Assembly (NCBI GenBank): GCA_016209705.1 | Contig: JACQVR010000094.1 | Coordinates: 64-64,063 of the forward strand | Source: Planctomycetota bacterium | Lineage (GTDB): Bacteria > Planctomycetota > MHYJ01 > JACPRB01 | Reading direction: 5' to 3' | Length of the DNA stretch: 64,000 bases | Shown: piece after piece, positions 1-64,000 of the stretch | Layout: each line of letters starts with the position of its first letter | How positions within the stretch are numbered: the first letter of the stretch is position 1 | The notes under the pieces: model-generated | What the model saw: only the letters and a program-made list of their open reading frames with translations | Database searches by the model: none | Told to the model about the DNA's origin: nothing | Translations under genes and position numbers: made by a program

Positions 1-1393
1 CCCCTCCCAGCCCCGGCTCCGTCATCGGACGCAACTGAAACAGCTTCTCCGCCTGCTCCGGCGTGATCAGCTTCTTCTCGAGGGCGAGTTGCTTGACGCC
101 CATGCGGCGCCGGTACGCTTCCTTCGCCAGCTCCGCCGCCTTGTCGTAGCCGATGACCGGGTTCAGGATCGTCACCAGCGACAGACTCTTGTGCGCCAGT
201 TCCTCGCACCGCTCGGCATTGGCCTGGATGCCGCTCACGCAGCGCTTCGCGAATTGCAACGAGGATGCCGCCAGAAGGTCGACGGCCTGGAGCACGTTGT
301 GCGCCATCACGGGAATGAACACGTTCAGCTCCAACGCGCCGCCCTGCGCGGCGATCGTCACCGCCGCGTCGTTTCCGATGACTTGCGCCGCGACCTGCGT
401 CACGACCTCGCACAGCACCGGATTCACCTTGCCCGGCATGATCGACGAGCCCGGCTGAAGGTCGGGCAGCAGGATCTCGCCCAATCCACCCAACGGCCCG
501 GACCCCATCCAGCGCAGGTCGTTGGCGATTTTCATGAGGCCGCACGCCAGCCCCTTCAGCGCGCCGCTCACCATGAGGAGATCGTCGCGCGACCCTTGCG
601 CCTCGAAGTGGTCACGGGCTTCGCGAAGGTGAAGGCCCGTTTCGTTCGCCAGGAGCGCGCACACCCGGCGCGCAAATTCCGGATGCGCGTTCATCCCCGT
701 CCCCACCGCGGTGCCTCCCAACGCCAGCTCCCGCAGCGGCTCCGACACCCGGCGGATCTGCTCGCTCCCCTTGCGCACCTGCATCGCGTAGCCGCCGAAC
801 TCCTGGCCCAACCGCACGGGCACCGCATCCATCAAATGCGTGCGTCCGAGTTTGATGATCGAGTCGAACTCCTTCGCCTTCGTATCGAGCGCCGCGTGCA
901 GCCCGTCCAGCGCCGGGAATAGCTCTCCGTGCAACGCCAGAAGCGCCGAAAGATGCGCTGCCGACGGAATCATGTCGTTGGAGGACTGTCCCAAGTTGAC
1001 ATGATCGTTCGGGTGGACGGGTTTCTTGGTCCCTCGCTCGCCCCCCAGTTTCACGTTCGCCAGATTCGCGATCACTTCGTTCGCGTTCATGTTCGTGGAC
1101 GTGCCCGAGCCGGTCTGGAAGACGTCGAGGGGGAACTCCGCGTCCCACCGGCCGTCGGCGACCTCCCCCGCGGCCTCGGCGGTCGCGGCCGCCAGTTTCG
1201 CGTCCAGCAGTCCCAGGTCCCCGTTGACCCGCGCCGCCGCGCGCTTCAGCCGCGCCAGCGCCTCGATGAACCGCCGCGGGAACCGGAGCCCGCTGATCGG
1301 GAAGTTCTGGATCGCCCGCTGGGTCTGCGCACCCCACCATGCATCGTCCGGAACTTCGACCGATCCCATCGAATCCTTCTCGATCCGGGACAT
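1..1393 (-). CDS. fumC: Fumarate hydratase class II, essentially complete. Start is the ATG complementary to 1391-1393; the last few C-terminal codons run off the window.
   Basis: Minus-strand translation gives MSRIEKDSMGSVEVPDDAWWGAQTQR at the N-terminus. It also gives GSSIMPGKVNPV and LNPVIGYDKAAELAKEA, which are FumC-type rather than aspartase-type motifs. The gene is absent from the ORF track only because it runs off the edge. Confidence 0.85.
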   Translation of the reverse strand, partial: MSRIEKDSMGSVEVPDDAWWGAQTQRAIQNFPISGLRFPRRFIEALARLKRAAARVNGDLGLLDAKLAAATAEAAGEVADGRWDAEFPLDVFQTGSGTSTNMNANEVIANLANVKLGGERGTKKPVHPNDHVNLGQSSNDMIPSAAHLSALLALHGELFPALDGLHAALDTKAKEFDSIIKLGRTHLMDAVPVRLGQEFGGYAMQVRKGSEQIRRVSEPLRELALGGTAVGTGMNAHPEFARRVCALLANETGLHLREARDHFEAQGSRDDLLMVSGALKGLACGLMKIANDLRWMGSGPLGGLGEILLPDLQPGSSIMPGKVNPVLCEVVTQVAAQVIGNDAAVTIAAQGGALELNVFIPVMAHNVLQAVDLLAASSLQFAKRCVSGIQANAERCEELAHKSLSLVTILNPVIGYDKAAELAKEAYRRRMGVKQLALEKKLITPEQAEKLFQLRPMTEPGLGG

Positions 1394-1443
1394 GTGCTCC
1401 TCCATCAAACGGGGCCGCCCATGATACAATCGAGATCGCCCGC

Positions 1444-2487
1444 ATGTCCGCAAAGACCATGACAAACCTCGACGAGTATCGCGCGGTCCGTGACGGAGCC
1501 GGAATCTCCCGCATCGGCTGGCGCGGCGTTCTCGAGCTCACGGGGCGCGATCGGGTGCGGTTTCTCCACAATCTCAGCACGAACGACGTGCTCCTGCTCG
1601 CGACGGGACGGCCGGGCGCCTCCTTCGCCAAAGGCGAGCGACTCGACCTTTCCAGGACCAAGGCGGGTCCGGGCCATTACAACACGCTCGCCAATCGCCA
1701 AGGCAAGCTGGTGGCGGAGTTCAAGGTGCGGATGCTGGAAGACCGCATCTGGCTCGACATCGATCGCGCCGCCCTTCCCGCCGCGATGGACGCGTTGGGC
1801 GGGATGATCATCATGGACGACGTGACACTCGCGGATCGAACGGCGGACTTCGCGCTTCTGCGCCTCGACGGGCCGAAGGCGCGCGACGTGCTGGCCAAGG
1901 CGGCCGGCCCCGTGGCCGACCTGCCTGAGTTTCAATTTTCGATGATCGAGGACCTGCTCGTTTCTCCTTTTTCGCTGATCGGCATGCCGGGATACGACCT
2001 CCAGATCGCCGCCAGCCGTGCCTCGGACGTCTTCGAACGGCTCGCCGCCGCCGGGTCGCGCGAAATCGGCGAGGACGTTCTCGAGACGCTCCGCATCGAG
2101 CACGGCTTCCCCCGATGGGGCGTGGATCTCGACTCGACGATGCTTCCCTTGGAATCCGGCTTGGAGCCCATCGCGGTCAGCTTCACCAAAGGATGCTATC
2201 TCGGCCAGGAAGTGATTCAGCGCGTGAAGACGTACTCGGAGGCCCCGCGCCAGATGGTGCAGCTCGTTCTCGAGACTTCGGAGATCCCGGCCTCCAAGGA
2301 AATCCGCGTGGACCATTCGGCCGCCGGTCGCGTCACGAGCGTGGCGTACTCGCCGCGCTGGAAACGCGCCGTCGCCTTGGGGCTGATTCGCAAGGAACAC
2401 CAGGCGCCGGGAACCCGCGTGACGATCGGCGCTGACGTTCCGGCGGAAGTCCGTGCCCTTCCGTGGCACTCCGGCGCGCGCGCCTGA
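1444..2487 (+). CDS. ygfZ: YgfZ/GcvT-family folate-binding protein (tRNA-modifying YgfZ-like).
   Basis: The KGCYLGQE hallmark is present near the C-terminus, with an aminomethyltransferase-like fold signature. The start was chosen at ATG 1444 because the upstream part of ORF 1339 overlaps the fumC start. Confidence 0.7.
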   Translation: MSAKTMTNLDEYRAVRDGAGISRIGWRGVLELTGRDRVRFLHNLSTNDVLLLATGRPGASFAKGERLDLSRTKAGPGHYNTLANRQGKLVAEFKVRMLEDRIWLDIDRAALPAAMDALGGMIIMDDVTLADRTADFALLRLDGPKARDVLAKAAGPVADLPEFQFSMIEDLLVSPFSLIGMPGYDLQIAASRASDVFERLAAAGSREIGEDVLETLRIEHGFPRWGVDLDSTMLPLESGLEPIAVSFTKGCYLGQEVIQRVKTYSEAPRQMVQLVLETSEIPASKEIRVDHSAAGRVTSVAYSPRWKRAVALGLIRKEHQAPGTRVTIGADVPAEVRALPWHSGARA

Positions 2488-2988
2488 TTATTTCTTCTTT
2501 TCCCCGTCCTTTTCTTGCGACGGCTCCACGAACGAGACGTCGTGCTTCTTGAGGATGTCCCGGAACTTGGCTTCCAGCTCCGCGGCGGACGTCACGCCCT
2601 TTCTCCCGCGATAGGGAATCGCCTCGTGGATTTTCTTGTCGGGTGAGACGAGCCACAGGATCTGTCCGCCGTTCCAGCCGTCGGTCTCTTTCCAGAGCTC
2701 CGGCTCGATTTTTTCGCCCTTCTTGCGGGGCGTCCGGGGATGCCACGTCAGGACGGGGTAGAAATTCGTTTCGATGACCTTCTTGATCCGTTCGTCGAGA
2801 AGCGAACCGTTCTCGAATTTCTGGCAGGACGGTCAGCGCGGCCATTCTTTGTAGATGAGGACCCATCGCGACGTCTTCTCGTCCTGGGCCTTCTCGAAGG
2901 CCTCCTCGGACGACATCCATTTGATCTCGTCGATCCGATCGCCCGCGGCGACCGCCGCCGCCATGCCCAACCAGAGCATCGTCTTCAT
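2488..2988 (-). CDS. Secreted thioredoxin-fold (Thioredoxin_7/DsbD-gamma-like) protein with an in-frame TGA (complement 2833-2835) at the first position of a U-P-S-C (UxxC) redox motif. Candidate selenoprotein.
   Basis: The gene starts at ATG 2988, preceded by a GGGGG RBS, and encodes a signal peptide MKTMLWLGMAAAVAAG. Translation continues ...IKWMSSEEAFEKAQDEKTSRWVLIYKEWPR-TGA-PSCQKFENGSLLDERIKK... through to TAA at 2488. The segment after the TGA has no start codon of its own. Confidence 0.55.
2795..2816 (-). promoter_or_regulatory. Candidate bacterial SECIS hairpin, 16 nt downstream of the TGA at 2833-2835.
   Basis: Sense strand reads UCGAGAA-CGGUUCGC-UUCUCGA. This is a 7-bp perfect stem whose apical loop contains GGUUC. 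Confidence 0.4.
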
Positions 2989-3157
2989 GATCTACCCCCT
3001 TGAAGTCGTTTCTGGTTATACGGGCGAACTCCGGGATGCGCGCCAAAAGACTTTTCCCCCTGACGAGGGACGCGGGACTTGGGGGGTGGAACGGGCACCT
3101 TCGTCGACTTCGCTCAAGGCACGTCGCCCGCCGGGAAGCCGCTTTTCTTGCGGCGAC

Positions 3158-3976
3158 TCAAACTTCAATGTGCTCCGCGCCGGTGTAGATGTTGAACGCG
3201 TCGGCGCGCAGGAAGCCGACCAGCGTCATCCCGGCCTGCTGGGCTATTTCGACGGCGAGGCTGGACGGCGCCGACACGGCGCAGACGGCGGAGATGCCCG
3301 CCATCATCGCTTTCTGCATGATCTCGAAGCTCGCGCGGCCGCTGACCATGAGGATGTGGCGGTCGAGCGGCACTCTCCCGTTAAGAAACATGGAACCGAT
3401 CGCCTTGTCCGTGGCGTTGTGCCGCCCGATATCTTCCCGCAGGACGAGCAGCGTACCGTGCGCGTCGAAGATCCCCGCCGCGTGAAGGCCGCCGGTGCGC
3501 TCGAACACGGTTTGAGCCTTGCGCAAGGTCTGCCCCAGGGAATAGAAAAACTCCAGCTTCAACCTCAGCTTGGAATTGGTCGGCTTCACTTCCATCTTGA
3601 TGTTTTCGATGGCCGCCTTTCCGCAGATGCCGCAGGAGCTCGTCGCGTAGAAGTTCCGCTTGAGCCGGGAGAGATCCACGGAAACGCCGGCCGCCGGCGT
3701 CACGTTGACGATGTTGCGCAGATCCGGATGCTTTTCGTCCTGGCAATACCGCAAGGCGCCGATGTCGTCGGGTGACTTCAGAATTCCTTCGGTGAACAGG
3801 AATCCGGCGGCCAGATCGAAATCTTCACCCGGCGTGCGCATGGTCACGACGACGGGTTCGTCATTGACGCGAACTTCCAGCGGCTCCTCGACGGCGAGCT
3901 CGTCGAGGTCCTGCTCGTGAGGTATGCCCTGCTCGATCTTCCGAGTGCCGTGCCGGGCGATGCGCGGTGACGTCAT
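3158..3976 (-). CDS. fdhD: Formate dehydrogenase accessory sulfurtransferase FdhD.
   Basis: A GRHNATDKAIG motif is present. The size and sequence are typical of the FdhD/NarQ family. Confidence 0.85.
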   Translation of the reverse strand: MTSPRIARHGTRKIEQGIPHEQDLDELAVEEPLEVRVNDEPVVVTMRTPGEDFDLAAGFLFTEGILKSPDDIGALRYCQDEKHPDLRNIVNVTPAAGVSVDLSRLKRNFYATSSCGICGKAAIENIKMEVKPTNSKLRLKLEFFYSLGQTLRKAQTVFERTGGLHAAGIFDAHGTLLVLREDIGRHNATDKAIGSMFLNGRVPLDRHILMVSGRASFEIMQKAMMAGISAVCAVSAPSSLAVEIAQQAGMTLVGFLRADAFNIYTGAEHIEV

Positions 3977-3996
3977 GTGTTCTCCCGCGCGCCATT

Positions 3997-6246
3997 CTAA
4001 TCAATCTTGGAAATGTCCACCACTACGTTGTAGTCGGGTTCGCACGACACGGGATCGTACCGGCGCGGAATGAGCACGTTCGCTTCCGGCCAATGCAGTT
4101 GCAACGTTCGAGGCCGCACGGGCGCGATGAAGACGCGGCCCATGAACTCGCCGGCACCCGAGCGCAGCCTGACCCGGTCGCCTTCGACGCATCCCAGCTC
4201 GCGCGCGTCTTCGGCGCACATGAAGACTGCCTCGCGGGCCGCCCGTCCCGTCAAAGGATCCCGCCGCGACTGGACCATCGAATTGAATTGCTTGCCGCGC
4301 CGCGTCGTGACCTGGAACTTGCCCTCCGGCAGATCCCGCCTCGGAATCTCCTGGACCCACATCCGGGCGCGTCCCCCGGGCATGCGGTCGAACGTTCCGC
4401 CTTCGAACAGGCGTTCGCCCCCCCATTGGACCGAATCCCCTTCGTTCCGGAGCGACGCGACGCCCTTGTAGAACGGAACCGCCCGCTCGATCTCCTCGCG
4501 CACTTCCTGCGGATGGCGATACGGGACCAGCCGCTCGAACCGGGGATCGACCTTCCGCGCCAGAAGGACGGGGATCTCCCACTCCGCTTTCGCCTCGCCG
4601 ACGCGCGGGCCGGGAACTTCGGGACTGAAGCGGATGCGCCGCTCCGTCGACGTCGCCGTGCAGCCGCCCGGCTGCTCGTAGCGGGTCATCGCCGGCAGGA
4701 GCACGACCAGATCGCCGTCCAGGAGGGTCGAGGTATTCACCACGATGTCTTGGTGCAGGCGCACGCCGATCCGGCCGATCGCTTCGCGGACGTAACGGCG
4801 GTCGGGCATCGTCTCGAGAAGGTTGCCCCCGATGTTGTACAGAAAATCGATCCGTCCCTCATGGGCGGCCTCGATCATGTGCGGCGTCGCCAACCCCCGG
4901 CGCGCGGGCACCGGAGCGCCCCACAGCGATTCCAGTTCCTTCGCCGATTCCGCGGTGATCGGGCGGCCGCCGGGGAACTTGTCCGGAGCCAGTCCCACCT
5001 CCGCGCCGCCCTGCACGCCGCTGTGGCCGCGGATGGCCATGACGCCGCACTTCTCGCGGCCCACCATGCCGCGCGCCAGCGCCAGCGTGCCGATGGAGCG
5101 GACGTTCCGGACGCCGAACTCGGATTGCGTCAGACCCATGCTGTAGACGAAGACGGCGGTCTCGGCCTCCTTGTAGATGGAGGCGAAGCGCGCCATCTCG
5201 GACCGCGGAAGTCCGCTCTCGCGCTCGAGTTCTTCCCACGCCATCGCGTCGAGCCGGGCCATGGACTCCTCGACGCCGGCGCCGTGGCGCTGGAGGAAAT
5301 CGAGGCGGAAGCCGTACATCTCCTTCAGCGCCTTGAGCGTTCCGTTCGCGAACGCGATGTCGCCGCCGATGCGGACGGCATAGTAATCGTCCATGAGGCG
5401 GGTGCCGAAGAGCGCGCTGCCCGCCACCGAGGGCACCCAGTATTTCTCCAGCCCGGGCTCGCGAAACGGGTTGACGACCGCCACCCGCGTGCCCTGCTTC
5501 TTCGCGTAATGGATGTACTTGGTCGTGACCGGCTGGTTGTTGGCCAGGTTCGTGCCCCACAGCACGAGCAGGTCGGTCCCGATGAAATCTTTCAGCGAGC
5601 AGTTCGGCGCGCCGACGCCGAAGATGTCCGCCAAACCGTAGGTGGACGGCGCGTGGCACAGGCGGGCACAGTAGTCGACATGCGGGCTTCCCAGCAGCCG
5701 CGCCACCTTCTGGAAGGTGTAGTAGGCCTCGTTGGTCAGACCGCGGGACGTGGCGAACCACGCCATGCGATCGGGATCGGTCTTCCGGAGTCGTTCCGCG
5801 ACGGTCTCGAGGGCTTCGTCCCAGGATACGCGGCGGAATCCGCGCTCCCCGCGCCGCCGCACGAAGGGATACGGCACGCGGCCGAGCGCCTGGAGCTCTT
5901 CATTGCGCAGCTTCCGAAGCGCCTCGACGTCCTCGAGCACGGCGGGGTCGAAGGCCGGCATCGTATTGAGGCGCAGGAGCCGAAGCCTCGTGGTGCACAG
6001 ATGGACGCCGTTGATGACGTCGTCCTTGAGCCCGTACGGACCCAGCGAGCAGCCGTCGCAGACGCCGTGGCGCAGGATGTTCCACGCGTACTTCAGGCTG
6101 TCGCGGTTCTCCCACGCGACCTTGAGCATTTCCGTGAAATGGCGCGGCTTGCGGCGGGCGCCGATGCCGAATGGCAGCGCTTCCAGGAACGTCCGGGTCG
6201 GCTTTTGGAGCGGCCGTTCCGGCGGCGGTCCGATGCGGGGATTCAT
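3997..6246 (-). CDS. Molybdopterin oxidoreductase alpha subunit, FdhF/YdeP family, Cys-type.
   Basis: The N-terminal Cys cluster reads HGVCDGCSLGP. The active-site region reads RLCHAPS, corresponding to E. coli FdhH V-U-HGPS but with Cys instead of Sec. The preferred start is ATG 6246 (MNPRIGPP); the track start at 6288 is TTG. Confidence 0.8.
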   Translation of the reverse strand: MNPRIGPPPERPLQKPTRTFLEALPFGIGARRKPRHFTEMLKVAWENRDSLKYAWNILRHGVCDGCSLGPYGLKDDVINGVHLCTTRLRLLRLNTMPAFDPAVLEDVEALRKLRNEELQALGRVPYPFVRRRGERGFRRVSWDEALETVAERLRKTDPDRMAWFATSRGLTNEAYYTFQKVARLLGSPHVDYCARLCHAPSTYGLADIFGVGAPNCSLKDFIGTDLLVLWGTNLANNQPVTTKYIHYAKKQGTRVAVVNPFREPGLEKYWVPSVAGSALFGTRLMDDYYAVRIGGDIAFANGTLKALKEMYGFRLDFLQRHGAGVEESMARLDAMAWEELERESGLPRSEMARFASIYKEAETAVFVYSMGLTQSEFGVRNVRSIGTLALARGMVGREKCGVMAIRGHSGVQGGAEVGLAPDKFPGGRPITAESAKELESLWGAPVPARRGLATPHMIEAAHEGRIDFLYNIGGNLLETMPDRRYVREAIGRIGVRLHQDIVVNTSTLLDGDLVVLLPAMTRYEQPGGCTATSTERRIRFSPEVPGPRVGEAKAEWEIPVLLARKVDPRFERLVPYRHPQEVREEIERAVPFYKGVASLRNEGDSVQWGGERLFEGGTFDRMPGGRARMWVQEIPRRDLPEGKFQVTTRRGKQFNSMVQSRRDPLTGRAAREAVFMCAEDARELGCVEGDRVRLRSGAGEFMGRVFIAPVRPRTLQLHWPEANVLIPRRYDPVSCEPDYNVVVDISKID

Positions 6247-6273
6247 AACGCAATTGTAAGAATCACCTTCAGA

Positions 6274-6298
6274 ACCACCAAGGCACAAGGTTGGTGGT
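6274..6298. repeat. Small hairpin ACCACCAAGGCACAAGGTTGGTGGT (8-bp stem). The CACCAAGG motif family is shared with the MITE-like element at 18515-18718.
   Basis: A perfect inverted repeat accaccaa/ttggtggt with a 9-nt loop. It lies in the divergent intergenic region between ydeP and the antitoxin gene. Confidence 0.4.
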
Positions 6299-6364
6299 GA
6301 AGAATGATCCGGGGTAAACGTTCATCTTGATCCTCGTCCCGAATGGTTATAACATAGTTCTTAT

Positions 6365-6604
6365 ATGATTCGCACGCAACGCATCCAAAAGGTCGGCAAC
6401 AGCGCGGCCGTGCTGCTGCCCAAGGATTGGCTGCGGGGGCACCGTCTTCGAGCGGGGGCCAAGGTGACGGTCGAGGTCTCTGAGACCCGGCTGACCATCT
6501 ATCCCGAGCTGCAGGAGCGCGAAATCCGTGTCAACGCCGAATTCGGCCGCAGGGTGGACCGTTTTCTTCGAAAGCATCGAGCCATCCTGAAACGGCTGTC
6601 CTGA
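6365..6604 (+). CDS. AbrB/MazE/SpoVT-type antitoxin.
   Basis: Contains KVGNSAAVLLPK, a looped-hinge-helix signature. It is 79 aa and its stop overlaps the start of the Doc toxin gene. Confidence 0.75.
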   Translation: MIRTQRIQKVGNSAAVLLPKDWLRGHRLRAGAKVTVEVSETRLTIYPELQEREIRVNAEFGRRVDRFLRKHRAILKRLS

Positions 6605-6993
6605 TGCCGATCTTCTACCCCCCGGCCGTGGCCTTGCTCTATCTCCACGAGCAAGTCATCCGCGAATTCGGAGGATCCGGCGGATTGCGGGACCGCGGAG
6701 CTCTCGAAGGCGCAGCCGCTCGTCCCCGCGCGACGTTCGGCGGCCACCCCTTGTACGCGACGCTCCCCGAAAAGGCGGCGGCGCTCCTCGAGTCGATTTG
6801 CGTCAATCATCCTTTTGTCGACGGAAACAAACGCGTCGCGTTTTCCGCCGCGGGTCTTTTTCTCCAATACAACGGCCGCACGCTTGCGTGCGAAGAGGAC
6901 GAGGCGGTCGAATTCATGCTCGGCGTCGCGGCGGGGAAGCTCAGGAAAGAAGAGATCCGCATCTGGCTCCAGGAACACTCCCGCCCGCTCTGA
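6604..6993 (+). CDS. doc: Doc (death-on-curing) family toxin with a Fic-fold kinase.
   Basis: The HPFVDGNKRVA motif is present. It is 129 aa and translationally coupled (TGATG) to the upstream antitoxin. Confidence 0.85.
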   Translation: MPIFYPPAVALLYLHEQVIREFGGSGGLRDRGALEGAAARPRATFGGHPLYATLPEKAAALLESICVNHPFVDGNKRVAFSAAGLFLQYNGRTLACEEDEAVEFMLGVAAGKLRKEEIRIWLQEHSRPL

Positions 6994-7012
6994 GAGCGCT
7001 GCGAAAGTCCAT

Positions 7013-8409
7013 TCAACGGTCGACCTTGAAGTCCTGAGCGATGACGTTGTACCCCTTCGCGGCATCCCAGGTCTGCTCGTTGGCGAGCCGGATGGCGTAC
7101 TCGGGCCGGTGCCGCAGAGCGTCGGCCTCGTCGGGCAGCCACAACGCGAGGAGATAGACGCCGGCCGGCACGAGCGCTTGGAGGCCGGCCTCGATCTTGA
7201 TGTCGCCCGGCCGCCACGTTCGGGGATCCTCGGAGTCAAGTCGGACCTCGTATCGGCGGATCTGGTTCTCCAGAACAAGGTACACCGGGCGAGCGTTATA
7301 CGGCGCGGCGAATCCGTCGTTGCGCATGCGGATGGAAAGGTAGGCGGTATCTCCGGAGCGTACGGAGGCGGGCATCTCGGAATCCACGAACATGAAGCGG
7401 TATCCCAGGCGCGAGCGGATCTCGGGCATAACCCCCTGTTCCTGCCAGGAGGCCAGAACCTCGGCGTGATAATGGGCGTTGACGAATGACCAATTCAGCC
7501 GCCTCATTTCGTGGATGGCGTTCGGGCCGTCGCTGCGCGGCGGATTATAGTTGGCGGTCTCTCCACCGACCGGAAGGTATCGGGAATCCTGGGCCAGCCA
7601 ATCCTTCCAATCTTCGACGGGCGAAGGGTACGTTCCATAATCGGTGCTGCTGGCCAGAAAGGCGTCGTTGTGATGGCCGGTGCGGGCGCGGCGACTTCCA
7701 TCGTGCCCTTCCGATTTCGTGAGCGCCCCGGCTTCGAAAATCTCGTTCTTGAAGTTCGGTTTCCGGATTTGAACCATGCGAGAGGGAGGCAAGGCGTCCA
7801 GGAGAGCGAACAGAATATCCCGCCGGTCTCTGACGTTGTCCAGGCCGTTCGTGGAGCCGTGCCACTCTCCCCACGCGCCGATGAATCCGGCCTGAAGGAC
7901 GGCGATCACGTCGGCGTGCTCCCAGAGGAGACCGGTCAGTTGAGCGATGTGCCCCAGCACGCGATCCTTCGGCGCGTCCGGATCCCCGATGTACGAACTG
8001 TAATAGAAGCAAGGATCACCTTGATTCCGGCGGCGCGAACCGCGTCCAGACCCGCAGAAACCTTGTTGATGAAGGCGGGATCGATATCGGCGGCGCGATA
8101 AGACTTCAGGTTCACTCCCGCATAGGCGAGAGATCGCCCTCTTTGGCGGACGAACGCGAAATCGCGGTCGTTGACGAGGTCGATCCAATCGAAGAACCCC
8201 CGCTCCGGATTGACGATCTCCTCCGCCGTCGCCTCATATGTGCGCAAGACAAGCGCTTCGCCCAGCGGGAGGAATGGATTGAAATCCGGAAGCATCGGGT
8301 CGCCGGCCGCTCGATGGGCCACGCCAAGCGGGGTTTGGCCAGAGTCGCAACCGACCGCAGCGAGTGAAATCCCAAGCAGGAGGAACGCGGAAATACAACG
8401 ACAGGGCAC
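7013..8409 (-). pseudogene. DUF4874/DUF4832-type glycoside-hydrolase-like lipoprotein interrupted by a frameshift near 8015-8035.
   Basis: The N-terminal frame carries a lipoprotein signal (LLLGISLAAVGC) and ...RAAGIKVIL. The C-terminal frame continues (C)FYYSSYIGDPDAP...FIGAWGEWH. A single missing nucleotide in ATCCTTGCTTC would restore KVILRFYY, matching the family consensus. Confidence 0.55.
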
Positions 8410-8603
8410 GGCGGGTGGCGTGTCCTTTCCTACCGGCTCACGGTACGGGTCCCGGATCGCGGCCCCTGAAGCCTAACCTTCAGACAGTCGGAGGCCGAAT
8501 GAAAGGACCTAATCTTGGCAAATCCCTCGGGGTTGTCAATAGCGAAAAAGCGCCGGGGGGACGATTTTCTCTTGACAGGGCGGCGCGTCCCCGGCCTCTA
8601 TTG

Positions 8604-8631
8604 AAAATAGATTTCAATGAAAATGGATTTC
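8604..8631. promoter_or_regulatory. Fur-box-like AT-rich dyad immediately upstream of fur.
   Basis: Sequence AAAATAGATTTCAATGAAAATGGATTTC resembles GATAATGATAATCATTATC-type Fur boxes. It is an AT island in a 68% GC genome, and TTGACA lies just upstream. Confidence 0.4.
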
Positions 8632-8637
8632 ACATAG

Positions 8638-9138
8638 ATGACCCGGGGCATCGGACGGCAAATGGATTCCTTCAAGCGTGCGCTCGGCGACCTGGGACTC
8701 GAGGCCACGCCTCAGCGGCTCGCGATCGGCGAGGCCGCATTCACCGTCCGCCCTCATTTCACCGTGGAAGAGCTCTTCCAGCGCGTTCGGAAGCGCGAGC
8801 CCCGCATCGGTCGCGTCACGGTCTACCGGACGCTCAAGGTGATGATGCAGGCCAGGCTCGTCGAAGAACGTCCCTTTCGCAAGGGCGGCATGCTGTACGA
8901 ACCCATGGCCGGCCATCGCCACCATGATCACATGCTGTGCCTTCGCTGCGGCAAGATCATCGAATTCGAGAACGAGCGGATCGAGCAGGAACAGGCCCGC
9001 GCGGCCGCCCGGCACCGCTTCCAGATCCTCACCCACAGCCATACGCTGTTCGGGTATTGCCGGAACTGCCGGAAATCCTGCTGCTCGACGCGGGGAGCCG
9101 GTCCGGGAGAATGCGGGAGGAACGGCCGAGAACGGTGA
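8638..9138 (+). CDS. fur: Fur family metalloregulator.
   Basis: HHDHMLCLRCGKIIEF and a winged-helix N-terminus are present. Alternative start ATG 8662. Confidence 0.85.
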   Translation: MTRGIGRQMDSFKRALGDLGLEATPQRLAIGEAAFTVRPHFTVEELFQRVRKREPRIGRVTVYRTLKVMMQARLVEERPFRKGGMLYEPMAGHRHHDHMLCLRCGKIIEFENERIEQEQARAAARHRFQILTHSHTLFGYCRNCRKSCCSTRGAGPGECGRNGRER

Positions 9139-9161
9139 CTCTTTCTTTTTTTGGTCTGTAG

Positions 9162-9178
9162 TTGAGACTGAGTCTCAA
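9162..9178. promoter_or_regulatory. Perfect 17-bp palindrome TTGAGACTGAGTCTCAA upstream of hemP.
   Basis: TTGAGACT/AGTCTCAA is self-complementary. It lies between fur and hemP and is not GC-rich, so it is unlikely to be a terminator. Confidence 0.4.
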
Positions 9179-9209
9179 TAAGGATTCATCGAGGGAACGC
9201 GTGTCGGCG

Positions 9210-9389
9210 ATGGAAGACAAGCATTCACCGAGACGGGATGCGCCTCGGATCACCGCCTCGGGTTCAACCCGCAAAGTGGTGCGGGTCGAGGAACTCCTCA
9301 ACGGCGTCCAGGAAGCGATCTTGAACCACGGGGGAGAGGAATACCGATTAAGGATCACCCGAAATGGAAAGCTGATTTTGACGAAGTAG
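9210..9389 (+). CDS. hemP: Hemin uptake protein HemP (small).
   Basis: The C-terminus reads HGGEEYRLRITRNGKLILTK, the HemP family signature. An RBS GAGGGA lies upstream. Confidence 0.7.
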   Translation: MEDKHSPRRDAPRITASGSTRKVVRVEELLNGVQEAILNHGGEEYRLRITRNGKLILTK

Positions 9390-9518
9390 CCGTTTCCACC
9401 CCAGCCAGCCACCCACCGGTAGCCAGCCAGGGACGACAAGGTTCGCGCCCTGGCTTTTTTTATGGCCTCGAAAGCGCGGAAGAAACGCGATGGAGTCCTT
9501 TCGGATCGAGGTGCAAAG

Positions 9519-10075
9519 ATGACGCTCGGCATGCCGAGGATGAGTATCGGGATCGCCCTGGCTCTCCTCGTTTTTGGCGTGGTGGCCACCGGACAGGAAA
9601 AGTCTGCGGAGAGGGGGAATGGAAGAAAATTCACGCGGCAGATCCCCACAGCGTTGGCATCGGCCCTGGAGAGACCCTCTTGGTAGCGACAAAGCAAGAA
9701 GGTTTGCTCGTCAGCAGAGACGGTGGCGCGACCTGGATGCGAGATCTCCAGCGCGAGGAATCGCTGGCCGCGTTGGCCCCTTCGACGGACGGTCGAATCC
9801 CCGTGGCGAAGCTCGTGATCGATCTCCATACCGGCAAGGCGCTCTTCGGAAAATCGGGCGAGGTGTACTGGATTCATGCCGGTGGCTGGTCGCTGGCCTT
9901 CCTGGTTTTCACCGGCTTGGGCATCTGGATCAAGATCCAGTGGCACAAGCTGTGGGTACATCGCCGCAAATGCGTTCCCTTTCCCTGCGCCAAGGATTGC
10001 ATCGCAACCCCGTCCGCGTCCCCCACCCTGCTATCGAGAGGAATCGATCATGACCGTGGCCCCGTTGTTGCGTGA
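9519..10075 (+). pseudogene. Secreted BNR/Asp-box plus PepSY-TM-like protein split by a frameshift in the G5 run at 9613-9617.
   Basis: Frame X encodes a signal peptide MTLGMPRMSIGIALALLVFGVVATGQEKSAE. Frame Z continues GEWKKIHAADPHSVGIGPGETLLVATKQEGLLVSRDGGATW...LHTGKALFGKSGEVYWIHAGGWSLAFLVFTGLGIW. One extra G in the run would fuse them. Confidence 0.5.
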
Positions 10076-10826
10076 ACCTGAAACAGGAGTCATTCCGTCT
10101 CGTCGAATCGGAAAACGGCGACGCACATGGGCCTCGTGGCCCTTGTCCCTGATGGTCCATGGGACCGTCGCCGGATTGATCGCGTTCGTGAGCGCTCTCG
10201 TCCCGTCCCCGCGGCCGCTCTGTTTGGCTGCTCCCCAAGTCGAGGAAACTTCTTCGGTTCGGCTCCGTTCGGAAGGGGCGACGCCGGAGGTATCCTTCGA
10301 GCCTCGAACACCGCTGTCGATCCCTCTGGAGCCGCCCGAGGTCGGCAGGGATGAACCGGAATTTATTCGCGAAGCCTTTCACGTTCCTGTAGAGGAGAAA
10401 ATCGTCGAGCCTTCGTTCGACGAGGGAGTTCTAGATCCGCTTCGAATCCTCGACCGCCCCTTTAAGAGCACTCAGCGTTTGCCGGAGGAGAGTTCTTTAT
10501 CGCGGGAAGGCGCCGATTCCACGGTCATCCCCGCCTCGCCGGCGCAAAATCCTCCCCCGGAGTATCCCCTCATCGCGCGAAGGCGAGGCCTTGAGGGATG
10601 CGTCGTGCTGCGGGTCCGAGTTTCCGAGGAAGGACATCCCCTCGAGGTGCAGGTCCAATCGTCGTCCGGTCATCGCTGCCTGGATGAAGCGGCCATTCGG
10701 GCCGTCAAGAATTGGCGCTTCACGCCCGCCAAACGAGGCAATGCCGCCATTCCATCGCTGTGTGAGATCCCCATTCGATTTCGCCTCGAACAGAGCGGTC
10801 CAGAAGAGAAGAAGGATCCAAGTTGA
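10050..10826 (+). CDS. tonB: Energy transducer TonB.
   Basis: An N-terminal TM helix is followed by a Pro/Glu-rich spacer. The C-terminal TonB domain reads PPEYPLIARRRGLEGCVVLRVRVSEEG...VKNWRFTPA. Confidence 0.75.
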   Translation: MTVAPLLREPETGVIPSRRIGKRRRTWASWPLSLMVHGTVAGLIAFVSALVPSPRPLCLAAPQVEETSSVRLRSEGATPEVSFEPRTPLSIPLEPPEVGRDEPEFIREAFHVPVEEKIVEPSFDEGVLDPLRILDRPFKSTQRLPEESSLSREGADSTVIPASPAQNPPPEYPLIARRRGLEGCVVLRVRVSEEGHPLEVQVQSSSGHRCLDEAAIRAVKNWRFTPAKRGNAAIPSLCEIPIRFRLEQSGPEEKKDPS

Positions 10827-10840
10827 AAATAAAGATCCGG

Positions 10841-11641
10841 CTACTCCCCCTCCCCGCGCTCCTTCCAGCGCCGGACCGCTTCCCGGCGCATCCGCTCCTT
10901 CGCCGGCCCCCACGATATTCGCGCGGCGTCCAATTCCCTCCGGAACGCGGCGTGCTCGAGATCGGGGACGGCGATTTGGCCGCACACCAACTTCCGAGGC
11001 CGCGGATTGGGCAGCAAGCGACCCTTCAGAAGATCGTCGTCGGATATGTCCTTCTCCGTGATGTGCTCCGACGCCCTGTTTCCATTCCAGCTCGGAAATC
11101 CTTCGACATGAGAGAGGGGGCCCGGCATCACCACGGTTCGATGAATCTCCAGACCGCCGATCAACTCCCTGAGGATGCGCTTCTTCAACTCGTCGCCCGG
11201 TTCTTCCCCCTCCCGTTTCTTCTCCCCCATCTTGACGGCGATCTCGATCTTGCAATCCACGCGCTCTGCGATGTCCAGCATGCACCCTTCCCCGGCTGGG
11301 CCGAATGCGAACTGGACGACGTTCTTCCCCTTCCTGAGCTTCAGGCGGCCGATGTCCTCGAAATAAAGGACCAGGGCGCAGGAACGCCATCCCCCGCGCT
11401 CCTCCTCCTGCGGCTCGGAGCCGCCTGAAATTCCTTCGCTCTCCTCCACCAGCGAAGCCATCCAGGCGTAGGCGTCTTCGGCACCATACAGGGCGTAATC
11501 GCTCGGAACGGAGAACCGCATCCGCAATTTTCCGGAGCCGTCGGGCAGAAGCGTCCACTCCTCGTCATACTTGAAGCAGCCGGCTCCCAGGAGCAACGCG
11601 CCGGCCGCCGCCGCCCAACGACCGAACCTGAAGGATTTCAT
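10841..11641 (-). CDS. Hypothetical lipoprotein, last gene of the ECF sigma operon.
   Basis: Lipobox LLLGAGC follows MKSFRFGRWAAAAG. The upstream part of track ORF 10841..12319 is antisense artefact. ATG is at 11641. Confidence 0.55.
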   Translation of the reverse strand: MKSFRFGRWAAAAGALLLGAGCFKYDEEWTLLPDGSGKLRMRFSVPSDYALYGAEDAYAWMASLVEESEGISGGSEPQEEERGGWRSCALVLYFEDIGRLKLRKGKNVVQFAFGPAGEGCMLDIAERVDCKIEIAVKMGEKKREGEEPGDELKKRILRELIGGLEIHRTVVMPGPLSHVEGFPSWNGNRASEHITEKDISDDDLLKGRLLPNPRPRKLVCGQIAVPDLEHAAFRRELDAARISWGPAKERMRREAVRRWKERGEGE

Positions 11642-12939
11642 TTGGGGAGACCGGAATTGAGGTGGTCGCACGCGATCTCCAATCGCCGGGTCTCCACATA
11701 GGCCGTCTCCAGTTCGCCGACGCGCGGGTCCGCGTCCCTCGGCGCCCGAAGTCGGAGCTCGATCAGAGGTCCCTCCCATTCGAGGCGCTTCCATTCCACT
11801 TCCAGGCCCGCCAACGCGTCCTCCGTGGAGGCGTATCCCCGGCGATACATGAGCTCCACGACCAACGCGTCGCGGAACACAGGAGCCACATCGTCCAGGA
11901 GATCTTCGGCGCGTTCCTCGGCGACATGGGCCATCAGCTTGATCATGGAAGCCGAAACGGCTTCGGAGTGCCGGATCAAATCGCCGAGCGACCCGGTCCG
12001 GCCATCCTCCATCAGGATGCCGACGCGCCGGCAAAGATCCGGATGCACCGTCACCAATTCGGAGAAGCCTTGACTCTGAACGGCGACTTCGAGCGTCGGC
12101 CGTTCGGGCCCCCCTTCCTCGATCATCAGGCGCACGACGCCGTCGTTGAATTGCTTGCACTCCATCGCCTTCATGAGGCCCCCCACGTCCGCGCGAACCG
12201 CGATGAGCAGGACGGCGTCCTCCCTCGCTTCGGACGGGGTCTCGGCATCCTGCCTCCACAGGGCCAGATGGCGCACGTACCGTTTCGCCGTGGGTTCCAG
12301 GGCGGTCGTCTGGGTCCATGCGTTCTTGGACGCCTTGAACAGCGCCTTCTTCGCGGCGACCCTTCGAGCCACGTTTCGGGAATCGATCTCGTCCAGCGCA
12401 TCCTGCGGCGAGATCTCGACGGGGGGATAATCCTTGGCCACGATTTCTTCCAGCGCGAGGGTGTGGAGATTCAGGGCGCCCTCGAACAGGGTCGTGGAGG
12501 CCACGACGGGGCGCGCGGCGATCTCGTCTAATCTTTCCTCGATCGATTTGGCCAGCGCGGTCTTGTATTCCTGGACTGTCCTTTCGGCGACGTCCGGAGC
12601 GGGCTTCGTCTCATCGGCCTTCCAATACCGCATCCCACCCCACAAGGCGACCGCGGCGGCGGCCGCACCGGCGCTCCGGAGCGCCCATCGACGGAACGCG
12701 CGGGAGGGTGACGCCAGGCGAGACACGTAATCGCGACGGCGTCGCGGGTCCGGCCGATGGACGGAAGCGCCGAGCTGCACGGCGCGCGCCAGGATCCGCC
12801 ATTCCTCCTGCATCTTGGCGAACAACGCCGCGCACGCCGGGCATTCCGACGCGTGGGACCGCGCATCGCGCTCCCGGACCGCGTCGAGCCGGCGATCCAG
12901 CAATTCGGCCGCGCGGGCGGAAAATTCGTCACACCGCAT
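11638..12939 (-). CDS. Anti-sigma factor (zf-HC2 N-terminal domain, single TM, periplasmic C-terminal domain).
   Basis: The N-terminus reads SHASECPACAALF (HxxxCxxC). It overlaps the upstream ECF sigma stop and carries a TM segment near residue 100. Confidence 0.7.
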   Translation of the reverse strand: MRCDEFSARAAELLDRRLDAVRERDARSHASECPACAALFAKMQEEWRILARAVQLGASVHRPDPRRRRDYVSRLASPSRAFRRWALRSAGAAAAAVALWGGMRYWKADETKPAPDVAERTVQEYKTALAKSIEERLDEIAARPVVASTTLFEGALNLHTLALEEIVAKDYPPVEISPQDALDEIDSRNVARRVAAKKALFKASKNAWTQTTALEPTAKRYVRHLALWRQDAETPSEAREDAVLLIAVRADVGGLMKAMECKQFNDGVVRLMIEEGGPERPTLEVAVQSQGFSELVTVHPDLCRRVGILMEDGRTGSLGDLIRHSEAVSASMIKLMAHVAEERAEDLLDDVAPVFRDALVVELMYRRGYASTEDALAGLEVEWKRLEWEGPLIELRLRAPRDADPRVGELETAYVETRRLEIACDHLNSGLPK

Positions 12940-13540
12940 AGAGACCTTCCAGCAAGCCCCTCAGCTTCTGCCTCGCGCTGAACAGGCGGGACTTGACGGT
13001 TCCTTCCGGAATATCCAAGGCCCTCGCGATTTCGGCGTAACTCAGCTCCTCGAAATGGAACAGCTCCAGGATGAGCCGATCGTCCGCGCCGAGTCGCCGG
13101 AACGCTCTTCTCATGAGCTCGTCCGTCTCGCCGGGCGCCCCGACCGGAGGGCTGACCGCTTCCACCTGAATCCTGGCGGCCCGACGAAAGCGCGCGTCTT
13201 GCTGCTGGCGTTTGAGCCACTGTCTCTTGAGGATGCCCACCAGCCAGGTGAAAATCCCCGACTCCCCTCGAAAGCGCGCGATCGCTTTCAACGCGACCGT
13301 GAATGTCTCCTGCGTGAGATCTTCCACAGCCTCCCGATCATGGACCAACGCGCATGCGACGCGGAACAGCCGGTCGTAATGCGTCTCGACCAGCGTCCGG
13401 AGCGCGGAACGGTCTCCCCTCCGAGCTCGTTCCACGAGCCGGCCGTCGCCGATCGAACCCGGTACAGGCGGAATCGCCCGGCCGGATTTCTCCGACTCCC
13501 GGGCCGACGATTCCCTGCGGGTGGTCACAGATTCTTCCAT
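12929..13540 (-). CDS. RNA polymerase ECF (sigma-70 family) sigma factor.
   Basis: Regions 2 and 4 are present, reading DLTQETFTVALKAIARF ... LSYAEIARALDIPEGTVKSRLFSARQKL. Confidence 0.85.
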   Translation of the reverse strand: MEESVTTRRESSARESEKSGRAIPPVPGSIGDGRLVERARRGDRSALRTLVETHYDRLFRVACALVHDREAVEDLTQETFTVALKAIARFRGESGIFTWLVGILKRQWLKRQQQDARFRRAARIQVEAVSPPVGAPGETDELMRRAFRRLGADDRLILELFHFEELSYAEIARALDIPEGTVKSRLFSARQKLRGLLEGLYAV

Positions 13541-13557
13541 GAAGATCCGGAAGGAAA

Positions 13558-15225
13558 TTAATCTTCCTCTTTTTTCTTTTCTTCCGATCCCTTCCGCAGG
13601 TTTTCGAGCTGCTTCATGTTGGGATCGTCCTGTCCGACTCCCATCTTCTTGAGAAACTCGATCGCCTCGTCGATGCTGTTGAACGTCCGATTCAATTTGG
13701 GGTCTTCCGCGGGTTTGGACACGTCATCGACGAGAACCCCATTTCCGTCGCGCGTGCGTTTTCCGGCGGCTTCGGCTTTGACCCAGACGAGCGAGTCGTT
13801 CTGGAGCAGGCAGATCAAAGCGTAGTGCGCGGTGCGCCAGCTCGGTCCGTCGCAGGCCTCGTACCCAGCGAACCGGGGGGCCGCCCGCCGGGGCGGAGCC
13901 GCGAAGGATCCCTTCAATTCCTGCTGGCTCAGGATGAACACCTGGTGATGCTCGTTGAAATTCGTCCATGCCGACAGTCCCACCTGCCGGGACCAGATCG
14001 CCGCCGAGAGGAAGTGCGTCGGCAGCGCGACCGCTGCCTGGGCGACGGAGCGCACGTGCTCGCTGTAATACGCGGTCAAGTTCTGAAGGAACGCGTCTTC
14101 CATTCGACAGCCCATCGATCTCAAGGCCACGAGGGCGCCGGCGCAGCGTCCCGCTTCGCGGCGGCTGTCGAACGTCGGATCGACGACGAACCCCGCCGTT
14201 CCATCGTTCGAATGTTTCTTGAGATAGGCGCAGGCGCGCTCGAATACTTGGTTCTCGATCTCCACGCCCACCCGCTCCGCCGCGCCCAACGCCGTCAGAC
14301 ACTGATTCGCCGTCAACGTCCGTTCGCAATATCCCAGGTCCTGGCCCGCGGACCATCCCCCCTCCTCATGGGACGCGATCAGGAGGCGAACTCCCTCCTG
14401 AATCAGCGCGAATACGGACGGTTCCGGCGCGCGAGCGTAGCGTTCCGCGAAAAAGAGGGTCGTGGCGGCGGTCGCCCACGGTCCGATAGCCGTGGCGCTC
14501 TTCAGCGCGCCTTCGAGATAGCGGCCGCATCGGCCTACGGACTCGGCGTACGTTCCCGCCTTCCCGTCGCTCCCCGAAGCCAGAAACGCCAAACCCACCA
14601 TGGCGGTCACGGCCGCCTTGGGTCCCGCCTCATCCCGAGCCGCCGGAAACGAGCCGTCCGGAAGTTGGCTCCCCTTCAGGAACTCAAGGCCTTTCTCCGC
14701 CGCCAGCTCGTATCGCGCGCTCCGTCCCGGCAGCCCTTGTTCCAGCGGCGGAAGCGTCAGCGCCAGCCGCGCCGTTTGAATCCGGCCGTCCCTCAAAAAG
14801 GCAAGCTCCACCGTCTCCAGGCCGGCGGATAAGGCGGCTTCCAGCCGCCTGAGAAGATCGAGGGTCGGATCCTCCTTGAGCGGAAGAAAATCCTTCTCGA
14901 CGCGAATCAGAACGTCGCCGACTCGCAGCCCGATGGCGCGCAACGGCGATCCATCCTCGATCGTGCGCAGGACGACGCCGCCGGGGTAGCGGAATTGCTG
15001 CGGATCCGTGGCGTCCGGAACCTTGATCGAGCGCGTGGCGCCGTGCCCCGCGGCGCCCAGGAATCCGAGGGTGTGAAACTCGGCGACGTCGGGATCGAGA
15101 TAATCGACGCGTGGCGGGCCGGAAGATGACGTGAATCCGCGGAACGCCAGAAAGGCCGCGATGCCGGCGGCGATCAGCACCAGCAGAAAGGCGCCGGCCC
15201 GGCCCGACGAAGGATTGCAGGTCAT
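13558..15225 (-). CDS. Membrane-anchored PDZ-domain protein with prenyltransferase/squalene-oxidase (terpene-cyclase-like alpha/alpha toroid) repeats.
   Basis: An N-terminal TM anchor is followed by a PDZ-like segment IGLRVGDVLIRVEK. Repeated QLPDGSF/EEGGWS-type motifs follow. Confidence 0.6.
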   Translation of the reverse strand: MTCNPSSGRAGAFLLVLIAAGIAAFLAFRGFTSSSGPPRVDYLDPDVAEFHTLGFLGAAGHGATRSIKVPDATDPQQFRYPGGVVLRTIEDGSPLRAIGLRVGDVLIRVEKDFLPLKEDPTLDLLRRLEAALSAGLETVELAFLRDGRIQTARLALTLPPLEQGLPGRSARYELAAEKGLEFLKGSQLPDGSFPAARDEAGPKAAVTAMVGLAFLASGSDGKAGTYAESVGRCGRYLEGALKSATAIGPWATAATTLFFAERYARAPEPSVFALIQEGVRLLIASHEEGGWSAGQDLGYCERTLTANQCLTALGAAERVGVEIENQVFERACAYLKKHSNDGTAGFVVDPTFDSRREAGRCAGALVALRSMGCRMEDAFLQNLTAYYSEHVRSVAQAAVALPTHFLSAAIWSRQVGLSAWTNFNEHHQVFILSQQELKGSFAAPPRRAAPRFAGYEACDGPSWRTAHYALICLLQNDSLVWVKAEAAGKRTRDGNGVLVDDVSKPAEDPKLNRTFNSIDEAIEFLKKMGVGQDDPNMKQLENLRKGSEEKKKEED

Positions 15226-16424
15226 GGCTTCGAGCCGGCCGGACGACTCGCCGCCGGCTTTTTCTCCAGGGCGCCGTGAGCGGCCAGATAATGCTCAAGG
15301 CTCAGAATCGCGAAGCCGGTTCCCCACTTGTCCCCGTAACCGTAACAGATCGTATCCCACCAGCTCTTTTCCTTCTCCTGGTTGCGGAGAATCACTGTGA
15401 CGAGGTGATTCCAATGCTCCGGCGGGACGTCTTTCCCCAGCAGGGTCATGACCTCCGCCGCGTAATAGCATCCGTAGTAGAAGAAATAGCCGGAGATGTT
15501 GTGCGGCGCGTCGCGGTGGGGAATGATGCGCTTGTTTCCGATCCGCTCCACGTAGTCCAATGTTTTGAAAAAGAACTGATTCCGCTCGCGAAGGATCTCT
15601 CGCGTGTACGTATCGTCGTAATGATGCAGCGCCAACCCTCCGGCCTGCGTCCGCGCTCCGGCGCCGAGTTCTTCCAACGGATGCGTCGTGCTTCTTTTCA
15701 GGTAGTAGCCGTACATCATGTTCTTGTCGGGATACATCATCCGCTTCATGATCTTGGCGGCGTCCCCCAACATCCCTTCGGGGATGTCGAACCCTTGCTT
15801 CTTGGCCTTCATCAGCGGGAGCATGACCGACGCCGTCGTGAAGCTCAGGCAATCCCCACCCATGCCCGGATCCGAATAGTACGCCCATCCTCCCTCGTGC
15901 GCCTGAAGCTTTCGGAGCTGCTCGATGACCTCGGGGATGATGCGCTTCATTTCGTTGCGATGCGCTGAACCATACGGATGGTCCCAGAGCGCCGTCAGAA
16001 AATCCAAAATGTAGGCGTATCCCCACACATTGAACGCCTCCCCCGGATCGTAAGGACACTTCCACCCGCTCAAGACGGCATGGATCCCCTTGTCGAGCGT
16101 CTCGCCGTGCTCTTTCGTGCGCAAGGGATAATGCAGGAAAGCTTTCGCGATGATGGAAGTGCACGCCAGGCGCACGCTGTGTTGAGCGCCCCGACTCGTG
16201 AGTCCGAATCCGAGCTGGGAATCCTCCAGCGCCACGGGATCGTGGGATCCCCAGGATCCGTCCTTGTTCTGCTTTTCTCGAAGGAACCGGAAACCGTCCT
16301 CGATGGCCTGATGCGCCGCGACCGCGACGCTTTCCCGACTCGGCGGCGCCTTCTCGGTGTCTTGGCTTCGAGCGCTCAAGGGGGCCAGGAGCGCCCCGAC
16401 CAGCATGATCGGCGCGAGCCTCAT
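15222..16424 (-). CDS. Secreted prenyltransferase/squalene-oxidase repeat protein (terpene-cyclase-like).
   Basis: Signal peptide MRLAPIMLVGALLAPLSA. Repeat motifs include QNKDGSWG, HEGGWAYY and KEKSWWD. It overlaps the next gene by 4 nt. The 5' portion of the track ORF is antisense to the permease. Confidence 0.6.
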   Translation of the reverse strand: MRLAPIMLVGALLAPLSARSQDTEKAPPSRESVAVAAHQAIEDGFRFLREKQNKDGSWGSHDPVALEDSQLGFGLTSRGAQHSVRLACTSIIAKAFLHYPLRTKEHGETLDKGIHAVLSGWKCPYDPGEAFNVWGYAYILDFLTALWDHPYGSAHRNEMKRIIPEVIEQLRKLQAHEGGWAYYSDPGMGGDCLSFTTASVMLPLMKAKKQGFDIPEGMLGDAAKIMKRMMYPDKNMMYGYYLKRSTTHPLEELGAGARTQAGGLALHHYDDTYTREILRERNQFFFKTLDYVERIGNKRIIPHRDAPHNISGYFFYYGCYYAAEVMTLLGKDVPPEHWNHLVTVILRNQEKEKSWWDTICYGYGDKWGTGFAILSLEHYLAAHGALEKKPAASRPAGSKP

Positions 16425-16435
16425 GCGTGGCACTT

Positions 16436-16512
16436 TGAACCGCCAAAACGCCAAAGCGCCAGGGGAAGTCCTTACCGGAACTCTTTCGGCGGTTTGGCGC
16501 TTCGGCGGTTTA
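16436..16512. repeat. REP/MITE-like 77-bp palindromic element, copy 1 (TTGAACCGCCAAA...GGCGGTTTA).
   Basis: The arms gaaccgccaaaacgccaaagcgcc and ggcggtttggcgcttcggcggttta are inverted. A second copy with the same termini lies at 50596-50672. Confidence 0.45.
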
Positions 16513-16549
16513 CCCAAAGGATAAAACATGGATGACTCCTCACGGATCC

Positions 16550-17818
16550 TCATTCGGCCCGCAGCGCCAGGACCGGATCGAGCCGGGCCGCCCGGAACGC
16601 GGGAAGGGTGCCGAACAAGAGGGCGACCACGACGGAAACGCCGAACCCCAGGGGGAACGCGACCGGTTGGAACGCCACGTTCCATTGCGCCAAGGTTCCG
16701 ACGACCAGCGCGATCAAGACGCCCATTCCCAGACCGAGCAACCCGCCCAGTCCTCCCAGCAGCGTGCTCTCGCCCAGGAAAAGCTTGACGATCTCGCTTC
16801 GCGTCGCGCCCAGAGCGCGCCGAACGCCGATCTCCTGCCGACGCTCGGCCACGTTGGCCAGCATGATGTTCATGATCCCGATGCCGCCGACCAGCAGCGA
16901 GAGCGAAGCGATCGAACCCATGACCCACATGAAGATCCGCTCGGCCAGTTGATGCTCCTTCAACAAGGCGTGCGGGATCGTGGCCTCCACGTCCTTCAGG
17001 CGATGGCGGCTCTCCATCAAGTTGAGCGACGCCTGCGCCACGGGACCGAGATGGCCTACATCGGAAACGCGCAGGACGGCCCGATTCACTTCCACCTCGG
17101 TGGATTCCCAGACACCCTGACCCGAGCGGACCTGACGTGTTCCGAAACGGGCCAGCGCCGTGGAATACGGAATGTACGCGGCGTGATCCGGATTGGACAA
17201 CGCTCCCTGCGTTCCCGTCTGCCCCTTCTGCTCCAACACCCCCACGACGGTGAAGGGATCGCCGCCGATCTTGACGATCTCCCCGATGGAGTCGCTGAGC
17301 GGAAAGAGCAGGCGCGCCGTGTCGTGCCCGAGGACGCATATGGAGTCCGCCTGCCCTTCGTCCACCGGGCAGAGGAATCTCCCCTCGCGGATTCCGTGCT
17401 CCATGATCTCGCCGTACTCCGACGTCGTGGCGACCACGCTGGCGTCGGAATTCTGGAACGTCGTCGACACGTCGCGCAGGATCAGGCGCATCGGAAGCAC
17501 CGCTTCGACGCTGGGAAGGTTGTCCTTCAGAATCTCGAGGTCTTTCTGGGTGATTCCGTAGCTGGCGGTCCACGAAGACGTCGACCGCTCCTCTTCCCGC
17601 TTGCGGACCCTCTGGGGCTTGACGGAGTCCAGGATGATGTTGCGCAATCCCATGCGCTCGATGCGCGTGACGACGTCCCGCCGGGCCACCTCGCTGATGG
17701 ACAGCATGCAGATGACCGAGCTCACTCCGAACACGACGCCGAGCATGGCCAGGAAGGAGCGGGTCTTGTGCAGCAGGAGGTTCTGAAAGGCTTCGATCCA
17801 GAATTTGACGATCTTCAT
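16550..17818 (-). CDS. ABC transporter permease, MacB/FtsX family.
   Basis: The N-terminal TM is followed by a large periplasmic domain and a C-terminal FtsX 3-TM bundle, with GVRRALGATRSEIV. Confidence 0.85.
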   Translation of the reverse strand: MKIVKFWIEAFQNLLLHKTRSFLAMLGVVFGVSSVICMLSISEVARRDVVTRIERMGLRNIILDSVKPQRVRKREEERSTSSWTASYGITQKDLEILKDNLPSVEAVLPMRLILRDVSTTFQNSDASVVATTSEYGEIMEHGIREGRFLCPVDEGQADSICVLGHDTARLLFPLSDSIGEIVKIGGDPFTVVGVLEQKGQTGTQGALSNPDHAAYIPYSTALARFGTRQVRSGQGVWESTEVEVNRAVLRVSDVGHLGPVAQASLNLMESRHRLKDVEATIPHALLKEHQLAERIFMWVMGSIASLSLLVGGIGIMNIMLANVAERRQEIGVRRALGATRSEIVKLFLGESTLLGGLGGLLGLGMGVLIALVVGTLAQWNVAFQPVAFPLGFGVSVVVALLFGTLPAFRAARLDPVLALRAE

Positions 17819-18489
17819 GCCGACACCCGCCCGTTCTTCAACGTGATCGTCCGCGGCGTCCGTTCGGCGATCGCCCGATTATGCGTCACCACCACCACCG
17901 TCTTGCCTTCCCGGTTCAACGCCGCCAAGAGGTTGAAGATCTCGTTTCCGGTGTTTTCGTCGAGATTGCCCGTGGGCTCATCCGCCAGGATGAGGCTGGG
18001 ATTCCCGAGCAGGGCGCGCGCCACGGCCACGCGCTGCATCTCCCCGTTCGACAGTTCGAAGGGTCGATGGCGAAGGCGATGGGACAGGCCCACGCGCTCC
18101 AGGAGCGTCCGGGCGGTCCGCTCCTGCGCCCGCGCGTCGCCGTTCGCCAGGTACCGGGCGCCGAGCATCACGTTCTTGACGACGTTGAGCTGTGGAATGA
18201 GGTGAAACGATTGGAAGACGAAGCCGATCTCTTTCCCTCGCAGGCGCGCCTGCTCCACATCCGAGAGGTCCTGCACGGGCTGACCGTGAAAGCGGTAGGT
18301 TCCGCTCGTCGGCCGGATCATGAATCCCAGCAGATAGAGGAAGGTGGACTTGCCGGATCCCGAGCTTCCCACAATCGAGACGAATTCCCCCGCCTCCAAG
18401 GTCAGGCTGACATCCGAGAGCGCATAAACGCTCCCCCCCGGCATGGGGTATTCCTTGCCGACGCCCTGCACTTCGATCTGAGCTGGCAT
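17815..18489 (-). CDS. ABC transporter ATP-binding protein (MacB/LolD-type).
   Basis: Walker A GSSGSGKST, an LSNGEMQRVAVARAL signature and Walker B ILADEPTGNLD are present. Start MPAQIEVQG is at 18489. Confidence 0.9.
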   Translation of the reverse strand: MPAQIEVQGVGKEYPMPGGSVYALSDVSLTLEAGEFVSIVGSSGSGKSTFLYLLGFMIRPTSGTYRFHGQPVQDLSDVEQARLRGKEIGFVFQSFHLIPQLNVVKNVMLGARYLANGDARAQERTARTLLERVGLSHRLRHRPFELSNGEMQRVAVARALLGNPSLILADEPTGNLDENTGNEIFNLLAALNREGKTVVVVTHNRAIAERTPRTITLKNGRVSA

Positions 18490-18514
18490 TGCTTGACTCG
18501 GATAATTCATCAAG

Positions 18515-18718
18515 ATCACCACCAAGACACCAAGACACGAAGTAGGCTTGAGGGCACCAAGGACCGCATTTGGGTGGCTTCATCCATCGCCTCAGCTCCC
18601 GCGTGGCGACAGACTGTCGAAGCGAAGCGGAGCCAACGACCGTTGCAAAACACCATCCAGTGGCGTGCTTGGTGGCCCCTTAGCCCGCTTGGTGCCTTTG
18701 TGCCTTGGTGGTGCATGG
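18515..18718. mobile_element. MITE-like element, about 200 bp, with imperfect ~52-bp terminal inverted repeats built from CACCAAG units. It is inserted between the exporter MFP and ATPase genes.
   Basis: Left arm is atcaccaccaagacaccaagacacgaag...ggcaccaagg. The right arm's reverse complement is caccaccaaggcacaaaggcaccaagcgg...ccaccaagcacgc. No credible ORF is present. Confidence 0.45.
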
Positions 18719-18733
18719 ACAACTCAGGTGACC

Positions 18734-20212
18734 CTATCCCTTAAACGGATTGTAGAGGTACACCTTTTCGCCGGGCCGCAGGCCTTCCACGATCTGCACG
18801 GCCTTGCCGTTGCTGGTCGCGATCTTCACTTCGCGCTTGACCGGGCGATCGCCTTCCTGGACGTAGCAGTAGTACTGCCCTCCTTCTGCGAAGACCGAAA
18901 CCACGGGCACCTGAACGGCTTCCGCGACGGTGTCGACGTGGATCGTGACGCGGCAGTTCATTCCTGCCCGCAGTTGAGGATGGACTCCTTCGTACGCGCC
19001 GACGACCTTGAAAGACCGGACGGCGCTCATGAACTCGTCGCGGCTGGCGATATGCTCGACTTTCGTCACTTTTCCGCGGATGTTCAGATCCGGGAACGCG
19101 TCCGGACGAAGGGTGATCGGCAAGCCCTCCTTCATGTGCTGGATGTCGTTCTCCCGCACCTGCATCTTGACGGACAAATGCTCCATGGAGGCGATGGTCA
19201 GCAGCGTTTCGTGCGTCTGCACCCGGCCGCCCACGCGCAGGTTCCGCTGGCCGCCCCCGAAGGAAATGATCACGTCGCCGAGCGGATTCTCGTCCGTGAG
19301 CGAGCCGTAGAAGACGATTCCGTTGCGGGGAGAAAGGACTTTCAGCATTTCCAGGTCCTGCTCGAGGCGGCTCACCTTATCCTGGGCGATCTTGAACTCG
19401 CGCTGCGCCTTCTGGACCCCGGCTTGCTTCTCCGCCACCTTCGTCTCGAAGCTGACCTTTTCCTTCTTTTCTTCGGCCTGGATCTTCTTGATCTCGAGCA
19501 TCTTCTTCTCGGCGTCGATGTCCAGCTCGTACTTCTTGAAGTGTTCCAGCTTCTCCCGCTGCTTCTCGAGCCCTCGCTCCGCTTCCTCGATTTGCCGCCG
19601 CGCGCGCTCGACCAGAATCGTTTCGGTGGCGGTATGGAGTTCCCGCTCGTCGTACAGCTTCTTGAGCTGCTCGAAATTGATCCGGCTGTCCTTCAATGAA
19701 TTTTCCGAGTTGCGGATTTCTTTCAACTTGTCGTCCAGCTTGAACTCCTTGTTCTTCACCTCCGCCTCATGGCTCCGCTCGGCCATCTCCAGCTCTTTGA
19801 GGATGCGCTCCAGGGTCGCCGCCTGATCGATTTGCGTGACGGCGAGCTCCGATTCGGCCTTTTGAAGCGCCAGGCGGGCGTCGTCCACGGCGGTGACGGC
19901 CTTTTCGATCGCGTCCTGGATCGTCTTGGTATCGAGCTGGAGGAGCGGGTCCCCTTCCTTGACGGAGGCGCCCTCGGGAATGATCTGGGTGATGATCAAG
20001 TCGCCGCGGTACTCCTTGGGCTCGACCGCGATGCGCGTCTTGTCTTCGGCGTGGAAGACTCCGGCGACCTGGGCCTCGATGGAGAGGTTGTCTTTCACGA
20101 CCGTCGCCAGCATGCCCTCCTTCGCCCCTCCATCCCCCGTTTTCGCCGTGGGAAAGAGAGCCAGCGCCGCCACGGCGGAAAAAGCGATCAAGGCACCCGT
20201 CTTCACGATCAT
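18734..20212 (-). CDS. HlyD/MacA-family periplasmic adaptor (membrane fusion protein).
   Basis: A signal anchor is followed by a long coiled-coil (Glu/Lys-rich heptads). The C-terminal beta-barrel/MPD domains read KVYLYNPFKG. Confidence 0.85.
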   Translation of the reverse strand: MIVKTGALIAFSAVAALALFPTAKTGDGGAKEGMLATVVKDNLSIEAQVAGVFHAEDKTRIAVEPKEYRGDLIITQIIPEGASVKEGDPLLQLDTKTIQDAIEKAVTAVDDARLALQKAESELAVTQIDQAATLERILKELEMAERSHEAEVKNKEFKLDDKLKEIRNSENSLKDSRINFEQLKKLYDERELHTATETILVERARRQIEEAERGLEKQREKLEHFKKYELDIDAEKKMLEIKKIQAEEKKEKVSFETKVAEKQAGVQKAQREFKIAQDKVSRLEQDLEMLKVLSPRNGIVFYGSLTDENPLGDVIISFGGGQRNLRVGGRVQTHETLLTIASMEHLSVKMQVRENDIQHMKEGLPITLRPDAFPDLNIRGKVTKVEHIASRDEFMSAVRSFKVVGAYEGVHPQLRAGMNCRVTIHVDTVAEAVQVPVVSVFAEGGQYYCYVQEGDRPVKREVKIATSNGKAVQIVEGLRPGEKVYLYNPFKG

Positions 20213-20440
20213 AAGCTTCGACCTCCTTCGGCCTGCGGCCCCACCGCCGGTCTATGGGAACACTCCGGCTGTCTTCGTGGAAAATCGGAAACGCCCGGCG
20301 CAAGGTCCTCTCAGTTAGTACGAGATGAGCTCGGTTTGTTCGAACGTATTTGAGAAAAAAGCTTGAACGTAGGCCGCAACCGGCTTCCCCTTCCGAAACG
20401 TGACTTCGAGATAGCGGTCTTTCATGGGTCAAAACCTATC

Positions 20441-21262
20441 CTACCGGAGGTGACGCGCTTCGGCGGTCTCGGGAGCGACATCGAACTCCACGAGCACCGG
20501 CAGGTGATCCGAGGCGACCCGCGTCAGCCGCGTCCGCAGCACTTCCGCGCGCTTGACGCTGATTTCCGGGCTGACGAACACGTGATCGTAGCGCACGAAC
20601 GGCCACAGGCTCGGCCATGTGGGACGCGACGTGCCGCCGTTCACGATCTGCGCGTCGCGCAAGGTGCCGTTGATGAGCCGATAGACCGGCGATCGCGCGG
20701 TCGCGTTGAAATCTCCGCAGAGGATGCGCGGGAACGCGCACGCGGCGTGCGTCAGCCAATCCTTCCCGCACAAGTCGGTGGCTTGAAGCATCCGCTCGCC
20801 GCGAACCAGTCCAAGATGCGTGTTGATCACCTGAACATCCCGGTTTCCGACCTTGACCGAAGCCCACAGGGCGGCGCGGCGCTGCACCCGAAACACGGGC
20901 GAGGTCGGCAGCAGCGCGCTGCGGACCATGCGCAAGGGAAGGCGGCTCAAGATGGCGTTGCCGAAACGCGCCCCGTCCCGCTCGCGGGCCGGATGGTAGA
21001 GGAACTCCATCCCCAGGAGCTCCGCCAGACGGGAAGGCTGGTCGAGGTGATCCGTTCTCAGATGGTCGGTTTCGAGCTCCTGCAGCGCCACGATGTGCGG
21101 ATCGGCCTCGCGGATCGCCGCCGCCACGCGGGCGGGATCATGCCGCCCGTCGACGCCGACGCAACGATGCACATTGTAGGTCAGAATTCGAAAGGTAGGA
21201 CGCGGCGCCGGAACGGGCGCCGGGAATGAAGCCGGAAGCGGCTTCGACAGAATGGATATCAT
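20441..21262 (-). CDS. Endonuclease/exonuclease/phosphatase (EEP) family protein.
   Basis: TYNVHRCVG, LQELE and DHLPVLVEF motifs are present. The overlapping plus-strand ORF 20363..21229 is antisense artefact. Confidence 0.8.
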   Translation of the reverse strand: MISILSKPLPASFPAPVPAPRPTFRILTYNVHRCVGVDGRHDPARVAAAIREADPHIVALQELETDHLRTDHLDQPSRLAELLGMEFLYHPARERDGARFGNAILSRLPLRMVRSALLPTSPVFRVQRRAALWASVKVGNRDVQVINTHLGLVRGERMLQATDLCGKDWLTHAACAFPRILCGDFNATARSPVYRLINGTLRDAQIVNGGTSRPTWPSLWPFVRYDHVFVSPEISVKRAEVLRTRLTRVASDHLPVLVEFDVAPETAEARHLR

Positions 21263-21597
21263 GGGCTGGGAAAAACTCCCCTACGCGGGGACGCGCCTCC
21301 CTCGCGAAAATCCTACCACCTTGATTCGGCATTTGCGGAGCGGCAACCGGCGTGGTGGGTAAGACGCCGCGCGAATCGCCCTGAGTATAAGCCGAACGGA
21401 CCGCACTTTCAATCGCGTTGTTCGGTCGGTCTGAAACTCCGGAATGAGGCAAAGCCTGACCCGAAAGGCGATGGAGGACGCTGGAGCGACAGATTGAAGC
21501 GATGTCCGCGTTCCATCCAACTCGAACATAACATTCCTCCTTTCGCGCGCATCAAATCAGAGGGGAATCTATCCCCCGACGAGAAAGGAGTACCACC

Positions 21598-22038
21598 ATG
21601 ACGGCCGTAAAAGAAGTAATGACGCGACAGGTCGCCACGATCGAACCGGAGACGACGCTGGCCGACGCGGCCAAGAAGATGCGGCAGCTCGATTGCGGCT
21701 CGCTTCCCATATGTGAAGGCAAAGGGCATATGCTCCTGGGCATCGTCACGGACCGCGACATCACCGTCCGGGCCGTCGCGGAGGGCCGCGATCCCAACCG
21801 CACGCCCGTGCGGGAAATCATGTCTTCCGACCTGGTGTGCATCGCGGAGGATCGGGATACGGAGCAAGCCGCGACCCTCATGTCGACTTACCAGGTCCGC
21901 CGGCTGCCCGTCGTGGATCCGACGAACCACGTCATCGGCATGCTGTCCCTCGGCAAGCTCGCCCGGACGGACAACGGCCAGCGAACGGCGCAGGTCCTCA
22001 AGGACATATCCGAACGGAGAACGAGCAGGAAGAAATAG
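21598..22038 (+). CDS. CBS-pair domain protein.
   Basis: Two CBS motifs are present (GIVTDRDI and VIGMLSLGKL). A strong RBS AGGAG lies upstream. Confidence 0.8.
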   Translation: MTAVKEVMTRQVATIEPETTLADAAKKMRQLDCGSLPICEGKGHMLLGIVTDRDITVRAVAEGRDPNRTPVREIMSSDLVCIAEDRDTEQAATLMSTYQVRRLPVVDPTNHVIGMLSLGKLARTDNGQRTAQVLKDISERRTSRKK

Positions 22039-22306
22039 GCGAGCTTTCATCCCTCCGCGATTCTGCGCCAACCGACGCCGGAAGATCGACACCGTCAGAT
22101 GTCGCTGTTCACGGAAGGTCTCCGCACGGTCGCGCGATTGCTCAACGGCAACGGAAGCGTTTCAGCCTCGATCGCCCGAAGGCGTCGCGAAGGTCCTCCT
22201 TGGCCCGTTCAAGTCGCGCGCGGCGGGAATCGTTACGTCCCAGGGGTCGACGAGCGGCCATCATCGACACGGACGCTCGGTAAGATTAGACTTCGTGGGA
22301 GGTTCC

Positions 22307-23062
22307 ATGAGAACGCTGCTTCGGCTCAGCTTCGGGGTGGCGCTGACCGCGTCAGGCTGCCATTTCCGATCGCAGGATGACCCAGCCCAGGAGCCCCGCG
22401 CGGCGGCCGCAGCCGTCGCGAACATCCCGGCTCTCGACCGACAAATCCCCGATGTTCTCGAATCCGCCACATTCGCGGTCGGCTGATTCTGGGATGCGGA
22501 CGCCCGGTTCGGGACCGTCCCCGGCGTCGTGCGCACGCGCGTGGGATACGCCGGCGGAACGCTCGCGAATCCCGCCTATGACCACATAGGCGACCATCTC
22601 GAGGCGATCCAGATCGACTACGATCCGTCGCGAGTCACGTACGAGGATCTCCTGGATCTCTTCTGGGAGATCCATGATCCCTGCCCGCCGCGCTGGACCC
22701 GCCAGTACATGTCCGTCATCTTCACGCACAACGAGACGCAACGGGAACTCGCGGAGGGATTCAAGGCGCGCGAGGACGCCCCGGGCGCGATCATTCCGAC
22801 CAAGATCCTCCCGTTGACCCGGTTTTATCCGGCGGAGGACCGTCATCAAAAGTACGTGCTGCGTCAGATAGAAGAGCTGATGCGGGAGTTCCGCGCCATG
22901 TATCCCAGGGAGGCCGACTTCGTGAATTCCACGGCGGCCGCGCGCGTCAACGGATTCGTGGCCGGCCTCACCCTAGCGGAACGGATCGAAGCGGTGATCG
23001 ATCAATTAGGGCTTTCTCCCGAGGGTCGGCGACTGCTGCGATCCTTCGCCCTTCCGCAGTGA
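22307..23062 (+). CDS. msrA: Peptide methionine sulfoxide reductase MsrA lipoprotein with in-frame TGA (22484-22486) at the catalytic Cys position. Candidate Sec-MsrA.
   Basis: A GGGAGG RBS precedes signal/lipobox MRTLLRLSFGVALTASGC. Translation continues ...ESATFAVG-TGA-FWDADARFGTVPGVVRTRVGYAGG... (GCFWG becomes GUFWD). The rest of MsrA, including DPCPPRW, is in frame through to 23062. Confidence 0.7.
22498..22520 (+). promoter_or_regulatory. Candidate bSECIS hairpin, 11 nt downstream of the msrA TGA.
   Basis: GGACG-CCC-GGUUC-GGG-AC-CGUCC folds as a bipartite stem with an apical loop GGUUC. Confidence 0.45.
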
Positions 23063-23093
23063 ACGCCTATTTTTACACTCCAATCGCCGCTGG

Positions 23094-23113
23094 GCCGCCG
23101 CACGCGGCGGGGC
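23094..23113. terminator. GC hairpin between convergent msrA and the antiporter gene.
   Basis: CCGCCG-CACG-CGGCGG is followed by GGCTTTCACC. The U-tract is weak. Confidence 0.3.
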
Positions 23114-23127
23114 TTTCACCGTTGTGA

Positions 23128-24444
23128 TCACGACCTCGACTCCTGCCCTTTCATGAGCCATCGGATCAGCGGCGTGGCCATGAACGTGGTCACCAGCGCC
23201 ATGACGACGAGCATCGTGAACATGCCCGTGGGGAGGAGCCCAAGGTCTTTCCCGATGTTGAGCACGATCAGCGCCATGAGCGCCCGCGTGTTCATGCAGA
23301 TTCCGATCGTCGCGGCGCTGCGGGGATTCTCTCCCAGGAGCCGGGCGGACACGTAGGCGCCCCCGAACTTGCCCGCGAACGCCACGACACACACAAGGAC
23401 GCACAGCCACGCTCCGAACCATCCCTGGAGGGAGCCGATGTCGGTGCGGAGCCCGGTGTAGGCGAAGAAGACGGGCAGGAAGAACGTAGTGACCAGCGCA
23501 GACACGCGGTCCTTCCATTCCTGGACGAATCGGCGGTCGTCGTGCAGCGCCAGCCCTATCACGAAGCCGCCGAAGATGGCGAAAACGCCCAGGTTGCTCG
23601 TGACGCCGGCGGAAGTGAAGAGAAGCAGCAGGAGACTCGCGATCGCGCCGAAGCGCAGGCTTCCGTGACGGTCCAAGTGGGCCGCTACAGCCCGCCGCAG
23701 GAGGGGCCGCAGAACCACCCCCACGAACGCCACGTAGAGGACGAGGCCCCCAAATCTGGCCGCCGCCCAGCTCGCCGTGAAATTTCCCGTCACCAGCAGC
23801 GAGATCGCTCCGAGGAGGAGCCATCCGATCGCATCGTCGATGGCCGCCGCGCCGATCGTCAGCGCGGCCGTCCGCGTGTGGGAGAGCCCAAGCTCCATGA
23901 AGATCCGCCCCAGGATCGGGATCGCGGTGATGGAGATGGCGACCGCGAAGAAGAGGCGAAATCCATCGAGCGGCGGAAGCGCTTCCCCGGGCCGGAGCTG
24001 GAGGTGATCGTAGAAGAAGGACGCGGTGAGGAGCGCCAGCGCGAAGGGAATGACGATGCCGCCGGCGCTGATGGCCGTCACGGACCTCAGGTCGCGGCCC
24101 ACGTGGCGGCGGAACTCGAATTCGAGGCCGATCTGGAACATGAGGAGCACGAGTCCCACCTGGGCCAGCCCCACAAAGATGGTCGACGTCGAGGGGTGGA
24201 ACAGCTCGCGCATGAAGCCGGGGGCGAGCGCGCCCAGACAACTCGGGCCGAGGAGGATGCCTGTCAGGATCTCGCCGGACACGTCCGTCTGGCCCAGCCG
24301 CCGGACGATCCAGGTGACGATGCGGGTGGCCAGGAGGATCGCGATCAACTGATAGAGAAGGCGGAGAACGATCTGCTCGGCATCGGCGCTGACCGCCGAC
24401 TCCTGAAAGGGAGCTATCGGAAGGAGCGCAAGCATCCGGTGCAT
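23128..24444 (-). CDS. Monovalent cation:proton antiporter (CPA2/Kef-type Na+/H+ exchanger domain).
   Basis: The protein is polytopic and contains GEILTGILLGPSCLG. The start is uncertain (ATG 24444 or the track start 24498). Confidence 0.8.
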   Translation of the reverse strand: MHRMLALLPIAPFQESAVSADAEQIVLRLLYQLIAILLATRIVTWIVRRLGQTDVSGEILTGILLGPSCLGALAPGFMRELFHPSTSTIFVGLAQVGLVLLMFQIGLEFEFRRHVGRDLRSVTAISAGGIVIPFALALLTASFFYDHLQLRPGEALPPLDGFRLFFAVAISITAIPILGRIFMELGLSHTRTAALTIGAAAIDDAIGWLLLGAISLLVTGNFTASWAAARFGGLVLYVAFVGVVLRPLLRRAVAAHLDRHGSLRFGAIASLLLLLFTSAGVTSNLGVFAIFGGFVIGLALHDDRRFVQEWKDRVSALVTTFFLPVFFAYTGLRTDIGSLQGWFGAWLCVLVCVVAFAGKFGGAYVSARLLGENPRSAATIGICMNTRALMALIVLNIGKDLGLLPTGMFTMLVVMALVTTFMATPLIRWLMKGQESRS

Positions 24445-24645
24445 CGGGATTCCTGTCTGGAGGAAGAGCTTCGAGAACGCGTTAAGGAAATCCTCCAATG
24501 TCCCCCGAGATCCCCGGCAGCGCGCCCGCCGGTTACCCGAACAGCCACGTGGTCATCTCAGGCAAGAAGGTCGTCTCGAACCGGCGGGAAATGAATCCTT
24601 GGTAACCGGGAATCCGCCTTCGCTCCTGTTTCTGCCTCTTCCGAT

Positions 24646-24777
24646 CAGTTCCTGCCGGAGCTACGGCGTGATATTCGCCTCCGCTCGCTCAGATCAGGAA
24701 AGGCAGGACCAACATTACGCCGAAGCCCCGCCCATTTATCTCGTAGACTGCCGAATGGGCGGGGCGGAGGCGAATAC
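24646..24777. other. Highly structured non-coding segment: a nested 12-bp/12-bp perfect helix plus an outer 12-bp helix. Function unknown.
   Basis: The outer helix is ATTCGCCTCCGC...GCGGAGGCGAAT. The inner helix is GCCCCGCCCATT-(17 nt)-AATGGGCGGGGC. The segment lies between the antiporter start and tRNA-Arg. Confidence 0.25.
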
Positions 24778-24915
24778 GCCCTACTGAACGATTTTAGAAC
24801 CACTCTTCGGACATGGTTCGACTCGCCGCTGCGCGGCTCGCTCACCATACTTCGCCTCGCGCGGCAAGAGGGTACTTGTACTGAGCGAGCGCGGTGACAG
24901 CCGCGCGAGTCGAAG

Positions 24916-24989
24916 TACGCCCGGCAGGAATCGAACCTGCAACCTACTGGTTCGTAGCCAGTCACTCTATCCAATTGAGCTACGGGCGC
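24916..24989 (-). tRNA. tRNA-Arg (anticodon ACG).
   Basis: Sense sequence is GCGCCCGTAGCTCAATTGGATAGAGTGACTGGCTACGAACCAGTAGGTTGCAGGTTCGATTCCTGCCGGGCGTA. It folds as a cloverleaf with anticodon loop CUACGAA and T-loop GGTTCGATTCC. The 1:72 pair is G:U. Confidence 0.85.
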
Positions 24990-25200
24990 ACGCGCCGGCG
25001 AAGGCGCCGCTCCGCGCGAAACGCGGAGCGCAACCGATAGTCTATCGCCCACGGGGCGCGTTTCAATAGTTTCGCCTCGGTGCCTCCTTCCCCAAGCTCC
25101 CAGCCCCGAGCTCCAAGCCGCGCCTTCACCAGCCCCATGCGTAAACTCGTTCCATGCGCCGCTTCGTTTCGCCGTTGGACTTCCTCCGGCCGCCGATATA

Positions 25201-26847
25201 ATGGCCGCGATGCGAAAGCGAGAATCCGACCCGACCTACACCGTCCTCGCCCGGCGCTACCGTCCAGTGCGCTTCGAAGAAGTTGTCGGCCAGGAGCACG
25301 TCACCACCACTCTGGCCAACGCCATCCGCGAAGGGCGCATCGGCCACGCCTATCTCTTCGCGGGCCCCCGCGGCGTCGGCAAGACGTCGACCGCCCGCCT
25401 CCTGGCCAAGTCGCTCAACTGCGAAAAAGGTCCCACGCCCACCCCGTGCAACGCGTGCGAGCTGTGCCGTCGCATCCAGGACGGAACGGATACCGACGTC
25501 ATCGAAATGGACGCCGCGTCCAACAACAGCGTCGAAGACGCCCGCGACCTGCGCGACGGCGTCCGCTATCTCCCGATGAAGGGTCGATTCAAGGTCTATA
25601 TTCTCGACGAAGCCCACATGCTGTCCAAGGCGGCCTTCAACGCCCTTCTGAAGACGCTCGAGGAACCGCCGCCCCACGTGAAGTTCATCTTCGCCACCAC
25701 GGAACTCCACAAGCTTCCGGACACGATCCTCTCGCGATGCCAGCAGTTCGATTTCCGCCGCGTCACCTCCGCGGACATCGTGAAGCGCCTGCGCCAGGTG
25801 ATCGACGCCGAGAAGCTCGCCGTGAACGAACCGGTCCTCGCGTCCATCGCCCGCGCCGCGCGCGGATCGATGCGCGACGCGGAGTCCATCCTCGACCAGC
25901 TCGTCGCGTTCAAGCGCGGCGGCCTGACCTCCGACGACGTGGCCGTCCTGCTCGGGGCCGCGGGAGGCGACCGGGTGGACGCGCTGGTGCGGGAGATCCA
26001 ATCCGGAAACGCCGGCGGCGTCCTGACCTCGCTCGACGCGATCTTCTCCACCGGCGTGGATTCCTCCGCGTTCGCGGACCAGATGATCGACCATTTCCGC
26101 GGGCTCCTGGCGATCAAGGCGTGCGGCCGAGCTTCCCCCGTCATCGATCTGCCGGACGCGCTCTTGGACGCCGCGGACCGGCAGGCGGCGGGATTCTCGC
26201 TGGAATCGCTGCTGTATCACCTCCAGCTCCTGCTGGAGGCGAGGCGCCGCATCAAGGAAGGCGCGGATCCGAGAATCGTGATCGAAATCACGTTCGTCAA
26301 GATGGCCAAGGCGGCCGACCTGGTGCCGCTGGCCGAGATCCTCCGCGCGGGATCGCCGCCCGCGCCGCCCAAGCCTCCCCCGCCTTCGACGGCGAATCCG
26401 CCCGCGGCGGCCGTCCCCATCGAGCCGCCCGAAGAGACGGATCCCGGGCCCGTGAGCGCCGAGATCACCGTGCCGACGCTCCGCGCCCACTGGCACCGGG
26501 TGTCGGCGGAAGTGAAAAAAGTCAGCGCCATCCCGGGCGCGCTGCTGGAACACGGGAAACCGACCCGAATGGCGGGCGACGAGGTGGAGATCGCCTTGCC
26601 TCCCACGTTGTCCATGCATCGCGACCAGCTCGATTCCGCCAAGAACCGGCAGATCATCGAGGCGGCGCTCCAACGCGTTTTCGGGCGGCGGCTGGGAGTT
26701 CACGTGGTCGTCACCCCGAGCGGACCGGAGCCCGACCTGCCGCTGCTCCAGAGGCCGGCCGCGGCGCCGGCCGACCTTGCGTCCGACCCCGGAGTCCGCA
26801 AGGTCCTGGAAAAATTTCCGGGGTCCAAGATCGTCGGAATAGAATGA
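25201..26847 (+). CDS. dnaX: DNA polymerase III subunit gamma/tau.
   Basis: Walker A GPRGVGKTS and a clamp-loader zinc module CNACELC are present. It heads the conserved dnaX-ybaB-recR arrangement. Confidence 0.9.
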   Translation: MAAMRKRESDPTYTVLARRYRPVRFEEVVGQEHVTTTLANAIREGRIGHAYLFAGPRGVGKTSTARLLAKSLNCEKGPTPTPCNACELCRRIQDGTDTDVIEMDAASNNSVEDARDLRDGVRYLPMKGRFKVYILDEAHMLSKAAFNALLKTLEEPPPHVKFIFATTELHKLPDTILSRCQQFDFRRVTSADIVKRLRQVIDAEKLAVNEPVLASIARAARGSMRDAESILDQLVAFKRGGLTSDDVAVLLGAAGGDRVDALVREIQSGNAGGVLTSLDAIFSTGVDSSAFADQMIDHFRGLLAIKACGRASPVIDLPDALLDAADRQAAGFSLESLLYHLQLLLEARRRIKEGADPRIVIEITFVKMAKAADLVPLAEILRAGSPPAPPKPPPPSTANPPAAAVPIEPPEETDPGPVSAEITVPTLRAHWHRVSAEVKKVSAIPGALLEHGKPTRMAGDEVEIALPPTLSMHRDQLDSAKNRQIIEAALQRVFGRRLGVHVVVTPSGPEPDLPLLQRPAAAPADLASDPGVRKVLEKFPGSKIVGIE

Positions 26848-26857
26848 GGAGGCCCGC

Positions 26858-27178
26858 ATGTTCCCCGGCGGCATGAACCTCGGCAAGCTGAGCAAACAGG
26901 TCCAGGACATGCAGAAAAAACTGGCCCAGGTGGAGGAGCTGCTCAAGGAACGGATCGTCGACGCCACATCGGGCGGGGGCATGGTGACCGTGAAGGTCAA
27001 CGGCGCGGAGGAGGTCGTGGACGTCAAGATCGAGGAGCAGGTGCTGGCCTCGAACGACAAGGCCATGGTGGAAGATCTGGTCATGGCCGCCGTGAACGAA
27101 GGCATCAAGAAAGCCAAGAAACTGCGCGAAGCGGAGATGGCGAAAGTCACGGGAATGTCGCTTCCGGGGTTGTTCTAA
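26858..27178 (+). CDS. ybaB: Nucleoid-associated protein YbaB/EbfC.
   Basis: It is 106 aa and contains GGGMVTVKVNG. Confidence 0.9.
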   Translation: MFPGGMNLGKLSKQVQDMQKKLAQVEELLKERIVDATSGGGMVTVKVNGAEEVVDVKIEEQVLASNDKAMVEDLVMAAVNEGIKKAKKLREAEMAKVTGMSLPGLF

Positions 27179-27197
27179 CTTTGCGGTACGACCGGCC

Positions 27198-27794
27198 ATG
27201 GGCACCGCGACGCCGATCGTTCGACTCATGAAGGCGCTCTCCAGGCTTCCGGGGATTGGAGAGAAGACCGCCGAGCGACTGGCGTTCTTCATCCATGCCC
27301 AGTCTCAAAGCGATGCGCTGGACCTGGCGGACGCCATCCGCGAAGTGAAAGAACGGCTGAGGTCCTGCTCGTTATGCTATGATATGACGATTGAAGATCC
27401 GTGCGCGATCTGCTCGGATGCGAAGCGGGACCGGGCCCTCGTCTGCGTCGTGGAGCAGTCGAAGGATCTCGGAGCGATCGAGAAGGCGGGAGCGTACCGC
27501 GGCCTTTACCATGTGTTGAACGGCCACCTCTCCCCGCTGGACGGCATCGGGCCCGAACAGCTCACGATCCGGCCGCTCGTGGAACGGGTCCGGAAAGGCG
27601 GAGTGGACGAAGTGATTCTGGCGACGAATCCTACGGCGGAAGGAGACGCGACGGCCTTTTACGTGCAGAAGGCGTTGACCCCTTTGGGCGCGAAGGTGAC
27701 CCGGATCGCCCGGGGCCTGCCTGCGGGATCCAGCTTCGAATACGCCAGCCGAACGATCGTCGCCGACGCGCTCAAGGGCCGGCGGGAGTTCTGA
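27198..27794 (+). CDS. recR: Recombination protein RecR.
   Basis: HhH motif LPGIGEKTAERLAFF, C4 zinc finger CSLCYDMTIEDPCAIC and a Toprim domain are present. Confidence 0.9.
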   Translation: MGTATPIVRLMKALSRLPGIGEKTAERLAFFIHAQSQSDALDLADAIREVKERLRSCSLCYDMTIEDPCAICSDAKRDRALVCVVEQSKDLGAIEKAGAYRGLYHVLNGHLSPLDGIGPEQLTIRPLVERVRKGGVDEVILATNPTAEGDATAFYVQKALTPLGAKVTRIARGLPAGSSFEYASRTIVADALKGRREF

Positions 27795-29341
27795 TGGTCA
27801 TGAAAATGGAAATCCATCTCCAGCAGCGACTCGAGCAGCGCCAGCAGCTCTCTCAGCAGATGCTGCAGAATCTGGAGCTGCTCCAGCTTCCGATCCTGCA
27901 GCTTCGCCAGAAGATCGACGAGGAACTCGAGGGAAACCCCACGTTGGAGCTGGGCGCCGAAATCGAGGAGCCTGGAGAGCCTGCGGCGCCCGTGGAAACC
28001 GCCGAACCCGCCGAATCGTCGGAAGAGGGAAAGCAGGAGTTTCTCGAAGCGGTCGAAGACGAATGGCTGCAAAGCGAGCGCCTCTATCCCCGCAGCCGCG
28101 GCGGGGAATCGGACGATTCCAAGTTCGAATTCCTCCAGAATGTCAGCGCCTCTCCCCTTTCCCTGCACGAATATCTGCGCGCGCAGCTTGCGCTGCTCGA
28201 AGTGGACCCGGACCTGCGGGTCTACCTGGAGCTTCTGATCGAACACCTCAACGACAATGGATATCTGGGAACGCCGCTCGAGGAAATCGTTCAGGCCGCG
28301 CCGGAGGAGATGCGGAAGCTCCCCCCGGAATTGCTGCTGAAGAAGTTCGAAACGGCGCTCGTCTTTCTGCAGAAAATGGAGCCGTTGGGGATCGGAGCGC
28401 GCACTCCCCGGGAATGCCTGCTTCTCCAGCTGGACGAAAGCGATTCGAATTACGCCGCCAAGCGGCGATTGATCGAGCGCCATCTGGAGGACATCGGCAA
28501 CAACCGCCTTCCGAAAATGGCGCGCGACATCACCGCCGACCCCGAGGCGCTGGCCGACTTCGGATACAAGCCGGGCGCCGATCCCGAGATCATCCTGGAG
28601 GACATCAAGATCCTGATCGGCGAGATCCAGAAACTGAATCCCCATCCCGGCGCGAACTTTTCGACGGAAAGCAATCCGCGCGTCTATCCGGAAGTCATCA
28701 TCCGCCCCATCGACGGGAAATTCGAGATCGTGATCGAGGATTCGTACCTCCCTCCCCTGTCCATCAACCGGACGTACCAGGAGATGCTCAAGGACAAGTC
28801 CCTGGGAAAGCCCGAACGGGATTACCTCCGCCGCAAGTTGGACGCCGGCCGCAAGCTGATCAGCGCGATCGAGCAGCGCCGCCACACCATTCGCCGCATC
28901 ACCGAAGAGATTCTGCGGCACCAGCTCGACTTCTTCGAGCGCGGCGCGGAATATTTGAAACCGCTCAAGATGCAGGAGGTCGCCGACGCCGTGGGAATCC
29001 ACGTCTCGACGGTCAGTCGGGCGATCTCCGGGAAGTGGATCGAGACGCCGCGGGGCATCTTCCCGATGAAATTCTTCTTCGCGTCCGCGGCGCCGCGGTC
29101 GGCCGGTCAGGCGCCGAGCTTCATCGGCGGCGAGGCGCCTCCCCAGGATGATCGAACCCGCCTGGCGCTGATGGAAAAGCTGCGGGAGATCATCGACGCG
29201 GAGGACAAGAGGCGACCCCTGGCGGATCTGGAGATCGTCAAGCTGCTCCGGCAGCAAGGCCTCGCCGCCGCCCGGCGAACCGTCGCGAAGTACCGCGAAG
29301 AGATGGGGATCCCCAGCTCGAGATTGAGAAAGCAGTATTGA
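27794..29341 (+). CDS. rpoN: RNA polymerase sigma-54 factor.
   Basis: A Gln/Leu-rich region I leads to the C-terminal RpoN box ARRTVAKYRE. The start overlaps the recR stop. Confidence 0.9.
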   Translation: MVMKMEIHLQQRLEQRQQLSQQMLQNLELLQLPILQLRQKIDEELEGNPTLELGAEIEEPGEPAAPVETAEPAESSEEGKQEFLEAVEDEWLQSERLYPRSRGGESDDSKFEFLQNVSASPLSLHEYLRAQLALLEVDPDLRVYLELLIEHLNDNGYLGTPLEEIVQAAPEEMRKLPPELLLKKFETALVFLQKMEPLGIGARTPRECLLLQLDESDSNYAAKRRLIERHLEDIGNNRLPKMARDITADPEALADFGYKPGADPEIILEDIKILIGEIQKLNPHPGANFSTESNPRVYPEVIIRPIDGKFEIVIEDSYLPPLSINRTYQEMLKDKSLGKPERDYLRRKLDAGRKLISAIEQRRHTIRRITEEILRHQLDFFERGAEYLKPLKMQEVADAVGIHVSTVSRAISGKWIETPRGIFPMKFFFASAAPRSAGQAPSFIGGEAPPQDDRTRLALMEKLREIIDAEDKRRPLADLEIVKLLRQQGLAAARRTVAKYREEMGIPSSRLRKQY

Positions 29342-29410
29342 CCTGGAGCTCGAAGGCGCTCCGATCCGATCTATTGCACAATTCCCCCTCCCTCCCTATC
29401 CTGTCCCTTC

Positions 29411-30400
29411 ATGACCGTCGAAGAACAAGCGCGCCGATTTCGCGAGGGCATCGAGCGGCTCCGCAAGGAGATCGGCAAGGTGATCGTGGGCCACGAGGAC
29501 GTGGTGTCGCAGGCGATCATCACGATCCTGTCCGGGGGCCATGCCCTGCTCGAAGGGGTTCCGGGCATCGGCAAGACGCTGCTGGTGCGCACGATCAGTC
29601 AAAGCCTGAGCCTGCGCTTCTCGCGCATCCAGTTCACGCCCGACCTCATGCCGGCGGACATCCTGGGCACGAACATCGTGGTGGAAGATCCCAGCGGGCG
29701 GAAGAGCTTCCAGTTCCAGAAGGGCCCGATCTTCGGCCATATCATCCTGGCGGACGAGATCAATCGGGCCACGCCCAAGACCCAGTCGGCGTTGCTGGAG
29801 GCGATGCAGGAAAAAGCGGTGACCGTGAGCGGGCAGCGCTATCCCCTGGAGGAACCGTTCTTCGTGCTGGCGACGCAGAACCCCATCGAAATGGAAGGAA
29901 CCTATCCCCTGCCCGAGGCCCAGATCGATCGCTTCTTCTTCAAGATCGAAGTGAAGGCGGCGACGCTGGCCGGGCTGCTGGAGATCATCGATCGCACCAC
30001 CGGCCGCGAGATTCCTTCCATTTCTCCCGTACTGCGCGGGGAGGATATCCTGGCGATGCGCGCGCTGGCGCGCGAGGTTCCCATCGCCTCCCACGTGAAG
30101 GAGTACGCCGCGCGCCTGGTCCTGGCCACGCATCCCACCGAGGGGGGAAGCGACGTAGCCCGCAAGTACGTCCGCTACGGGTCCAGCCCCCGCGGCGTCC
30201 AGGCCCTGGTGCTCGCGGGAAAGATCCTGGCGTTGATGAAAGGACGCTACAACGTGGCCTTCTCGGACATCCGCGAGGCCTCCTACCCCGCCTTAAGACA
30301 CAGATTGATCCTGAACTTCGAAGCGGAGGCCGAAGGCGTCCGGCCCGACCAGATTCTCGGCCGGATCCTCGAAAAGACGCCCGACGCCATCCCGGCCTAG
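29411..30400 (+). CDS. MoxR-family AAA+ ATPase.
   Basis: Walker A GVPGIGKT and Walker B ILADEINRA are present. The size (329 aa) is typical. Confidence 0.85.
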   Translation: MTVEEQARRFREGIERLRKEIGKVIVGHEDVVSQAIITILSGGHALLEGVPGIGKTLLVRTISQSLSLRFSRIQFTPDLMPADILGTNIVVEDPSGRKSFQFQKGPIFGHIILADEINRATPKTQSALLEAMQEKAVTVSGQRYPLEEPFFVLATQNPIEMEGTYPLPEAQIDRFFFKIEVKAATLAGLLEIIDRTTGREIPSISPVLRGEDILAMRALAREVPIASHVKEYAARLVLATHPTEGGSDVARKYVRYGSSPRGVQALVLAGKILALMKGRYNVAFSDIREASYPALRHRLILNFEAEAEGVRPDQILGRILEKTPDAIPA

Positions 30401-30433
30401 GAGCGTGTCGACCCCATGAATCCGACACGCTCC
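30400..30433 (+). other. Stable hairpin directly after the moxR stop, an 11-bp perfect stem. Its first 16 nt recur at 36719-36734.
   Basis: GGAGCGTGTCG-(12 nt)-CGACACGCTCC, with no U-tract after it. The 16-mer CCTAGGAGCGTGTCGA also follows the stop of the gene ending at 36718. Confidence 0.4.
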
Positions 30434-30456
30434 TCGCCTTGGCGACCCCGCGCGCT

Positions 30457-30539
30457 TATGGTATGTTACATTCCATGTTACGTTTTATTCTCAAAACTTA
30501 TTGTAACGTTACAATATATTTTCAAAATATTTCGTAACA
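30457..30539. promoter_or_regulatory. AT-rich operator cluster A. It holds a perfect palindrome TTGTAACGTTACAA (30501-30514) and arrayed GTTAC/GTAAC half-sites separated by TTTTCAAAA-type cores.
   Basis: An ~85-bp island of >75% AT in a 68% GC genome, immediately upstream of the mscL-like gene and the DUF21-CBS-EIIA gene. The same motif grammar recurs at 34980-35012 and 39185-39280. Confidence 0.5.
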
Positions 30540-30548
30540 GGAGGGAGC

Positions 30549-30815
30549 ATGGAGTTCGACCCGAAGACGCTGGTCAAGACGCCGGCGTTCGCGATCGCCG
30601 GGGGGTTCGTGCTGGGGGCCGCGGTGTTCGAGCTGATTCGGGGCGCGATCAACCATTTGATCGTCCCCTTCTTCAGCATCGTCGGCGACGGCGGGGGAAT
30701 ACGGATCGGCGACAGCATTTACATCGGGTGCGGCGGGTTCATTGGCGCGGTCATGGTGTTCGTGGTCGCGACCGCCGTCGGAGTGCTGATGATCCGGGTC
30801 GCGGCGAAGGATTGA
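30549..30815 (+). CDS. Small MscL-family-like membrane protein (88 aa, lacking the C-terminal cytoplasmic helix).
   Basis: AFAIAGGFVLGAAVFELIRGAINHLIVPFFSIV resembles MscL TM1 and the periplasmic loop. An RBS AGGAGGGAG lies upstream. Confidence 0.5.
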   Translation: MEFDPKTLVKTPAFAIAGGFVLGAAVFELIRGAINHLIVPFFSIVGDGGGIRIGDSIYIGCGGFIGAVMVFVVATAVGVLMIRVAAKD

Positions 30816-30852
30816 CCCCCTCGTCCGCCTCCGATAGCCTTGCCCGCGCTCC

Positions 30853-32424
30853 ATGATTCCCTCCCCGGCCCTATGCGCGCTTTCCGAAGCCGACGGCGCC
30901 TCGTCTTCCTGGCTTCAGCTCCTCTACCTCGCGGCGGCGGGCCTGCTGGTGCTGCTGAACGCGTTTTTCGTTCTCGCGGAGTTCGCCATCGTCAAGATTC
31001 GGGCGACCCAGATGCTCGAACTGGCGGAACGCGGCAACGCGAGAGCCGCGCTCGCCACCTCGATCGTCAAGCGCCTCGACGCCTACCTCTCCACCTGCCA
31101 ACTCGGCATCACCGTCGCGAGCCTGGGGCTGGGGTGGATCGGAGAACCCGCGTTCGCCACGTTGCTGAAACCTTGGTTGGACGCCCTTGGAATCTGGTCC
31201 CGGACGGTGACGACGTCGGTCGCCTTCGCGATCTCGTTCGCATTCGTCACCTTCATCCATGTCGTGATCGGCGAGCTGGCCCCCAAATCGATCGCGATCC
31301 GCCGGACCGAATGGGCCACCCTCTTCGCGGCGCGCCCCCTCCACTGGTTTTACCGGGTCACCTTCCCCGCCATGTGGCTCTTGAACGTGACCAGCAACGC
31401 CGTCCTCCGGCTGCTGCGCATCCCTCCGGTCACCGACATGGAACTGGCTCATTCCGAGGAAGAACTTCGCATGATCCTGGGCGCGTCCCACGAGAAGGGC
31501 GCCGTCACGCTCAATCGCCTGCTCATGATGGAAAACGTCCTCGACTTCGGAACGTTGACCGTGGCGGACGTCATGACGCCGGCCGAGCGGGTGATTTCCC
31601 TGTCCGCGGCCGCGCCGTGGTCGGAAACTTTCGACAAGATCCGGAAATCGCTCCACTCCCGCTATCCCCTGGACTTCGGGACCTCGAAGAAACGGGATCG
31701 CATGATCCATCTCAAAGACCTGCTGATCGCCGTGGCCGCCGGAAAACCGCCGGACTTGACCTCCATCGCCCGTCCGGTGCGCGCCGTCCGTCCCGACCTC
31801 TCCCTCGAGGACCTCCTCCAGCACTTCTATCGGAACCGCAGCCATCTCGCGATGGTGGAGGACGACGCGGGCCGGTTCCTGGGACTGGTCACCATCGAAG
31901 ACGTCATCGAAGAACTGATCGGAACCGTTCGCGACGAATTCGAGACGGTCAAGGAGTTCAATCTCTCCGACTTGGTCCCGCCGGGAGCGATCGCGCTCGG
32001 CCTCGAACCGATGACCAAAGAGCAGTCGATCCGAACCCTGATCGAAAGGCTGGCTCAGAAGCATCCGGAGTTGAACGTCCCGTTGATCGTCTCCACGATC
32101 CTTCGCCGAGAAACGCTCGCATCGACGGGTCTGGGTGAAGGCATCGCCATCCCGCACAGCCGCATTCCAGCCCTCTTGCGTCCGATGGGCGCGATCGGCC
32201 AATGGCCCCAGGGAATCGAATTTCAGGCGCTCGACGCCCACCCCGTCTACTTGATGTTCCTGATCCTGACGCCCGTCCATGACGAGGGCGTCCACGTGCA
32301 CATCCTGGGAAAGATCAGCGCCTTGCTCTCCAGCGATTACCTTCGCGAACGCCTCCGCCACGCCCAAAGCGTCGAGGAGGTACGGGAGGTGTTGCGGATC
32401 TCCGACCAGTCGCTGCCGGCGTGA
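30853..32424 (+). CDS. CNNM/DUF21 membrane domain plus CBS pair fused to a C-terminal PTS EIIA(Ntr/fructose)-type domain.
   Basis: DUF21 TM helices and a CBS pair are followed by GLGEGIAIPHSRIPAL (EIIA active-site His region). This replaces the usual CorC_HlyC terminus. Confidence 0.7.
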   Translation: MIPSPALCALSEADGASSSWLQLLYLAAAGLLVLLNAFFVLAEFAIVKIRATQMLELAERGNARAALATSIVKRLDAYLSTCQLGITVASLGLGWIGEPAFATLLKPWLDALGIWSRTVTTSVAFAISFAFVTFIHVVIGELAPKSIAIRRTEWATLFAARPLHWFYRVTFPAMWLLNVTSNAVLRLLRIPPVTDMELAHSEEELRMILGASHEKGAVTLNRLLMMENVLDFGTLTVADVMTPAERVISLSAAAPWSETFDKIRKSLHSRYPLDFGTSKKRDRMIHLKDLLIAVAAGKPPDLTSIARPVRAVRPDLSLEDLLQHFYRNRSHLAMVEDDAGRFLGLVTIEDVIEELIGTVRDEFETVKEFNLSDLVPPGAIALGLEPMTKEQSIRTLIERLAQKHPELNVPLIVSTILRRETLASTGLGEGIAIPHSRIPALLRPMGAIGQWPQGIEFQALDAHPVYLMFLILTPVHDEGVHVHILGKISALLSSDYLRERLRHAQSVEEVREVLRISDQSLPA

Positions 32425-32428
32425 CGCT

Positions 32429-32803
32429 TCAGAAGAGATCCTTGGCCGCCGCGGCGCACAGTGCCGCGCCGATCAGGTAGACCGCCGCGCCGACGAGCAG
32501 GACGGCGCGACCGAGTCCCAAAACGTCGGAGCGAAAAAGGCCGGCCGCCAGGAAGGCCGCGCCGGTCGCGGCGAAGACGACTTGACTGATCGCCCACCGG
32601 CGGAGGGTGAGTTCCTGCGACAGCGCCTCGACTCCGTAGCCGATGAACGCGAGGCCGCCGGCCAGGATCGCCGCGATCTTCAACCACCACGGCAGCGTCT
32701 CCGCGGGCACGTTCCATAACAGGGCCCCGGCCGCCAGGACCAGTCCGAACCAACACACGGCGGCCGTGACGGACGTGGCTCGATCCGCGTCGCGAAAGGA
32801 CAT
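32429..32803 (-). CDS. Small hypothetical membrane protein (4 predicted TM segments).
   Basis: The ORF is hydrophobic and 124 aa long. No recognisable motif was found. Confidence 0.45.
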   Translation of the reverse strand: MSFRDADRATSVTAAVCWFGLVLAAGALLWNVPAETLPWWLKIAAILAGGLAFIGYGVEALSQELTLRRWAISQVVFAATGAAFLAAGLFRSDVLGLGRAVLLVGAAVYLIGAALCAAAAKDLF

Positions 32804-32924
32804 GACGCTACTATACCCGCGGAACGCTCCGCGCCGTTCGCAAATCCGAGACCGCGTGCGGACACAAATTCTTGCGCTTCATCCTGTTCTCACTACAATG
32901 TGCGCGCGAGCCGCGCGCACTCTT

Positions 32925-34037
32925 ATGGGACTATCCGACGACAACGTGCTTCAACCGCTGAACGCCGCGAATCGCAGGCAGAAGAAAGCGCTCTTTCGGC
33001 AACCCGTCCGGCCCCTCGCCCTGCGCCCGAACACCACCGTCGCCGACCTGGTCGAGGGCATGGCGGGCATGTCCATCCAGGCGCGCAACATCGGGCAGTG
33101 CGCGCAGGTCCTCGAGCGCATGCTCAAAGACCCGGCTCGCCCGACGGTTTTTCTCGGACTGGCTGGTCCGTTGATCGCGGCGGGCCTGCGCAAAGTCATC
33201 CGCGACCTCATCGAAGCGGGCGTCGTGGACGTCGTCGTCTCCACCGGCGCGATCTTGTATCAGGATATTTATCAGGCGCGCGGCTTCCGCCATTATCAGG
33301 GCGACGTGGATGCGGACGATTCGGCGTTGCGCGATCTGTACATCGACCGCATCTACGATACCTACGTCGACGAGGAGAAATTCTGGGATACCGACGTGTG
33401 GTGCGGGGAGCTGGCGAACGAGCTCCCGCCCGGCCCTACCTCCAGCCGGGCGTATCTGGATTTCGTCGCGTCGCGCCTTGAGGACGATGAGTCGATTCTG
33501 GTCACCTGCCGGAAGCACGGCGTCCCGGTTTTCTGCCCCGCGCTCAACGACAGTTCGATCGGCATCGGACTCACCCACCACCGCCATCTCGCGCATCGGG
33601 AAGGCCGCACGCCGCTGGCGATCGACTCGATCCGCGACAACTACGAGCTGACCCAGATCGTCGTGCAATCGAACATGACGTCCGCCATCTACATCGCCGG
33701 AGGCGTTCCCAAGAACTACATCAACGACTCCGTGGTCATGAGCTACATCTTCGGCCTGGAGCGCGGCCATGAATACGCGGTTCAAGTGACCACGGCCGTG
33801 ACCGCGGACGGCGGGCTGTCCAGCTCGACACTTTCCGAAGCCCGCTCGTGGGGCAAGATCAAGAAGGAAGCCAAGTTCGCGATGGCGTGGGTCGAGCCCA
33901 GCGTCGCCTTGCCGCTGCTGGCGGGCTATGTGCTCCAGCGGAACCTGGCGAAGGGGCGCGGCCGGCTGCACCTCACGTGGGACGGCGAGATCCTCCGCGA
34001 GTTGCGCGCGGACCCGCGAAAGCACCGCGGCCGCTGA
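32925..34037 (+). CDS. Deoxyhypusine synthase-like (homospermidine-synthase-related) protein.
   Basis: DHS-family signature segments are present (GLAGPLIAAGLR, VSTGAILYQD, IAGGVPKNY). ATG at 32925 lies within track ORF 32643. Confidence 0.75.
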   Translation: MGLSDDNVLQPLNAANRRQKKALFRQPVRPLALRPNTTVADLVEGMAGMSIQARNIGQCAQVLERMLKDPARPTVFLGLAGPLIAAGLRKVIRDLIEAGVVDVVVSTGAILYQDIYQARGFRHYQGDVDADDSALRDLYIDRIYDTYVDEEKFWDTDVWCGELANELPPGPTSSRAYLDFVASRLEDDESILVTCRKHGVPVFCPALNDSSIGIGLTHHRHLAHREGRTPLAIDSIRDNYELTQIVVQSNMTSAIYIAGGVPKNYINDSVVMSYIFGLERGHEYAVQVTTAVTADGGLSSSTLSEARSWGKIKKEAKFAMAWVEPSVALPLLAGYVLQRNLAKGRGRLHLTWDGEILRELRADPRKHRGR

Positions 34038-34045
34038 ACCTTCGA

Positions 34046-34990
34046 ATGGCCAGAAAGACGCGATTCCTGAACATCCTCGTCACCGGCGGCGCCGGATTCA
34101 TCGGATCCAACCTCGTCCAGGCGATCCAGGCCCGCTGGCCGTCGGCCCTGCTGACCGTGGTCGACGACTTTCGCTCGGGACACTTCAAGAATCTCACCGG
34201 CTTCCGCGGAGACGTGGTGGCAGCGGACATCGGAGCCTGGGAGTCGTCCGAGAAATACGACTGCATCTTCCATCTGGCCTCGATCACCGACACCACGATC
34301 AGCGATCAATTCCGGATGGTGCGGGACAATGTGGAAGGCTTCCGCAGCGTCTTGAGGATGGCCCGCAGAATGAAGGCGATCGTGGTGTACGCCTCCAGCG
34401 CCGCGACGTACGGGCAGGCGAACGAGCGCGCGTTGGAAACGTCTCCCGCCCTTCCGACGACCGCGTACGCGTTTTCGAAGGTCGTCCTGGATCACCTGGC
34501 GGAGCGCGCGCGCTGGGACGGAATGCGCGTCGAGGGGGTTCGGTACTTCAACGTCTACGGCCCCCACGAGGCGCACAAGGGGGCGGCGGCCAGCATGATC
34601 TATCAGCTCGCCGCGCAGATGCGGAAGGACCGCCGGCCGCGAATCTTCAAGCACGGCGAGCAGCGGCGCGATTTCATCTTCGTGGACGACGCCGTGCATG
34701 CCACGCTCCTGGCGGCCGAGCGTGGAAAGAACGCCGTCTACAACGTCGGCACCGGACGCGCCCGGTCGTTCAACGAAGTCATCGACGCGCTGAACTCGGC
34801 CCTGGGAACGCGCCTGGAGCCGGAGTACTTCGACAATCCCTACGATTTCTATCAGGACTACACCGAAGCCAACATCGCCCGGGCCCGCGCCGACCTCGGC
34901 TTCACCGCCGCCTTCGGCCTCGAAGACGGAGTGCGCGAATACCTCCAGCGCCTCGGATGGACGCGCGCCGCCCATCGCCTGTTACAATAA
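34046..34990 (+). CDS. NAD-dependent epimerase/dehydratase (HldD/ADP-heptose-6-epimerase-like SDR).
   Basis: Rossmann motif ILVTGGAGFIGSNL is present, with YAFSK in the catalytic YxxxK position. Confidence 0.8.
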   Translation: MARKTRFLNILVTGGAGFIGSNLVQAIQARWPSALLTVVDDFRSGHFKNLTGFRGDVVAADIGAWESSEKYDCIFHLASITDTTISDQFRMVRDNVEGFRSVLRMARRMKAIVVYASSAATYGQANERALETSPALPTTAYAFSKVVLDHLAERARWDGMRVEGVRYFNVYGPHEAHKGAAASMIYQLAAQMRKDRRPRIFKHGEQRRDFIFVDDAVHATLLAAERGKNAVYNVGTGRARSFNEVIDALNSALGTRLEPEYFDNPYDFYQDYTEANIARARADLGFTAAFGLEDGVREYLQRLGWTRAAHRLLQ

Positions 34991-35012
34991 GTTTTGAAAA
35001 TTATTTGTAACA
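34980..35012. promoter_or_regulatory. AT-rich operator B. It is one GTTACA-N22-TGTAACA dyad with a TTTTGAAAA core, overlapping the epimerase stop and directly upstream of selenoprotein candidate 3.
   Basis: Sequence is TGTTACAATAAGTTTTGAAAATTATTTGTAACA. It follows the same grammar as operator clusters A and C. Confidence 0.45.
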
Positions 35013-35074
35013 CCTACGAAGGGCCGCCCGGCCGGTGTCTAAGCTGGAGATCCCAACTCCAGGAGATGAACGTC

Positions 35075-36718
35075 ATGAAAAAATTAGGTGGAGCCCTTCT
35101 TGCGGGCCTGGTGTGCTTGAGTCCTCTTTGGGCTCAGCAGGAAGATCTGAGGTCTATCGAAAAGGACCTCAAACAGGGACTTAAGGCCCAAGCCGAACGG
35201 GAAGTGGAAAAAGCCGTTCAAGCGCTGCACAAAATCAACACGCCGGAAGCGGTAAAAGTCCTGCTGAGAGGGTTGCGGGAACGCCTGCTCCCCAGCACGT
35301 ACTGGATCCTGGTCCGCGGAGCCGCCGCCTTCTCTTCCCCCGACGCCTTGGGCGAAGTCACCGGCTACATCCTCAAATACAAGCAGACTCCCGTGGCGCG
35401 CGACATGGCGGCCGCGTTGCATGGAAATTGGACGCCCGCGTGCGAAGGCGCGCTCATCGCGATTCTGAACAAAGGGACGCCCGAACTCCAAGCGCTCGCC
35501 ACCGAGCACCTGATGGAAGTCGGCGCCAGGGATGCGGTGGAAGCGGTCCTCGCGCTGCTGAAAAAAGGCCGTCCCGGCCCGGACCTGTCCCGCAGACTGT
35601 TCCGCGTTCTCTCCGTGATCACCATCGGCGACTACGGAGACAGCCTTTCCAACTGGGAGGGCTGGTGGGAGGCGAACAAACACAAGGACTGGGGCGAACT
35701 CAAAGCCAAAGAAGGCCCCGGCTATCGCAGCGGAGGAGGAACCGTCACCGACAGCCTCGACAAAGCGCGCGATAAGGAAGTCGAGCAGCTCAAGAAAGGG
35801 AAAGTCCTCGTGCTGGGCGCGGGTAACAAATGCAAGGACGGGAAAAACCACGATCTGGATCGTATCGACTCGCTCATCAAGAAGATGGATCTTCAGGTCG
35901 ACTTCATCGACAAGATCGAGTTCTGCAAACCGTCATTCAAAGTCGACGATTACCTCTCCATCCTCTGCAACTGCACGTTCATCGAGGAACACTGCATCTG
36001 CCCGACTTGCAAACGCGGGCCGCCCGGAGACAAGCGCCGATTCCAGTGAGCGGGCTGCGACAAGCATGAAATAGTACGGTACGTACTAGATGAGGCCGGG
36101 CTGAACAAGATCCGCAAATATGTCGACGACGGGGGATATCTCTTCACCGAAGACTGGTGTCTCAAGGAAATCCTGGCGGCCAAGTTCAGCGAATTCGTCA
36201 ATCTGGGGCCGTATCTTCCCGAGATGAACGTCCCCATCTTCCCCAAACCGGGCGCCGGAACCCATCCCTACCTGCGGCGCATTTTCACGCGCCATCCGAA
36301 AGACCTCCGGCGCGGAGAAACGGGCACCGAGGAAGAGTTCGAACGGCTCACGCACGAGTGGAAGATCGACAACGAGAGCCCAGCGATTCGGATCACGAAC
36401 AAGCAGGCCGTCACCGTGCTGGTCTACTCCACGGAGGTGGGCAAGAAAGCGGGAGCGGAAGGAAGCGACGCGGTCGCGATCACGTTCGCCGTCGGCGCGC
36501 GGGGACCCGAGGCTAAAGATCCGGTGGCGACTGGCAAACCCATCGAGCAGGACCGGGCCAAGATGAGCGGCGGGCGGGTCCTGCACGTCATGAGCCACTT
36601 CGGCAAGCAGAAATCGGTCTCCGACGAGTACACGATCCAGAACCTGCTGCTGAACTTTCTGATCGAAGCCAGCGAGCGCCGCGGGTTTCAGAAGGAAGCG
36701 GCTCAGAAGAAGAAATGA
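35075..36718 (+). CDS. Secreted HEAT-repeat protein with a C-terminal Cys-rich GATase1/DUF4159-like region, read through an in-frame TGA (36047-36049) at a U-A-G-C (UxxC) motif. Candidate selenoprotein.
   Basis: RBS AGGAG precedes signal peptide MKKLGGALLAGLVCLSPLWA and HEAT-like repeats. Translation continues ...CNCTFIEEHCICPTCKRGPPGDKRRFQ-TGA-AGCDKHEIVRYVLDEAGLNKIRKYVDDGGYLFTEDWCLKEIL... in the same frame with no further stop until 36718. The segment after the TGA has no in-frame ATG until 36224, which would cut into the conserved GGYLFTEDWC block. Confidence 0.5.
36072..36088 (+). promoter_or_regulatory. Candidate bSECIS hairpin, 22 nt downstream of the TGA at 36047.
   Basis: UAGUAC-GGUAC-GUACUA is a 6-bp stem with apical loop GGUAC. 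The other two candidates carry GGUUC. Confidence 0.35.
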
Positions 36719-36834
36719 TCCCTAGGAGCGTGTCGAGACATTCAAGGGGATGTCGAGATATAGGGGATGCAGGTGATAAGACCCTCCATGCGTGGTACGG
36801 CACATCTCCATATCTCCAATATCCCGACAACCTC

Positions 36835-39159
36835 CTAGCGCATGAGGCGCCGCGCCGCTTCGACCACGTCCGAGGCTTTGGGGAGATGCGCCCACTCGAG
36901 GGGCGGCGCGTACGGCACCGGCTGGTCCGGAGCCGCCACCCGCGCGATCGGCGCTTCCAGTTCGTAGATCGCCTTCTCCGCGACGAGGGCCGCCAGCTCC
37001 GCGCCCGGCCCGCCGCGACGGGAATCCTCGTGCAGGACGAGGAGGCGGTGCGTCTTCGCGACGGAGTTCAGCAGTGCCTCCTCATCCAGCGGAACCAGCG
37101 AACGGAGATCGAGCACTTCGAGCGAGATGCCTTCGGCATGAAGCGTCTGAGCGGCGTCCAGCGCCGTCCACGCCATCGCGCCGTAGGTGGCGCATGTGAC
37201 GTCCTTCCCTTCGCGGCGCACTTCGGCTTTCCCGATCGGAACTTCAAAATCGCCCCCCAGCGGAACCTCTTCGAGCAGATCGGTCCGGAACAAGGAGTAG
37301 AGCCCCTTCGATTCCAGATAGATCACGGGATTCCCGTCGCGCACGGCCGCGACGAGCAAACCTTTCGCGTCGGATGGCGTGGACGGCGCCACGATCTTCC
37401 AGCCCGGAGTGCGCAAAAACCAAGCTTCCGGACACTGTGAATGAAACGGGCCTCCGCCCAGCAGGCGATTCATCGTTCCCGTCGCGCCCCCGTACGGCAG
37501 CCGCACGACCATCGGAACGCGCTTTCCGTACCTCCAATGGATCTTCGCCGCGTTGTTGACGAACGCGTTGAACCCCGGCGTCAGGAAATCCGCGAATTGC
37601 ATCTCGACGATCGGCCGCTTCCCCATCAGGGCCGCGCCTACCGCCGCGCCCACGATCGCCGACTCCGCCAGCGGCGTGTTCAGCACGCGGTCCGCCCCGA
37701 AGCGTTTCGCCAACCCGCGCGTCACGCCGAAGGCGCCGCCGTAGCGGCCGCCGACGTCTTCTCCCAGAAGAAAGACGCGCGGATCGGATTCCAGGAGTTC
37801 CGATAGCGCCAGACGCACCGCTTCGTCGTAGCCCGCCCGCTTCGTCGCGCGCGCAGAGGGAGGGGGCGTCGCATCCTCCCGCACGGCGAATACGCGTTCG
37901 ACCTGCGGAGCCGGATCCGGCCACGGCGCCGCTTCAACCTTTCGAGCGGCGGCCTCCACCACAGCGGCGACGTCCCGGCGCATCCGCTCGGGATCGCTCG
38001 CTTCCAGAATACCCTCGTCCAGCAGGCGCTTCTCATAAAGCTCGATGGGATCGGCCTTCTCCCATAAGGCCCGTTCCTCGTCGAGCTCGTAGCCGGGAAC
38101 CTTGTGTTGCGGGACGCCGTGAAAGCGTTCGTCGTCATGATGCGCGTGTCCCGCCCGGCGGTACGTCACGAGCTCGATGAGCGCCGGCCCCTTGCCGGCC
38201 CGGGCGCGCTCCGCCGCCCACGCGGTCGCGGCGGCGATCTCGTCGGGGTCGTTGCCGAAAATCGTGAGGCCGGGGATCCCGTATCCGGCGCCTTTCGCCG
38301 CGAACCGGCGCGCGGCGGTCTGCTCGCTCCAGTGCGTCCCCAGCGCCCAGTGGTTGTTCTGGACGAAGAAGATCATGTTCAGTCGCTGCGCCGCCGCGAA
38401 ATTGATGGCCTCGTGCCATTCGCCCAGACTGGATCCCCCTTCGCCGATGAACGACACGGCCACGCGATCGCTCCGGTCGAGCTTGAAGGCGTACGCGACG
38501 CCGATCAGCGTCTGCGTGGCGATGGCCAGGGGCGCCGTCGCCGGCAGCACGCCGCATTCCAGATCGCCGATGTGCAGATCGCGCCCTCCCATGGGACCGC
38601 CGAGTTTGCCGGATTGCGCGCAGAGGACGTTCTCGACGTCGCCCGACCACATGAGCTGGACGCCGACGTCACGAATGATGGGCGCGACGAGGTCCCCGCC
38701 CGGCCCGCGGCGCAGTCGGGCCGCGACGCCCACGATCGCCTCCTGCCCCCAGGAACGAAATCCTTTTTGGGGCGAGGGATAGACCGTCCCGTCGGGAGCC
38801 GTCCAGGCGATCTTCTTTTCGACGAACCAGCGCTTGCACAGGTTGTCGACCTCGCGCGTCAGCAACATGCCACGATACATCTCGCGGCGCTCGCCGGCGG
38901 TGAGCGACTTCTTGATCTCCCGCCGCCGCACGAATCCGTCGAGCTGCTCCAGCAGCGCCTCGCGGGTCCAACCCGCCGCCTCGCCGGCGGTGACGCCGGG
39001 CCACAGCGGCGTGGGATCGGCGGAGATGCGCTGGATGGCCTTGCGCAGGTCCCCCAGCGAGGTGGCCTCCGGAATCAGATACGGCGCCTCGACCGCCAGG
39101 AAATCGAGCAAGGCGCGATCCACGCCAGGGGGAGCTTTCGGCATGCCGAGCGAAAACAT
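36835..39159 (-). CDS. Fused 2-oxoacid dehydrogenase E1 component alpha+beta (TPP-dependent; BCKDH/acetoin-DH type).
   Basis: The N-terminal half carries a TPP-binding E1-alpha region (GDLECGVLPATAPL, IGEGGSSLGEWHEA). The C-terminal half is E1-beta/transketolase-like (LGEDVGGRYGGAFGVTRGL). A single 774-aa ORF. Confidence 0.85.
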   Translation of the reverse strand: MFSLGMPKAPPGVDRALLDFLAVEAPYLIPEATSLGDLRKAIQRISADPTPLWPGVTAGEAAGWTREALLEQLDGFVRRREIKKSLTAGERREMYRGMLLTREVDNLCKRWFVEKKIAWTAPDGTVYPSPQKGFRSWGQEAIVGVAARLRRGPGGDLVAPIIRDVGVQLMWSGDVENVLCAQSGKLGGPMGGRDLHIGDLECGVLPATAPLAIATQTLIGVAYAFKLDRSDRVAVSFIGEGGSSLGEWHEAINFAAAQRLNMIFFVQNNHWALGTHWSEQTAARRFAAKGAGYGIPGLTIFGNDPDEIAAATAWAAERARAGKGPALIELVTYRRAGHAHHDDERFHGVPQHKVPGYELDEERALWEKADPIELYEKRLLDEGILEASDPERMRRDVAAVVEAAARKVEAAPWPDPAPQVERVFAVREDATPPPSARATKRAGYDEAVRLALSELLESDPRVFLLGEDVGGRYGGAFGVTRGLAKRFGADRVLNTPLAESAIVGAAVGAALMGKRPIVEMQFADFLTPGFNAFVNNAAKIHWRYGKRVPMVVRLPYGGATGTMNRLLGGGPFHSQCPEAWFLRTPGWKIVAPSTPSDAKGLLVAAVRDGNPVIYLESKGLYSLFRTDLLEEVPLGGDFEVPIGKAEVRREGKDVTCATYGAMAWTALDAAQTLHAEGISLEVLDLRSLVPLDEEALLNSVAKTHRLLVLHEDSRRGGPGAELAALVAEKAIYELEAPIARVAAPDQPVPYAPPLEWAHLPKASDVVEAARRLMR

Positions 39160-39184
39160 AACAGAAACCGCTTCCCTCCTGTAG

Positions 39185-39280
39185 TGTTACAAAACATTTT
39201 CAAAATATATCGTAACGTTACAATATATTTTGAAAACTATTTGTAACTGTTACATAAAGTTCTCAAAACTTATTGTAACG
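39185..39280. promoter_or_regulatory. AT-rich operator cluster C. Three consecutive GTTAC-N19/20-GTAAC dyads including TCGTAACGTTACAA, in the divergent region between the E1 fusion gene and trpD.
   Basis: Sequence is TGTTACAAAACATTTTCAAAATATATCGTAACGTTACAATATATTTTGAAAACTATTTGTAACTGTTACATAAAGTTCTCAAAACTTATTGTAACG. A TTGACA -35 box follows at 39282. Confidence 0.5.
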
Positions 39281-39436
39281 CTTGACAGGGAACGGGGCGG
39301 CTGATTGAATGCCGCTTGCTATGAAACGTTCCGCCACGCGACGCACGTCCGGCATGTGGCGACGCTCTGCCTAGGGCGGAGAACGTTCAGCGTTCCTGGC
39401 CTTCCCTCTTTCGTTCCCGATCCCCGTGGGAACCCG

Positions 39437-40495
39437 ATGTCCCAAGCATTTTCCGGAGCCACTGCCATGAAAGACGTGCTCGAACAACTGATTCAAGGAC
39501 GGCATCTCGCCGAGACCACCGTCCGCCACGTGATCTCCGAATGCGTCGAGGGGCGGCACACGCCCGCGCAGATGAGCGCGTTCCTGACCGCCATGCGCAT
39601 GAAAGGCGAGAGCGCCGGCGAACTCACGGAACTGGCGCGGACCCTGCGGGACATGGCCGTCCGGCCGAACATCCCGCGCCGCCCCTTGATCGACACCGCC
39701 GGAACCGGAGGGGATTCCAGCGGAAGCTTCAACATCTCGACGCTGACCGCGCTTCTGCTCGCATCGCTGGGCCTGCCCGTCGCCAAGCACGGCGGCCGCG
39801 CGGTGTCGGGCCGCGTCGGCAGCGCCGACCTGTTGGAGAGCCTCGGGATCCGCATCACGCTCACGCCCGAGGAAGTCGAAACGTCGCTGGATCACGCCAA
39901 CTTCGCCTTCCTCTTCGCGCCCGCGTTCCATCCCGCGACGAAAGTCTTTTCTCCCATCCGCAAGGAACTGGGGATACGCACGATCTTCAATCTGCTGGGG
40001 CCGTTGACCAATCCGGCTCGGCCGGAATACCAATTGCTCGGCGTCTACCCGCCCGGCGCCGGGCCGCTCATGGCGGAGGCATTGCGAGCCCTCGGCGTCC
40101 AGCGCGCCACGATCGTGCGCGGCGGCAACGGATGGGATGAAGCGACCTTGGGCGAACCCGTTTCGCTGATCGACGTCAGCCCGGAAAGAATCACTTCCCG
40201 CGAGCTGGATCCAAGGGAGCTGGGATTCACTCCCGCTCCCGCCGATACGTTGCGCGTCTCGAGTCGCGAAGATGCGCTCCGCTTGGCGCGCGCGGTCCTC
40301 GACGGCGCCGACGGGCCGGCGGCGGATACGGTCCTGCTGAACACGGTCCTGGCCCTGCAAACGCGCGATCCGTCGCTTTCGCCCGCTCAGGCCAGAACGA
40401 CGGCCGAGGAAGCGCTTCGAAAGGGCGCGCTGCGCGACACGGTCTCCAAGCTCCGGCACCTTTTCCCGGTGGAATCATGCTCGAAGACATCCTGA
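39437..40495 (+). CDS. trpD: Anthranilate phosphoribosyltransferase.
   Basis: GTGGDSSGSFNIST and KHGGRAVSGRVGSADLLE are present. Alternative start 39466. Confidence 0.9.
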   Translation: MSQAFSGATAMKDVLEQLIQGRHLAETTVRHVISECVEGRHTPAQMSAFLTAMRMKGESAGELTELARTLRDMAVRPNIPRRPLIDTAGTGGDSSGSFNISTLTALLLASLGLPVAKHGGRAVSGRVGSADLLESLGIRITLTPEEVETSLDHANFAFLFAPAFHPATKVFSPIRKELGIRTIFNLLGPLTNPARPEYQLLGVYPPGAGPLMAEALRALGVQRATIVRGGNGWDEATLGEPVSLIDVSPERITSRELDPRELGFTPAPADTLRVSSREDALRLARAVLDGADGPAADTVLLNTVLALQTRDPSLSPAQARTTAEEALRKGALRDTVSKLRHLFPVESCSKTS

Positions 40496-41229
40496 ACCGA
40501 ACCCGCGATCTGGTCGCGCTGCGGAAGGAGAAATTCCCGCTGCGGAAGCCGGAGATTCTCCCTGCGAACGGAAGGCGATTCGCGGACGCCCTCCGCGGAG
40601 GAAGTCGGATCAACCTGATCGCGGAGGTGAAACGCGGATCCCCCACCGCGGGATTCATGCGGCCGCTGGACGCCGCCGCGACCGCCGCCGCGTACGTCGA
40701 AGGCGGGGCGCGCGCCGTCTCGGTCCTCACCGAGCCCCATTTCTTCTTCGGCTCGCTCGAGGATCTCGAGCATGTGGCGCGACGCATCGAGGCGCCGGTG
40801 CTGAGGAAGGATTTCATCCTGGACGAATATCAGCTCTACGAATCGGCCGCCCGCGGCGCCGACGCCGTGCTGCTCATCGCGGCCGTCCTGCCGGAGGCGG
40901 AGCTGAAAGCGTTCTTTCAGCTCGCCGTCCATCTGGGGTTGTGCCCCCTGGTGGAAGTCCACGAGCCCCCGGAACTCGACTCCGTCTTGAAGCTGGACCC
41001 TCCCGTGATCGGCGTCAATCAGCGCAACCTGAAAACATTCCGAATCGACTCGAAGGCGGAACTCGTGGAACGGATCCCGGCCGGCATCGTTCGCGTCATC
41101 GAAAGCGGCATTCGAGACGGCGACCAGGCGCGGAAGTTCAAACTCATGGGCTACGATGCATGCCTGGTCGGAGAAGCGCTGGCGCGAAGCGACGACCCCG
41201 CGGCCGCCGTGCGGAAGCTCCTCGAATGA
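40477..41229 (+). CDS. trpC: Indole-3-glycerol phosphate synthase.
   Basis: LIAEVKRGSPTAG, GARAVSVLTE and GVNQRNLKTF are present. Confidence 0.9.
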   Translation: MLEDILNRTRDLVALRKEKFPLRKPEILPANGRRFADALRGGSRINLIAEVKRGSPTAGFMRPLDAAATAAAYVEGGARAVSVLTEPHFFFGSLEDLEHVARRIEAPVLRKDFILDEYQLYESAARGADAVLLIAAVLPEAELKAFFQLAVHLGLCPLVEVHEPPELDSVLKLDPPVIGVNQRNLKTFRIDSKAELVERIPAGIVRVIESGIRDGDQARKFKLMGYDACLVGEALARSDDPAAAVRKLLE

Positions 41230-41795
41230 AAATCAAGATCTGCGGCATCACGAATCTGCGCGACGCGCTACTGAGTTACGAACTCGGCGCCACGGCGATC
41301 GGCCTGATCTTCGCGTCCAGCCCGCGGCGGGTCTCCATCGAAACGGCGCGCGAGGTGGTTCGGAATCTGCCTCGAGATCTCGAATCGGTTGCCGTGTTTC
41401 AGGATCAAGACGCGGACTTCGTGCGTCGCGTCCTTCGCGACGTGCGCGCGCGCACGCTCCAATTTCATGGAAATGAGTCGCCGGAGTTCGTGGCTTCGTT
41501 CGGATATCCCACCATCAAGAGTTTCCGCGTTGGGGAAGCCGGCCCGCCGCCGGAAGCGGAGCGATATCCGGACCGGATCCTCTTGGAGATCGCCCCGGAG
41601 CATCCGCCGGATCTGGCGCGCGTCCGTCGAGATTTCTTTATCGCGGGCTCCCTGACGCCCGACAACGTCCGCGAAGTCGCTTCGCGCGTGCGACCCTATG
41701 GCGTGGATGTGGCGCGCGGCGTGGAAGCGAGTCCCGGCCTGAAGGATCCGGCCAAACTCAAGGCGTTCATCAAGGAAGCCAGGAGATGCGGATGA
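41226..41795 (+). CDS. trpF: Phosphoribosylanthranilate isomerase.
   Basis: MKIKICGIT is followed by a PRAI fold. The ATG overlaps the trpC stop (ATGA). Confidence 0.85.
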
Positions 41796-42937
41796 ACAAT
41801 GGCTATTTCGGAGCCTACGGGGGGCGGTTCGTGCCCGAGACGCTCATGGAGGCGCTCCTGGACCTGGAGCGCGCCTTCCATGCGGCGTGGGCATCCCCGA
41901 AATTTCGCGATGAGCTTCATGCTCACCTGAGCCGGTTCGCCGGACGGCCCACGCCCCTCTATCGCGCGCGCCGCCTGGAAGCCGCGCACGGACTCCGCCG
42001 CCTTTATCTCAAGCGCGAGGACCTCTGCCACACCGGCGCGCACAAGATCAACAACAGCGTCGGGCAGGCGCTGCTCGCGCGCGCCATGCGCAAGAGGCGG
42101 ATCGTGTGCGAGACGGGCGCGGGCCAGCACGGCGTGGCCACCGCGAGCGTGTGCGCCATGATGGGTCTCGAATGCGTGGTCTACATGGGCCGCCGCGACG
42201 TGGAGCGCCAGCGCCCCAACGTGGAGCGGATGCGACATTTCGGCGCGCGGGTGATTCCGGTCGCTTCCGGGAGTCAAACGCTCAAGGACGCGATCAATGA
42301 AGCGCTGCGCGACTGGGTGACGAACGTCAAGGACACGCACTACTTGCTGGGTTCGGTGGTGGGACCGCATCCCTATCCGCTCATGGTGCGCCGGTTCCAT
42401 TCCGTGATCGGAGAAGAGGCGCGCCGGCAGATCCTGCGGGAAGAAGGGCGGCTCCCGGACGCCGTCGTGGCCTGCGTCGGCGGAGGTTCGAACGCGATCG
42501 GAATCTTCTCGGCGTTCCTGAACGATCGCTCCGTCCGACTCATCGGAGTCGAGGCCGAGGGCGCGGCCAGCGTGTCGTGCGGATCGCCGGGAGTGCTTCA
42601 CGGCTGCCGGAGCTATGTCCTCCAAGATCACGACGGCCAGATCCGTGAAACGAATTCGATCGCGCCGGGACTCGACTATCCCGGCGTGGGGCCGGAGCAC
42701 TCGTCTCTTCGAGACTCGGGACGCGTTCGATACGTCTCCATCGGCGATCGGCAGGCGCTCGCCGCATTCCGCGAGCTTTCCCGCATGGAGGGCATCCTGC
42801 CGGCGCTGGAATCGTCGCACGCGCTGGCCTATGCGCCGAAGCTGAAGCGACTCAGAGGTGTTCGAGACATTCTCGTGAATCTCTCCGGACGCGGAGACAA
42901 AGACTTGGGCATCGTTTCGGGAGCCAAGCATGCCTAA
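41786..42937 (+). CDS. trpB: Tryptophan synthase beta chain.
   Basis: PLP lysine context HTGAHKINN is present, with GGGSNAIG. Confidence 0.95.
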
Positions 42938-43685
42938 GAAACTGATTCCGTATCTGACCGCCGGATATCCCGATTCGGCCGGGTTTCTCGAACTCCTGCG
43001 CGTGGCGGAGGAACAGGCCGACGCGCTGGAAATCGGATTGCCGTTTTCCGATCCCGTGGCGGACGGTCCTGTGATCCAGCGCAGCAGCCAATCCGCGCTG
43101 GCGAACGGGATGAATCTGCCGCGCTTGTTCACTCTGCTGAAGCGGGTTCGCCCGCAGCGACCGCTGCACCTCATGAGCTACCTGAACCCGCTGCTGCGGC
43201 CGGGTCTGGACGAGCGCCTGCGGACCCTGGCGCGACTTGGATTTCGATCGCTCATGATCCCCGATCTGCCGCTGGAGGAGTCCGGCTTCTTGATGAATCG
43301 CGTCGCCAAGCACGGCCTTTCGCTGACGCCGTTTCTCTCTCTCGAAACGCGTCCCGCCCGGGCGCGGCGGATCCTCGAGTCGCCGGCGGAATCGATCTAT
43401 TTGATTTCGGTCCGCGGGACGACCGGCATCCGCGCGCGTTTTTCCGGCGAGACGATCGATTTCATCCGAACGATCCGCGGCCGGACGGAAAAAGAATTGC
43501 TGCTCGGCTTCGGCATTTCCGCGCCCGAGCAGGTGCGGCAGGTTGCCCCCCATGTGGACGGCGTGATCGTCGGCTCGGCGCTGATCGATCTCATCGACCG
43601 TTCACGAGGGAACTTACCCGCGATCACGCAATTCTTGAATCGCCTGAGAAAGGGATTGTCCCGCGAACATCGTCACCCGGCCTGA
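42930..43685 (+). CDS. trpA: Tryptophan synthase alpha chain.
   Basis: [26 protein letters not shown] and GFGIS are present. Confidence 0.9.
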
Positions 43686-43759
43686 CGCGCCGCAAGAAAA
43701 AGCGACGACCATTCATTTTTTCTCCGGCTTTCTGGCCGGCTCGCGCACTACGTATTAGA

Positions 43760-44197
43760 ATGTTTGAGATGCGTGGCAACGGGCGAGAAGAGAAGCCTCC
43801 CTCGTGGGCTCGAAGTCTTTCCGCCGAAATGCGCGCTTACCTCCGGCACGGCTCCGAGGAAGCGGCAAGGAATCGGAAGGAGGCGCAAAAGGATCGGCAG
43901 GAAATGCGGGCCTATTTCCAGAAAGTAATCGAGAAGGCCGATGCGGATCGGCGGGAAACGCGGGAGTACTTCCAGAAAGTGATCGCGAATGCTGAAGCGG
44001 ACCGGAAGGAAATGCGGGCCTTCTTCCAAACCGTGGCCGCGCAGGCGGCGGACGACCGCGCGGACTTCAAGGCGGATCGGGCCAACTTCGCCAAGCTCAC
44101 CGCGATGGTCGTTAAGATCGGCAACGAGATCATCAGGCGGCTCGAAGATATCCAGCGAACGCTCTACATCCAAGGCAACGGGCGTAGGAATAGGTAA
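43760..44197 (+). CDS. Hypothetical repeat protein. It has 3 copies of an ~19-aa EMRAYFQKVIxxAxADRxE unit plus a C-terminal module DFKADRANFAKL...IQGNGRRNR that is duplicated at 50410-50549.
   Basis: Internal periodicity is clear. The C-terminal 46 aa are ~80% identical (about 75% at DNA level) to the tail of ORF 50247..50549. Confidence 0.5.
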   Translation: MFEMRGNGREEKPPSWARSLSAEMRAYLRHGSEEAARNRKEAQKDRQEMRAYFQKVIEKADADRRETREYFQKVIANAEADRKEMRAFFQTVAAQAADDRADFKADRANFAKLTAMVVKIGNEIIRRLEDIQRTLYIQGNGRRNR

Positions 44198-44209
44198 AGC
44201 CGCCTCCTG

Positions 44210-45037
44210 TTACCGGGCTTTGTGCCGGTACCACCACGTTCCATCCAAGATCCCCAGCGCCGCGAGAAGATCCAGTCCGACCGAACCGCATCCGCCGCCT
44301 CCGCTCTCCGAGCTCCCGCTCGACCCTCCCGTCGGTCCGCCATCGCCTCCGTTCCCGCCCCCTTCTCCACCGCCGCATCCGCCTTCCCCGCCGACCTGAT
44401 CCGCGCCGGTATCTTTTCGATCCACGCGAACCGTGAAATCGACGCGCTCGTCGATAACTTCCTCTTTTTCGATCCGGGCCAGCAGCGCCTCGTCGAGACG
44501 GAGCAGTCTTTTGGCTTTGATGTATTCGACGTTTTCGCGATAGACCGCCACGAGATCTTCTTCCGCCAGTTCGCCTTCTTTGATGAGCTGGTTCAGGATC
44601 TTTTCCGGAGCCGACGGATCGCGCATCTGGCCGGGGTGCACGTGGAGCGCGTGGAGGTAGCCGCGGATCAAGGCGCGGATCTTTTGATTCGGCGCGGGCG
44701 GCGGAGCCTTTTCTTCCGCCACGCGTTCCTCGGAACGGCGGGAAGCATCCGGAGATTCGTCACGCTGAATCGCGAAACTCCAGACGATCAGGATCGTGGC
44801 GGCAAGCAAGGGGAAAACCAGGTATCTCAACAGGCGCTTTCGCGGGCCGGCGAAGTTCGCCGGACGGCCGCTCATCTTTTCGAAGAGAAGCGCTTCCTCG
44901 CAGGATGCTTCGATCATTTTCCGGGCCAGGCCACGATCCCGTTTCAGCCGCGCCGTGAATTCCGTCTCTTCGTCCGCGTCGAGCTGCGCATAAAGGGCGC
45001 GCAGGATGAGGTCGTCGGCGGCGGTCCTCGTGTTCAT
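44210..45037 (-). CDS. Putative anti-sigma-like single-TM membrane protein with a Gly/Cys-rich C-terminus.
   Basis: An N-terminal cytoplasmic domain is followed by TM LVFPLLAATILIVWSFAI. The C-terminal low-complexity region reads GGEGGCGGGEGGGNGG. It lies directly downstream of the sigma fragment. Confidence 0.4.
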   Translation of the reverse strand: MNTRTAADDLILRALYAQLDADEETEFTARLKRDRGLARKMIEASCEEALLFEKMSGRPANFAGPRKRLLRYLVFPLLAATILIVWSFAIQRDESPDASRRSEERVAEEKAPPPAPNQKIRALIRGYLHALHVHPGQMRDPSAPEKILNQLIKEGELAEEDLVAVYRENVEYIKAKRLLRLDEALLARIEKEEVIDERVDFTVRVDRKDTGADQVGGEGGCGGGEGGGNGGDGGPTGGSSGSSESGGGGCGSVGLDLLAALGILDGTWWYRHKAR

Positions 45038-45440
45038 GATTCGTTCGCTCCCCATTCCGAGCTTTCGACCTTTCGGTTGACGCAATCACGAATCGCCAGG
45101 CGAACGCGCTTCAGGAGCGCGTACGTCGCCTGCACGGTCTTCCCGATCGATCCGGCGATTTGCGGCACGTCCAGGGCCGAACCGTAGCGCAAGGTGATGA
45201 TCTTGCGGGAAAGACCGCGAAGGGACTTCATTCACTCGTCCAGCGCCGCGCACCGTCGTTCGATGTAGGAGGTTTCATCGACTTCCTTCGCGGCTTCGGC
45301 GAGTTGATCGAGCACTTCGGGATCGACGGTGACGAAACCGGCGCGACTCTTCTTGAAGAAATCCAGGATGGAGCGCCGGGCGATTTCGCGGATCCACGCA
45401 CGGAAATTGAGGATCGGCCCCTGGCGTTCCCATTGAGCAT
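45034..45440 (-). pseudogene. ECF sigma factor remnant. It is N-terminally truncated, and region 2 and region 4 are separated by an in-frame TGA.
   Basis: The frame reads ...WERQGPILNFRAWIREIARRSILDFFKK...AALDE-TGA-MKSLRGLSRKIITLRYGSALDVPQIAG.... There is no start codon or region 2.1/2.2 between it and the upstream gene end at 45508. Confidence 0.5.
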
Positions 45441-45507
45441 TCTTTTTTCCTCTGCGAAACGCCGGTTTATTCGACAGCGCTTATCCGGTCTCCTCCCTGG
45501 AAGGAGC

Positions 45508-46680
45508 TTATCCGGCTATCCTCTGGAGCCATTCTCCAGGGTTGCATACGAGGAGGGATGGATTTTCGATCTTGCGCGCGATTCGGCAGACGAGAACGCG
45601 GCGCTTTGCCTGGATCATGTCCGCCGTTTTGTTCAACCGTTCGATCTCTTCAGTCGAGGGATTAGAGGTCAGCTTGATCTCGACGGCCCACGATTCTCCG
45701 CCTTTTTCCAGCACGAGGTCCAATTCGTAGCCGTCCGACGTGCGGAAGAAATAGGCGCGATCTTGCTTGCCTACGGCGGAGAGCGCGGCGAGCGTTTGCT
45801 CGATCACGAAGCCCTCCCAGCTTGCGCCCAGCCAGGGCTGGCGATACAGGTGATCGAGATCGTTTACCCCCATCAACGAGTGAAGCAGGCCGCTGTCCCT
45901 CCAGTAAACGCGGGGCACCCTGACGAGGCGCTTCCTGATGTTCTTGAAATAAGGTTGGAGCCTATGGATGAGGAAGGCGCCCTCCAGGTAATCGCAATAT
46001 CGGATGACGGTCTTGTGGTCCAGCGCCAGGCTTGACCCGAGCTGGGAGGCGTTCAGCGGTTGTCCCTGGATGGAGGCGAGCATGTGCAGCAATCGAAGCA
46101 GCAACTGCGGTTTGGCCGGCAGGCCCCACGTGGGAAGATCGCGCGTCACCTGCGTGTTCAAATAATCCCGCTGCCATTCGGGAAACATCCGAGCGTCGAG
46201 AATCCCGCCGTCGGGATAGCCGCCGCGAAGCCACAGATCATCGATTTGGTCAGGTGCAAGTTCGGGCAAAATGAAGGGACTCATCATGACCAGTCCCATT
46301 CGGCCGGCCAAGGATTCTGAGACATTCTCCATCAACGCCGGGGAGACCGAGCCCAGAAGCAGGAAGCGTCCGTTTCGCTTTCGGTCCGCATCGATGGCCC
46401 CGCGCAGCCGCGAAAAAACCTCGGGGGCTTGCTGGACCTCGTCGAGAACGATCAATTTTTTGCCCGCCACCAAGGCATCCCATTCGGCGTCGAGGCGGGC
46501 TTCGCCGCCGTCCGTTTCCAGGTCGAAATAGACGCCTTCGAAGCCGCGGGCGAGCGTGGTCTTGCCGCATTGACGCGGCCCCAGAATACCCACGGCGGGG
46601 AACTTCCCGAGCTTGTCCCGTACTTGGAGGGCATAGAGACGGGGAATCATTTCTTGTATTATGGGAATTCGTTCCCACAT
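45508..46680 (-). CDS. AAA-family ATPase (AAA_14 plus DUF4143 type).
   Basis: Walker A GPRQCGKTT, Walker B LIVLDEVQ and a DUF4143-like C-terminal domain are present. Start MWERIPII. Confidence 0.75.
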   Translation of the reverse strand: MWERIPIIQEMIPRLYALQVRDKLGKFPAVGILGPRQCGKTTLARGFEGVYFDLETDGGEARLDAEWDALVAGKKLIVLDEVQQAPEVFSRLRGAIDADRKRNGRFLLLGSVSPALMENVSESLAGRMGLVMMSPFILPELAPDQIDDLWLRGGYPDGGILDARMFPEWQRDYLNTQVTRDLPTWGLPAKPQLLLRLLHMLASIQGQPLNASQLGSSLALDHKTVIRYCDYLEGAFLIHRLQPYFKNIRKRLVRVPRVYWRDSGLLHSLMGVNDLDHLYRQPWLGASWEGFVIEQTLAALSAVGKQDRAYFFRTSDGYELDLVLEKGGESWAVEIKLTSNPSTEEIERLNKTADMIQAKRRVLVCRIARKIENPSLLVCNPGEWLQRIAG

Positions 46681-46889
46681 TGCAATAATTACTGAAAACA
46701 TGGCGCAACCTTTACGGATGGGTTTCGCGCGGACTTCAGGTATTTTTCAAGACAGCCATAAATTTGTAACGATCTTTCTTGAGATGTATGTCTTTCCCCC
46801 AACGATCTCGCTACATAAATGTTTTACTTGACAATTGCTGATTTATAACTATATTAAGTTAGCTGTAAGTGTTTTTCACAAACCACGCC

Positions 46890-48425
46890 ATGGACAAACA
46901 CGACCAGCGAAAGGCAGGGATCAGGCCGGCCGGCTATGAGGCCCTGATCGCCCGGTACGAACTGGACGTCATCCCGAACTGGCACCGTTCTTTCGTGGCC
47001 GCCGGTGGCCTCCGTCGGATCAAGGCCTCTTCCGGTGTAACCGAGGAAATCTATCCGCCGAAGTACTGGCCAGGGGATTCTCTTGGAGACCATCTCGAGT
47101 TCGCGCTCAAGTACGACGGCACGAACCTGGCGATCCTCGCCAAGATATTTCAGGTCTCGCCACAAGAGGAAATCCTGGATCACATCCGGTCCAAGCCGAC
47201 CGGCAAGTACGCCCGGAGGTTGTGGTTCCTGTACGAATTTCTGACCGGCAACCCCCTCCCCTTGGACGACCTCACGCGAGGAAACTACATCAACCTCCTC
47301 GATCCTGAGGAGTACTACACGGCCGAAACAGCCCGGCTCGTGCGTCGCCAGCGGATCAACGACAACCTGCTCGGTGACCGGCGATTCTGTCCGGCGATCC
47401 GTCGCACCGCTGCGCTCCAGGGCTTCGAGCGCGCCGATCTTCCCGAACGCGGCCGGAAGGTCGTGGCCGCCTTTGCGCCGGAGCTTCTGAAACGGGCCTT
47501 GAGCTACCTGTACACCAAGGAGACGAGATCATCCTTCGAGATCGAGCGCATCAAGCCGGACTCGATGCGCACGGAGCGCTTCGTCGCGCTCTTGCAACTG
47601 GCGCAGCGGGAGGACTTCTGCGAAAAGCTCCAGTTGATCGACCTCCAGAACCGTATCGTCGACCCTCGGTTCCGAGAAGTCGATTATCGCACAAGCCAGA
47701 ATTACGTCGGCGAAACCGTCGCTTGGCAGCAAGAAAAGGTCCATTTCGCATGTCCGAAGCCGGAAGACCTGCGCGATCTGATGGAAGGGTTGGTCGCCGC
47801 TCATCGCCGCATGAACGCGGGCGATGTTTCGCCCGTGGCGCATGCCGCGGCGATCGCCTATGGATTCGTCTACCTCCATCCGTTCGAAGACGGGAACGGC
47901 CGCATCCATCGTTTCCTGATCCACAACATTCTGGCGCGCCGCGGCTTTACCCCCGAAGGAATGATGTTCCCGGTGTCGGCATCCATGCTGAAGAACGCCG
48001 CGGACTACGACGCCTCGCTCGAGGCCTTTTCCCGTCCTTTGATGGCCCTGGTGGAATACTCCTTGGACGACGAGGGGCGGATGACCGTTCACAACGATAC
48101 GGCCTCCTGGTATCGGTACATCGACATGACCTTCCAGGCCGAGGCTTTGTTCAAGTTCATCGAGCGGACGATCGCCACGGAACTGGTCGAGGAGTTGACC
48201 TTCCTGGCCAACTACGACCGGACCAAGAAGGCGATTCAAGAGATCGTGGACATGCCGGATCGACACATCGATCTTTTCATCCGGTTCTGTCTGCAAAATA
48301 ACGGCCGCCTTTCCGCGCGGAAGCGCGCCGGCCCCTTTTCTTCCCTCTCGGACGAGGAAGTCGCGCGCATGGAAGAGGCCGTTCAATCTTCCTATGGAAA
48401 CGAGACGAGGGACGAGCGTCGATGA
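46890..48425 (+). CDS. Fic family protein (adenylyltransferase/AMPylator-type).
   Basis: The Fic motif HPFEDGNGRIHR is present, with a long N-terminal helical extension. The AT-rich divergent promoter upstream has TTGACA and TATAAC boxes. Confidence 0.85.
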   Translation: MDKHDQRKAGIRPAGYEALIARYELDVIPNWHRSFVAAGGLRRIKASSGVTEEIYPPKYWPGDSLGDHLEFALKYDGTNLAILAKIFQVSPQEEILDHIRSKPTGKYARRLWFLYEFLTGNPLPLDDLTRGNYINLLDPEEYYTAETARLVRRQRINDNLLGDRRFCPAIRRTAALQGFERADLPERGRKVVAAFAPELLKRALSYLYTKETRSSFEIERIKPDSMRTERFVALLQLAQREDFCEKLQLIDLQNRIVDPRFREVDYRTSQNYVGETVAWQQEKVHFACPKPEDLRDLMEGLVAAHRRMNAGDVSPVAHAAAIAYGFVYLHPFEDGNGRIHRFLIHNILARRGFTPEGMMFPVSASMLKNAADYDASLEAFSRPLMALVEYSLDDEGRMTVHNDTASWYRYIDMTFQAEALFKFIERTIATELVEELTFLANYDRTKKAIQEIVDMPDRHIDLFIRFCLQNNGRLSARKRAGPFSSLSDEEVARMEEAVQSSYGNETRDERR

Positions 48426-48458
48426 TCGTCTCGCCGGGCTCCGTGAAAATCGAGATCT

Positions 48459-48938
48459 CTACAAAAGCGATTTTTGCCAGAAGCGTAGCGGTCCCGCCTC
48501 AGCTTTGTATCGCACCTCTTCGAATCCGAAATTCGCGTAGAACCTCTGTGCCTTGGTGTTGTTCTCTTGAACTTCCAAGGTCAGCTTGCCACAGTCCAAT
48601 TCATTGGCTCTCCGCTCGATAGCTTTTAGCATACATCCACCTACGCCCTGTCTCTGATATCTCTGCTGAACGTATAAGTCATGAATGTTTATCAATCTTC
48701 TGCCGGTAAATGTTGAAAAGCCAATGAAACAGATGGCAAGGCCAACCGGCCTTTTGTCGCAATAGGCCAGGAAGACCAATGCCGTGGCCAGAGAACGGAG
48801 GCCAGGAATCAAGCGATCGCACACGTCAGGCGGAAGGTCTCCCGTGATCTCTCGCGCAAATTCTTTGATGAGGCCAAGGACCGCTTTCTGATCCTCCGAT
48901 CTGCCGAGATCGGTCTCCTCGACCGTGATTACGAGCAT
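48459..48938 (-). CDS. GNAT family N-acetyltransferase.
   Basis: An acetyl-CoA site QRYQRQGVGGCML is followed by a C-terminal FGFEEV. Start MLVITVEE. Confidence 0.75.
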   Translation of the reverse strand: MLVITVEETDLGRSEDQKAVLGLIKEFAREITGDLPPDVCDRLIPGLRSLATALVFLAYCDKRPVGLAICFIGFSTFTGRRLINIHDLYVQQRYQRQGVGGCMLKAIERRANELDCGKLTLEVQENNTKAQRFYANFGFEEVRYKAEAGPLRFWQKSLL

Positions 48939-49118
48939 TGTTTCGGACCTCCTCTTTACTTGCGCGCCCGCCGGCACATGTGGGCAACGGGCCGCAAAGG
49001 ACCGGCTCCTGCTCGGATTGACCACGGTAGAGCCCTTGGTCCGTTCCGACCAAGGGCGTCGTACGTGCCATGGCCGCACACTGTCGTGGTCGGGTTCGCG
49101 GACGGTCCATCAGGTATA

Positions 49119-49478
49119 TTATCGATACGCATATTCCGGCCGGTATGAAACCACCTCGATCTCCAGGCCGTCCGGGTCCATCACGTAGACCGCATCCCCC
49201 TCCTTCCGCGACGCCGACTCCGCGATTTCGATTCCTTCCCGTTTCAGGCGTTCCCGGAACGTCGCCAGATCGGTCGTGACGAATCCCACATGAGCGAAGA
49301 AGCCGGTCGATCCGCCGGTTCCTCCCTCCGTGAGGGCGACGTAGAACCGGTCCGTCCCGATGTGCACGGTCCGGCCGTACGGTCCCACCCCATCGTACCG
49401 GACGGCGAATCCGAACGCTCGCCGGTAGAAATCGGCGCTGCGGTCGACATCCGCGACGGACAAGTGGATGTGCTCCAT
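49119..49478 (-). CDS. VOC (glyoxalase/bleomycin-resistance/dioxygenase) family protein.
   Basis: A paired beta-alpha-beta-beta-beta module is present, with HIHLSVADVDRSADFYRRAFGF and the metal-binding Glu near the C-terminus. Confidence 0.7.
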   Translation of the reverse strand: MEHIHLSVADVDRSADFYRRAFGFAVRYDGVGPYGRTVHIGTDRFYVALTEGGTGGSTGFFAHVGFVTTDLATFRERLKREGIEIAESASRKEGDAVYVMDPDGLEIEVVSYRPEYAYR

Positions 49479-49550
49479 GCGCTCCGCGACGGCCCGAGAA
49501 TCCGGACCCAGGGCGAGGTTTTCCACGGCGATTCTCCTTAAATCTTATCT

Positions 49551-49564
49551 ACAGTATATACTGT
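49551..49564. promoter_or_regulatory. Perfect 14-bp palindrome ACAGTATATACTGT in the AT-rich divergent region upstream of the regulator gene.
   Basis: The sequence is self-complementary. It sits 60 bp upstream of the wHTH regulator start and is a likely autoregulatory operator. Confidence 0.45.
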
Positions 49565-49626
49565 CTAAATAATATTTACTCAAGGAACATCTGGCATCCC
49601 GCGGACGCGCGGTTTAGGATGCCCGT

Positions 49627-50250
49627 ATGCCCGAATACACGGAAGCCGACCGACCGCGGATCTTGGACGTGCTCAAACTTCACGGCCCGCGGAACGTGCC
49701 GGCGCTTGCGCGGACCTTAGGCGTCAACCCCACGGCGGTGCGCCAGCAGCTCGCGGTGCTCCAGAGGGACGGCCTGGTCGCCGTCGGCATCGAGCGCCGC
49801 CGGGTCGGCCGGCCGACGCAGGTCTGGAGCCTGACGGCGAAGGCGGAGGCCTTATTCCCGCAAGCGTACGGGACGATGGCGCTGTCCCTGCTGCGGCAGC
49901 TACGGGAGGTGGACGGCGAAGCCAAGATCGAGCGCCTCTTCGCCCGGCGGACGCGGGAGTTGATGAAGGCCTATCGCCGAGCGCTACGGGGGAAGTCGGC
50001 GGCGGAGAAGTTCCGCGAGCTGGCGCGGATCCGCGACCGCGAGGGATACATGGCGCGGGCGGATCGGGACGGCCTCACGGAGCACCACTGCCCGATCGCG
50101 GCGATCGCGCGGGAGTTCCCCGCGGTGTGCCGGTACGAGAAGCTCCTCTTCGAGGCCGCGCTGGGGGCGGAATTGACGCGCACGGAGCACATCGCCTCCG
50201 GCGGCCGCTCCTGCGTGTACCGCCAGAGTGAGCCGATAATCTTTATGTGA
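49627..50250 (+). CDS. Winged-helix transcriptional regulator with a C-terminal Cys/His-rich (putative metal or Fe-S sensing) domain.
   Basis: The N-terminus has ArsR/DeoR-like HTH LARTLGVNPTAVRQQLAVLQRDGLV. The C-terminus reads EHHCPIAAIAREFPAVCRYE...GGRSCVY. Confidence 0.6.
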   Translation: MPEYTEADRPRILDVLKLHGPRNVPALARTLGVNPTAVRQQLAVLQRDGLVAVGIERRRVGRPTQVWSLTAKAEALFPQAYGTMALSLLRQLREVDGEAKIERLFARRTRELMKAYRRALRGKSAAEKFRELARIRDREGYMARADRDGLTEHHCPIAAIAREFPAVCRYEKLLFEAALGAELTRTEHIASGGRSCVYRQSEPIIFM

Positions 50251-50549
50251 GAGGGGGCATAGGATACTCCAGCTACGATATACGGCTGCGTGCGGTCAGC
50301 GCAGTGCAGCGAGGTACGGGGATCTGCGTCGTGGCGGAGGCTTTTGGCACAAATCGCTCGACGCTCCATCGGTGGATACAGCGTTATCAATGGGAAAATG
50401 AAGCCGATCGAGAAGATTTCAAAAAAGATCGGGCCAACTTTGCCAAGCTCATGGCCGTGGCGCTCAGGACCGGGAACGAGATCATCCGCCGGCTCGACAA
50501 CATCCAGCACACCCTCCGCATCCAAGGCAATGGGCGCAAGAATCGATAG
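50247..50549 (+). mobile_element. IS630-family transposase N-terminal HTH fragment fused to a copy of the DRANFAKL...IQGNGRKNR module.
   Basis: YDIRLRAVSAVQRGTGICVVAEAFGTNRSTLHRWIQRY resembles the IS630/Tc1 HTH. No DDE domain follows. Instead the tail matches the C-terminus of ORF 43760..44197. Confidence 0.45.
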
Positions 50550-50595
50550 GGCAAGGTCCGCGAAAAAATAACCGATGCTATTTTTGATGAAAGGC

Positions 50596-50672
50596 TTGAA
50601 CCGCCAAAGCACCAAACCGCCAACCGAGTTCATCAGGAACTTCCAACGGCGCTTTAGCGTCTTGGCGGTTCA
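50596..50672. repeat. REP/MITE-like palindromic element, copy 2 (TTGAACCGCCAAAGC...TTGGCGGTTCA).
   Basis: It has the same termini and internal CGCCAAA units as the element at 16436-16512. Confidence 0.45.
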
Positions 50673-50706
50673 TGCACGAGACAGAGCCGCTATTTTCTAA
50701 CGATCT

Positions 50707-51423
50707 CTACTGCTGGTACTTCATGACGTAAATCACCGGGCGCGCATCGCTCGGGAGGCTCTGCTTGTCCACCTCGAATTTGACATCCTCGATCCGCTTG
50801 ATCGAGGCCGCGTCCTTGCCCTTCAGGAACTCGTCGACGCCGGATGCCAGCCACGTTGCTTCCTTGGTCTTGTAGTGCATGGGCACGACGATCCGCGGCT
50901 TGAGCTTCTTGATGACCTCGTCCGCCTCCTTGGCGTTCAGGACGACTTTGCCGCCCACAGGGATGAATAACACATCGACCCTTCCCAGCATCAAGACCTG
51001 CTCGTCCGAGAGAATTTCGCACAAGTCCCCGCAATGGGCGAACCGCACCCCGTTCAGCTCCACCGCGAACATGGTGTTCTGGCCGCGATCGCCGCCGTGA
51101 TCCGAAACCACGTGCGTGAACTTGAGGCCGCCGATGGTGGTCGCTCCGTTCTTGAATTTTTGCCGCAGCACCATCGGCATGCCGTTGATCGCGGCGACGT
51201 TGTTGTGGTCGCCGTGCTCGTGCGAGCAGCAGCAGATCTGGGCGGTCGCGGATTGCACCTTATAACCCCATGCTCCGTCGTACGGATCGAACGCCACGGT
51301 CAGTCGGCCGGCGGAGACGGTGAAGAAGGAATGGCCATACCAGGTTACCGTCACTTTGTCCGACTTGCCTTCTTGCGGGACGGTCGCGGCCAACACGGCC
51401 GACGCGATCAGCGCGAGACGCAT
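50707..51423 (-). CDS. MBL-fold metallo-hydrolase (secreted).
   Basis: A signal peptide and an HEHGDH metal-binding motif are present. Confidence 0.8.
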   Translation of the reverse strand: MRLALIASAVLAATVPQEGKSDKVTVTWYGHSFFTVSAGRLTVAFDPYDGAWGYKVQSATAQICCCSHEHGDHNNVAAINGMPMVLRQKFKNGATTIGGLKFTHVVSDHGGDRGQNTMFAVELNGVRFAHCGDLCEILSDEQVLMLGRVDVLFIPVGGKVVLNAKEADEVIKKLKPRIVVPMHYKTKEATWLASGVDEFLKGKDAASIKRIEDVKFEVDKQSLPSDARPVIYVMKYQQ

Positions 51424-51447
51424 GACATGCTCCTTTCTGCCAGGAGA

Positions 51448-51774
51448 TCATCGGGATATTGGAGATACGGAGATTTCCTCCACTATGGCGGTCTTAGTAC
51501 CGCCACCCGCAAATGAATGACCAGATGGCGGGTGGCGGAGTCCGACGCCATTGAAGAAGCCGAATGTCACGTGGGCTTTCGCGGCCATCATGAAACAGAT
51601 CAGGCCGCTCTTGGCGTAACAGAGTTGTCCCCATTTGATCGACTCTTCGAATCCCGGCTCGGCATCGAGGAGGAGCTTCCGAAGCGCCTGAGCGATCTCC
51701 CGGAGTTCAGGCTTGAGCTTGGCGATCCAGTCGGAGGCTCCCGGCCGCGCTTTCTCTTTCGCCGCCATGATTTC
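51448..51774 (-). CDS. DUF1801 (YdhG-like) domain protein.
   Basis: IKWGQLCYA is present. RBS GAGGAG lies 7 nt upstream of ATG 51774. The longer track ORF start is artefactual. Confidence 0.6.
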   Translation of the reverse strand, partial: EIMAAKEKARPGASDWIAKLKPELREIAQALRKLLLDAEPGFEESIKWGQLCYAKSGLICFMMAAKAHVTFGFFNGVGLRHPPSGHSFAGGGTKTAIVEEISVSPISR

Positions 51775-51779
51775 GCTCC

Positions 51780-52255
51780 TCATGGAACCATCTGCTTCAT
51801 GTGATGCTTCAAATGCTGGACATAGTCCCGCATGAGGAATTCCAGCGTCACGGGATCGTCGTCGCCGATGACGCATCGGTTTCCAAGACGCCGCGAATCC
51901 GCGCTTTTCATCACGCGCGCCAGATGAAGATTGTACCCCTTCCAAAGGTTCACCAGAAGCGCCCACGGTTCGCGATGATATCCTTGGGTCGCCACCCATT
52001 CATCCTGATCATAGGCGGGGAAGCGGAGTTCGCCGGCCAACTGGGCTCGGACGAAGCGTTGATGGTTGTTCGACGCGGAATCGATGAGATGGCCCAGGAT
52101 TTCTTTCTTCGACCACTTGCCCGGCGCGGGACGGACTTCGCTCTCCTCTTCCGTGACGCGATGAAGCAGAGCGGCATAATGTTCCACGGACGCATTCAAG
52201 TCTTCGACAACGTCTTCAAGGCCGGTGCTTTGTTGGCTCATTCGCATTCTCCTTC
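51780..52255 (-). CDS. DinB/YfiT-like (DinB_2) metal-dependent hydrolase superfamily protein.
   Basis: His-triad type motifs are present (ILGHLIDSASNNHQRF ... HLKHH). Confidence 0.65.
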
Positions 52256-52258
52256 CGC

Positions 52259-52885
52259 TCAATGACCGCCCAATCCACGGCCGGCGACATGCAGGATGAC
52301 AAAGAGCAGGACCAAGACGAGGGCGATGATACCCAATATCTTCACCCAGCGGCCGGGTTCGATGGCGGTGTCGCCACGCTGATCGCGCATCTTGCGCCGT
52401 CCATATGGGGTCATCCCTCGCGGCTTGTACACGGAGAGCGCCGCCGCCACGCCCAACGCGACCAGAGCCGCGCCGGCGTCCGCCACGAGTTGAAGCCGCA
52501 GTCCGGCGAGCTCGCCATGGGCCAGCGTCGTCTCCGCCACGACGCGCGCCAGGTGCCCGACGGGTTGCATGTGCATCAGCAAGAGGATCGTGGCGAGGAC
52601 GGTGATCAGGAATTTCACCAGGACCCAATAGTGCCGGAACAAGCCCCACTCCGTGCCCAGCGACATGATCAGGCCGGTCGGCAGCGATGCGAGACTCAGC
52701 GGAACGATGACGAACCAGCCGGTCAATGTCATCGCCAGATAGGCGGCGCGCACCATCTGAACATCCTCGCTCGCGAGGCCGGCGATCGCGAGGGCGAGGA
52801 AGCCCGCGACCGCGCCGAGCCAGCCGACCGAGGAGGTAACATGTCCGGTGAGCGCGAATTTTCGAAGACTCGAGGTCATGATCAT
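52259..52885 (-). CDS. Hypothetical integral membrane protein (about 5 TM segments).
   Basis: The ORF is hydrophobic. Start MIMTSSLRKF is at 52885, and it overlaps the upstream AKR gene by 4 nt. Confidence 0.5.
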   Translation of the reverse strand: MIMTSSLRKFALTGHVTSSVGWLGAVAGFLALAIAGLASEDVQMVRAAYLAMTLTGWFVIVPLSLASLPTGLIMSLGTEWGLFRHYWVLVKFLITVLATILLLMHMQPVGHLARVVAETTLAHGELAGLRLQLVADAGAALVALGVAAALSVYKPRGMTPYGRRKMRDQRGDTAIEPGRWVKILGIIALVLVLLFVILHVAGRGLGGH

Positions 52886-53706
52886 GGCGAAACCTCCAGG
52901 TATTCGATCGCCCGCACCGCTGGATCGGGCAAGGCCAGATCGAGGGAGGCGAGATCCTGTCTCATATGCTCGGGATCGGAGGTGCCCGTGAGAGGCAGCA
53001 TCCCGACCGCTCGCGCGAATCGGAACACGATCTGAGCCGGGGTGACGTTCAGACGCCTCGCGAGATCCGTGACACGCGGGAGGTGGAGAACCTCCGGATT
53101 GGCCGTGAGCAACGAAAACCCCTGATAAACGATGCCCCTTTCCTTGCAGAACGCGCGCACGCCGCGATCCCAACCCAGCCGCGCGAAGCAACGATTCTGA
53201 ACGAACGCCGGAGGTTCCGGCTGCGCGGCCGCCATTTGTTGAAGATGCCGGAGCGACACATTGCTGACGCCCACCCGCCGCGCCCGTCCGGCATCTCGCT
53301 CCCGCACCATCGACGCCCAGACTTCCGTGTCCTCCGCCGTCCAGCCATGTCCAGAGGACGGCCCATGCATGATGAAGCTGTCGACGTAGTCGGTTCCCAG
53401 ATGTTCGAGTGAGCTGGCCGTCGACTGAGCGACCTGCGTGGAGAGATCGGCGGCGGGATCGTACGGCAAACGGTGGTCCTGTCCGGCCTGGTGCGTGAAC
53501 TTCGTCTGGAGGAACAGATCCTCGCGCTTGACAACTCCCGCCCGGTAGGCGGCGGTGAGACCCTCGCCTACTCCGGCTTCAAAATAGTGGCGTCTCTGGT
53601 TGGCCGTGTCGATGCCGCGAAATCCCATCCGCAGCGCGAGTTCGGTGAGCGCGGCGGTGCGGTCTTCCTTCCAGGCGGTGCCGTAGAGGAAATAGGGGAC
53701 GAGCAT
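52882..53706 (-). CDS. Aldo/keto reductase.
   Basis: YGTAWKED...GFRGIDTANQ, catalytic tetrad context and IMHGPSSGH are present. The start was set at ATG 53706 because the 64-nt leader element abuts it directly. Confidence 0.75.
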   Translation of the reverse strand: MLVPYFLYGTAWKEDRTAALTELALRMGFRGIDTANQRRHYFEAGVGEGLTAAYRAGVVKREDLFLQTKFTHQAGQDHRLPYDPAADLSTQVAQSTASSLEHLGTDYVDSFIMHGPSSGHGWTAEDTEVWASMVRERDAGRARRVGVSNVSLRHLQQMAAAQPEPPAFVQNRCFARLGWDRGVRAFCKERGIVYQGFSLLTANPEVLHLPRVTDLARRLNVTPAQIVFRFARAVGMLPLTGTSDPEHMRQDLASLDLALPDPAVRAIEYLEVSP

Positions 53707-53709
53707 GGC

Positions 53710-53773
53710 GTAGAATTTGCTCAGATGTCCGAATGTCGCAAATTCTACCATCCGAAACCTGCGGTTTCGGCAT
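53710..53773 (-). ncRNA. Conserved 64-nt structured leader element, copy 1, immediately 5' of the AKR start codon.
   Basis: Sense strand is AUGCCGAAACCGCAGGUUUCGGAUGGUAGAAUUUGCGACAUUCGGACAUCUGAGCAAAUUCUAC-GCC-AUG. It folds as two hairpins. Copy 2 at 60163-60226 differs by a compensatory change (AAUUUGC/GCAAAUU versus AAAUUGC/GCAAUUU). Confidence 0.5.
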
Positions 53774-53881
53774 AATTTCGAGGGGAACGGATGGCGTGAG
53801 CAAAAGGATCCATCGGTGTTTCGAGACTGTAGCATAAATACCGGGCTTATCCGTGCCTCGAGCGAACTGAATGAAGGGTGC

Positions 53882-54620
53882 CTAGCGTTTTGTGGCGGCT
53901 ATCGGCTTGGGATAAAGCGGAGAGGCGTCGCTGGTGATTTCCTTCAGCTTCAGCTCGCGACTCTGCAGGATCAACTGGAAGCGTTGGAGAAACCGTTGGA
54001 TGTCCTCGTGAGTCGGGTCATGGTCAACAACCTCGTACAAAAGCCGTTTGAAGTTGCGGTTGTCCACGATCGACAGCACGCAGAAAGGCCCGTCATAGAG
54101 TTCGTCTATGGCAATGTATCCGGAGAATCCACGAAGGGCCCAGTCCAGGTAGTCAGCCTCGATGCGAGCTTCGCCTTTTTTTCCCTGACGTCTCAACCCA
54201 GTTCTGGATCGTGGCGAATGGCACAAAGACACGGTGGTCACGCCAAAGATGCCAGGAGGCCGCCCGATACGGCAGACTGTCTTCGACGACCAATCGGACA
54301 GCGGCCGATACAACGCGGTGGGTGTAGCGGCGGCCGGGTAAGGCGAGGTCTGACATGTCGGCGTTGAAATACTTTCTGCAGCGAGAGCAAAAATGCTGAG
54401 AGTAGGTAAGCTGAATGTCGACGGGGCGTTCCGACCGCGGGTCCCCCAGGTCGTGGAGCACTCGCCCCATCCGCTTCTCGCGATAACATCTGTGAGCACA
54501 TTCGGGGCAGGGTCGACGTTTGTAGTCTCGGCTCCTCTGAATAGCCTTGGGTTTCGGAAGGTCTTCAACTCGCGTTATCCCTTCTGTCCGGTCCGGCCGA
54601 TTTTCCCCCGGTGCAGCCAT
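53882..54620 (-). pseudogene. ISL3-family transposase remnant (N-terminal zinc-finger/HTH region plus the start of the DDE domain), frameshifted and C-terminally truncated.
   Basis: Frame 1 reads RPCPECAHRCYREKRMGRVLHDLGD...RFCSRCRKYF. Frame 2 reads ...YIAIDELYDGPFCVLSIVDNRNFKRLLYEVVDHD. Only about 245 of the expected 400-450 aa are present. Confidence 0.6.
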
Positions 54621-54671
54621 TCTTTCTCTCTCCAGGCAAGAAACCGCCTCTCCCCTGGAGAAATCGGCTCA

Positions 54672-54719
54672 AAACGACGAATAGCTGAAGATTAATCCCG
54701 GTTTCTATGCTACACACTC
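54672..54719. repeat. 48-bp exact direct repeat, copy A (AAACGACGAATAGCTGAAGATTAATCCCGGTTTCTATGCTACACACTC).
   Basis: It is identical to 56016-56063. It lies at the outer edge of the ISL3 remnant and forms the C-terminal tail of the truncated sigma gene. Confidence 0.6.
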
Positions 54720-54720
54720 C

Positions 54721-55203
54721 GTTTGTTCGTCCGTTTCTCCTACCTGGTCCTGCCGAATTTCGGGAGCGCCGAAGGGTGATGACGCGCCGGTACGCCCCGC
54801 CCAGCTCCTCCAAGTACTCGTCGAGCGCTTGGCGCTGCCGGTCGAGATCGCCGGCCGCCTCGACTTCCAGGGCGACTTTCTCCATCCGTTCGAGGGCCCC
54901 CGGAGGCACGGCCATGGCGCCGCGCCTGGCGCGTTCGAGGTGCTCGAGCAGGCGGTGGCGCGAGATTTCGCGCACCCACGCCAGGAAGTTCGTGCCCGGC
55001 TTGTACTGCGCGGCGCTCCGGAGCGCGACGAGCGACACCTCCTGGAGCAGATCTTCCGCGTCGTGCGAGTTCCATACCGCGGCCAGGAGATAGGCGTAGA
55101 GGTCCGCCCGATGCTTGATGAGCAGCATCGGGACGACGTCGGAATCGCCAGCGCACCCTGCGCCCACGTCGGGCTGATCGTCCGGTTTCTGCATCCTCTT
55201 CAT
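54721..55203 (-). pseudogene. Sigma-70/ECF-type sigma factor truncated within region 4 by the 48-bp repeat.
   Basis: Region 2 (DLLQEVSLVALRSAAQYKPGTNFLAWVREISRHRL) and the start of region 4 (YRRVITLRR) are present. The reading frame then enters repeat-derived sequence (VCSIETGINLQLFVV). Confidence 0.5.
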
Positions 55204-55571
55204 AAGTCCTCGGCGAGCCGAATTAGGAAGCGCTTTCTCGAAAATTTTCTGTAAGGTTGACTACAAATAGAACCATGAATTCTATCACATCAAAAACCGC
55301 GCCGCGGAAGAGGGAGAAGAAGTCTTTTTCGCGACCTCCTCAAGCTTCCATTTCCCGGATGCGAGGATATAATTCTTCCCGATAGTGGGGAGGGCCATGC
55401 ATCGGAGTCGAGGGGTTTCACGGTGCGCCGATTGAACCGGGCCGAATTCCCGGCTCGCGCGCCGGACGACGCGACGGAATCCGATCGACCTCTCCCTTCC
55501 TCGAGCTAGAAGCTTCCCCGCCTGACGCGGAGCGGTTCCGGGTCAAGGGGACGGAGGGTCTTTGGAGGAGA

Positions 55572-55883
55572 ATGGACATGCGAAAATTGGCGCTCGTCGT
55601 GGTGGCGGCGGTCTTCCTCGGAGCGACCGTCGGATGCGGCGGACCGTTCACGGTCAGCCGCAGCGTCAACGACTGGTACAACCAGAAGTACGGGGAGACG
55701 CCCTGGCTGTATGGGAACATGGTGTCCAGCGCCGTTTACGGGCTGGCCATGGGCCTGTCCTGGACGGCGGACATGCTGGTCGTGAACACCTATCACTTCT
55801 GGGTGAAGGACGCGCAGCCGATCGGCGACGGCAAGGGAACGACGTTCGAGCACAAGAATCCGACCTCGGGCAAGAAGCGGTAG
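55572..55883 (+). CDS. Small hypothetical lipoprotein.
   Basis: Lipobox FLGATVGC is present in a 103-aa ORF with RBS GGAGGAG. A strong terminator follows. Confidence 0.55.
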   Translation: MDMRKLALVVVAAVFLGATVGCGGPFTVSRSVNDWYNQKYGETPWLYGNMVSSAVYGLAMGLSWTADMLVVNTYHFWVKDAQPIGDGKGTTFEHKNPTSGKKR

Positions 55884-55901
55884 GCCCGGCAAAGTCTGCG
55901 G

Positions 55902-55940
55902 AAAACCCCCGGCGCCCGCCGGGGGTTTTTCTTTTTACCG
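55902..55940 (+). terminator. Rho-independent (bidirectional) terminator.
   Basis: AAAACCCCCGGCGCCCGCCGGGGGTTTTTCTTTTT has an 8-9 bp GC stem flanked by an A-tract and a T-tract. Confidence 0.8.
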
Positions 55941-56015
55941 CGCGATGAACGACTGGACATCGCCTGTGGCGATGAGATCCCCGGAAATGCCCACGTTTCC
56001 CGCCGATCCCGTGGG

Positions 56016-56063
56016 AAACGACGAATAGCTGAAGATTAATCCCGGTTTCTATGCTACACACTC
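56016..56063. repeat. 48-bp exact direct repeat, copy B. It supplies the last 4 codons and the stop of the M48 protease gene.
   Basis: It is identical to 54672-54719. The minus-strand reading GAG TGT GTA GCA TAG within the repeat ends ORF 56049..57419. Confidence 0.6.
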
Positions 56064-57419
56064 AACAACGTCGATCTTTTGCCCGCAGCGGTCGCAGCGG
56101 ACGAAAGGCGCCTTGAACTTCGGGCTCAAGTGCTTCACGGCGCCGCAGGCGCACTTGAACGACTCCCAACCGTGGGACGACCTCTCGTAGCGAAGGATGG
56201 GAACGGACGGCGCTTCGGGGGCGGGGACGGGTTGCGCGGAGGGAACCGCGCGGGTGCGGCCGCAGCGAGGGCACGGGATTCCCTCCCTTTTCATCTCGGC
56301 GGGAACTTTGATTTTCACCCCGCAGGCGCAGGTCAGCAGCACCAGCCCGTTCAACCGGCCCAGGAGGTCGTGCACTTCTTCGGCGCGCCGAACCGCCTCT
56401 TCGCGGGACTCCCGATCCACGGAGGGAGCGCGCACCGGGACGGGCGTGTCCTTGGACAGCGTCGTTTCATCGAGGCAGGGACGTTTCCCGCCTCGGACGC
56501 GCCGGAAGGCCTCCTCGTAGGCGGAATACCCGGCGCCGGCCATCCCGCGAAGGATCTTCACGCGCTCCTCCGTGGGCGGATGGGTGGAAAAAAGCTGGAA
56601 GGATGCCAGGGATTGCAAAGGGTTGATGATGTACATCGGCGCCAGAACCCGGCTGGCCCCGCCTACCGCACTCGCGCCCGCCGCGATCTTCTCCAGCGCG
56701 GATGCCAATCCTTCCGGATAGCGCGTGAATCGCGCGGCGCACGCGTCCGCCAGATGCTCCCGCCGGCGGGAACACGCCAAATACAAAAGGCGGGCGAAGA
56801 ACGGAGCCAGAATCGCCGCCGCCAGCGCGGCCAGGAAGACCGCCGCGTGGCCGCCTCGCGAGGAGCGCCGGCGTCCGCCTCCCCACCACGCCACTCGCAG
56901 GACCGCCTCCGACAGAAGCACGATCGCGCCCAGCATCACCCCGGCCAAGGTCATGAACGACGAGTCTCGATTGCGGATATGTCCGATCTCGTGCCCGATC
57001 ACTCCCTGCAATTCGTCCCGACTGAGCCGCTCCAGCAAACCCGACGTCACGGCCACGCTGCGGCGCCGGCCCCGTTCCACGGCGAACGCGTTCGGTCCGG
57101 GGTCCCAGATCAGGTAGACGTCCGGAGGGCCGCCCAGTCCGGACGCGATCGACATCTCTTCCACGATGTTCCAGAGCTGGGGCGCGTCCTCCTTCCCGAT
57201 GCGCTGCGCCCCGGCCGTCATCAGCAGCACTCGATCGCCTTCGATCGTCGCTCCGAACCACAGCACGAGCCACAGGCCGGACGCCGCCAGCATTCCGAGC
57301 CACCCGGCCTCCGGAGCCACCGCGGAACCCACCAGAAAACCGAAGCCAAGAAGGATCGCTCCCATGCATCCGACAAGCACCCAGGAGCGGCGGCGGTTTC
57401 GACGGATGGCGGCCCACAT
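56049..57419 (-). CDS. M48 family (HtpX-like) zinc metalloprotease with a C-terminal double zinc-ribbon domain.
   Basis: The HEIGHIRNRD (HExxH) motif is present along with TM segments. The C-terminus reads CACGVKIKV...CPRCG...CACG...CDRCGQ. The antisense ORF 56079..57467 is artefact. Confidence 0.8.
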   Translation of the reverse strand: MWAAIRRNRRRSWVLVGCMGAILLGFGFLVGSAVAPEAGWLGMLAASGLWLVLWFGATIEGDRVLLMTAGAQRIGKEDAPQLWNIVEEMSIASGLGGPPDVYLIWDPGPNAFAVERGRRRSVAVTSGLLERLSRDELQGVIGHEIGHIRNRDSSFMTLAGVMLGAIVLLSEAVLRVAWWGGGRRRSSRGGHAAVFLAALAAAILAPFFARLLYLACSRRREHLADACAARFTRYPEGLASALEKIAAGASAVGGASRVLAPMYIINPLQSLASFQLFSTHPPTEERVKILRGMAGAGYSAYEEAFRRVRGGKRPCLDETTLSKDTPVPVRAPSVDRESREEAVRRAEEVHDLLGRLNGLVLLTCACGVKIKVPAEMKREGIPCPRCGRTRAVPSAQPVPAPEAPSVPILRYERSSHGWESFKCACGAVKHLSPKFKAPFVRCDRCGQKIDVVECVA

Positions 57420-57421
57420 AA

Positions 57422-57463
57422 GAGTCCCGAGTCCCGAGTCGCGAGTCCTGAGTCACGAGTCGC
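57422..57463. repeat. Tandem heptanucleotide repeat (GAGTCNC) x6 in the lemA-M48 intergenic region.
   Basis: Units are GAGTCCC GAGTCCC GAGTCGC GAGTCCT GAGTCAC GAGTCGC. The unit length is not a multiple of 3, and every unit contains GANTC. Confidence 0.7.
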
Positions 57464-57485
57464 GTAACCCTCGGGCGCGCGACCG

Positions 57486-58052
57486 TTAAAACTTCACTTT
57501 CGGAGCTTCGCGCGCCGCTTCGTCCGCCAGCTCGAAATGCGCCGCCGGACGGAACGAGAACATCGCGGCGACGAAGTTCGAAGGAAAGGTCTCCAGCTGC
57601 GTGTTGAAGTGCATCACGCTGTCGTTATAGAACTGCCGGGCGAACCCCACCTTGTTCTCGGTCGAAGTCAGCTCCTCCTGAAGCGCCAGGAAGTTTCGAT
57701 TGGCCTTGAGGTCCGGATACTGCTCGACCACCAGCATGAGCCGGCCCAGCGCGCCGCTCAGGGCGGATTCCGCGGCGATCCGTTCCTCGACCGTGCCGGC
57801 GCCCATCGCCTGCGCCCGAGCCTTGGTGACATTCTCGAGCGTGGCGCGCTCGTGGGCGGCGTACCCCTTGACGGTCTCCACCAAATTCGGGACCAGGTCG
57901 TGCCGGCGCTTGAGCTGCACGTCGATCTGCGCCCACGCGTTCTTGGTCTCGTTGCGCAGCCGGACCAGGCCGTTGTACAGGCCGATCACCACGATTCCGA
58001 AGAGAAAGAAGACGCCCACGACGACGGCCAGCACGATGAGCGCGGTTGTCAC
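57486..58052 (-). CDS. lemA: LemA family protein.
   Basis: A TM anchor is followed by YNGLVRLRNETKNAWAQIDVQLKRRHDLVPNLVETVKGYA. A GTG start follows the RBS AGGAAGGAGGG. The upstream part of the track ORF is not coding. Confidence 0.8.
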   Translation of the reverse strand: MTTALIVLAVVVGVFFLFGIVVIGLYNGLVRLRNETKNAWAQIDVQLKRRHDLVPNLVETVKGYAAHERATLENVTKARAQAMGAGTVEERIAAESALSGALGRLMLVVEQYPDLKANRNFLALQEELTSTENKVGFARQFYNDSVMHFNTQLETFPSNFVAAMFSFRPAAHFELADEAAREAPKVKF

Positions 58053-58465
58053 GTTTCCCTCCTTCCTGATTCCCCCAGATCCTTCCGGAACAACTCCCCG
58101 AAGAAGCGCGCCACCGCTCCCTCCCCGCCGGCGGGACCGGCGCGAACCAACGCTTCCACTTCGCCGCGGTCGAACCACAAACCATGTCCGAGCGGGCATC
58201 GATCGATCTCGACGTCATGGACGGGGGCCCGCCGGAGCTTCCGCCCGCACCGCAGGCAACGCCGCGCTCCGTGCGCTTCGCCGGCCGCCCGACCCAGCGC
58301 CCGGGACCATCCACCCGAATCCGCCCCGGAAAGCTCGACCAGCCGTTCCAGTTCGCCGGCGTCCAGCCACGTCCCCCCACATTCGAGGCACCGATCGACT
58401 TCGACTCCTTCAAGCTCAAAAACCACGAGCGGTGCTTCGCACCCCGGACATCGCAGATTCGTCAT
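58049..58465 (-). CDS. zf-TFIIB-type zinc-ribbon domain protein with two CPxC...CxxC modules.
   Basis: LRCPGCEAPL...DRCLECGGTWLD is repeated as RCLRCGRKL...DRCPLGHGLWFD. Confidence 0.65.
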   Translation of the reverse strand: MTNLRCPGCEAPLVVFELEGVEVDRCLECGGTWLDAGELERLVELSGADSGGWSRALGRAAGEAHGARRCLRCGRKLRRAPVHDVEIDRCPLGHGLWFDRGEVEALVRAGPAGGEGAVARFFGELFRKDLGESGRRET

Positions 58466-58562
58466 GAGGGAGACATTATGCAGACTGCCGAAGCGGAGCG
58501 TCCATTACGACTTTTAGCCTGAATCTTCGCCTGCGCCGCTTCGCGGCGCGCGGAAATTCAGG

Positions 58563-59432
58563 CTAAGGCTCCGGGCGCGAGACGCTCTTCCGAAACGCCA
58601 TGAACCGCTCCACGAACAGATCGTCGCGCATTCGCCGCGCGAGATCTTCTCCCAATTCCGCGAAGAGGGAGCGATACGCCTCGATCCTCTCCGCCTCGCT
58701 GCGAGGAAGGGCCCGCCCGCCGACCGGCAGCCGCTGCCGCCAGATGACCGACCCCGGCACCTCTCGGCGCAGGAAATCGAGCACCGCCGTGGCCGCCGGC
58801 ATCATCACGCCCACCGCCAGCGACACCGATTCGGTGACCGCCCGCGCGACATGCCAGTAGCCGGCCGGAATATACAGCCAGTCCCCTTCCTCCAGCATGC
58901 ACCGCAACGACAACGGATGGGTCTCCCGCTCGAAGCCCATGTCCTTCGGAATCGTCTCCAGCAGCGGCCAAGGATGGACGGTGTTCTTGCGCAGCGAATA
59001 TTCCTTGCGTCCCCGCGCCTGGAGGATGAAGACGTCTTCCGCGTCGTAATGCCACCCGAACCCCTGCCCGTCGGCCGGCGTGCAGTAGAGATGAATGTTC
59101 ACCGGCGCCTGGAAATCTTCGAAAAAGGAGGATGCCAGATCGGCCAAGGCCGCATCATGCCGCTCGGCATTCCGGAGGACGAGCGTATACCCCGACGCGT
59201 AGAGTTGCCGCGCTTGCTCCGCCGTGGGCGTCCCTCCCTTTTCCCAGGGCCGGCCATCCCGAGCGACCAGAACGTCGGCGCCCTCCCGCGCCAGCGCGCG
59301 CTCGAGGATGTTCCAAGACGCCAGCGGAACGAATGGCCGGGCGCCTCCGGTCCGGGCCAAGGGAAGGCGATGGAGGTGCTCCTCGACGAACGAAGAAACC
59401 GGGAGGTCGCCGAGTAGACGTTCCAACGCCAT
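58563..59432 (-). CDS. Cupin/JmjC-like (ribosomal-oxygenase-type cupin_4) protein.
   Basis: HYDAEDVFILQARGRKEY ... WLYIPAGYWH is a 2-His-1-carboxylate cupin signature. Confidence 0.6.
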   Translation of the reverse strand: MALERLLGDLPVSSFVEEHLHRLPLARTGGARPFVPLASWNILERALAREGADVLVARDGRPWEKGGTPTAEQARQLYASGYTLVLRNAERHDAALADLASSFFEDFQAPVNIHLYCTPADGQGFGWHYDAEDVFILQARGRKEYSLRKNTVHPWPLLETIPKDMGFERETHPLSLRCMLEEGDWLYIPAGYWHVARAVTESVSLAVGVMMPAATAVLDFLRREVPGSVIWRQRLPVGGRALPRSEAERIEAYRSLFAELGEDLARRMRDDLFVERFMAFRKSVSRPEP

Positions 59433-59460
59433 GCCTCCAGCATAGCACGGAGCACGGCGA

Positions 59461-60162
59461 TCATCCGATCAGATGCGTGTAGTCCCGGAAAGGCGCTCGG
59501 CAGGGAGGGCCATCCGCAAACAGGAGCCGCTCTCCGTGTGAAGATCGGATGAGCATGAGCGAGGAAACGGTTCCGTACACGTCGCCGTGCTTGCAGACGG
59601 GTCGATCTCCTTCGTGCGAACGCAGGAAATCCGCCAGATCCGCCTCCGGCGGGACCGCGGAGTTCTCGGAAAAGCTCCGCAGAAACGTCCGCCGTTCAGG
59701 CATCGCGGGATCGTCGAGGTCGGCGTTCGTCGAAATGACGTGACGGCCGGGTCCGAACGAAGTTCTGCGAAGCTCGCCATCCCAGTGGAGGCACAACCCG
59801 ACGCCGTCCTTTTCCACCGCGACCATGTTGAAGCCGGCCACCGGCCGCTCGCCGACGCGCTTGGCGATAAGGGCTTCGACTCAGCCCAGCGCGCGGCAGT
59901 CCAGCGCCTCCAGAGCCACCAAACCGCGCGAGTAAGAGTCCGGCGTCTTCGCCGGAGTCCGGCGATTGGTCACGGCCACGACAAGTCCGTGGCGGTTGAC
60001 GGCGAACCACGTGCCGCCCCCCTCGAGGTCCTGAGGGCCGACAACGCCGGGTCGCAGCTCCTTCGGCGGCGCGGAGAGGCGCGCGACCCGTTCGTCCCGA
60101 TTGGCGCCGATCACCAGGGGGATGTCACGATCCAGGCCGACGAACAGGGTGAGCACGCACAT
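59461..60162 (-). pseudogene. NRDE (TANGO2-like, DUF833) family gene interrupted by an in-frame TGA (complement 59881-59883).
   Basis: The start reads MCVLTLFVGLDRDIPLVIGANRDERV (the MC...ANRDE signature). The frame then reads ...LEALDCRALG-TGA-VEALIAKRVGERPVAGFNMVAVEKDG... to 59461. No UxxC chemistry or GGUUC-loop hairpin follows the TGA. Confidence 0.45.
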
Positions 60163-60226
60163 GTAGAAATTGCTCAGATTGTGGGATGTCGCAATTTCTA
60201 ACGGCTGAAACCTTCGGTTCCGGCAT
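60163..60226 (-). ncRNA. Conserved 64-nt structured leader element, copy 2, immediately 5' of the NRDE start codon.
   Basis: Sense strand is AUGCCGGAACCGAAGGUUUCAGCCGUUAGAAAUUGCGACAUCCCACAAUCUGAGCAAUUUCUAC-AUG. It is ~80% identical to copy 1 with covarying stem positions. Confidence 0.5.
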
Positions 60227-60983
60227 CCCGCTGCCGAGTCTCGCAAGCGGGCCGTCGCTCCTGCGGAACCGTATTCTGGAACTTGAGAGGGCGCGGTAGG
60301 ATTCGGGGAAAGCACTGGAAAGGAGGAAGGTAAATGACCTGTCCCCAAATCCAATCCCAACGGCGCCGGTCGAACCGCGCGCGAAGCTCCTCCACCGCCG
60401 CTCGCGCCCGGTTCGCGGCCGCTTCGGCCTCGAGCATTCTGGTCCGCAGGAGTTCCAGTTCCGCGCGACGCGCCTCCTCGGCCCCCCGCTCCGCTTCCCG
60501 CTTCAGGATGGCGTCCGCTTCGCTTTCCAGAACCCACCGGCCCCGGAAGCGGACGAAACCTTCGGCCGCGCGGATTTCGACCTCCGTCATCCATCGCCCT
60601 TCATGCCGCCGGTAGCCGAGCGCGGCCCGAGCGCCGGCGTGATCGGGTTCTCGAACCACGACTTCCTCGAAGAGCTTGCGGGCGCGAGTGAGCAAATCCC
60701 GCTCGGCGGCCCACCGGGCCAGCCGGTATCGACCCTCCACATCGCCGGGCCGCAGGGCGGCCGCGCGCCGCTCCAACTCGTCAAGCGCCGAAGGCCCTCG
60801 GTGAATGCGGGCCACGTCGGATCGCCGGAGCGTGATCGTGCCATAATCCAACTCCACCACCACGCTCGACGCGGATTCCGTCACTCGGCCTTCGAACCTG
60901 GCTCCGTTGCGCAGTACGACTTCGTCCGCGCGCGCCGGCACGCGGAGAAGCGCAAGCCCCACGATCCACGCAGCGTATTTCAT
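60198..60983 (-). CDS. Hypothetical secreted protein (Arg/Glu-rich coiled-coil C-terminus).
   Basis: Signal peptide MKYAAWIVGLALLRVPARA is present. The extent is uncertain because the upstream track ORF portion is artefact and the 3' end overlaps the leader element. Confidence 0.4.
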   Translation of the reverse strand: MKYAAWIVGLALLRVPARADEVVLRNGARFEGRVTESASSVVVELDYGTITLRRSDVARIHRGPSALDELERRAAALRPGDVEGRYRLARWAAERDLLTRARKLFEEVVVREPDHAGARAALGYRRHEGRWMTEVEIRAAEGFVRFRGRWVLESEADAILKREAERGAEEARRAELELLRTRMLEAEAAANRARAAVEELRARFDRRRWDWIWGQVIYLPPFQCFPRILPRPLKFQNTVPQERRPACETRQRDAGTEGFSR

Positions 60984-61031
60984 GAGTCTATATATTATAA
61001 GCCTGGAGCGGCGCGATTGATTCGAAATACG

Positions 61032-63383
61032 ATGGGCGGCACGCGGACCCGTGCGGAAGCGGCGGGGATTTTCCTGCTCAGCGCCGCCTGTCTGTTCTTC
61101 GAGCTCCACGCGTTCCGATTCTTCACGCTTTCCCAATGGCACCATTTTGGAGCGCTCGTCGTTTCGCTGGCGCTCTTCGGCGGCGCGGCGGCGGGTGTCG
61201 CCCTCGCGCTGTCGAGGCGCCTTCGGCGGGCGGATCCCGGGACCGCTGCGGCGACATGCGCCGTCGCCATGGCGGTCTCCGCGTGGGCTGGCCTGCACGC
61301 CGCTTCCTGGATCCCTTTCCGTCCGGTTCGCGCCTCGGTGGGACCGGAAGAACTGGCGGCGGTGGCGGGATGGTATCTATGTTTCGGCGTCCCGATGTTC
61401 TTCGCCTCGTTGGGCGTGCTGTACTTCCTGCTCAGGCGTCCCGGGAACGTGGGGACGATCTATGCGTCCAATCTTCTCGGCGGGGCGGCGGGCGTAGCGT
61501 CGGCCCTTTGGCTGGAAAGCGCCCTCGACGGGCAGGAAGCGGCGGCAACGGCCGTTTTGGGCCTCTGCGCCGCCACGTGCTTCGTTCATCTTTCCCCGTG
61601 GCGGATCGGCGGCGCGTCCGTTTTCTTGCTGCTCGCCGCCTGGATGCGTCCCGAGATCCCGGTATCCGAATTCAAGGCCCTGGCGAGCCTGCCGAATACG
61701 CTGGGAGCGCGCAGCGTTCATTCTGGTCGTGCCGAAGGACATCACGTGGCGTTGTTGAAGGTTCCCACGTTTCGGCGCGCGCCGGGACTCTCGCTGGCCT
61801 ATCGTGGAAGGGTTCCGACCGGTCTGACCGTCGTGGTGGACGGCGATCGTCCCGATGTGCTTCTCGAACCGCCCGTGGATCCGGATCTGCCGGCCCATCT
61901 GCCGGGAGCCGTCGGCCACGAGCTGGCCCCCGAAGGGCGAGCTTTGATCCTGGACGCGGCGGGGAATCTGCCGGTCCTGACCGCCAACCGATATGGGAGA
62001 TCTTCGCTGGTGCATCTCCCTCCCGAAATCGCGGGCGTTTGGTTCGACGTTCAGGGCTTGGATGCCCGCCGATATTTCCCGGGGGCGACGGTGGTGACGG
62101 TTCCTCCGAGAACGCTGCTGCGGGCCCAACCCGACGGCTCGGTTGCGTATGTGGAGATCGCCTTGCGTGACGGCGCGGCCACCATGACGGCCGCTCTGGG
62201 ACAGCCGACCGAAGGCTATCTGTTCACGGTGGAAGCGTGGAGGGAAATGCTGAGGTGTCTGGCTCCGGACGGCCTCTTGTGCGTGACGCGATGGCTCGAA
62301 TTTCCTCCGCGCGAAAGCTTGCGGCTGGCCGCGACCGCCGTCGAGGCGTTGAAAGAAGGCGCTCCGGCGGAGCGCTGCCTCGTGGCGTTTCGGTCGCTCC
62401 AGACGATCACCTTTCTAATCAGGCCTCGAGGATTCGATCCAGCTTCGCGCCGACGGTTGGCCGAAGCGCTGCGAAGGCGATCCTACGAATTGATCTATCC
62501 TGCGGGAGGAGGCGGAGTTCATGCCGCCGCCCTCGATGCGTTGCTGCGCGATCCGGAGAAGTTGTACGCTTCCTATCCCTTCTACATACGTCCCGCGACG
62601 GATGACCGGCCCTTCCCATGGTTTTTCCTCAAGCCGGGACGACTGGGCGAGTTGCGCGAACGGGCGGACATCGGCTGGCGCCCCCTGCTGGACGGGGGGT
62701 TTCTTTTGGGAGCCGCGGCGGTGCAGGCGGCCTTCATCGGCTTGATCTTGATCGCGCTTCCCTTTCTGCGAGCGCGCGATCGGCCTCCCGTATCGTCGGC
62801 GGTCGCGCCCGGAATCTACTTCTTCTTGATCGGCCTCGGATTTCTATTCGTTGAAATCCCTCTCGCGCAAATCTTGACGCGATCGGCGCCTTCGGCCGCG
62901 CATGCGTTCGGACTCGTGATCGCGACCATGTTCCTGGGCGCCGGCACCGGTTCCTACTTGTCCGGACGTCTGAGACTGGATCGTGTGGCCGTCGTCGTGG
63001 CCGCCGCCGCGCTGGTGATCGGTGCGCAGTGTGCCTTGTTGCCGCGGATCGGGACGTGGACGCTGGTTCCGGGAGGGTGGTGGATGGTTGGATCCCTTCT
63101 GGGCGCGCTTCCCTCCGTGGCCATGGGCATGGCCATGCCGGGAGGATTTCGCTGGGCGGGGCCGCTCGGCTCTTGGGGACCTTCCTGGGGATGGGCGGTC
63201 AATGGATGCGCCTCGGTGGTTTCGCCGCTTTTGGCGTCGATCCTGGCACTCGGCGTCGGGTTCCGTTTTGTGCTCGGCGTGGCGGCGGTCCTATACGTTA
63301 CCGCCGGAGGAATGCTTTATTTCAAGTCCCGAGTCGTGAGTCCGGAGTCCCGAGTCGAAGACGAGCTATCGCCTTCTTCATGA
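61032..63383 (+). CDS. Polytopic membrane protein with a spermidine/spermine-synthase-like (aminopropyltransferase) domain.
   Basis: N-terminal TM helices are followed by a central methyltransferase-like fold (LLCVTRWLEFPPRESL) and C-terminal TM helices. The extreme C-terminus overlaps GAGTC heptamer repeats and may terminate earlier. Confidence 0.55.
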   Translation: MGGTRTRAEAAGIFLLSAACLFFELHAFRFFTLSQWHHFGALVVSLALFGGAAAGVALALSRRLRRADPGTAAATCAVAMAVSAWAGLHAASWIPFRPVRASVGPEELAAVAGWYLCFGVPMFFASLGVLYFLLRRPGNVGTIYASNLLGGAAGVASALWLESALDGQEAAATAVLGLCAATCFVHLSPWRIGGASVFLLLAAWMRPEIPVSEFKALASLPNTLGARSVHSGRAEGHHVALLKVPTFRRAPGLSLAYRGRVPTGLTVVVDGDRPDVLLEPPVDPDLPAHLPGAVGHELAPEGRALILDAAGNLPVLTANRYGRSSLVHLPPEIAGVWFDVQGLDARRYFPGATVVTVPPRTLLRAQPDGSVAYVEIALRDGAATMTAALGQPTEGYLFTVEAWREMLRCLAPDGLLCVTRWLEFPPRESLRLAATAVEALKEGAPAERCLVAFRSLQTITFLIRPRGFDPASRRRLAEALRRRSYELIYPAGGGGVHAAALDALLRDPEKLYASYPFYIRPATDDRPFPWFFLKPGRLGELRERADIGWRPLLDGGFLLGAAAVQAAFIGLILIALPFLRARDRPPVSSAVAPGIYFFLIGLGFLFVEIPLAQILTRSAPSAAHAFGLVIATMFLGAGTGSYLSGRLRLDRVAVVVAAAALVIGAQCALLPRIGTWTLVPGGWWMVGSLLGALPSVAMGMAMPGGFRWAGPLGSWGPSWGWAVNGCASVVSPLLASILALGVGFRFVLGVAAVLYVTAGGMLYFKSRVVSPESRVEDELSPSS

Positions 63384-63410
63384 CCGGACTCATGACTCAT
63401 GACTCGTGAC
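63324..63410. repeat. GAGTCNN heptamer repeats in inverted arrangement (4 units forward at 63324-63358, 3 units reverse at 63386-63410) between convergent genes.
   Basis: Forward units are GAGTCGT GAGTCCG GAGTCCC GAGTCGA. Reverse units are GACTCAT GACTCAT GACTC. Together they can form a long imperfect hairpin. The unit matches the 57422-57463 array. Confidence 0.6.
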
Positions 63411-63417
63411 GCAAGAC

Positions 63418-64000
63418 TTATTTTGCTCGTTCGATCTTTCCCGTCATCGGCACGAACCGCACGCCGCCGTGGTCTTCCTGGATCAGTTCGCTTCCATTTT
63501 TCCTGATGCGAAACAAAGTCTGTCCGAAAAAAGGTTCGCCGATCGGAGCGACCAGGCGGCCGCCATCGGCCAATTGATCCAGGAGCGGCGGCGGCACGTG
63601 TCCCGCCGCGGCGGTGATGAGAATGGCCTGGAACGGCGCGGCCTCGGGCCACCCCTCGTATCCGTCGGCGGCTTTCGTGCGGACTTTGCTGTAGCCGAGT
63701 CGATCCAGCCGTTCGCGAGCTTCTTTGGCCAGCTCCGGAATGATCTCGATGGAATACACTTCGGCTCCGCACTCGGCGAGGACCGCAGCTTGATACCCGG
63801 AGCCGGTTCCGATCTCCAGCACCCGATCGCCCGGCTTGACAGCGGCCAGCTCCGTCATGAGCGCCACAATGTAGGGTTGGCTGATCGTCTGTCCGTATCC
63901 GATGGGCAGAGGACCGTCGTCGAACGCGCGGTGGCGCTGATCGGGAGGGACGAATTCCGGCCGGGGCGTCTTCCGCAGGGCGCGCAGGACCGAGACGACG
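63418..64000 (-). CDS. pcm: Protein-L-isoaspartate O-methyltransferase (N-terminus beyond the window end).
   Basis: SAM motif VLEIGTGSGYQAAVLA is present. The C-terminus GVRFVPMTG...* is at 63418, and the frame remains open to position 64000. Confidence 0.8.
   Translation of the reverse strand, partial: VVSVLRALRKTPRPEFVPPDQRHRAFDDGPLPIGYGQTISQPYIVALMTELAAVKPGDRVLEIGTGSGYQAAVLAECGAEVYSIEIIPELAKEARERLDRLGYSKVRTKAADGYEGWPEAAPFQAILITAAAGHVPPPLLDQLADGGRLVAPIGEPFFGQTLFRIRKNGSELIQEDHGGVRFVPMTGKIERAK

What the first reader, a model, noticed from the sequence alone, without database searches (positions are those of the whole stretch)
30549..32424. rpoN neighbourhood carries a DUF21-CBS transporter fused to a PTS EIIA(Ntr)-like domain
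ptsN (EIIA-Ntr) typically lies downstream of rpoN. Here an EIIA-type domain, with the GIAIPH active-site His context, is instead fused to the C-terminus of a CNNM/CorC-like DUF21-CBS membrane protein. It is preceded by a truncated MscL-like gene and by operator cluster A. This could couple PTS-Ntr phosphorylation state to divalent-cation or osmolyte transport.
Basis: partly seen in the sequence, partly recalled or inferred. Interest (0 to 1): 0.5.

Follow-up and report, generated by a model that had tools for sequence, protein, structure and literature searches.

The report
CNNM cation transporter with PtsN-like tail
A membrane cation transporter of the CNNM/CorB family has swapped its usual C-terminal domain for a PtsN-like PTS EIIA domain with an invariant phosphorylatable histidine, which suggests, but does not prove, that the cell's PTS phosphorylation state directly controls cation export.

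Summary
ORF 30853-32424 (523 aa) is one protein. It has a DUF21/CNNM membrane domain (Pfam 2.4e-48), a CBS pair, and a C-terminal PTS_EIIA_2 domain (7e-25) that is closest to PtsN in both sequence and predicted fold.

It is not an artefact. At least 138 full-length homologues share this architecture, in Planctomycetota, Elusimicrobiota, Spirochaetota and Myxococcota MAGs. They form one clade within CNNM proteins. Their nearest relatives carry CorC_HlyC where these carry EIIA.

The PtsN His73 and Arg57 equivalents (H435, R419) are invariant in 138/138 sequences. Phosphorylation of H435 by HPr/NPr is therefore the most likely control mechanism. It is unproven: no HPr, EI or HprK gene lies in the window or within 10 kb in 22 related loci, and the rest of the genome could not be searched.

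The rpoN proximity holds only in the closest relatives. No sigma-54 promoter lies upstream.

The 88-aa upstream ORF is a weak but consistent remote MscL-core homologue. "Operator cluster A" is real: it is an array of GTTAC-N21-GTAAC palindromes, also found at two other promoter regions in the window.

No paper describing this fusion was found. I rate it a new variant of a known kind, of moderate interest.

The parts
30463..30540 (.). AT-rich palindromic repeat array ('operator cluster A'). It holds two head-to-tail GTTAC-N21-GTAAC units (30477-30507 and 30508-30538), which share the TTGTAACGTTACAA junction. Two extra ATGTTAC half-sites lie at 30463 and 30475.
   Evidence: The window holds six exact units against 0.24 expected by chance. 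The array is absent from the syntenic relatives L001, L002 and L008.
30488..30515 (+). Sigma-70-like promoter candidate, TTCTCA-16-TACAAT. It overlaps the palindrome junction.
   Evidence: 1 site found against 0.2 expected. This is a consensus match only.
30549..30815 (+). orf88, a small two-TM membrane protein and remote homologue of the MscL TM1-loop-TM2 core. It is probably co-transcribed with the fusion gene: the gap is 37 nt here and 18 nt in L001.
   Evidence: NCBI names it hypothetical protein HY716_12115.
30853..32424 (+). The CNNM(DUF21)-CBS-EIIA fusion gene, 523 aa.
30943..31506 (+). DUF21/CNNM transmembrane domain (residues 31-218). It includes the invariant TM3 motif G140-E141-x-x-P144-K145.
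31555..31932 (+). CBS-pair (Bateman) domain, residues about 235-360. The counterparts of the MtCorB Mg-ATP contacts are conserved: S269, R270, T347, D350.
31933..31983 (+). Junction and linker (residues 361-377). It begins with the invariant D361-E362-F363 motif shared with the non-fused relatives. CorC_HlyC follows this motif in those relatives; EIIA follows it here.
   Evidence: (pLDDT 67-71 in the linker).
31984..32394 (+). PtsN-like PTS_EIIA_2 domain, residues 378-514.
32155..32157 (+). Codon of His435, equivalent to the E. coli PtsN phosphorylation site His73. It is invariant in 138/138 family members.

Best explanation
The gene encodes a CNNM/CorB-type secondary cation transporter. It has a three-TM DUF21 domain with the conserved GExxPK pi-helix motif, an acidic helical bundle and an Mg-ATP-sensing CBS pair. 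The usual prokaryotic C-terminal CorC_HlyC domain has been replaced, immediately after the conserved DEF motif, by a PtsN-like EIIA domain.

The most likely mechanism is as follows. A regulatory PTS phosphoryl chain (EI to HPr/NPr) reversibly phosphorylates His435 of the tethered EIIA domain. The phosphorylation state changes how EIIA packs against the CBS-pair dimer. That in turn opens or closes cation efflux through the DUF21 domain; the cation is most probably Mg2+ or a related di- or polycation. The protein would then combine two cytoplasmic signals in one polypeptide: Mg-ATP through the CBS pair, and the PEP/carbon-nitrogen state through EIIA.

What is shown: the architecture, the fold, a single origin for the fusion, conservation of the catalytic His and Arg, and conservation of the ATP-site residues.

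What is inferred: that phosphorylation occurs, the direction of its effect, and the substrate.
For: 1. All three domains are significant. The model is confident (pLDDT 88.3), and its EIIA domain matches PtsN structures at TMt of about 0.9.
2. The 120 best database homologues, down to 39% identity, carry the same architecture, apart from about four truncated entries that cover only part of the query. In genome contigs the full-length fusions occur in Planctomycetota, Elusimicrobiota, Spirochaetia and Myxococcota MAGs.
3. In a neighbour-joining tree built on the TM+CBS part alone, 53 fused sequences form one clade that excludes all 65 non-fused relatives. Three nearest non-fused relatives tested (Bacillus, Burkholderia, Acidobacteriota) carry CorC_HlyC after the same DEF(D/E) motif.
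4. H435 (PtsN H73) and R419 (PtsN R57) are invariant in 138/138 sequences, and R437 in 137/138. Mean pairwise identity of the EIIA domain (0.40) equals that of the CBS pair (0.405), so EIIA is under comparable constraint.
5. The counterparts of MtCorB ATP-site residues S234/R235, T313 and D316 are kept: S269 (124 Ser, 14 Thr), R270 (138/138), T347 (106 Thr, 31 Ser) and D350 (135/138). G140, E141 and P144 are 138/138 and K145 is 135/138.
6. Published precedents exist. Unphosphorylated PtsN binds and inhibits the K+/H+ antiporter YcgO through YcgO's CorC_HlyC domain (PMC11808508). HPr phosphorylates the IIA-Glc-like domain fused to LacS to tune transport (PMC10710835). Planctomycetes carry a regulatory EI chain but no PTS permeases (PMC2405797).
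Against: - No HPr, NPr, EI, HprK or free PtsN gene is in the 64-kb window. None lies within 10 kb of the fusion in 22 related loci. The rest of the genome could not be searched, so the phosphodonor is unverified.
- The second His of PtsN (H120) is His in only 71 of 138 sequences and Gln in 67.
- Two of the three side-chain ligands of the MtCorB Mg2+ site are hydrophobic here: S25 becomes V40 and S71 becomes I86. The third, S21, becomes N36. V40 and I86 are also present in the seven non-fused relatives inspected, three of which were checked and carry CorC_HlyC. This bears on the substrate of the whole subfamily, not of the fusion specifically.
- The best curated equivalog is the polyamine exporter PaeA, but far below its cut-off (139 against 500 bits). 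The substrate is therefore open.
- pTM is only 0.54, so the model does not define how the domains pack against each other.
Confidence: 0.55

Rival explanations
1. The EIIA domain is a phosphorylation-independent module. It would replace CorC_HlyC as a dimerisation, docking or ligand-binding domain. The conserved His and Arg would then serve structure or ligand binding, not phosphotransfer from a PTS chain.
For: No PTS gene is linked to the fusion in any of the 23 loci examined. The H120-equivalent position is His or Gln in roughly equal numbers. The domain scores below the PtsN equivalog cut-off. In E. coli it is the unphosphorylated form of PtsN that is active in binding transporters (PMC11808508).
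Against: Absolute invariance of H435, R419 and R437 across sequences only about 40% identical is the signature of a retained phosphoryl-acceptor site. Regulatory EI/HPr chains without permeases are reported for Planctomycetes and a spirochaete, Leptospira interrogans (PMC2405797).
Confidence: 0.2
2. Signal flows the other way. The membrane protein would act as a sensor ('transceptor'). Its cation- or Mg-ATP-dependent conformation would control access of HPr~P to the tethered EIIA domain. It would thereby drain or spare the PTS phosphoryl pool and report cation status to other PTS targets.
For: The protein combines an Mg-ATP-sensing CBS pair with a phospho-acceptor domain. No partner gene is conserved, so a stand-alone role is possible.
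Against: The transport motifs of the DUF21 domain (E43, G140-E141-x-x-P144) are invariant, which argues that transport is retained. A single membrane-tethered acceptor with no onward phosphoryl sink would be a poor drain. No precedent was found in the papers searched.
Confidence: 0.1
3. The fusion functionally replaces the rpoN-linked ptsN of Proteobacteria and belongs to the sigma-54 regulon or operon. On this view its position after rpoN is the meaningful feature.
For: The gene order rpoN-moxR-(orf88)-fusion is kept in the window, L001, L002 and L008. rpoN-moxR lies within 5 kb of the fusion in L003. In L001 the spacers are short (40 and 18 nt), which is compatible with read-through from moxR.
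Against: rpoN is absent within 10 kb in the other 18 fusion loci. No sigma-54 -24/-12 match lies upstream of orf88 or the fusion. In the window the operon has its own AT-rich promoter-like region.
Confidence: 0.1
4. The fusion is an assembly or frameshift artefact of this MAG that joins two separate genes.
For: The source is a metagenome-assembled genome.
Against: The ORF is a single uninterrupted 1572-nt reading frame. The same architecture appears in more than 130 independent sequences from different samples, assemblers and phyla. The junction motif and linker length are conserved.
Confidence: 0.01

Closest known systems
Prokaryotic CNNM/CorB/CorC-type transporters (DUF21-CBS-CorC_HlyC), e.g. 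MtCorB (PDB 7m1t) and TpCorC. The Mg2+ exporter MpfA is included from my own knowledge and was not tested here.
   Same: DUF21 TM domain (E=8e-24 to 7m1t), acidic helical bundle and CBS pair. The invariant GExxPK pi-helix motif and conserved Mg-ATP contact residues are present. The TM1/TM2 signature N-[AG]-F-F-V-x-x-E-F and Q-L-G-I-T is shared with relatives in Bacillales, Burkholderia, Acidobacteriota and Verrucomicrobiota; three of these were tested and carry CorC_HlyC.
   Different: The C-terminal CorC_HlyC domain is absent and replaced by PTS_EIIA_2. The Mg2+-site serines of MtCorB (S21, S25, S71) are N36, V40 and I86 here. Neither the substrate nor transport itself has been tested.
PtsN / EIIA-Ntr (E. 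coli 1a6j, Neisseria 2a0j, Burkholderia 3urr and 4gqx)
   Same: Same fold (TMt about 0.9, rmsd 1.5-2.9 A) at 28-32% identity in the Foldseek structural alignments and 37.5% by tblastn to E. coli PtsN. Same GIAIPH active-site context. The H73 and R57 equivalents are invariant. PtsN regulates cation transporters: YcgO (PMC11808508), plus TrkA and KdpD from my own knowledge.
   Different: It is not a free ~160-aa protein but the C-terminal domain of a membrane transporter. It scores below the TIGR01419 cut-off (77.7 against 138.7 bits). The H120 equivalent is only half conserved. Linkage to rpoN is confined to one clade.
LacS lactose transporter with a fused IIA-Glc-like domain (Streptococcus thermophilus and lactobacilli)
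   Same: A secondary transporter carrying a C-terminal PTS IIA domain that HPr(His~P) phosphorylates to modulate transport (PMC10710835). This is the same design logic.
   Different: Unrelated transporter family (GPH) and an unrelated IIA superfamily (IIA-Glc, not the fructose/mannitol/Ntr type). The substrate is a sugar, not a cation.
YcgO (CvrA) K+/H+ antiporter regulated in trans by PtsN
   Same: It links an EIIA-Ntr protein to the cytoplasmic regulatory tail of a cation transporter. The docking site there is a CorC_HlyC domain, the very domain that EIIA replaces here (PMC11808508).
   Different: In YcgO the interaction is between separate proteins and the transporter belongs to CPA1. Here EIIA is covalently attached to a CNNM transporter that lacks CorC_HlyC.
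MscL (comparison for orf88 only)
   Same: The alignment is collinear over TM1-loop-TM2. hhalign gives 78% probability (E=1.8e-5). S. aureus MscL 3hzq is the best PDB profile hit (E=0.022).
   Different: orf88 is 88 aa against about 120-150 aa for MscL. It lacks the C-terminal helical bundle. Its Pfam score is 14 bits against a 27.4 cut-off. It belongs to a small family of 86-90-aa proteins.

Membership tests
CNNM/CorB (DUF21-CBS) transporter family | DUF21/CNNM transmembrane domain | tested here: met
   Pfam PF01595, E=2.4e-48, 164.6 bits against a cut-off of 28.4. MtCorB 7m1t, E=8e-24. Foldseek against 7m1t, E=2.9e-18.
CNNM/CorB (DUF21-CBS) transporter family | Conserved pi-helix motif G-E-x-x-P-K in TM3 | tested here: met
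   G140, E141 and P144 are invariant in 138/138; K145 in 135/138. The motif is defined in PMC8242095.
CNNM/CorB (DUF21-CBS) transporter family | CBS-pair domain with Mg-ATP contact residues | tested here: met
   Pfam CBS, E=1.6e-11. CBS-pair structures match at TMt 0.8-0.9. S269, R270, T347 and D350 correspond to MtCorB S234, R235, T313 and D316 and are conserved. ATP binding itself was not tested.
CNNM/CorB (DUF21-CBS) transporter family | Mg2+-coordinating side chains of the TM cavity (MtCorB S21, S25, S71 or Asn, E111) | tested here: inconclusive
   E141 is kept, but S21, S25 and S71 correspond to N36, V40 and I86. V40 and I86 are also present in the non-fused relatives inspected.
CNNM/CorB (DUF21-CBS) transporter family | Prokaryotic C-terminal CorC_HlyC domain | tested here: not met
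   No PF03471 hit. PTS_EIIA_2 occupies that position. Three nearest non-fused relatives tested have CorC_HlyC.
CNNM/CorB (DUF21-CBS) transporter family | Mg2+ (or other cation) transport activity | not testable with these tools
   Requires liposome flux assays or complementation assays.
PtsN / EIIA-Ntr (PTS_EIIA_2 superfamily) | PTS_EIIA_2 fold and profile match | tested here: met
   PF00359, E=7.1e-25. PtsN structures match at TMt about 0.9, rmsd 1.5-2.9 A.
PtsN / EIIA-Ntr (PTS_EIIA_2 superfamily) | Phosphorylatable active-site His (PtsN H73) and the conserved Arg (R57) | tested here: met
   H435 and R419 are present and invariant in 138/138.
PtsN / EIIA-Ntr (PTS_EIIA_2 superfamily) | Equivalog-level score to PtsN (TIGR01419 or NF008145) | tested here: not met
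   77.7 bits against a cut-off of 138.7, and 71.6 against 221. PtsN is still the best-scoring IIA subfamily.
PtsN / EIIA-Ntr (PTS_EIIA_2 superfamily) | Free-standing ~150-160-aa protein encoded in the rpoN cluster | tested here: not met
   It is the C-terminal domain of a 523-aa membrane protein. rpoN linkage holds in only 5 of 23 loci.
PtsN / EIIA-Ntr (PTS_EIIA_2 superfamily) | Phosphorylation by NPr/HPr, and presence of EI and HPr in the same genome | not testable with these tools
   None found in the window or in the 10-kb flanks of 22 loci. The literature reports a regulatory EI chain in Planctomycetes (PMC2405797).
MscL (for orf88) | Match to the MscL profile above the curated threshold | tested here: not met
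   PF01741, 14 bits against 27.4, E=0.067.
MscL (for orf88) | Remote homology of the TM1-loop-TM2 core | tested here: inconclusive
   Four of 8 family members hit MscL, best E=3.5e-6. hhalign gives 78% probability, E=1.8e-5. The PDB profile search puts 3hzq MscL first at E=0.022.
MscL (for orf88) | C-terminal cytoplasmic helical bundle | tested here: not met
   The protein ends about 5 residues after TM2. All family members are 86-90 aa long.

The most novel reading that the evidence does not exclude
The fusion acts as a 'Rosetta stone'. On this reading, the regulatory PTS (PTS-Ntr-like) directly gates Mg2+ or polycation efflux by CNNM/CorB proteins, and the fused protein combines a PEP-derived signal with Mg-ATP in one polypeptide. 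The same PtsN-CNNM connection would then operate in trans in bacteria that have a free PtsN. That would extend PtsN's known K+ targets (TrkA, KdpD, YcgO) to Mg2+ homeostasis, and it would suggest that CorC_HlyC domains are general PtsN docking modules.
Probability: 0.3. Interest if true: 0.65.

Novelty: new variant of a known kind. Interest (0 to 1): 0.45.

Why it matters
CNNM/CorB proteins are conserved from archaea to humans, and how their transport is regulated is still being worked out. The physiological outputs of PTS-Ntr are also only partly known.

A natural, monophyletic family found in several phyla has a PtsN-like domain with an invariant phospho-acceptor His covalently attached to a CNNM core. 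This gives a concrete, testable prediction: PTS phosphorylation state controls cation efflux.

A 2024 paper found that free PtsN docks on the CorC_HlyC domain of a K+/H+ antiporter. Taken with that, the fusion points to a broader link between EIIA-Ntr and the regulatory tails of cation transporters.

The protein is already in public databases under generic names such as 'DUF21 domain-containing protein'. It occurs only in uncultured lineages among the 15 fusion-bearing genomes retrieved, so its value is as a lead for heterologous biochemistry rather than as a new class of system.

Tried and rejected
1. PTS partners. tblastn of E. coli and B. subtilis HPr, NPr, EI, HprK and PtsN found only the fusion's own EIIA domain in the window. 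A weak NPr hit at 1816-1911 (E=0.011) falls inside a 382-aa ORF, 1339-2487, that is far too long to be an HPr. phmmer against six-frame ORFs of all 88 sources found no HPr, EI or HprK near any fusion.

2. Extending beyond the window with the look-up of encoding contigs failed. Neither ORF 1339-2487 nor P0001 is on record. The afdb50 library was unavailable.

3. A search with the EIIA domain alone returned only 11 hits: fragments, free EIIA proteins and HTH_17+EIIA proteins. It gave no survey of other architectures.

4. Conserved neighbours. All-against-all clustering of ORFs within 5 kb in 23 loci found shared families only inside the closest clade.

5. A polyamine-export reading was considered, for three reasons. 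PaeA is the best NCBIfam hit. A deoxyhypusine-synthase-like gene lies next door in the window and in L001. An ornithine decarboxylase gene lies next to the fusion in L006. I rejected it as unsupported: PaeA scores 139 against a 500-bit cut-off, and the neighbours are inconsistent (CorA in L003, unrelated genes elsewhere).

6. I first took the loss of the MtCorB Mg2+-site serines as evidence against Mg2+ transport. I dropped this because the non-fused relatives inspected show the same V and I residues.

7. No sigma-54 promoter lies near the operon. Rfam finds no riboswitch or other RNA family upstream.

8. Literature searches for DUF21 or CNNM or CBS together with EIIA or PTS_EIIA_2 found no paper describing this architecture. 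Barabote and Saier 2005 (PMC1306802) is not held in the library.
Full report
**1. What is at the coordinates**

The finding covers two ORFs on the + strand, exactly as stated: an 88-aa ORF (30549-30815) and a 523-aa ORF (30853-32424). Upstream, on the same strand, lie dnaX, ybaB, recR, rpoN (TIGR02395, 364 bits) and a MoxR-type AAA_3 ATPase gene (29411-30400).

Pfam places three domains on the 523-aa protein:
- CNNM/DUF21, residues 31-218, E=2.4e-48
- CBS, residues 306-356, E=1.6e-11
- PTS_EIIA_2, residues 378-514, E=7.1e-25

The GIAIPH motif is real; His435 is the codon at 32155-32157.

**2. The three modules**

- *TM and CBS region.* Against PDB sequences, it is closest to the archaeal Mg2+ transporter MtCorB (7m1t, E=8e-24).
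- *C-terminal domain.* It is closest to E. coli PtsN (1a6j, E=2.8e-18). Other PtsN proteins follow, and IIA-Mtl is well behind (E=1.1e-10). NCBIfam agrees: PtsN TIGR01419 is the best IIA model at 77.7 bits, although that is below its 138.7-bit equivalog cut-off. tblastn of E. coli PtsN gives 37.5% identity over 120 residues.
- *Predicted structure.* An AlphaFold2 model built on a 60-sequence family alignment has a mean pLDDT of 88.3. It shows the expected layout: three long TM helices, juxtamembrane helices, a helical bundle, a CBS pair, a flexible linker of about 15 residues, and an alpha/beta EIIA domain.
- *Structure matches.* Foldseek matches the model to MtCorB, to many CBS-pair structures, and to four PtsN crystal structures at target TM-scores of 0.85-0.91 and rmsd of 1.5-2.9 A. 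pTM is only 0.54, so the relative placement of the domains is not defined.

**3. Is the fusion real, and how common is it?**

The 120 best database homologues, down to 39% identity, carry the same CNNM+CBS+PTS_EIIA_2 architecture, apart from about four truncated entries that cover only part of the query. They come from NCBI, JGI, ENA and Logan assemblies. Sources name them generically ('DUF21 domain-containing protein', 'CNNM domain-containing protein'), and JGI sometimes names both halves. The exact protein is in NCBI from a Planctomycetes MAG.

In one-genome-per-species GTDB contigs, the full-length fusions (L008-L022) are all MAGs of Planctomycetota, Elusimicrobiota, Spirochaetia and Myxococcota. 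No cultured isolate appeared among them.

The same DUF21 subtype (motifs N-[AG]-FFVLAEF and LGLGW-GEP) also occurs in Bacillales, Burkholderia, Acidobacteriota and Verrucomicrobiota. There the match stops at about residue 364. The three proteins of this group that were tested carry CorC_HlyC directly after the shared DEF(D/E) motif.

A neighbour-joining tree on the TM+CBS part alone puts all 53 sampled fused sequences in one clade that excludes all 65 non-fused ones. The simplest reading is a single domain replacement, CorC_HlyC to EIIA, followed by spread across phyla. An assembly artefact is excluded.

**4. Is the EIIA domain likely to be phosphorylated?**

In an alignment of 138 fused sequences:
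- H435 (PtsN H73) and R419 (PtsN R57) are invariant.
- R437 is conserved in 137/138, and A432 and P434 in 134/138 each.
- The PtsN H120 equivalent is His in 71 sequences and Gln in 67.

Mean pairwise identity of the EIIA domain (0.40) equals that of the CBS pair (0.405), so the domain is not decaying. This is the pattern expected for a functional phosphoryl acceptor that does not need to pass the phosphate on to a IIB domain.

The donor could not be verified. The window holds no HPr, NPr, EI, HprK or free PtsN gene. None lies within 10 kb of the fusion in 22 related loci. The rest of the genome was out of reach. Published comparative work reports a regulatory EI ('group R') chain in Planctomycetes and in the spirochaete Leptospira interrogans, organisms that lack PTS permeases (PMC2405797). 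A donor is therefore plausible.

**5. The transporter part**

- *TM3 motif.* G140, E141 and P144 are invariant and K145 is conserved in 135/138. This motif is functionally essential in TtCorB (PMC8242095).
- *Mg-ATP site.* The counterparts of the MtCorB contacts (S234/R235, T313, D316) are conserved as S269/R270, T347 and D350.
- *Mg2+ site.* The three serine ligands of MtCorB (S21, S25, S71) correspond to N36, V40 and I86. V40 and I86 are the same in the non-fused relatives inspected. They characterise the subfamily rather than the fusion.
- *Best curated model.* This is the polyamine exporter PaeA, at 139 bits against a 500-bit cut-off.

I therefore call the protein a CNNM-type cation exporter. 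Mg2+ is the most likely substrate, and polyamines or other cations remain possible.

**6. Genomic context**

The order dnaX-ybaB-recR-rpoN-moxR-orf88-fusion is kept in relatives at about 68-70% identity (L001, L002, L008). A 58% relative (L003) has rpoN-moxR, then a methyltransferase gene, a CorA gene and an unknown gene before the fusion. In the other 18 loci rpoN is absent within 10 kb and the neighbours are unrelated. Clustering of all neighbouring ORFs finds no family shared outside the close clade. No sigma-54 promoter match lies upstream, and no Rfam family matches the leader. The rpoN proximity is thus a clade-specific gene order, not a property of the family.

**7. orf88**

orf88 is found only in the window, L001, L002 and L008. 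An exhaustive search finds six further representatives of 86-90 aa. Evidence for a link to MscL:
- Pfam MscL is sub-threshold for this ORF (E=0.067).
- MscL is the family hit by the most members: 4 of 8, tied with DUF2243, but with the better best E-value of 3.5e-6.
- S. aureus MscL is the top PDB hit for the family profile (E=0.022).
- hhalign against an MscL alignment gives 78% probability over TM1-loop-TM2.

'Truncated MscL-like' is a fair but unproven description. The C-terminal bundle is absent.

**8. The upstream repeats**

The 148-nt spacer between moxR and orf88 is AT-rich. It contains two head-to-tail palindromic units, GTTAC-N21-GTAAC, plus two extra ATGTTAC half-sites. A sigma-70-like TTCTCA-16-TACAAT promoter candidate overlaps the junction.

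The window holds six exact units against 0.24 expected by chance. The others are:
- one unit at 34981-35011, upstream of a HEAT-repeat gene;
- three units at 39186-39279, between a fused E1 alpha/beta dehydrogenase gene and trpDCFBA.

The units are absent from the syntenic relatives, where the spacer is only 40 nt. They look like operator arrays for an unidentified DNA-binding protein, or like a genome-specific promoter-associated repeat. The functionally mixed set of genes they precede argues against a regulator dedicated to cation transport.

**9. Mechanism and comparison with known systems**

The best-supported model is a CNNM exporter whose CBS-pair gate is modulated by the phosphorylation state of a tethered PtsN-like domain.

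- *Functional precedent 1.* HPr-dependent phosphorylation of the IIA-Glc-like domain fused to LacS tunes lactose transport (PMC10710835).
- *Functional precedent 2.* Unphosphorylated PtsN inhibits the K+/H+ antiporter YcgO by binding its CorC_HlyC domain (PMC11808508). That is the domain EIIA replaces here.
- *Membership in the CNNM/CorB family.* This holds for the core but fails on the C-terminal domain.
- *Membership in PtsN.* This holds for the fold and catalytic residues. It fails on equivalog score, free-standing form and general rpoN linkage.

No paper describing the architecture was found.

**10. Verdict**

This is a new variant of known kinds: a CNNM transporter and a PTS-IIA-regulated transporter. 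It is already present but unremarked in databases. Interest is moderate (0.45).

The most novel reading not excluded is that the regulatory PTS gates Mg2+ or polycation efflux through CNNM proteins generally, with this fusion as the Rosetta stone (probability about 0.3).

Noticed in passing
window 30477-30538, 34981-35011, 39186-39279: There are six exact AT-rich palindromic units, GTTAC-N21-GTAAC, each with an inner TTTTCAAAA or TTTTGAAAA core. They have a 31-nt period and neighbouring units share a GTAAC|GTTAC junction. Only 0.24 would be expected by chance. They sit in three promoter regions: upstream of orf88 and the fusion; upstream of a HEAT-repeat secreted protein gene; and between a fused E1 alpha/beta 2-oxoacid dehydrogenase gene (- strand) and trpDCFBA (+ strand). 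They are absent from the syntenic relatives. As RNA, the 30470-30560 stretch folds with z=-4.4.
   Followed up: partly
L088 8001-11467 (GCA_964411985.1 contig CAYPNF010000011.1): The free EIIA paralogues closest to the fusion's EIIA domain carry an HTH_17 domain fused to PTS_EIIA_2 (about 235 aa). At least one sits inside a cluster resembling Mrp or complex I (Proton_antipo_M, NADHdh and Complex1_49kDa genes), alongside a second weak PTS_EIIA_2 gene. This may be another link between EIIA-like domains and ion-translocating membrane machinery.
   Followed up: no
L011 17489-20033 and L016 18650-21197: In two Spirochaetia MAGs the fusion gene lies 7-9 kb upstream of dnaX-ybaB-recR. That is the same trio that precedes rpoN and the fusion in the window. 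This could be coincidence or a remnant of shared gene order.
   Followed up: no
L003 3253-4215 and L006 6394-7614: A CorA Mg2+ channel gene lies two genes upstream of the fusion in L003. An ornithine/arginine decarboxylase gene lies divergently upstream in L006. The window and L001 have a deoxyhypusine-synthase-like gene nearby (window 32925-34037). These are hints towards Mg2+ or polyamine homeostasis, but they are inconsistent from locus to locus.
   Followed up: partly
window 54672-54719 and 56016-56063: Two 100%-identical 48-nt direct repeats lie 1344 nt apart in a region of lower GC content. They may flank a duplicated or mobile segment.
   Followed up: no
window 43878-44039, 44053-44196 and 50405-50548: Three tandem 54-nt (18-codon) repeats are followed by a 144-nt segment. 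That segment recurs at 75% identity 6.3 kb downstream.
   Followed up: no
window 57416-57462 and 63325-63357: Runs of a heptamer-like repeat (GAGTCNC, as in AGTCCCGAGTCGCGAGTCC) occur at two sites about 5.9 kb apart.
   Followed up: no
window 32429-32803 (- strand): A 124-aa predicted membrane protein with no Pfam or NCBIfam match is conserved in L001 and L002. It lies between the fusion gene and the deoxyhypusine-synthase-like gene.
   Followed up: no
window 24916-24989 (- strand): A single tRNA gene lies just upstream of dnaX. It is the only Rfam gathering-level hit in the window.
   Followed up: no

What the first reader, a model, noticed from the sequence alone, without database searches (positions are those of the whole stretch)
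35075..36718. Readthrough of an in-frame UGA joining a secreted HEAT-repeat domain to a GATase1/DUF4159-like region at a U-A-G-C motif: a third, unusual selenoprotein candidate
ORF 34994..36049 ends with ...CICPTCKRGPPGDKRRFQ-TGA. The very next codons, in the same frame, read AGCDKHEIVRYV...GGYLFTEDWC... and run 223 codons without a stop. The TGA therefore falls at a Sec-x-x-Cys position right after a CxCxxC cluster. The conserved GGYLF(T)EDWC block would be lost if the downstream ORF started at its first ATG (36224). A 6-bp hairpin with loop GGUAC starts 22 nt after the TGA. A HEAT/DUF4159-like selenoprotein is not a recognised selenoprotein class as far as I can judge from the sequence.
Basis: partly seen in the sequence, partly recalled or inferred. 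Interest (0 to 1): 0.8.

Follow-up and report, generated by a model that had tools for sequence, protein, structure and literature searches.

The report
New selenoprotein family in Planctomycetota
The "stop" codon that splits this gene almost certainly encodes selenocysteine, so the two annotated pieces are one exported 547-residue protein. It belongs to a selenoprotein family, confined to Planctomycetota in my searches, that I did not find in the current catalogues I checked.

Summary
Observation and interpretation both hold. ATG 35075 to TGA 36716-36718 is one reading frame, broken only by TGA 36047-36049.

- **Homologs:** All 44 full-length database homologs (518-604 aa) span this point with an invariant Cys.
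- **Independent TGA loci:** Twelve independent metagenomic or MAG loci carry TGA at exactly this codon, never TAA or TAG, followed by 216 or more in-frame codons.
- **Hairpin:** A hairpin at 36072-36088 (UAGUACG-GUA-CGUACUA) meets all four published bacterial SECIS constraints. It is built from the genome's rarest codons (ATA, GTA x2, CTA; joint probability about 6e-8). Nine of 12 Sec forms have such hairpins, against 6 of 68 Cys forms (p=4e-6).
- **Sec use in this organism:** The window holds two more selenoprotein genes, MsrA (G-U-FW) and an exported thioredoxin-like UxxC protein. Both have the same CG-GUN-CG hairpin tip.

There is no Pfam or NCBIfam model for the family, and it is absent from the 2026 list of 119 prokaryotic selenoprotein families. 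The function is unknown, and no selA/B/C/D genes were seen in the window.

The parts
35075..36718 (+). Complete selenoprotein gene: 547 codons including one Sec codon, plus the terminal TGA stop
   Evidence: Single frame. Full-length Cys homologs cover 94-100% of it. The NCBI annotation stops at 36049 (P0001, 324 aa).
35075..35134 (+). Predicted Sec-type signal peptide (MKKLGGALLAGLVCLSPLWA)
   Evidence: Read directly from the sequence: a KK n-region, a hydrophobic core and an LWA motif. Homologs have similar N-termini. This is an inference; no signal-peptide predictor was run.
35135..35704 (+). HEAT (PBS-lyase type) helical repeat domain, about residues 21-210
   Evidence: Pfam HEAT_2 E=1.7e-5. 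The family profile hits alphaRep/HEAT chains in the PDB at E down to 1e-14. The AF2 model of homolog P0002 is all-helical over residues 20-208 with pLDDT above 90.
35786..36715 (+). C-terminal alpha/beta domain with a class I glutamine-amidotransferase-like (ThuA-like) fold, about residues 238-547
35969..36067 (+). Cys/His-rich insertion (N299-C300 ... H306-C307-x-C309-x2-C312 ... R321 ... U325-x2-C328-x2-H331) between strand 3 and the helix before the GGYLFTEDW strand
   Evidence: C307, R321, C325 and H331 are invariant. C300, H306, C309 and C312 are conserved in at least 90% of sequences. The loop has low confidence in the AF2 model.
36047..36049 (+). Sec-encoding UGA (residue 325)
   Evidence: Aligned to an invariant Cys. 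TGA at the same codon in 12 independent loci.
36072..36088 (+). Bacterial SECIS hairpin: stem 36072-36078 / 36082-36088, loop GUA 36079-36081, 29 nt from the UGA to the loop
   Evidence: Meets the published bSECIS constraints. Built of rare codons ATA-GTA-CGG-TAC-GTA-CTA.
36716..36718 (+). True stop codon (TGA)
   Evidence: Homologs end at the same place.

Best explanation
**What it is.** TGA 36047-36049 is decoded as selenocysteine. The 17-nt hairpin 22 nt downstream acts as a bacterial SECIS element. By the known mechanism, SelB carrying Sec-tRNA(Sec) binds this hairpin, so the ribosome inserts Sec and continues. The product is one 547-residue exported protein.

**Architecture.** Signal peptide, then HEAT repeats, then a ThuA/GATase1-like alpha/beta domain.

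**Where Sec sits.** Sec325 lies in a Cys/His-rich insertion (H-C-x-C-x-x-C ... U-x-x-C-x-x-H). From the fold topology, this insertion sits on the canonical active-site face, next to the invariant E359-D360 at the position of the amidotransferase nucleophile elbow.

**Most likely function (inferred, not shown).** The selenol is the reactive atom of a periplasmic redox centre or metal centre. In the redox case it would form a selenylsulfide with C328 or C307. In the metal case it would sit in a Cys/Sec/His soft-metal site. The HEAT repeats would act as a binding scaffold.

**Shown:** the recoding signals, the Sec/Cys pairing, the fold and the conservation pattern. **Inferred:** SelB dependence, export, and the redox or metal chemistry.
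For: 1. **One frame.** The gene reads through in a single frame, with no start codon for the second half.
2. **Cys in homologs.** 44 of 44 full-length homologs have Cys at the column. C325 is invariant in the 43-sequence alignment.
3. **TGA at the same codon elsewhere.** This holds in 12 independent loci (window, L001, L003, L004, L006, L007, L009, L016, L043, L058, L077, L086). None has TAA or TAG, and each has 216 or more in-frame codons after it. The other loci have 46 TGC and 23 TGT.
4. **More truncated forms in the wider library.** In the 1.8-billion-protein library, 14 of the best 150 cluster representatives end exactly before this column. Three more end just before the other invariant Cys, C307.
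5. **bSECIS criteria.** The criteria come from PMC13188914 Fig. 2. The window hairpin meets all four. Nine of 12 Sec forms meet them, against 6 of 68 Cys forms (Fisher p=3.7e-6). Mean MFE of nt +10 to +56 is -12.8 versus -7.6 kcal/mol (p=2e-4).
6. **Rare codons.** The hairpin uses ATA (3.3% of Ile), GTA (3.1% of Val) twice and CTA (0.9% of Leu). It holds the gene's only ATA and CTA, and 2 of its 3 GTA codons. The joint probability is 6e-8.
7. **Fossil SECIS.** The Cys form L010, sister to Sec form L004, keeps the L004 hairpin, while L012 has lost it.
8. **Other selenoprotein genes in the window.** MsrA has TGA in the GCFW motif. An exported thioredoxin-like protein has WPR-U-PSC. Their hairpin tips are CCG-GUU-CGG and ACG-GUU-CG, against ACG-GUA-CGU in the target.
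9. **TGA is otherwise a normal stop here.** For example, the sigma-54 gene ends at a TGA where its Pfam domain ends.
10. **Repeated Sec/Cys exchange.** Sec forms fall in at least four clades, with a Fitch minimum of 5 changes.
11. **Sec at other positions in relatives.** These are C307 (L076), the C-x-C partner (U-x-U in L043, L077, L086), and the beta1 loop (L043, L086, giving three Sec per protein). Each is followed by a hairpin with a G-first triloop.
Against: - No selA, selB, selC or selD was found in the 64-kb window. Attempts to walk the contig failed.
- The window hairpin is short. Its energy is modest (-7.9 to -9.3 kcal/mol) and not significant against shuffles on its own (z about -1.1).
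- Three of the 12 Sec forms (L043, L058, L077) fail the strict bSECIS model.
- RNAalifold finds only a weak consensus, because the hairpins sit in different registers.
- There is no experimental evidence of selenium incorporation.
- The functional part (redox or metal centre, export) rests on motif, topology and analogy only.
- Gene neighbourhood gives no functional partner.
Confidence: 0.92

Rival explanations
1. The TGA is an ordinary stop. Two separate genes lie here, a 324-aa HEAT protein and a downstream GATase1-like protein, as current annotation has it.
For: NCBI and other gene callers annotate it this way (P0001; split calls). TGA is the commonest stop codon in this window.
Against: The downstream part has no start codon before ATG 36224, which would delete 58 conserved residues including invariant H331, GGY355 and E359-D360. 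All Cys-form homologs are single polypeptides. The stop falls on an invariant Cys and is always TGA. The SECIS hairpin is built from rare codons.
Confidence: 0.02
2. The gene is a pseudogene, or the TGA is a sequencing or assembly error: a TGC/TGT to TGA nonsense change in a decaying gene.
For: A Cys codon is one substitution away from TGA. MAG assemblies do contain errors. The window also holds one probable TGA-interrupted pseudogene fragment, the ECF sigma factor at 45037-45480.
Against: The same TGA occurs in 12 independent assemblies from different samples and clades, and in 14 further cluster representatives. The downstream 222 codons are intact, conserved and show a coding GC3 pattern. 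Hairpins co-occur specifically with TGA.
Confidence: 0.02
3. The UGA is read through, but not as Sec. Either a near-cognate tRNA inserts Trp, Cys or Arg, or the genetic code is reassigned.
For: Sec machinery was not observed directly. Leaky UGA read-through exists in bacteria.
Against: TGA terminates ordinary genes in the window at the ends of their Pfam domains, so the code is not reassigned. The site-specific hairpin matches the SECIS consensus and recurs in two classical selenoprotein genes of the same window, MsrA and Trx-like UxxC. Alignment to an invariant Cys is the signature of Sec. Sec machinery is known in Planctomycetes (PMC4807772 Table S8).
Confidence: 0.03
4. Rival on function only: Sec325 is a ligand of a structural zinc ribbon (CPxC ... 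UxxC), not a catalytic or redox residue.
For: The two knuckles C309-P-x-C312 and U325-x-x-C328 look like a zinc ribbon. There is a weak Pfam Zn_ribbon_16 hit (E=0.14). An FmdB-family zinc-ribbon selenoprotein (UxxU) is listed in the 2026 review.
Against: In distant branches C309, C312 and C328 are lost or replaced (FCQSPGH ... C-xGP), while C307, C325 and H331 stay invariant. The conserved core is therefore not the four-Cys ribbon. Sec is costly, has been gained repeatedly, and occurs at up to three positions per protein, which argues for reactivity rather than scaffolding.
Confidence: 0.2

Closest known systems
Bacterial selenoprotein genes with an intragenic SECIS (model: E. coli fdhF; consensus bSECIS of Zhang and Gladyshev as summarised in PMC13188914)
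   Same: An in-frame UGA aligned to Cys in homologs. A hairpin immediately downstream inside the coding region, with a G-first small apical loop 16-37 nt from the UGA. Frequent Sec/Cys exchange along the tree.
   Different: The protein family is not among the 119 listed families or subfamilies and matches no NCBIfam selenoprotein model.
ThuA-like / class I glutamine-amidotransferase-like fold proteins (PDB 4jqs, 1t0b, 2gk3, 3rht; also DUF4159, IFT52-N and the GH42 trimerisation domain)
   Different: There is no sequence-level match to Pfam ThuA, DUF4159 or GATase. There is a 40-residue Cys/His/Sec-rich insertion after strand 3. The domain is fused to N-terminal HEAT repeats and a signal peptide. 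The elbow carries E-D, not a Cys nucleophile (inferred from topology).
[quoted passage not shown]
   Same: The only listed selenoprotein with a GATase1-type fold.
   Different: In that family Sec replaces the nucleophile-elbow Cys (GxUxG). Here Sec lies in an inserted Cys-rich loop, and there is no NCBIfam match to NF004836.
Zinc-ribbon or metal-binding selenoproteins (FmdB-family UxxU; metal-binding UxxU NF041115; MbdU), as listed in PMC13188914
   Same: Sec sits within paired CxxC-type knuckles. Some members carry multiple Sec residues.
   Different: Those are small stand-alone proteins. Here the motif is embedded in a 547-aa exported two-domain protein. No model match.
Planctomycete selenoproteomes (PMC4807772, Table S9)
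   Same: The same phylum uses Sec. The listed families (MsrA, thioredoxin-like, peroxiredoxin) match the two other selenoprotein genes in this window.
   Different: No HEAT or ThuA-like selenoprotein is described there. One unnamed hypothetical candidate (IMG 2643311185/6) could not be compared.

Membership tests
Bacterial selenoprotein gene (Sec-UGA plus bSECIS) | In-frame UGA with conserved coding sequence on both sides | tested here: met
   324 conserved codons before and 222 after. No start codon is available for the second half.
Bacterial selenoprotein gene (Sec-UGA plus bSECIS) | Cys-containing homologs aligned at the UGA, and TGA-containing homologs in other organisms | tested here: met
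   44 of 44 full-length homologs have Cys. Codon counts are 46 TGC, 23 TGT and 16 TGA copies, the last being 12 distinct loci. 14 more truncated representatives.
Bacterial selenoprotein gene (Sec-UGA plus bSECIS) | bSECIS: 3-9 nt apical loop, at least 4 bp upper stem, G in the first two loop positions, 16-37 nt from the UGA, MFE no higher than -7.5 kcal/mol (PMC13188914 Fig. 2) | tested here: met
   Window: 7-bp stem, loop GUA, 29 nt, -7.9 kcal/mol. 9 of 12 Sec forms meet it, against 6 of 68 Cys forms. Rare-codon construction.
Bacterial selenoprotein gene (Sec-UGA plus bSECIS) | Genome encodes selA, selB, selC (tRNA-Sec) and selD | not testable with these tools
Indirect support comes from two other selenoprotein genes in the window.
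Bacterial selenoprotein gene (Sec-UGA plus bSECIS) | Selenium incorporated into the protein | not testable with these tools
   Needs 75Se labelling or mass spectrometry.
HEAT repeat (Pfam HEAT_2 / PBS-lyase type) | Match to the family profile above the curated cutoff; helical-repeat structure | tested here: inconclusive
   HEAT_2 scores 25.4 bits against a cutoff of 27.7. However, the family profile hits alphaRep/HEAT chains at 1e-14, and the AF2 model is a helical solenoid.
Class I glutamine amidotransferase (catalytic GATase1) | Cys-His-Glu triad with Cys at the nucleophile elbow; Pfam GATase match | tested here: not met
   No Pfam GATase hit at E up to 1. The elbow strand reads GGYLFTEDW, with no Cys. 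Only the fold is shared.
DUF4159 (PF13709) | Match to the Pfam profile | tested here: not met
   No hit at E up to 1. The resemblance is limited to the fold class and the GGxLxxxD-like motif.
ThuA-like (PF06283) | Match to the Pfam profile; ThuA-like fold | tested here: inconclusive
Any catalogued prokaryotic selenoprotein family (Table 1 of PMC13188914; NCBIfam selenoprotein models) | Match to the listed Pfam, NCBIfam or TIGR model | tested here: not met
   NCBIfam release 20 gives only a noise hit (E=0.06, LarC2). Pfam gives only HEAT_2. No such family appears in the table, in deep-Sep or in BSepDB.

The most novel reading that the evidence does not exclude
This is the founding member of a Planctomycetota-specific class of exported selenoenzymes. 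In this class a poly-Cys/Sec/His centre, with up to three selenocysteines, has been grafted onto the active-site face of a ThuA/GATase1-like scaffold and coupled to a HEAT-repeat arm. It would carry out a periplasmic redox or soft-metal chemistry not represented among known selenoproteins.
Probability: 0.45. Interest if true: 0.7.

Novelty: new member of a known kind. Interest (0 to 1): 0.6.

Why it matters
**Annotation.** In the split loci I examined, and in the truncated database entries, the gene is called as two 'hypothetical proteins'. At least 17 of the best 150 cluster representatives are truncated at a Sec codon. Recognising the family corrects annotation across Planctomycetota MAGs from groundwater, soil and marine samples.

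**Catalogue.** It adds a family to the prokaryotic selenoproteome that lies outside the usual thioredoxin-fold and known-enzyme set. It would be a rare GATase1-like-fold selenoprotein; the one listed has Sec at the nucleophile elbow instead. It has a HEAT domain, is exported, and has Sec at four alternative positions.

**Function.** Repeated gain of Sec marks C307, C325 and their neighbours as the functional centre of an otherwise uncharacterised protein family with 222 cluster representatives. That gives a concrete starting point for biochemistry.

**Methods.** The three SECIS hairpins in one window share a CG-GU(A/U)-CG tip. This could seed a lineage-specific SECIS model for finding more planctomycete selenoproteins.

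Tried and rejected
- **Rfam.** A gathering-threshold scan of the whole window found only a tRNA-Arg.
- **RNAalifold.** On eight Sec forms it gave a weak consensus (-1.4 kcal/mol). The hairpins sit in slightly different registers, so I scored each sequence separately instead.
- **afdb50 fold library.** Not available.
- **Sec machinery.**
  - Pfam annotation of about 50 window ORFs found no SelA, SelB or SelD.
  - There is no tRNA-Sec in the window or in the flanks of the 12 loci scanned, 11 with TGA at codon 325 plus L076.
  - Two attempts to step outside the window along the contig failed, because the proteins were not on record.
- **FdhD-linked molybdopterin oxidoreductase (3997-6321, minus strand).** Checked as a possible FdhA selenoprotein. 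It has no in-frame Sec codon.
- **Gene neighbourhood across 80 loci.** Only clade-specific synteny appeared:
  - deoxyhypusine-synthase-like gene, epimerase, then sometimes a 1-Cys redoxin-like gene in the window's clade;
  - CarboxypepD_reg protein and an unannotated 788-aa protein (no Pfam hit) in the marine clade, followed by genes that look like CoaD and RidA by eye (not scanned).
  No conserved functional partner emerged.
- **Sequence search of the PDB.** It found only HEAT/alphaRep matches.
Full report
**1. The observation**

- An ORF starting at ATG 35075 (MKKLGGALLAGLV...) ends ...HCICPTCKRGPPGDKRRFQ at TGA 36047-36049.
- The same frame continues AGCDKHEIVRYVLDEAGLNKIRKYVDDGGYLFTEDWC... 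for 222 sense codons to TGA 36716-36718.
- The ORF listing finds no in-frame ATG, GTG or TTG between the TGA and ATG 36224. An independent downstream gene would therefore lack 58 residues.
- Twenty-two nucleotides after the TGA lies the palindrome TAGTACG-GTA-CGTACTA (36072-36088).
- NCBI annotates only the first 324 residues (P0001, 'hypothetical protein HY716_12140', Planctomycetes bacterium MAG, contig of 125,981 bp).

**2. Homologs decide the question**

I searched with the joined 547-residue protein, writing Cys for the TGA. The search returned 54 relatives.
- Forty-four of them are full length (518-604 aa), nearly all covering 94-100% of the query. Every one has Cys at the TGA column.
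- In a 43-sequence alignment, C325 is one of only 32 invariant positions. The others include C307, R321, H331, G353-G354-Y355 and E359-D360.
- Five further hits of 322-343 aa end at ...R[RVL]FQ, exactly where the window's annotated protein ends.
- I fetched their contigs. Each has TGA at that codon, followed in frame by 216-232 conserved codons.

A scan of one genome per GTDB species gave 80 loci, nearly all labelled Planctomycetota MAGs; a few are labelled only 'bacterium' and one Bacillota.
- Across all 85 gene copies, the codon is TGC 46 times, TGT 23 times and TGA 16 times (12 distinct loci). It is never TAA or TAG.
- An exhaustive profile search of 1.8 billion cluster representatives found 222 family members at E no higher than 1e-30.
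- Among the best 150, 14 end exactly before this column (...RRFQ, RLFQ, RLFT, RMFP and similar).
- Three more end at ...REH..LDH or ..KKH, directly before the other invariant Cys, C307.
- Several 'proteins' of 200-230 aa in the list match only the C-terminal part of the profile. I take these to be orphaned C-terminal halves, though I did not check their contigs.

That test fails decisively.

**3. The SECIS element**

The 2026 review PMC13188914 gives four bacterial SECIS constraints:
- an apical loop of 3-9 nt on an upper stem of 4-16 bp;
- a G in the first two loop positions, typically G[G/U]N closed by a base pair;
- 16-37 nt between the UGA and the loop;
- an MFE no higher than -7.5 kcal/mol.

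The window hairpin meets all four: 7 bp, loop GUA closed by G-C, 29 nt, and -7.9 kcal/mol.

On its own it is not significant against shuffles (z about -1.1). Three independent controls show that it is selected.

a) *It tracks the TGA.* Nine of 12 Sec forms meet the model, against 6 of 68 Cys forms (Fisher p=3.7e-6). The mean MFE of nt +10 to +56 is -12.8 versus -7.6 kcal/mol (Mann-Whitney p=2e-4).

b) *It is built from rare codons.* The hairpin is spelled ATA-GTA-CGG-TAC-GTA-CTA. Across 12,516 codons of Pfam-supported genes in this window, ATA is 3.3% of Ile, GTA is 3.1% of Val and CTA is 0.9% of Leu. The gene's only ATA, its only CTA and two of its three GTA codons lie inside these 18 nt. The joint probability of this synonymous choice is about 6e-8.

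c) *Other loci keep a hairpin at the same place with different sequences.* Examples are CCCACACG-GUA-CGUG(A)UGGG in L001, GAGCACGA-GUU-UCGUGCUC in L009 and ACAUACC-CGUGA-GGUAUGU in L006. The Cys form L010, sister of Sec form L004, still carries the L004 hairpin as a fossil SECIS. Its sister L012 has lost it.

**4. Does the organism decode Sec?**

- No selA, selB, selC or selD lies in the window. I annotated about 50 ORFs with Pfam and ARAGORN found only tRNA-Arg. I could not reach the rest of the contig.
- The window does contain two further selenoprotein genes of classical families.
  - MsrA has TGA 22484-22486 in the catalytic motif: FAVG-U-FWDADARF (Pfam PMSR 4e-34, TIGR00401).
  - An exported thioredoxin-like protein lies on the minus strand, ATG 2988-2986 to stop 2490-2488. 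It has TGA 2833-2835 in YKEWPR-U-PSC-QKF, a UxxC motif (Thioredoxin_7, 27.2 bits).
- Their downstream hairpins have tips CCG-GUU-CGG and ACG-GUU-CG, against ACG-GUA-CGU in the target. This is what recognition by a single SelB would predict.
- TGA is otherwise a normal stop here. For example, the sigma-54 gene ends at a TGA where its Pfam domain ends.
- selA/B/C/D and MsrA-, thioredoxin- and peroxiredoxin-type selenoproteins have been reported in Planctomycetes (PMC4807772, Tables S8 and S9).

**5. Evolutionary pattern**

- On a neighbour-joining tree of 80 copies, Sec forms fall in at least four clades: the window with L009, L001, L003 and L004; L006; L007 with L016; and L043, L058, L077 and L086.
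- Cys forms are nested among them. Fitch parsimony needs at least 5 changes.
- Sec also occurs at other positions.
  - L076 has U in place of C307 (DH-U-HGAEC) and Cys at 325.
  - L043, L077 and L086 have U-x-U where relatives have C-x-C.
  - L043 and L086 have a third in-frame TGA in the loop after strand 1 (ITDT-U-APEKPW).
- The TGAs I folded (C307 in L076, the beta1-loop one in L043 and L086) are each followed 24-30 nt later by a hairpin with a G-first triloop, for example GGCGCC-GGC-GGCGCC.
- Repeated Sec/Cys interconversion at several neighbouring positions is the hallmark of a real selenoprotein family. It marks this cluster as the functional centre.

**6. What the protein is**

- *N-terminus.* MKKLGGALLAGLVCLSPLWA-QQ looks like a Sec-type signal peptide. 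This is read from the sequence and shared by homologs, but no predictor was run.
- *Residues about 21-210.* These are PBS-lyase-type HEAT repeats. Pfam HEAT_2 gives E=1.7e-5, just below its cutoff. The family profile hits alphaRep/HEAT chains at 1e-14.
- *No sequence family.* No Pfam ThuA, DUF4159 or GATase model is matched. 'DUF4159-like' is therefore true only for the fold class and the GGxLxxxD-type motif.

From the order of secondary-structure elements, the Cys/His-rich segment is an insertion between strand 3 and the helix that precedes strand 4.
- The segment reads N299-C300 ... H306-C307-x-C309-x2-C312 ... R321 ... U325-x2-C328-x2-H331.
- Strand 4 is GGYLF, followed by the invariant E359-D360. 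In true amidotransferases this elbow carries the nucleophilic Cys.
- This correspondence is my inference from topology. No residue-level structural alignment or coordinates were available.
- If it is right, the Sec-bearing loop, the strand-1 loop (which carries the third Sec in L043 and L086) and E359-D360 all converge on the canonical active-site face.

**7. How it most likely works**

*Shown or strongly supported:* UGA 36047 is recoded to Sec with the help of the hairpin at 36072-36088, giving one 547-residue protein.

*Inferred from the established bacterial mechanism:* SelB with GTP and Sec-tRNA(Sec) binds the hairpin tip while the ribosome is at the UGA.

*Function is inferred only.* There are two readings:
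- a redox centre, with a U325-x-x-C328 or U325/C307 selenylsulfide, analogous to UxxC oxidoreductases;
- a soft-metal site.

Two points favour a metal site.
- In distant branches the CxCxxC ... CxxC pattern degenerates to FCQSPGH ... C-xGP ... H, with C312 replaced by His. C307, C325 and H331 stay invariant. This looks like ligand swapping.
- The absence of a twin-arginine signal argues against a pre-assembled cofactor such as an Fe-S cluster (my inference from the N-terminal sequence).

I cannot separate the two readings. I put roughly equal weight on each, and about 0.2 on a purely structural zinc ribbon.

Gene neighbourhood does not help.
- The window's clade shares synteny in this order: a deoxyhypusine-synthase-like gene, an epimerase, sometimes a 1-Cys redoxin-like exported protein, the target, and an E1 dehydrogenase.
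- The marine clade shows a different, equally uninformative neighbourhood.

**8. Comparison with what is known, and novelty**

The recoding mechanism is the standard bacterial one. The family is not catalogued.
- NCBIfam release 20 (June 2026), which holds the curated selenoprotein models, gives no hit.
- Pfam gives only HEAT_2.
- Table 1 of the May 2026 review lists 119 prokaryotic selenoprotein families and subfamilies, none with this architecture.
- deep-Sep and BSepDB do not mention it. Literature searches found nothing.
- The one listed GATase-fold selenoprotein, the CTP-synthase C-terminal-related family (GxUxG), has Sec at the nucleophile elbow. It is not matched here.
- One unnamed 'hypothetical' planctomycete selenoprotein candidate in PMC4807772 Table S9 could not be compared.

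I therefore classify the finding as a new member (a new family) of a known kind.

**9. Verdict**

- Confidence that this is a genuine Sec-encoding gene is about 0.92.
- The residual doubt comes from the unseen Sec machinery and the lack of experimental evidence.
- Interest is 0.6. New selenoprotein families are still being found regularly, so the mechanism is not surprising. The unusual features are the fold, the export, the phylum-wide distribution, the systematic mis-annotation, and the multi-site, multi-Sec pattern, which together point to an unknown periplasmic chemistry.

Noticed in passing
window 22484-23062 (+), TGA at 22484-22486: A methionine sulfoxide reductase A gene with TGA in place of the catalytic Cys (..ATFAVG-U-FWDADARF). 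A CCCG-GUU-CGGG hairpin lies about 16 nt downstream. This is a known selenoprotein family and the gene is split by the stop.
   Followed up: partly
window 2488-2988 (-), TGA at 2833-2835: A small exported thioredoxin-like protein (166 aa joined) with YKEWPR-U-PSC, a UxxC motif. Pfam Thioredoxin_7 spans the site. The downstream hairpin is UCGAGAACG-GUU-CG(C)UUCUCGA. Probably a thiol:disulfide-oxidoreductase-type selenoprotein.
   Followed up: partly
window 45037-45480 (-), TGA at 45232-45234: By eye this looks like an ECF sigma-factor fragment with an in-frame TGA (..RRCAALDE*MKSLRGL..), but I did not confirm it with Pfam. The N-terminal region 2 appears to be missing, and it sits next to a DUF4143 ATPase and a Fic protein. 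It looks like a pseudogene remnant, not a selenoprotein.
   Followed up: no
window 3158-6321 (-): FdhD together with a 774-aa molybdopterin oxidoreductase, a formate-dehydrogenase-like pair. There is no in-frame Sec codon and no coding sequence upstream of the preceding TGA.
   Followed up: yes
L043 6526 and about 6772-6780; L086 2148 and about 2394-2402: These family members have three in-frame TGAs: one in the loop after strand 1 (ITDT-U-APEKPW) plus a U-x-U pair. The first TGA, which I folded, is followed by a GGCGCC-GG(C/U)-GGCGC(C/U) hairpin. L043's downstream hairpin falls short of the strict bSECIS thresholds.
   Followed up: partly
L076 6874: This family member has Sec at the other invariant Cys (C307 position, KDH-U-HGAEC) and Cys at position 325. 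Three more cluster representatives (P0139, P0169, P0182) end right before this column.
   Followed up: partly
L010 about 2544-2610 compared with L004 5701-5763: L010 has Cys (TGC) but retains the hairpin of its Sec-form sister L004 (GACGGCGAAGUACGUC). This looks like a fossil SECIS from a recent Sec-to-Cys change. Sister L012 has lost it.
   Followed up: partly
L024, L032 (tandem copies); L024, L026, L030, L065, L080 (one MAG, JAZDFP): The family is multi-copy in some Planctomycetota MAGs. There are tandem paralogs, and at least five (six counting the L024 tandem) copies in one assembly. In these copies the CxCxxC part has degenerated to CCSxEH-type motifs.
   Followed up: no
all Sec forms of the window's and neighbouring clades: The two codons before the Sec-UGA are TTC-CAG (Phe-Gln) in the eight close-clade TGA loci (window, L001, L003, L004, L006, L007, L009, L016). 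Some Cys forms also have F-Q here, but many have other residues (YQ, RR, VR, FS, FK, FT). This may be a codon-context preference for Sec insertion.
   Followed up: no
window 29342-30400 (+): A MoxR-type AAA+ ATPase follows the sigma-54 gene immediately, in the same frame across the sigma-54 TGA stop. These are two genuine genes, not a read-through candidate, because the Pfam domains end and begin at the stop.
   Followed up: yes

What the first reader, a model, noticed from the sequence alone, without database searches (positions are those of the whole stretch)
53710..53773. 64-nt structured leader element present twice, abutting the start codons of two unrelated genes, with a compensatory base-pair swap
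Copies at 53710-53773 and 60163-60226 (both minus sense) are about 80% identical. Each ends 0-3 nt before an ATG, the aldo/keto reductase start and the NRDE MC... start respectively. Both fold into a small 5' hairpin plus an 11-bp helix whose 3' strand would occlude the ribosome-binding region. The copies differ by a paired change in that helix (AAUUUGC:GCAAAUU versus AAAUUGC:GCAAUUU), so structure rather than sequence is preserved. Each copy also begins with AUG and encodes an out-of-frame uORF (MPKPQVSDGRICDI... / MPEPKVSAVRNCDI...) that overlaps the main start. Candidate roles are a riboregulator, an RNA thermometer or leader-peptide attenuation, or possibly a mobile cassette boundary.
Basis: seen in the sequence. 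Interest (0 to 1): 0.7.

Follow-up and report, generated by a model that had tools for sequence, protein, structure and literature searches.

The report
Two-copy hairpin repeat abutting start codons
A 64-base, two-hairpin sequence occurs twice in this planctomycete genome fragment, each copy ending right at the start codon of an unrelated gene; it is a real, lineage-specific copied element that probably gates translation, but with only two copies its function is unproven and this kind of element is already known.

Summary
Copies lie at 53773..53710 and 60226..60163, both on the minus strand. They share 51 of 64 bases, and similarity stops sharply at both ends. Copy A ends 3 nt before the aldo/keto reductase ATG and copy B ends 0 nt before the NRDE/TANGO2 ATG; both starts are confirmed by homologues. 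Both copies fold into an 8-bp and a 10-bp hairpin. One base pair of the long helix is swapped compensatorily.

Neutral divergence would keep that helix intact in only about 2% of simulations. The centre of its loop is hypervariable and its flanks are invariant.

The element matches no Rfam family. It is absent from GTDB genomes, JGI metagenomes, viral contigs, plasmids and phages, and from the orthologous loci of the nearest relatives. It is therefore a recently copied, lineage-restricted module, not a conserved leader of either gene.

A thermometer is unlikely, because the helix is predicted folded from 10 to 65 C. Leader-peptide attenuation is unlikely, because the uORF is not conserved.

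In copy B the upstream gene's stop codon forms the first three bases of the long helix. My best guess is a translational-coupling gate of the RNA-unfolding type (confidence about 0.35). Rivals are a start-codon-targeting selfish repeat and a DNA operator. Interest is modest.

The parts
53710..53773 (-). Copy A of the 64-nt element; followed by GCC and then the reductase ATG at 53706
   Evidence: 93 bits
60163..60226 (-). Copy B of the 64-nt element; followed directly by the NRDE ATG at 60162
   Evidence: 91 bits; reproduced in an independent Logan assembly of the same sample (L032)
53752..53770 (-). Hairpin 1 of copy A: CCGAAACC-GCA-GGUUUCGG, 8 bp
   Evidence: -11.3 kcal/mol, z -3.7
53711..53747 (-). 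Hairpin 2 of copy A: UAGAAUUUGC-N17-GCAAAUUCUA, 10 bp, plus a G-C pair at 53748/53710
   Evidence: -14.6 kcal/mol, z -5.3
60205..60223 (-). Hairpin 1 of copy B, weakened by one G.U pair and one C/A mismatch
   Evidence: -7.5 kcal/mol, z -2.1
60164..60200 (-). Hairpin 2 of copy B: UAGAAAUUGC-N17-GCAAUUUCUA, 10 bp, with the swapped pair at columns 32/58
   Evidence: -10.5 kcal/mol, z -5.6
60198..60983 (-). Upstream co-oriented gene (NCBI HY716_12295, 261 aa, signal peptide). Its last 9 codons and its TAG (60200..60198) lie inside element B, and the TAG is the first three bases of the 5' arm of hairpin 2
   Evidence: 100% identical annotated protein MBI4565465.1
53745..53813 (-). 22-codon ORF that starts 10 nt after the IS end and stops at the equivalent TAG of element A. 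It may be a remnant or a coincidence
52882..53706 (-). Aldo/keto reductase gene downstream of copy A
59461..60162 (-). NRDE/TANGO2 gene downstream of copy B, interrupted by an in-frame TGA at 59881-59883
53823..54719 (.). Defective IS-like element with 27-nt terminal inverted repeats, 49 nt upstream of copy A. It means the native upstream context of copy A is lost

Best explanation
The element is a short non-coding module that was copied within this planctomycete lineage. It now sits, in sense orientation, between an upstream reading frame and the start codon of the next gene.

Proposed mechanism: the element is transcribed as part of the mRNA. Its stable 10-bp hairpin 2 occupies the stretch just 5' of the AUG, where the 30S subunit must dock, and no Shine-Dalgarno sequence is present, so free initiation is poor. 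The stop codon UAG of the upstream frame forms the first three bases of the 5' arm of the hairpin. A ribosome finishing that frame therefore covers or unwinds the arm, frees the 3' arm and the AUG 35-38 nt downstream, and allows initiation or re-initiation. This is translational coupling of the 'RNA unfolding' type.

Shown:
- the repeat and its sharp borders
- its position at two verified start codons
- the hairpins, and conservation of helix 2 with one double change
- the stop codon of an annotated gene inside copy B
- absence of the element from relatives

Inferred:
- that the element is transcribed
- that the helix blocks initiation
- that upstream translation relieves the block
For: - Sharp 64-nt unit, 51/64 identical, 0 expected by chance.
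- Both copies end 0-3 nt before verified start codons, in sense orientation.
- Helix 2 is 10/10 paired in both copies, with one double change.
- With 13 random substitutions the helix survives intact in 2.0% of 200,000 simulations, and intact with a double change in 0.7%.
- In the loop, 5 of 6 central positions differ and 0 of 11 flanking positions differ (p = 0.001).
- Hairpin 2 folds far better than shuffles in both copies (z -5.3 and -5.6) and is predicted folded from 10 to 65 C.
- There is no SD motif before either AUG, although several neighbouring genes have GGAGG/GAGGA.
- The NCBI-annotated upstream gene ends at the TAG that opens helix 2 of copy B. Its homologues have a variable tail of similar length.
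- The same frame carries a 22-codon ORF ending at the same TAG in copy A.
- No promoter-like or terminator-like site lies in or next to either copy.
- The architecture matches the f1 gene VII/IX and MS2 cases reviewed in PMC12548453.
Against: - There are only two copies, so covariation has no statistical power.
- The double change and the hairpin 1 changes fit a DNA palindrome, or the opposite strand, equally well.
- A stop-to-start distance of 35-38 nt is long for efficient coupling (PMC12548453).
- In copy A the upstream ORF is only 22 codons and starts next to an IS end, so its stop at the TAG may be coincidence.
- The AUG itself is predicted about 50-70% unpaired.
- The gene after copy B carries an in-frame TGA.
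- There are no expression data.
Confidence: 0.35

Rival explanations
1. A selfish small mobile repeat of the REP, REPIN or MIRU type. Its hairpins would be recognised as single-stranded DNA by a transposase, and it would insert at or next to start codons. Any effect on expression would be incidental, or merely tolerated.
For: - It is absent from every orthologous locus examined in relatives, so both copies are lineage-specific insertions or copies.
- The unit has sharp borders.
- ATG flanks the unit on both sides (ATG[CCG...CUAC]ATG), which could be a 3-bp target duplication.
- On the + strand, hairpin 2 reads GTAG...CTAC, the REP signature.
- MIRUs are reported to insert at start codons (PMC12548453).
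- Copy B overwrites the last 9 codons of a gene whose tail is variable among homologues.
Against: - Only two copies in 64 kb, both single and in the same orientation.
- No terminal inverted repeats.
- No Y1/RAYT transposase among about 60 ORFs scanned.
- No in-element ORF whose stop overlaps the gene start, unlike MIRUs (sequence reading).
- 20% divergence with a preserved helix suggests long-term constraint rather than recent bursts.
Confidence: 0.25
2. A DNA-level promoter/operator module, i.e. a 'putative mobile promoter'. The palindrome TAGAAWTTGC-N17-GCAAWTTCTA would be bound by a dimeric or tetrameric regulator. Transcription would start close to the ATG, giving a short or absent leader, which would explain the fixed distance to the start codon.
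For: - The palindrome is AT-rich (47% GC) in a 63% GC genome.
- The neighbouring gene at 60983 has TATAAT only 15-20 nt before its ATG, so very short leaders occur here.
- Another family of AT-rich palindromes lies immediately upstream of unrelated genes in this window.
- Weak -35/-10-like hexamers can be read: TTGCGA, 16 nt, CAAATT/CAATTT (sequence reading).
- Copied upstream regions before non-homologous genes are common (PMC3488235).
Against: - The consensus promoter scan finds nothing in either locus.
- Half-sites 27 bp apart centre to centre are unusual.
- Conservation covers all 64 nt, including the non-palindromic hairpin 1 and asymmetric loop flanks, not just a binding site.
- The swapped pair changes both half-sites of one of the two sites, which a shared regulator would not favour.
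- Copy B lies partly inside a co-oriented gene, so read-through transcription is expected.
Confidence: 0.13
3. An RNA sensor in the strict sense: a thermometer, a riboswitch, or leader-peptide attenuation.
For: - The structured leader ends at the AUG.
- The invariant loop flanks (GACAU / AUCUGA) could be a binding surface.
- The downstream operons contain stress-type genes: M48 protease, LemA, DinB_2, MBL-fold protein, reductase.
Against: - The helix is predicted more than 93% paired from 10 to 65 C.
- There is no Rfam hit.
- It is not conserved upstream of orthologues.
- The uORF peptide is not conserved and has no common stop.
- There is no terminator or conserved alternative pairing.
Confidence: 0.07
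4. A site-specific recombination site or cassette boundary, of the integron attC or dif type.
For: - Both copies sit at junctions where gene order differs from relatives.
- They are direct repeats 6.45 kb apart.
- Hairpin-forming sites are typical of attC.
Against: - The core sites do not fit. The sense strand has GTTAGAA/GGTAGAA first and TTCTAC last, the reverse of the R''...R' order, and copy A lacks GTT.
- No integrase or recombinase was found in the ORFs scanned.
- Synteny with these distant relatives is broken almost everywhere, so the junction argument is weak.
Confidence: 0.05

Closest known systems
Translational coupling by RNA unfolding (phage f1 gene VII/IX; MS2 coat with lysis/replicase), as reviewed in PMC12548453
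   Same: - A hairpin ends just upstream of the downstream start.
- The upstream reading frame terminates within or at the hairpin.
- The downstream site lacks a good SD.
   Different: - Here the whole hairpin module is a copied unit found before two unrelated genes.
- The stop-to-start distance is 35-38 nt.
- Nothing has been tested experimentally.
Mycobacterial interspersed repetitive units (MIRUs; Supply et al. 1997, cited in PMC12548453)
   Same: - Short (about 50-100 bp) repeats located between co-oriented genes, at start codons and in gene orientation.
- Thought to be mobile and to preserve expression through coupling.
   Different: - MIRUs carry an ORF whose ends overlap the flanking stop and start (-4 spacing), and they occur as tandem arrays.
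- This element has no such ORF: frames 1 and 2 are open, and frame 3 stops at positions 27-29 and 51-53.
- It is single-copy at each site, is hairpin-based, and is unrelated in sequence.
Putative mobile promoters (Matus-Garcia, Nijveen and van Passel 2012, PMC3488235)
   Same: Similar non-coding sequence of 50-100 nt upstream of non-homologous genes within one genome, with flanking genes unrelated. More than 4000 such families have been reported.
   Different: - Their operational window is -150 to -50, with at least 80% identity over at least 50 nt.
- This element lies at -1 to -67 and is 79.7% identical.
- No promoter consensus is present.
REP / REPIN elements and GTAG palindromes (RAYT-associated)
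   Same: A palindrome of about 37-39 nt with GTAG at one end on the + strand, in a non-coding position between genes.
   Different: - AT-rich rather than GC-rich.
- Only two copies were seen.
- Both are in the same orientation and abut start codons.
- One overlaps a coding tail.
- There is an extra, unrelated hairpin 1.
- No RAYT was seen.

Membership tests
Any Rfam family (including ROSE, fourU and other thermometers, riboswitches, leaders) | Covariance-model match at or near the gathering score | tested here: not met
   The gathering-threshold scan of the whole window finds only a tRNA. Scans of both loci at E <= 10 give only noise hits of 14-18 bits to eukaryotic families.
RNA thermometer | A helix masking the SD/AUG that melts within the physiological temperature range | tested here: not met
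   The predicted mean probability that the 3' arm is unpaired is <= 0.07 from 10 to 65 C in both copies. This is a prediction only.
Leader-peptide attenuator | A conserved short ORF with regulatory codons, plus alternative terminator/antiterminator pairing | tested here: not met
   The uORFs are 64 and 33 codons, with 8 non-synonymous versus 2 synonymous differences within the element. No terminator-like site.
Translational coupling, RNA-unfolding type | Co-oriented upstream ORF whose stop lies in or before a hairpin that covers the downstream initiation region | tested here: met
   Copy B: the annotated 261-aa gene stops at 60200..60198, which is the first 3 nt of helix 2, and the helix ends at -1 of the NRDE AUG. 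Copy A: only a 22-codon ORF does so.
Translational coupling, RNA-unfolding type | Downstream translation depends on upstream translation and on the helix | not testable with these tools
   Needs reporter fusions or ribosome profiling.
MIRU | An internal ORF whose start and stop overlap the stop and start of the flanking genes | tested here: not met
   Frames 1 and 2 have no stop in the element. Frame 3 stops at positions 27-29 and 51-53. None overlaps the AUG (reading).
MIRU | Tandem arrays of units of about 46-101 bp | tested here: not met
   Single units at both sites.
REP / REPIN | Imperfect palindrome with a conserved terminal GTAG/CTAC | tested here: met
   + strand: GTAGAATTTGC...GCAAATTCTAC in A and GTAGAAATTGC...GCAATTTCTAA in B.
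REP / REPIN | Tens to hundreds of copies per genome, in both orientations, extragenic | not testable with these tools
   Only 64 kb of the source genome is available: 2 copies, same orientation, one overlapping 29 nt of an ORF. The source MAG is in neither of the collections scanned for the DNA core (GTDB genomes, JGI metagenomes) nor in the encoding-contig index.
REP / REPIN | Cognate RAYT (Y1 transposase) gene | tested here: inconclusive
   None among about 60 ORFs of the window. The rest of the genome is unseen.
Putative mobile promoter (PMC3488235) | At least 50 nt aligned at at least 80% identity in the -150..-50 region of non-homologous genes, with flanking CDSs unrelated | tested here: not met
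   Flanking genes are unrelated. However, identity is 51/64 = 79.7% (the 50-nt sub-windows checked give 38-39/50), and the element lies at -1..-67. The resemblance is conceptual only.
Integron attC | R'' (RYYYAAC) ... R' (GTTRRRY) in that order, 3' of cassette ORFs, with an integron integrase nearby | tested here: not met
   The core-like heptamers are in the reverse order and are degenerate in copy A. No integrase in the scanned ORFs.

The most novel reading that the evidence does not exclude
The element could be the first glimpse of a planctomycete family of tiny hairpin modules that home to start codons (ATG on both flanks). On arrival, such a module would replace the gene's native initiation signals with a ribosome-opened gate, wiring newly juxtaposed or horizontally acquired genes (the reductase is about 80% identical to proteins of other phyla) to whatever reading frame lies upstream. 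It would be a portable translational-coupling device, mechanistically distinct from MIRUs.
Probability: 0.12. Interest if true: 0.6.

Novelty: new member of a known kind. Interest (0 to 1): 0.3.

Why it matters
If the gating model is right, this would be a compact, transferable cis-module that makes translation of any downstream gene depend on upstream translation. It would come from a phylum whose expression signals are almost unstudied. It would also add a hairpin-based counterpart to the MIRU idea that small repeats can settle at start codons without silencing genes. As the evidence stands, it is a two-copy, lineage-private repeat, and its main value is as a seed for a genome-wide search in the source MAG.

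Tried and rejected
Searches for more copies, all empty:
- The exact core TTGCGACAT-N4-8-ATCTGAGCAA gave 17 hits in GTDB genomes and 14 in JGI metagenomes. None has the flanking stem, and the numbers match chance expectation. Viral contigs gave 2 chance hits, and 0 for a stem-anchored pattern.
- Plasmids and phages by blastn: nothing.
- A profile of the frame-2 translation against 1.8 billion protein representatives, to catch copies swallowed by extended gene calls: 0 hits.
- The covariance model over about 70 kb of relatives' loci: only noise.

Access to the source genome:
- Look-up of window proteins failed for the NCBI contig. Only a 3.7-kb Logan contig was retrieved.

Leads that did not hold:
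- An apparent similarity between the C-terminus of the upstream protein and P0245 ('GFSR' versus 'GISR') is coincidental at the DNA level.
- The element as coding sequence: rejected. Substitutions show no codon periodicity, copy B has no in-frame start, and homologues' N-termini are short.
- A sigma-54 promoter in the element: GG-to-GC spacing is 2 nt short in A, and GG is absent in B (sequence reading).
- ECF-type -35/-10 motifs: spacing is wrong.
- A K-turn or C/D-box reading of the conserved GA...CUGA loop flanks: no 3-nt bulge, so not canonical. Left as untested tandem G.A pairs.
- The 'frameshift' in NRDE turned out to be an in-frame TGA. A selenocysteine reading has no SECIS support.

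Full report
**What is there.** On the minus strand, 53773..53710 (copy A) and 60226..60163 (copy B) align without gaps over 64 nt, with 51 identities. An alignment of 260 nt around each copy shows the similarity starting exactly at ATGCCG and ending at ...TTCTAC, with nothing alignable on either side. A degenerate 37-mer for the long hairpin finds only these two sites, with 0 expected in shuffles. A covariance model built from the two copies and run without filters finds nothing else in the window above 14 bits.

**The genes.**
- Copy A is followed by GCC and then the ATG at 53706 of an aldo/keto reductase (Pfam PF00248). NCBI's annotated protein, MBI4565455.1 from a 'Planctomycetes bacterium' MAG contig of 125,981 bp, is identical and starts there. 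Homologues have only 3-14 residues before the conserved FLYGTAWKE.
- Copy B is followed directly by the ATG at 60162 of an NRDE/TANGO2 protein. All of its homologues start MCVL/MCLL.
- Upstream of copy B lies a co-oriented 261-aa secreted protein, annotated by NCBI as HY716_12295. Its last nine codons and its TAG are inside the element.
- Upstream of copy A lies a defective IS-like element, 49 nt away, with 27-nt inverted ends (53823-54719). The original context of copy A is therefore lost.

**Structure and constraint.**
- Each copy folds into hairpin 1 (8 bp in A; one G.U pair and one mismatch in B) and hairpin 2 (10 bp, 17-nt loop). Each hairpin is more stable than dinucleotide shuffles, with z = -5.3 and -5.6 for hairpin 2.
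- Of the 13 differences, 4 fall in the 36 paired positions and 9 in the 28 unpaired positions (p = 0.06). The two differences in helix 2 form one A-U to U-A swap.
- Simulating 13 random substitutions keeps helix 2 intact in 2.0% of trials, and intact with a double change in 0.7%.
- Within the loop, 5 of the 6 central positions differ and 0 of the 11 flanking positions differ (p = 0.001). This points to a variable tip on a constrained base, GACAU...AUCUGA, possibly with tandem G.A pairs; that is untested.
- With two sequences the formal covariation test is powerless.
- The two changes in hairpin 1 give one wobble pair and one mismatch on either strand. The sequences alone therefore do not say whether the hairpins matter as RNA or as DNA.

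**What it is not.**
- Not a known RNA family: there is no Rfam match.
- No sigma-70-like promoter, and no terminator that fits.
- Not a thermometer: helix 2 is predicted to stay paired from 10 to 65 C.
- Not a conserved leader peptide: the uORFs differ in length and in 8 of 10 changed codons.
- Not coding: the substitutions show no codon periodicity, and copy B has no in-frame start.
- Not a conserved leader of either gene:
  - NRDE orthologues lack it, including L033, which keeps the NRDE...Zn-ribbon-LemA-M48 order and has only a 42-nt divergent spacer.
  - Reductase homologues overlap their upstream genes.
  - Homologues of the upstream protein are followed by an Rsm22 methyltransferase with no element.
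- No other copy was found. The conserved core is absent from 185,579 species-representative genomes, JGI metagenomes and viral contigs, and blastn with the whole element finds nothing in plasmids or phages.
- The closest relatives in a 5.8-billion-cluster protein database share only 50-64% identity with the neighbouring genes. The lineage is poorly sampled, and the rest of the source genome could not be reached.

**What it most likely is.** The sharp borders, the 20% divergence and the absence from orthologous sites show a module that was copied as a unit within this lineage. Both copies end 0-3 nt before a start codon, in sense orientation. By simple arithmetic the chance is about 0.002 per copy for random placement, or about 0.02 if placement is restricted to intergenic DNA. 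The link to start codons is therefore real, and it arises either through function or through insertion preference.

I favour an RNA-level translational gate, for four reasons:
- A stable helix fills the region just 5' of the AUG.
- There is no Shine-Dalgarno sequence there, although neighbouring genes have one.
- In copy B the annotated upstream gene terminates at the UAG that forms the base of the 5' arm. A terminating ribosome must therefore open the helix.
- This is the architecture of the 'RNA unfolding' model of translational coupling, as in f1 VII/IX and MS2 (PMC12548453).

Weak points are the 35-38 nt stop-to-start distance, the merely 22-codon upstream ORF at copy A, and the complete lack of expression data. 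Confidence is 0.35.

**Rivals.**
1. A selfish REP/MIRU-like repeat that targets start codons. The points in favour are ATG on both flanks, GTAG...CTAC on the + strand, and the report that MIRUs insert at start codons. It fails the MIRU ORF-overlap and tandem-array criteria, and no RAYT gene is in the window. Confidence 0.25. This rival is not exclusive of the gate model.
2. A DNA promoter/operator module in the sense of putative mobile promoters (PMC3488235). It is favoured by the AT-rich palindrome and by evidence that leaders can be very short here (TATAAT lies 15-20 nt before the 60983 start). It is disfavoured by the absence of any promoter consensus and by conservation well beyond a binding site. 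Confidence 0.13.
3. A true sensor RNA. Confidence 0.07.
4. A recombination site. Confidence 0.05.

**Novelty and verdict.** The sequence family itself is new: nothing like it is in Rfam or in any collection searched. The kind is familiar, however. Copied upstream modules, start-codon-associated small repeats and coupling hairpins are all described. The classification is 'new member of a known kind', with modest interest (0.3). The decisive step is a covariance-model census of the whole source MAG, followed by reporter tests of the helix and of upstream translation.

Noticed in passing
window 59881-59883 (minus strand), within NRDE gene 59461-60162: The NRDE/TANGO2 gene is split by an in-frame TGA, not a frameshift. 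The TGA aligns with Cys in 12 of the 18 closest homologues and is reproduced in an independent Logan assembly (L032). There is no SECIS-like fold and no Rfam SECIS hit, so a nonsense mutation of a Cys codon (pseudogene) is more likely than selenocysteine.
   Followed up: partly
window 53823-54719; also 56016-56063 and 54565-55203: A defective IS-like element of 897 bp with 27-nt terminal inverted repeats and a frameshifted transposase. The N-terminus of the transposase weakly resembles IS66/ISL3. A perfect 48-nt copy of its right end recurs 1344 bp away, next to the M48 protease stop. The ECF sigma gene between them has region 2 but no region 4, so it appears truncated.
   Followed up: partly
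window 30476-30539, 34980-35012, 39185-39280: Six copies, in arrays of 2, 1 and 3, of a 31-33-nt AT-rich palindrome TGTTAC-N21-GTAACA. They lie immediately upstream of unrelated genes: an 88-aa ORF plus a CNNM/CBS transporter, a HEAT-repeat protein, and the divergent E1 dehydrogenase / trpD pair. This looks like an operator, or a second family of gene-proximal repeats.
   Followed up: partly
window 57420-57462 and 63325-63357: Tandem heptanucleotide repeats (GACTCGN on the minus strand) fill much of the LemA-M48 spacer, right up to the M48 start codon. They recur 5.9 kb away at the 3' end of the large membrane-protein ORF.
   Followed up: no
window 55902-55929: A perfect 13-bp palindrome, AAAACCCCCGGCG/CGCCGGGGGTTTT, lies between the convergent DUF3332 gene and the M48 operon. 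It looks like a bidirectional intrinsic terminator and marks the end of the operon that starts at copy B.
   Followed up: no
window 52882-53706: The reductase is about 76-81% identical to proteins from Terriglobales, Methylomirabilota and Rokubacteria MAGs. The best hits of its neighbours reach only 50-64%. This suggests horizontal acquisition, or unusually strong conservation.
   Followed up: no
window 44053-44196 / 50405-50548 and 43878-44039: A 144-nt repeat (75% identical) lies at the 3' ends of two small + strand ORFs 6.3 kb apart. A 3 x 54-nt tandem repeat sits just before the first of them.
   Followed up: no
window 60603-61058 (+) versus 60198-60983 (-): The 926-aa + strand ORF, which a gene caller took whole on the Logan contig, overlaps the real minus-strand gene in antisense register. 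Its plausible start is near 61059 (MGGTRTR...). GC-by-codon-position cannot separate the two, but NCBI annotates the minus-strand gene and homologues support it.
   Followed up: partly
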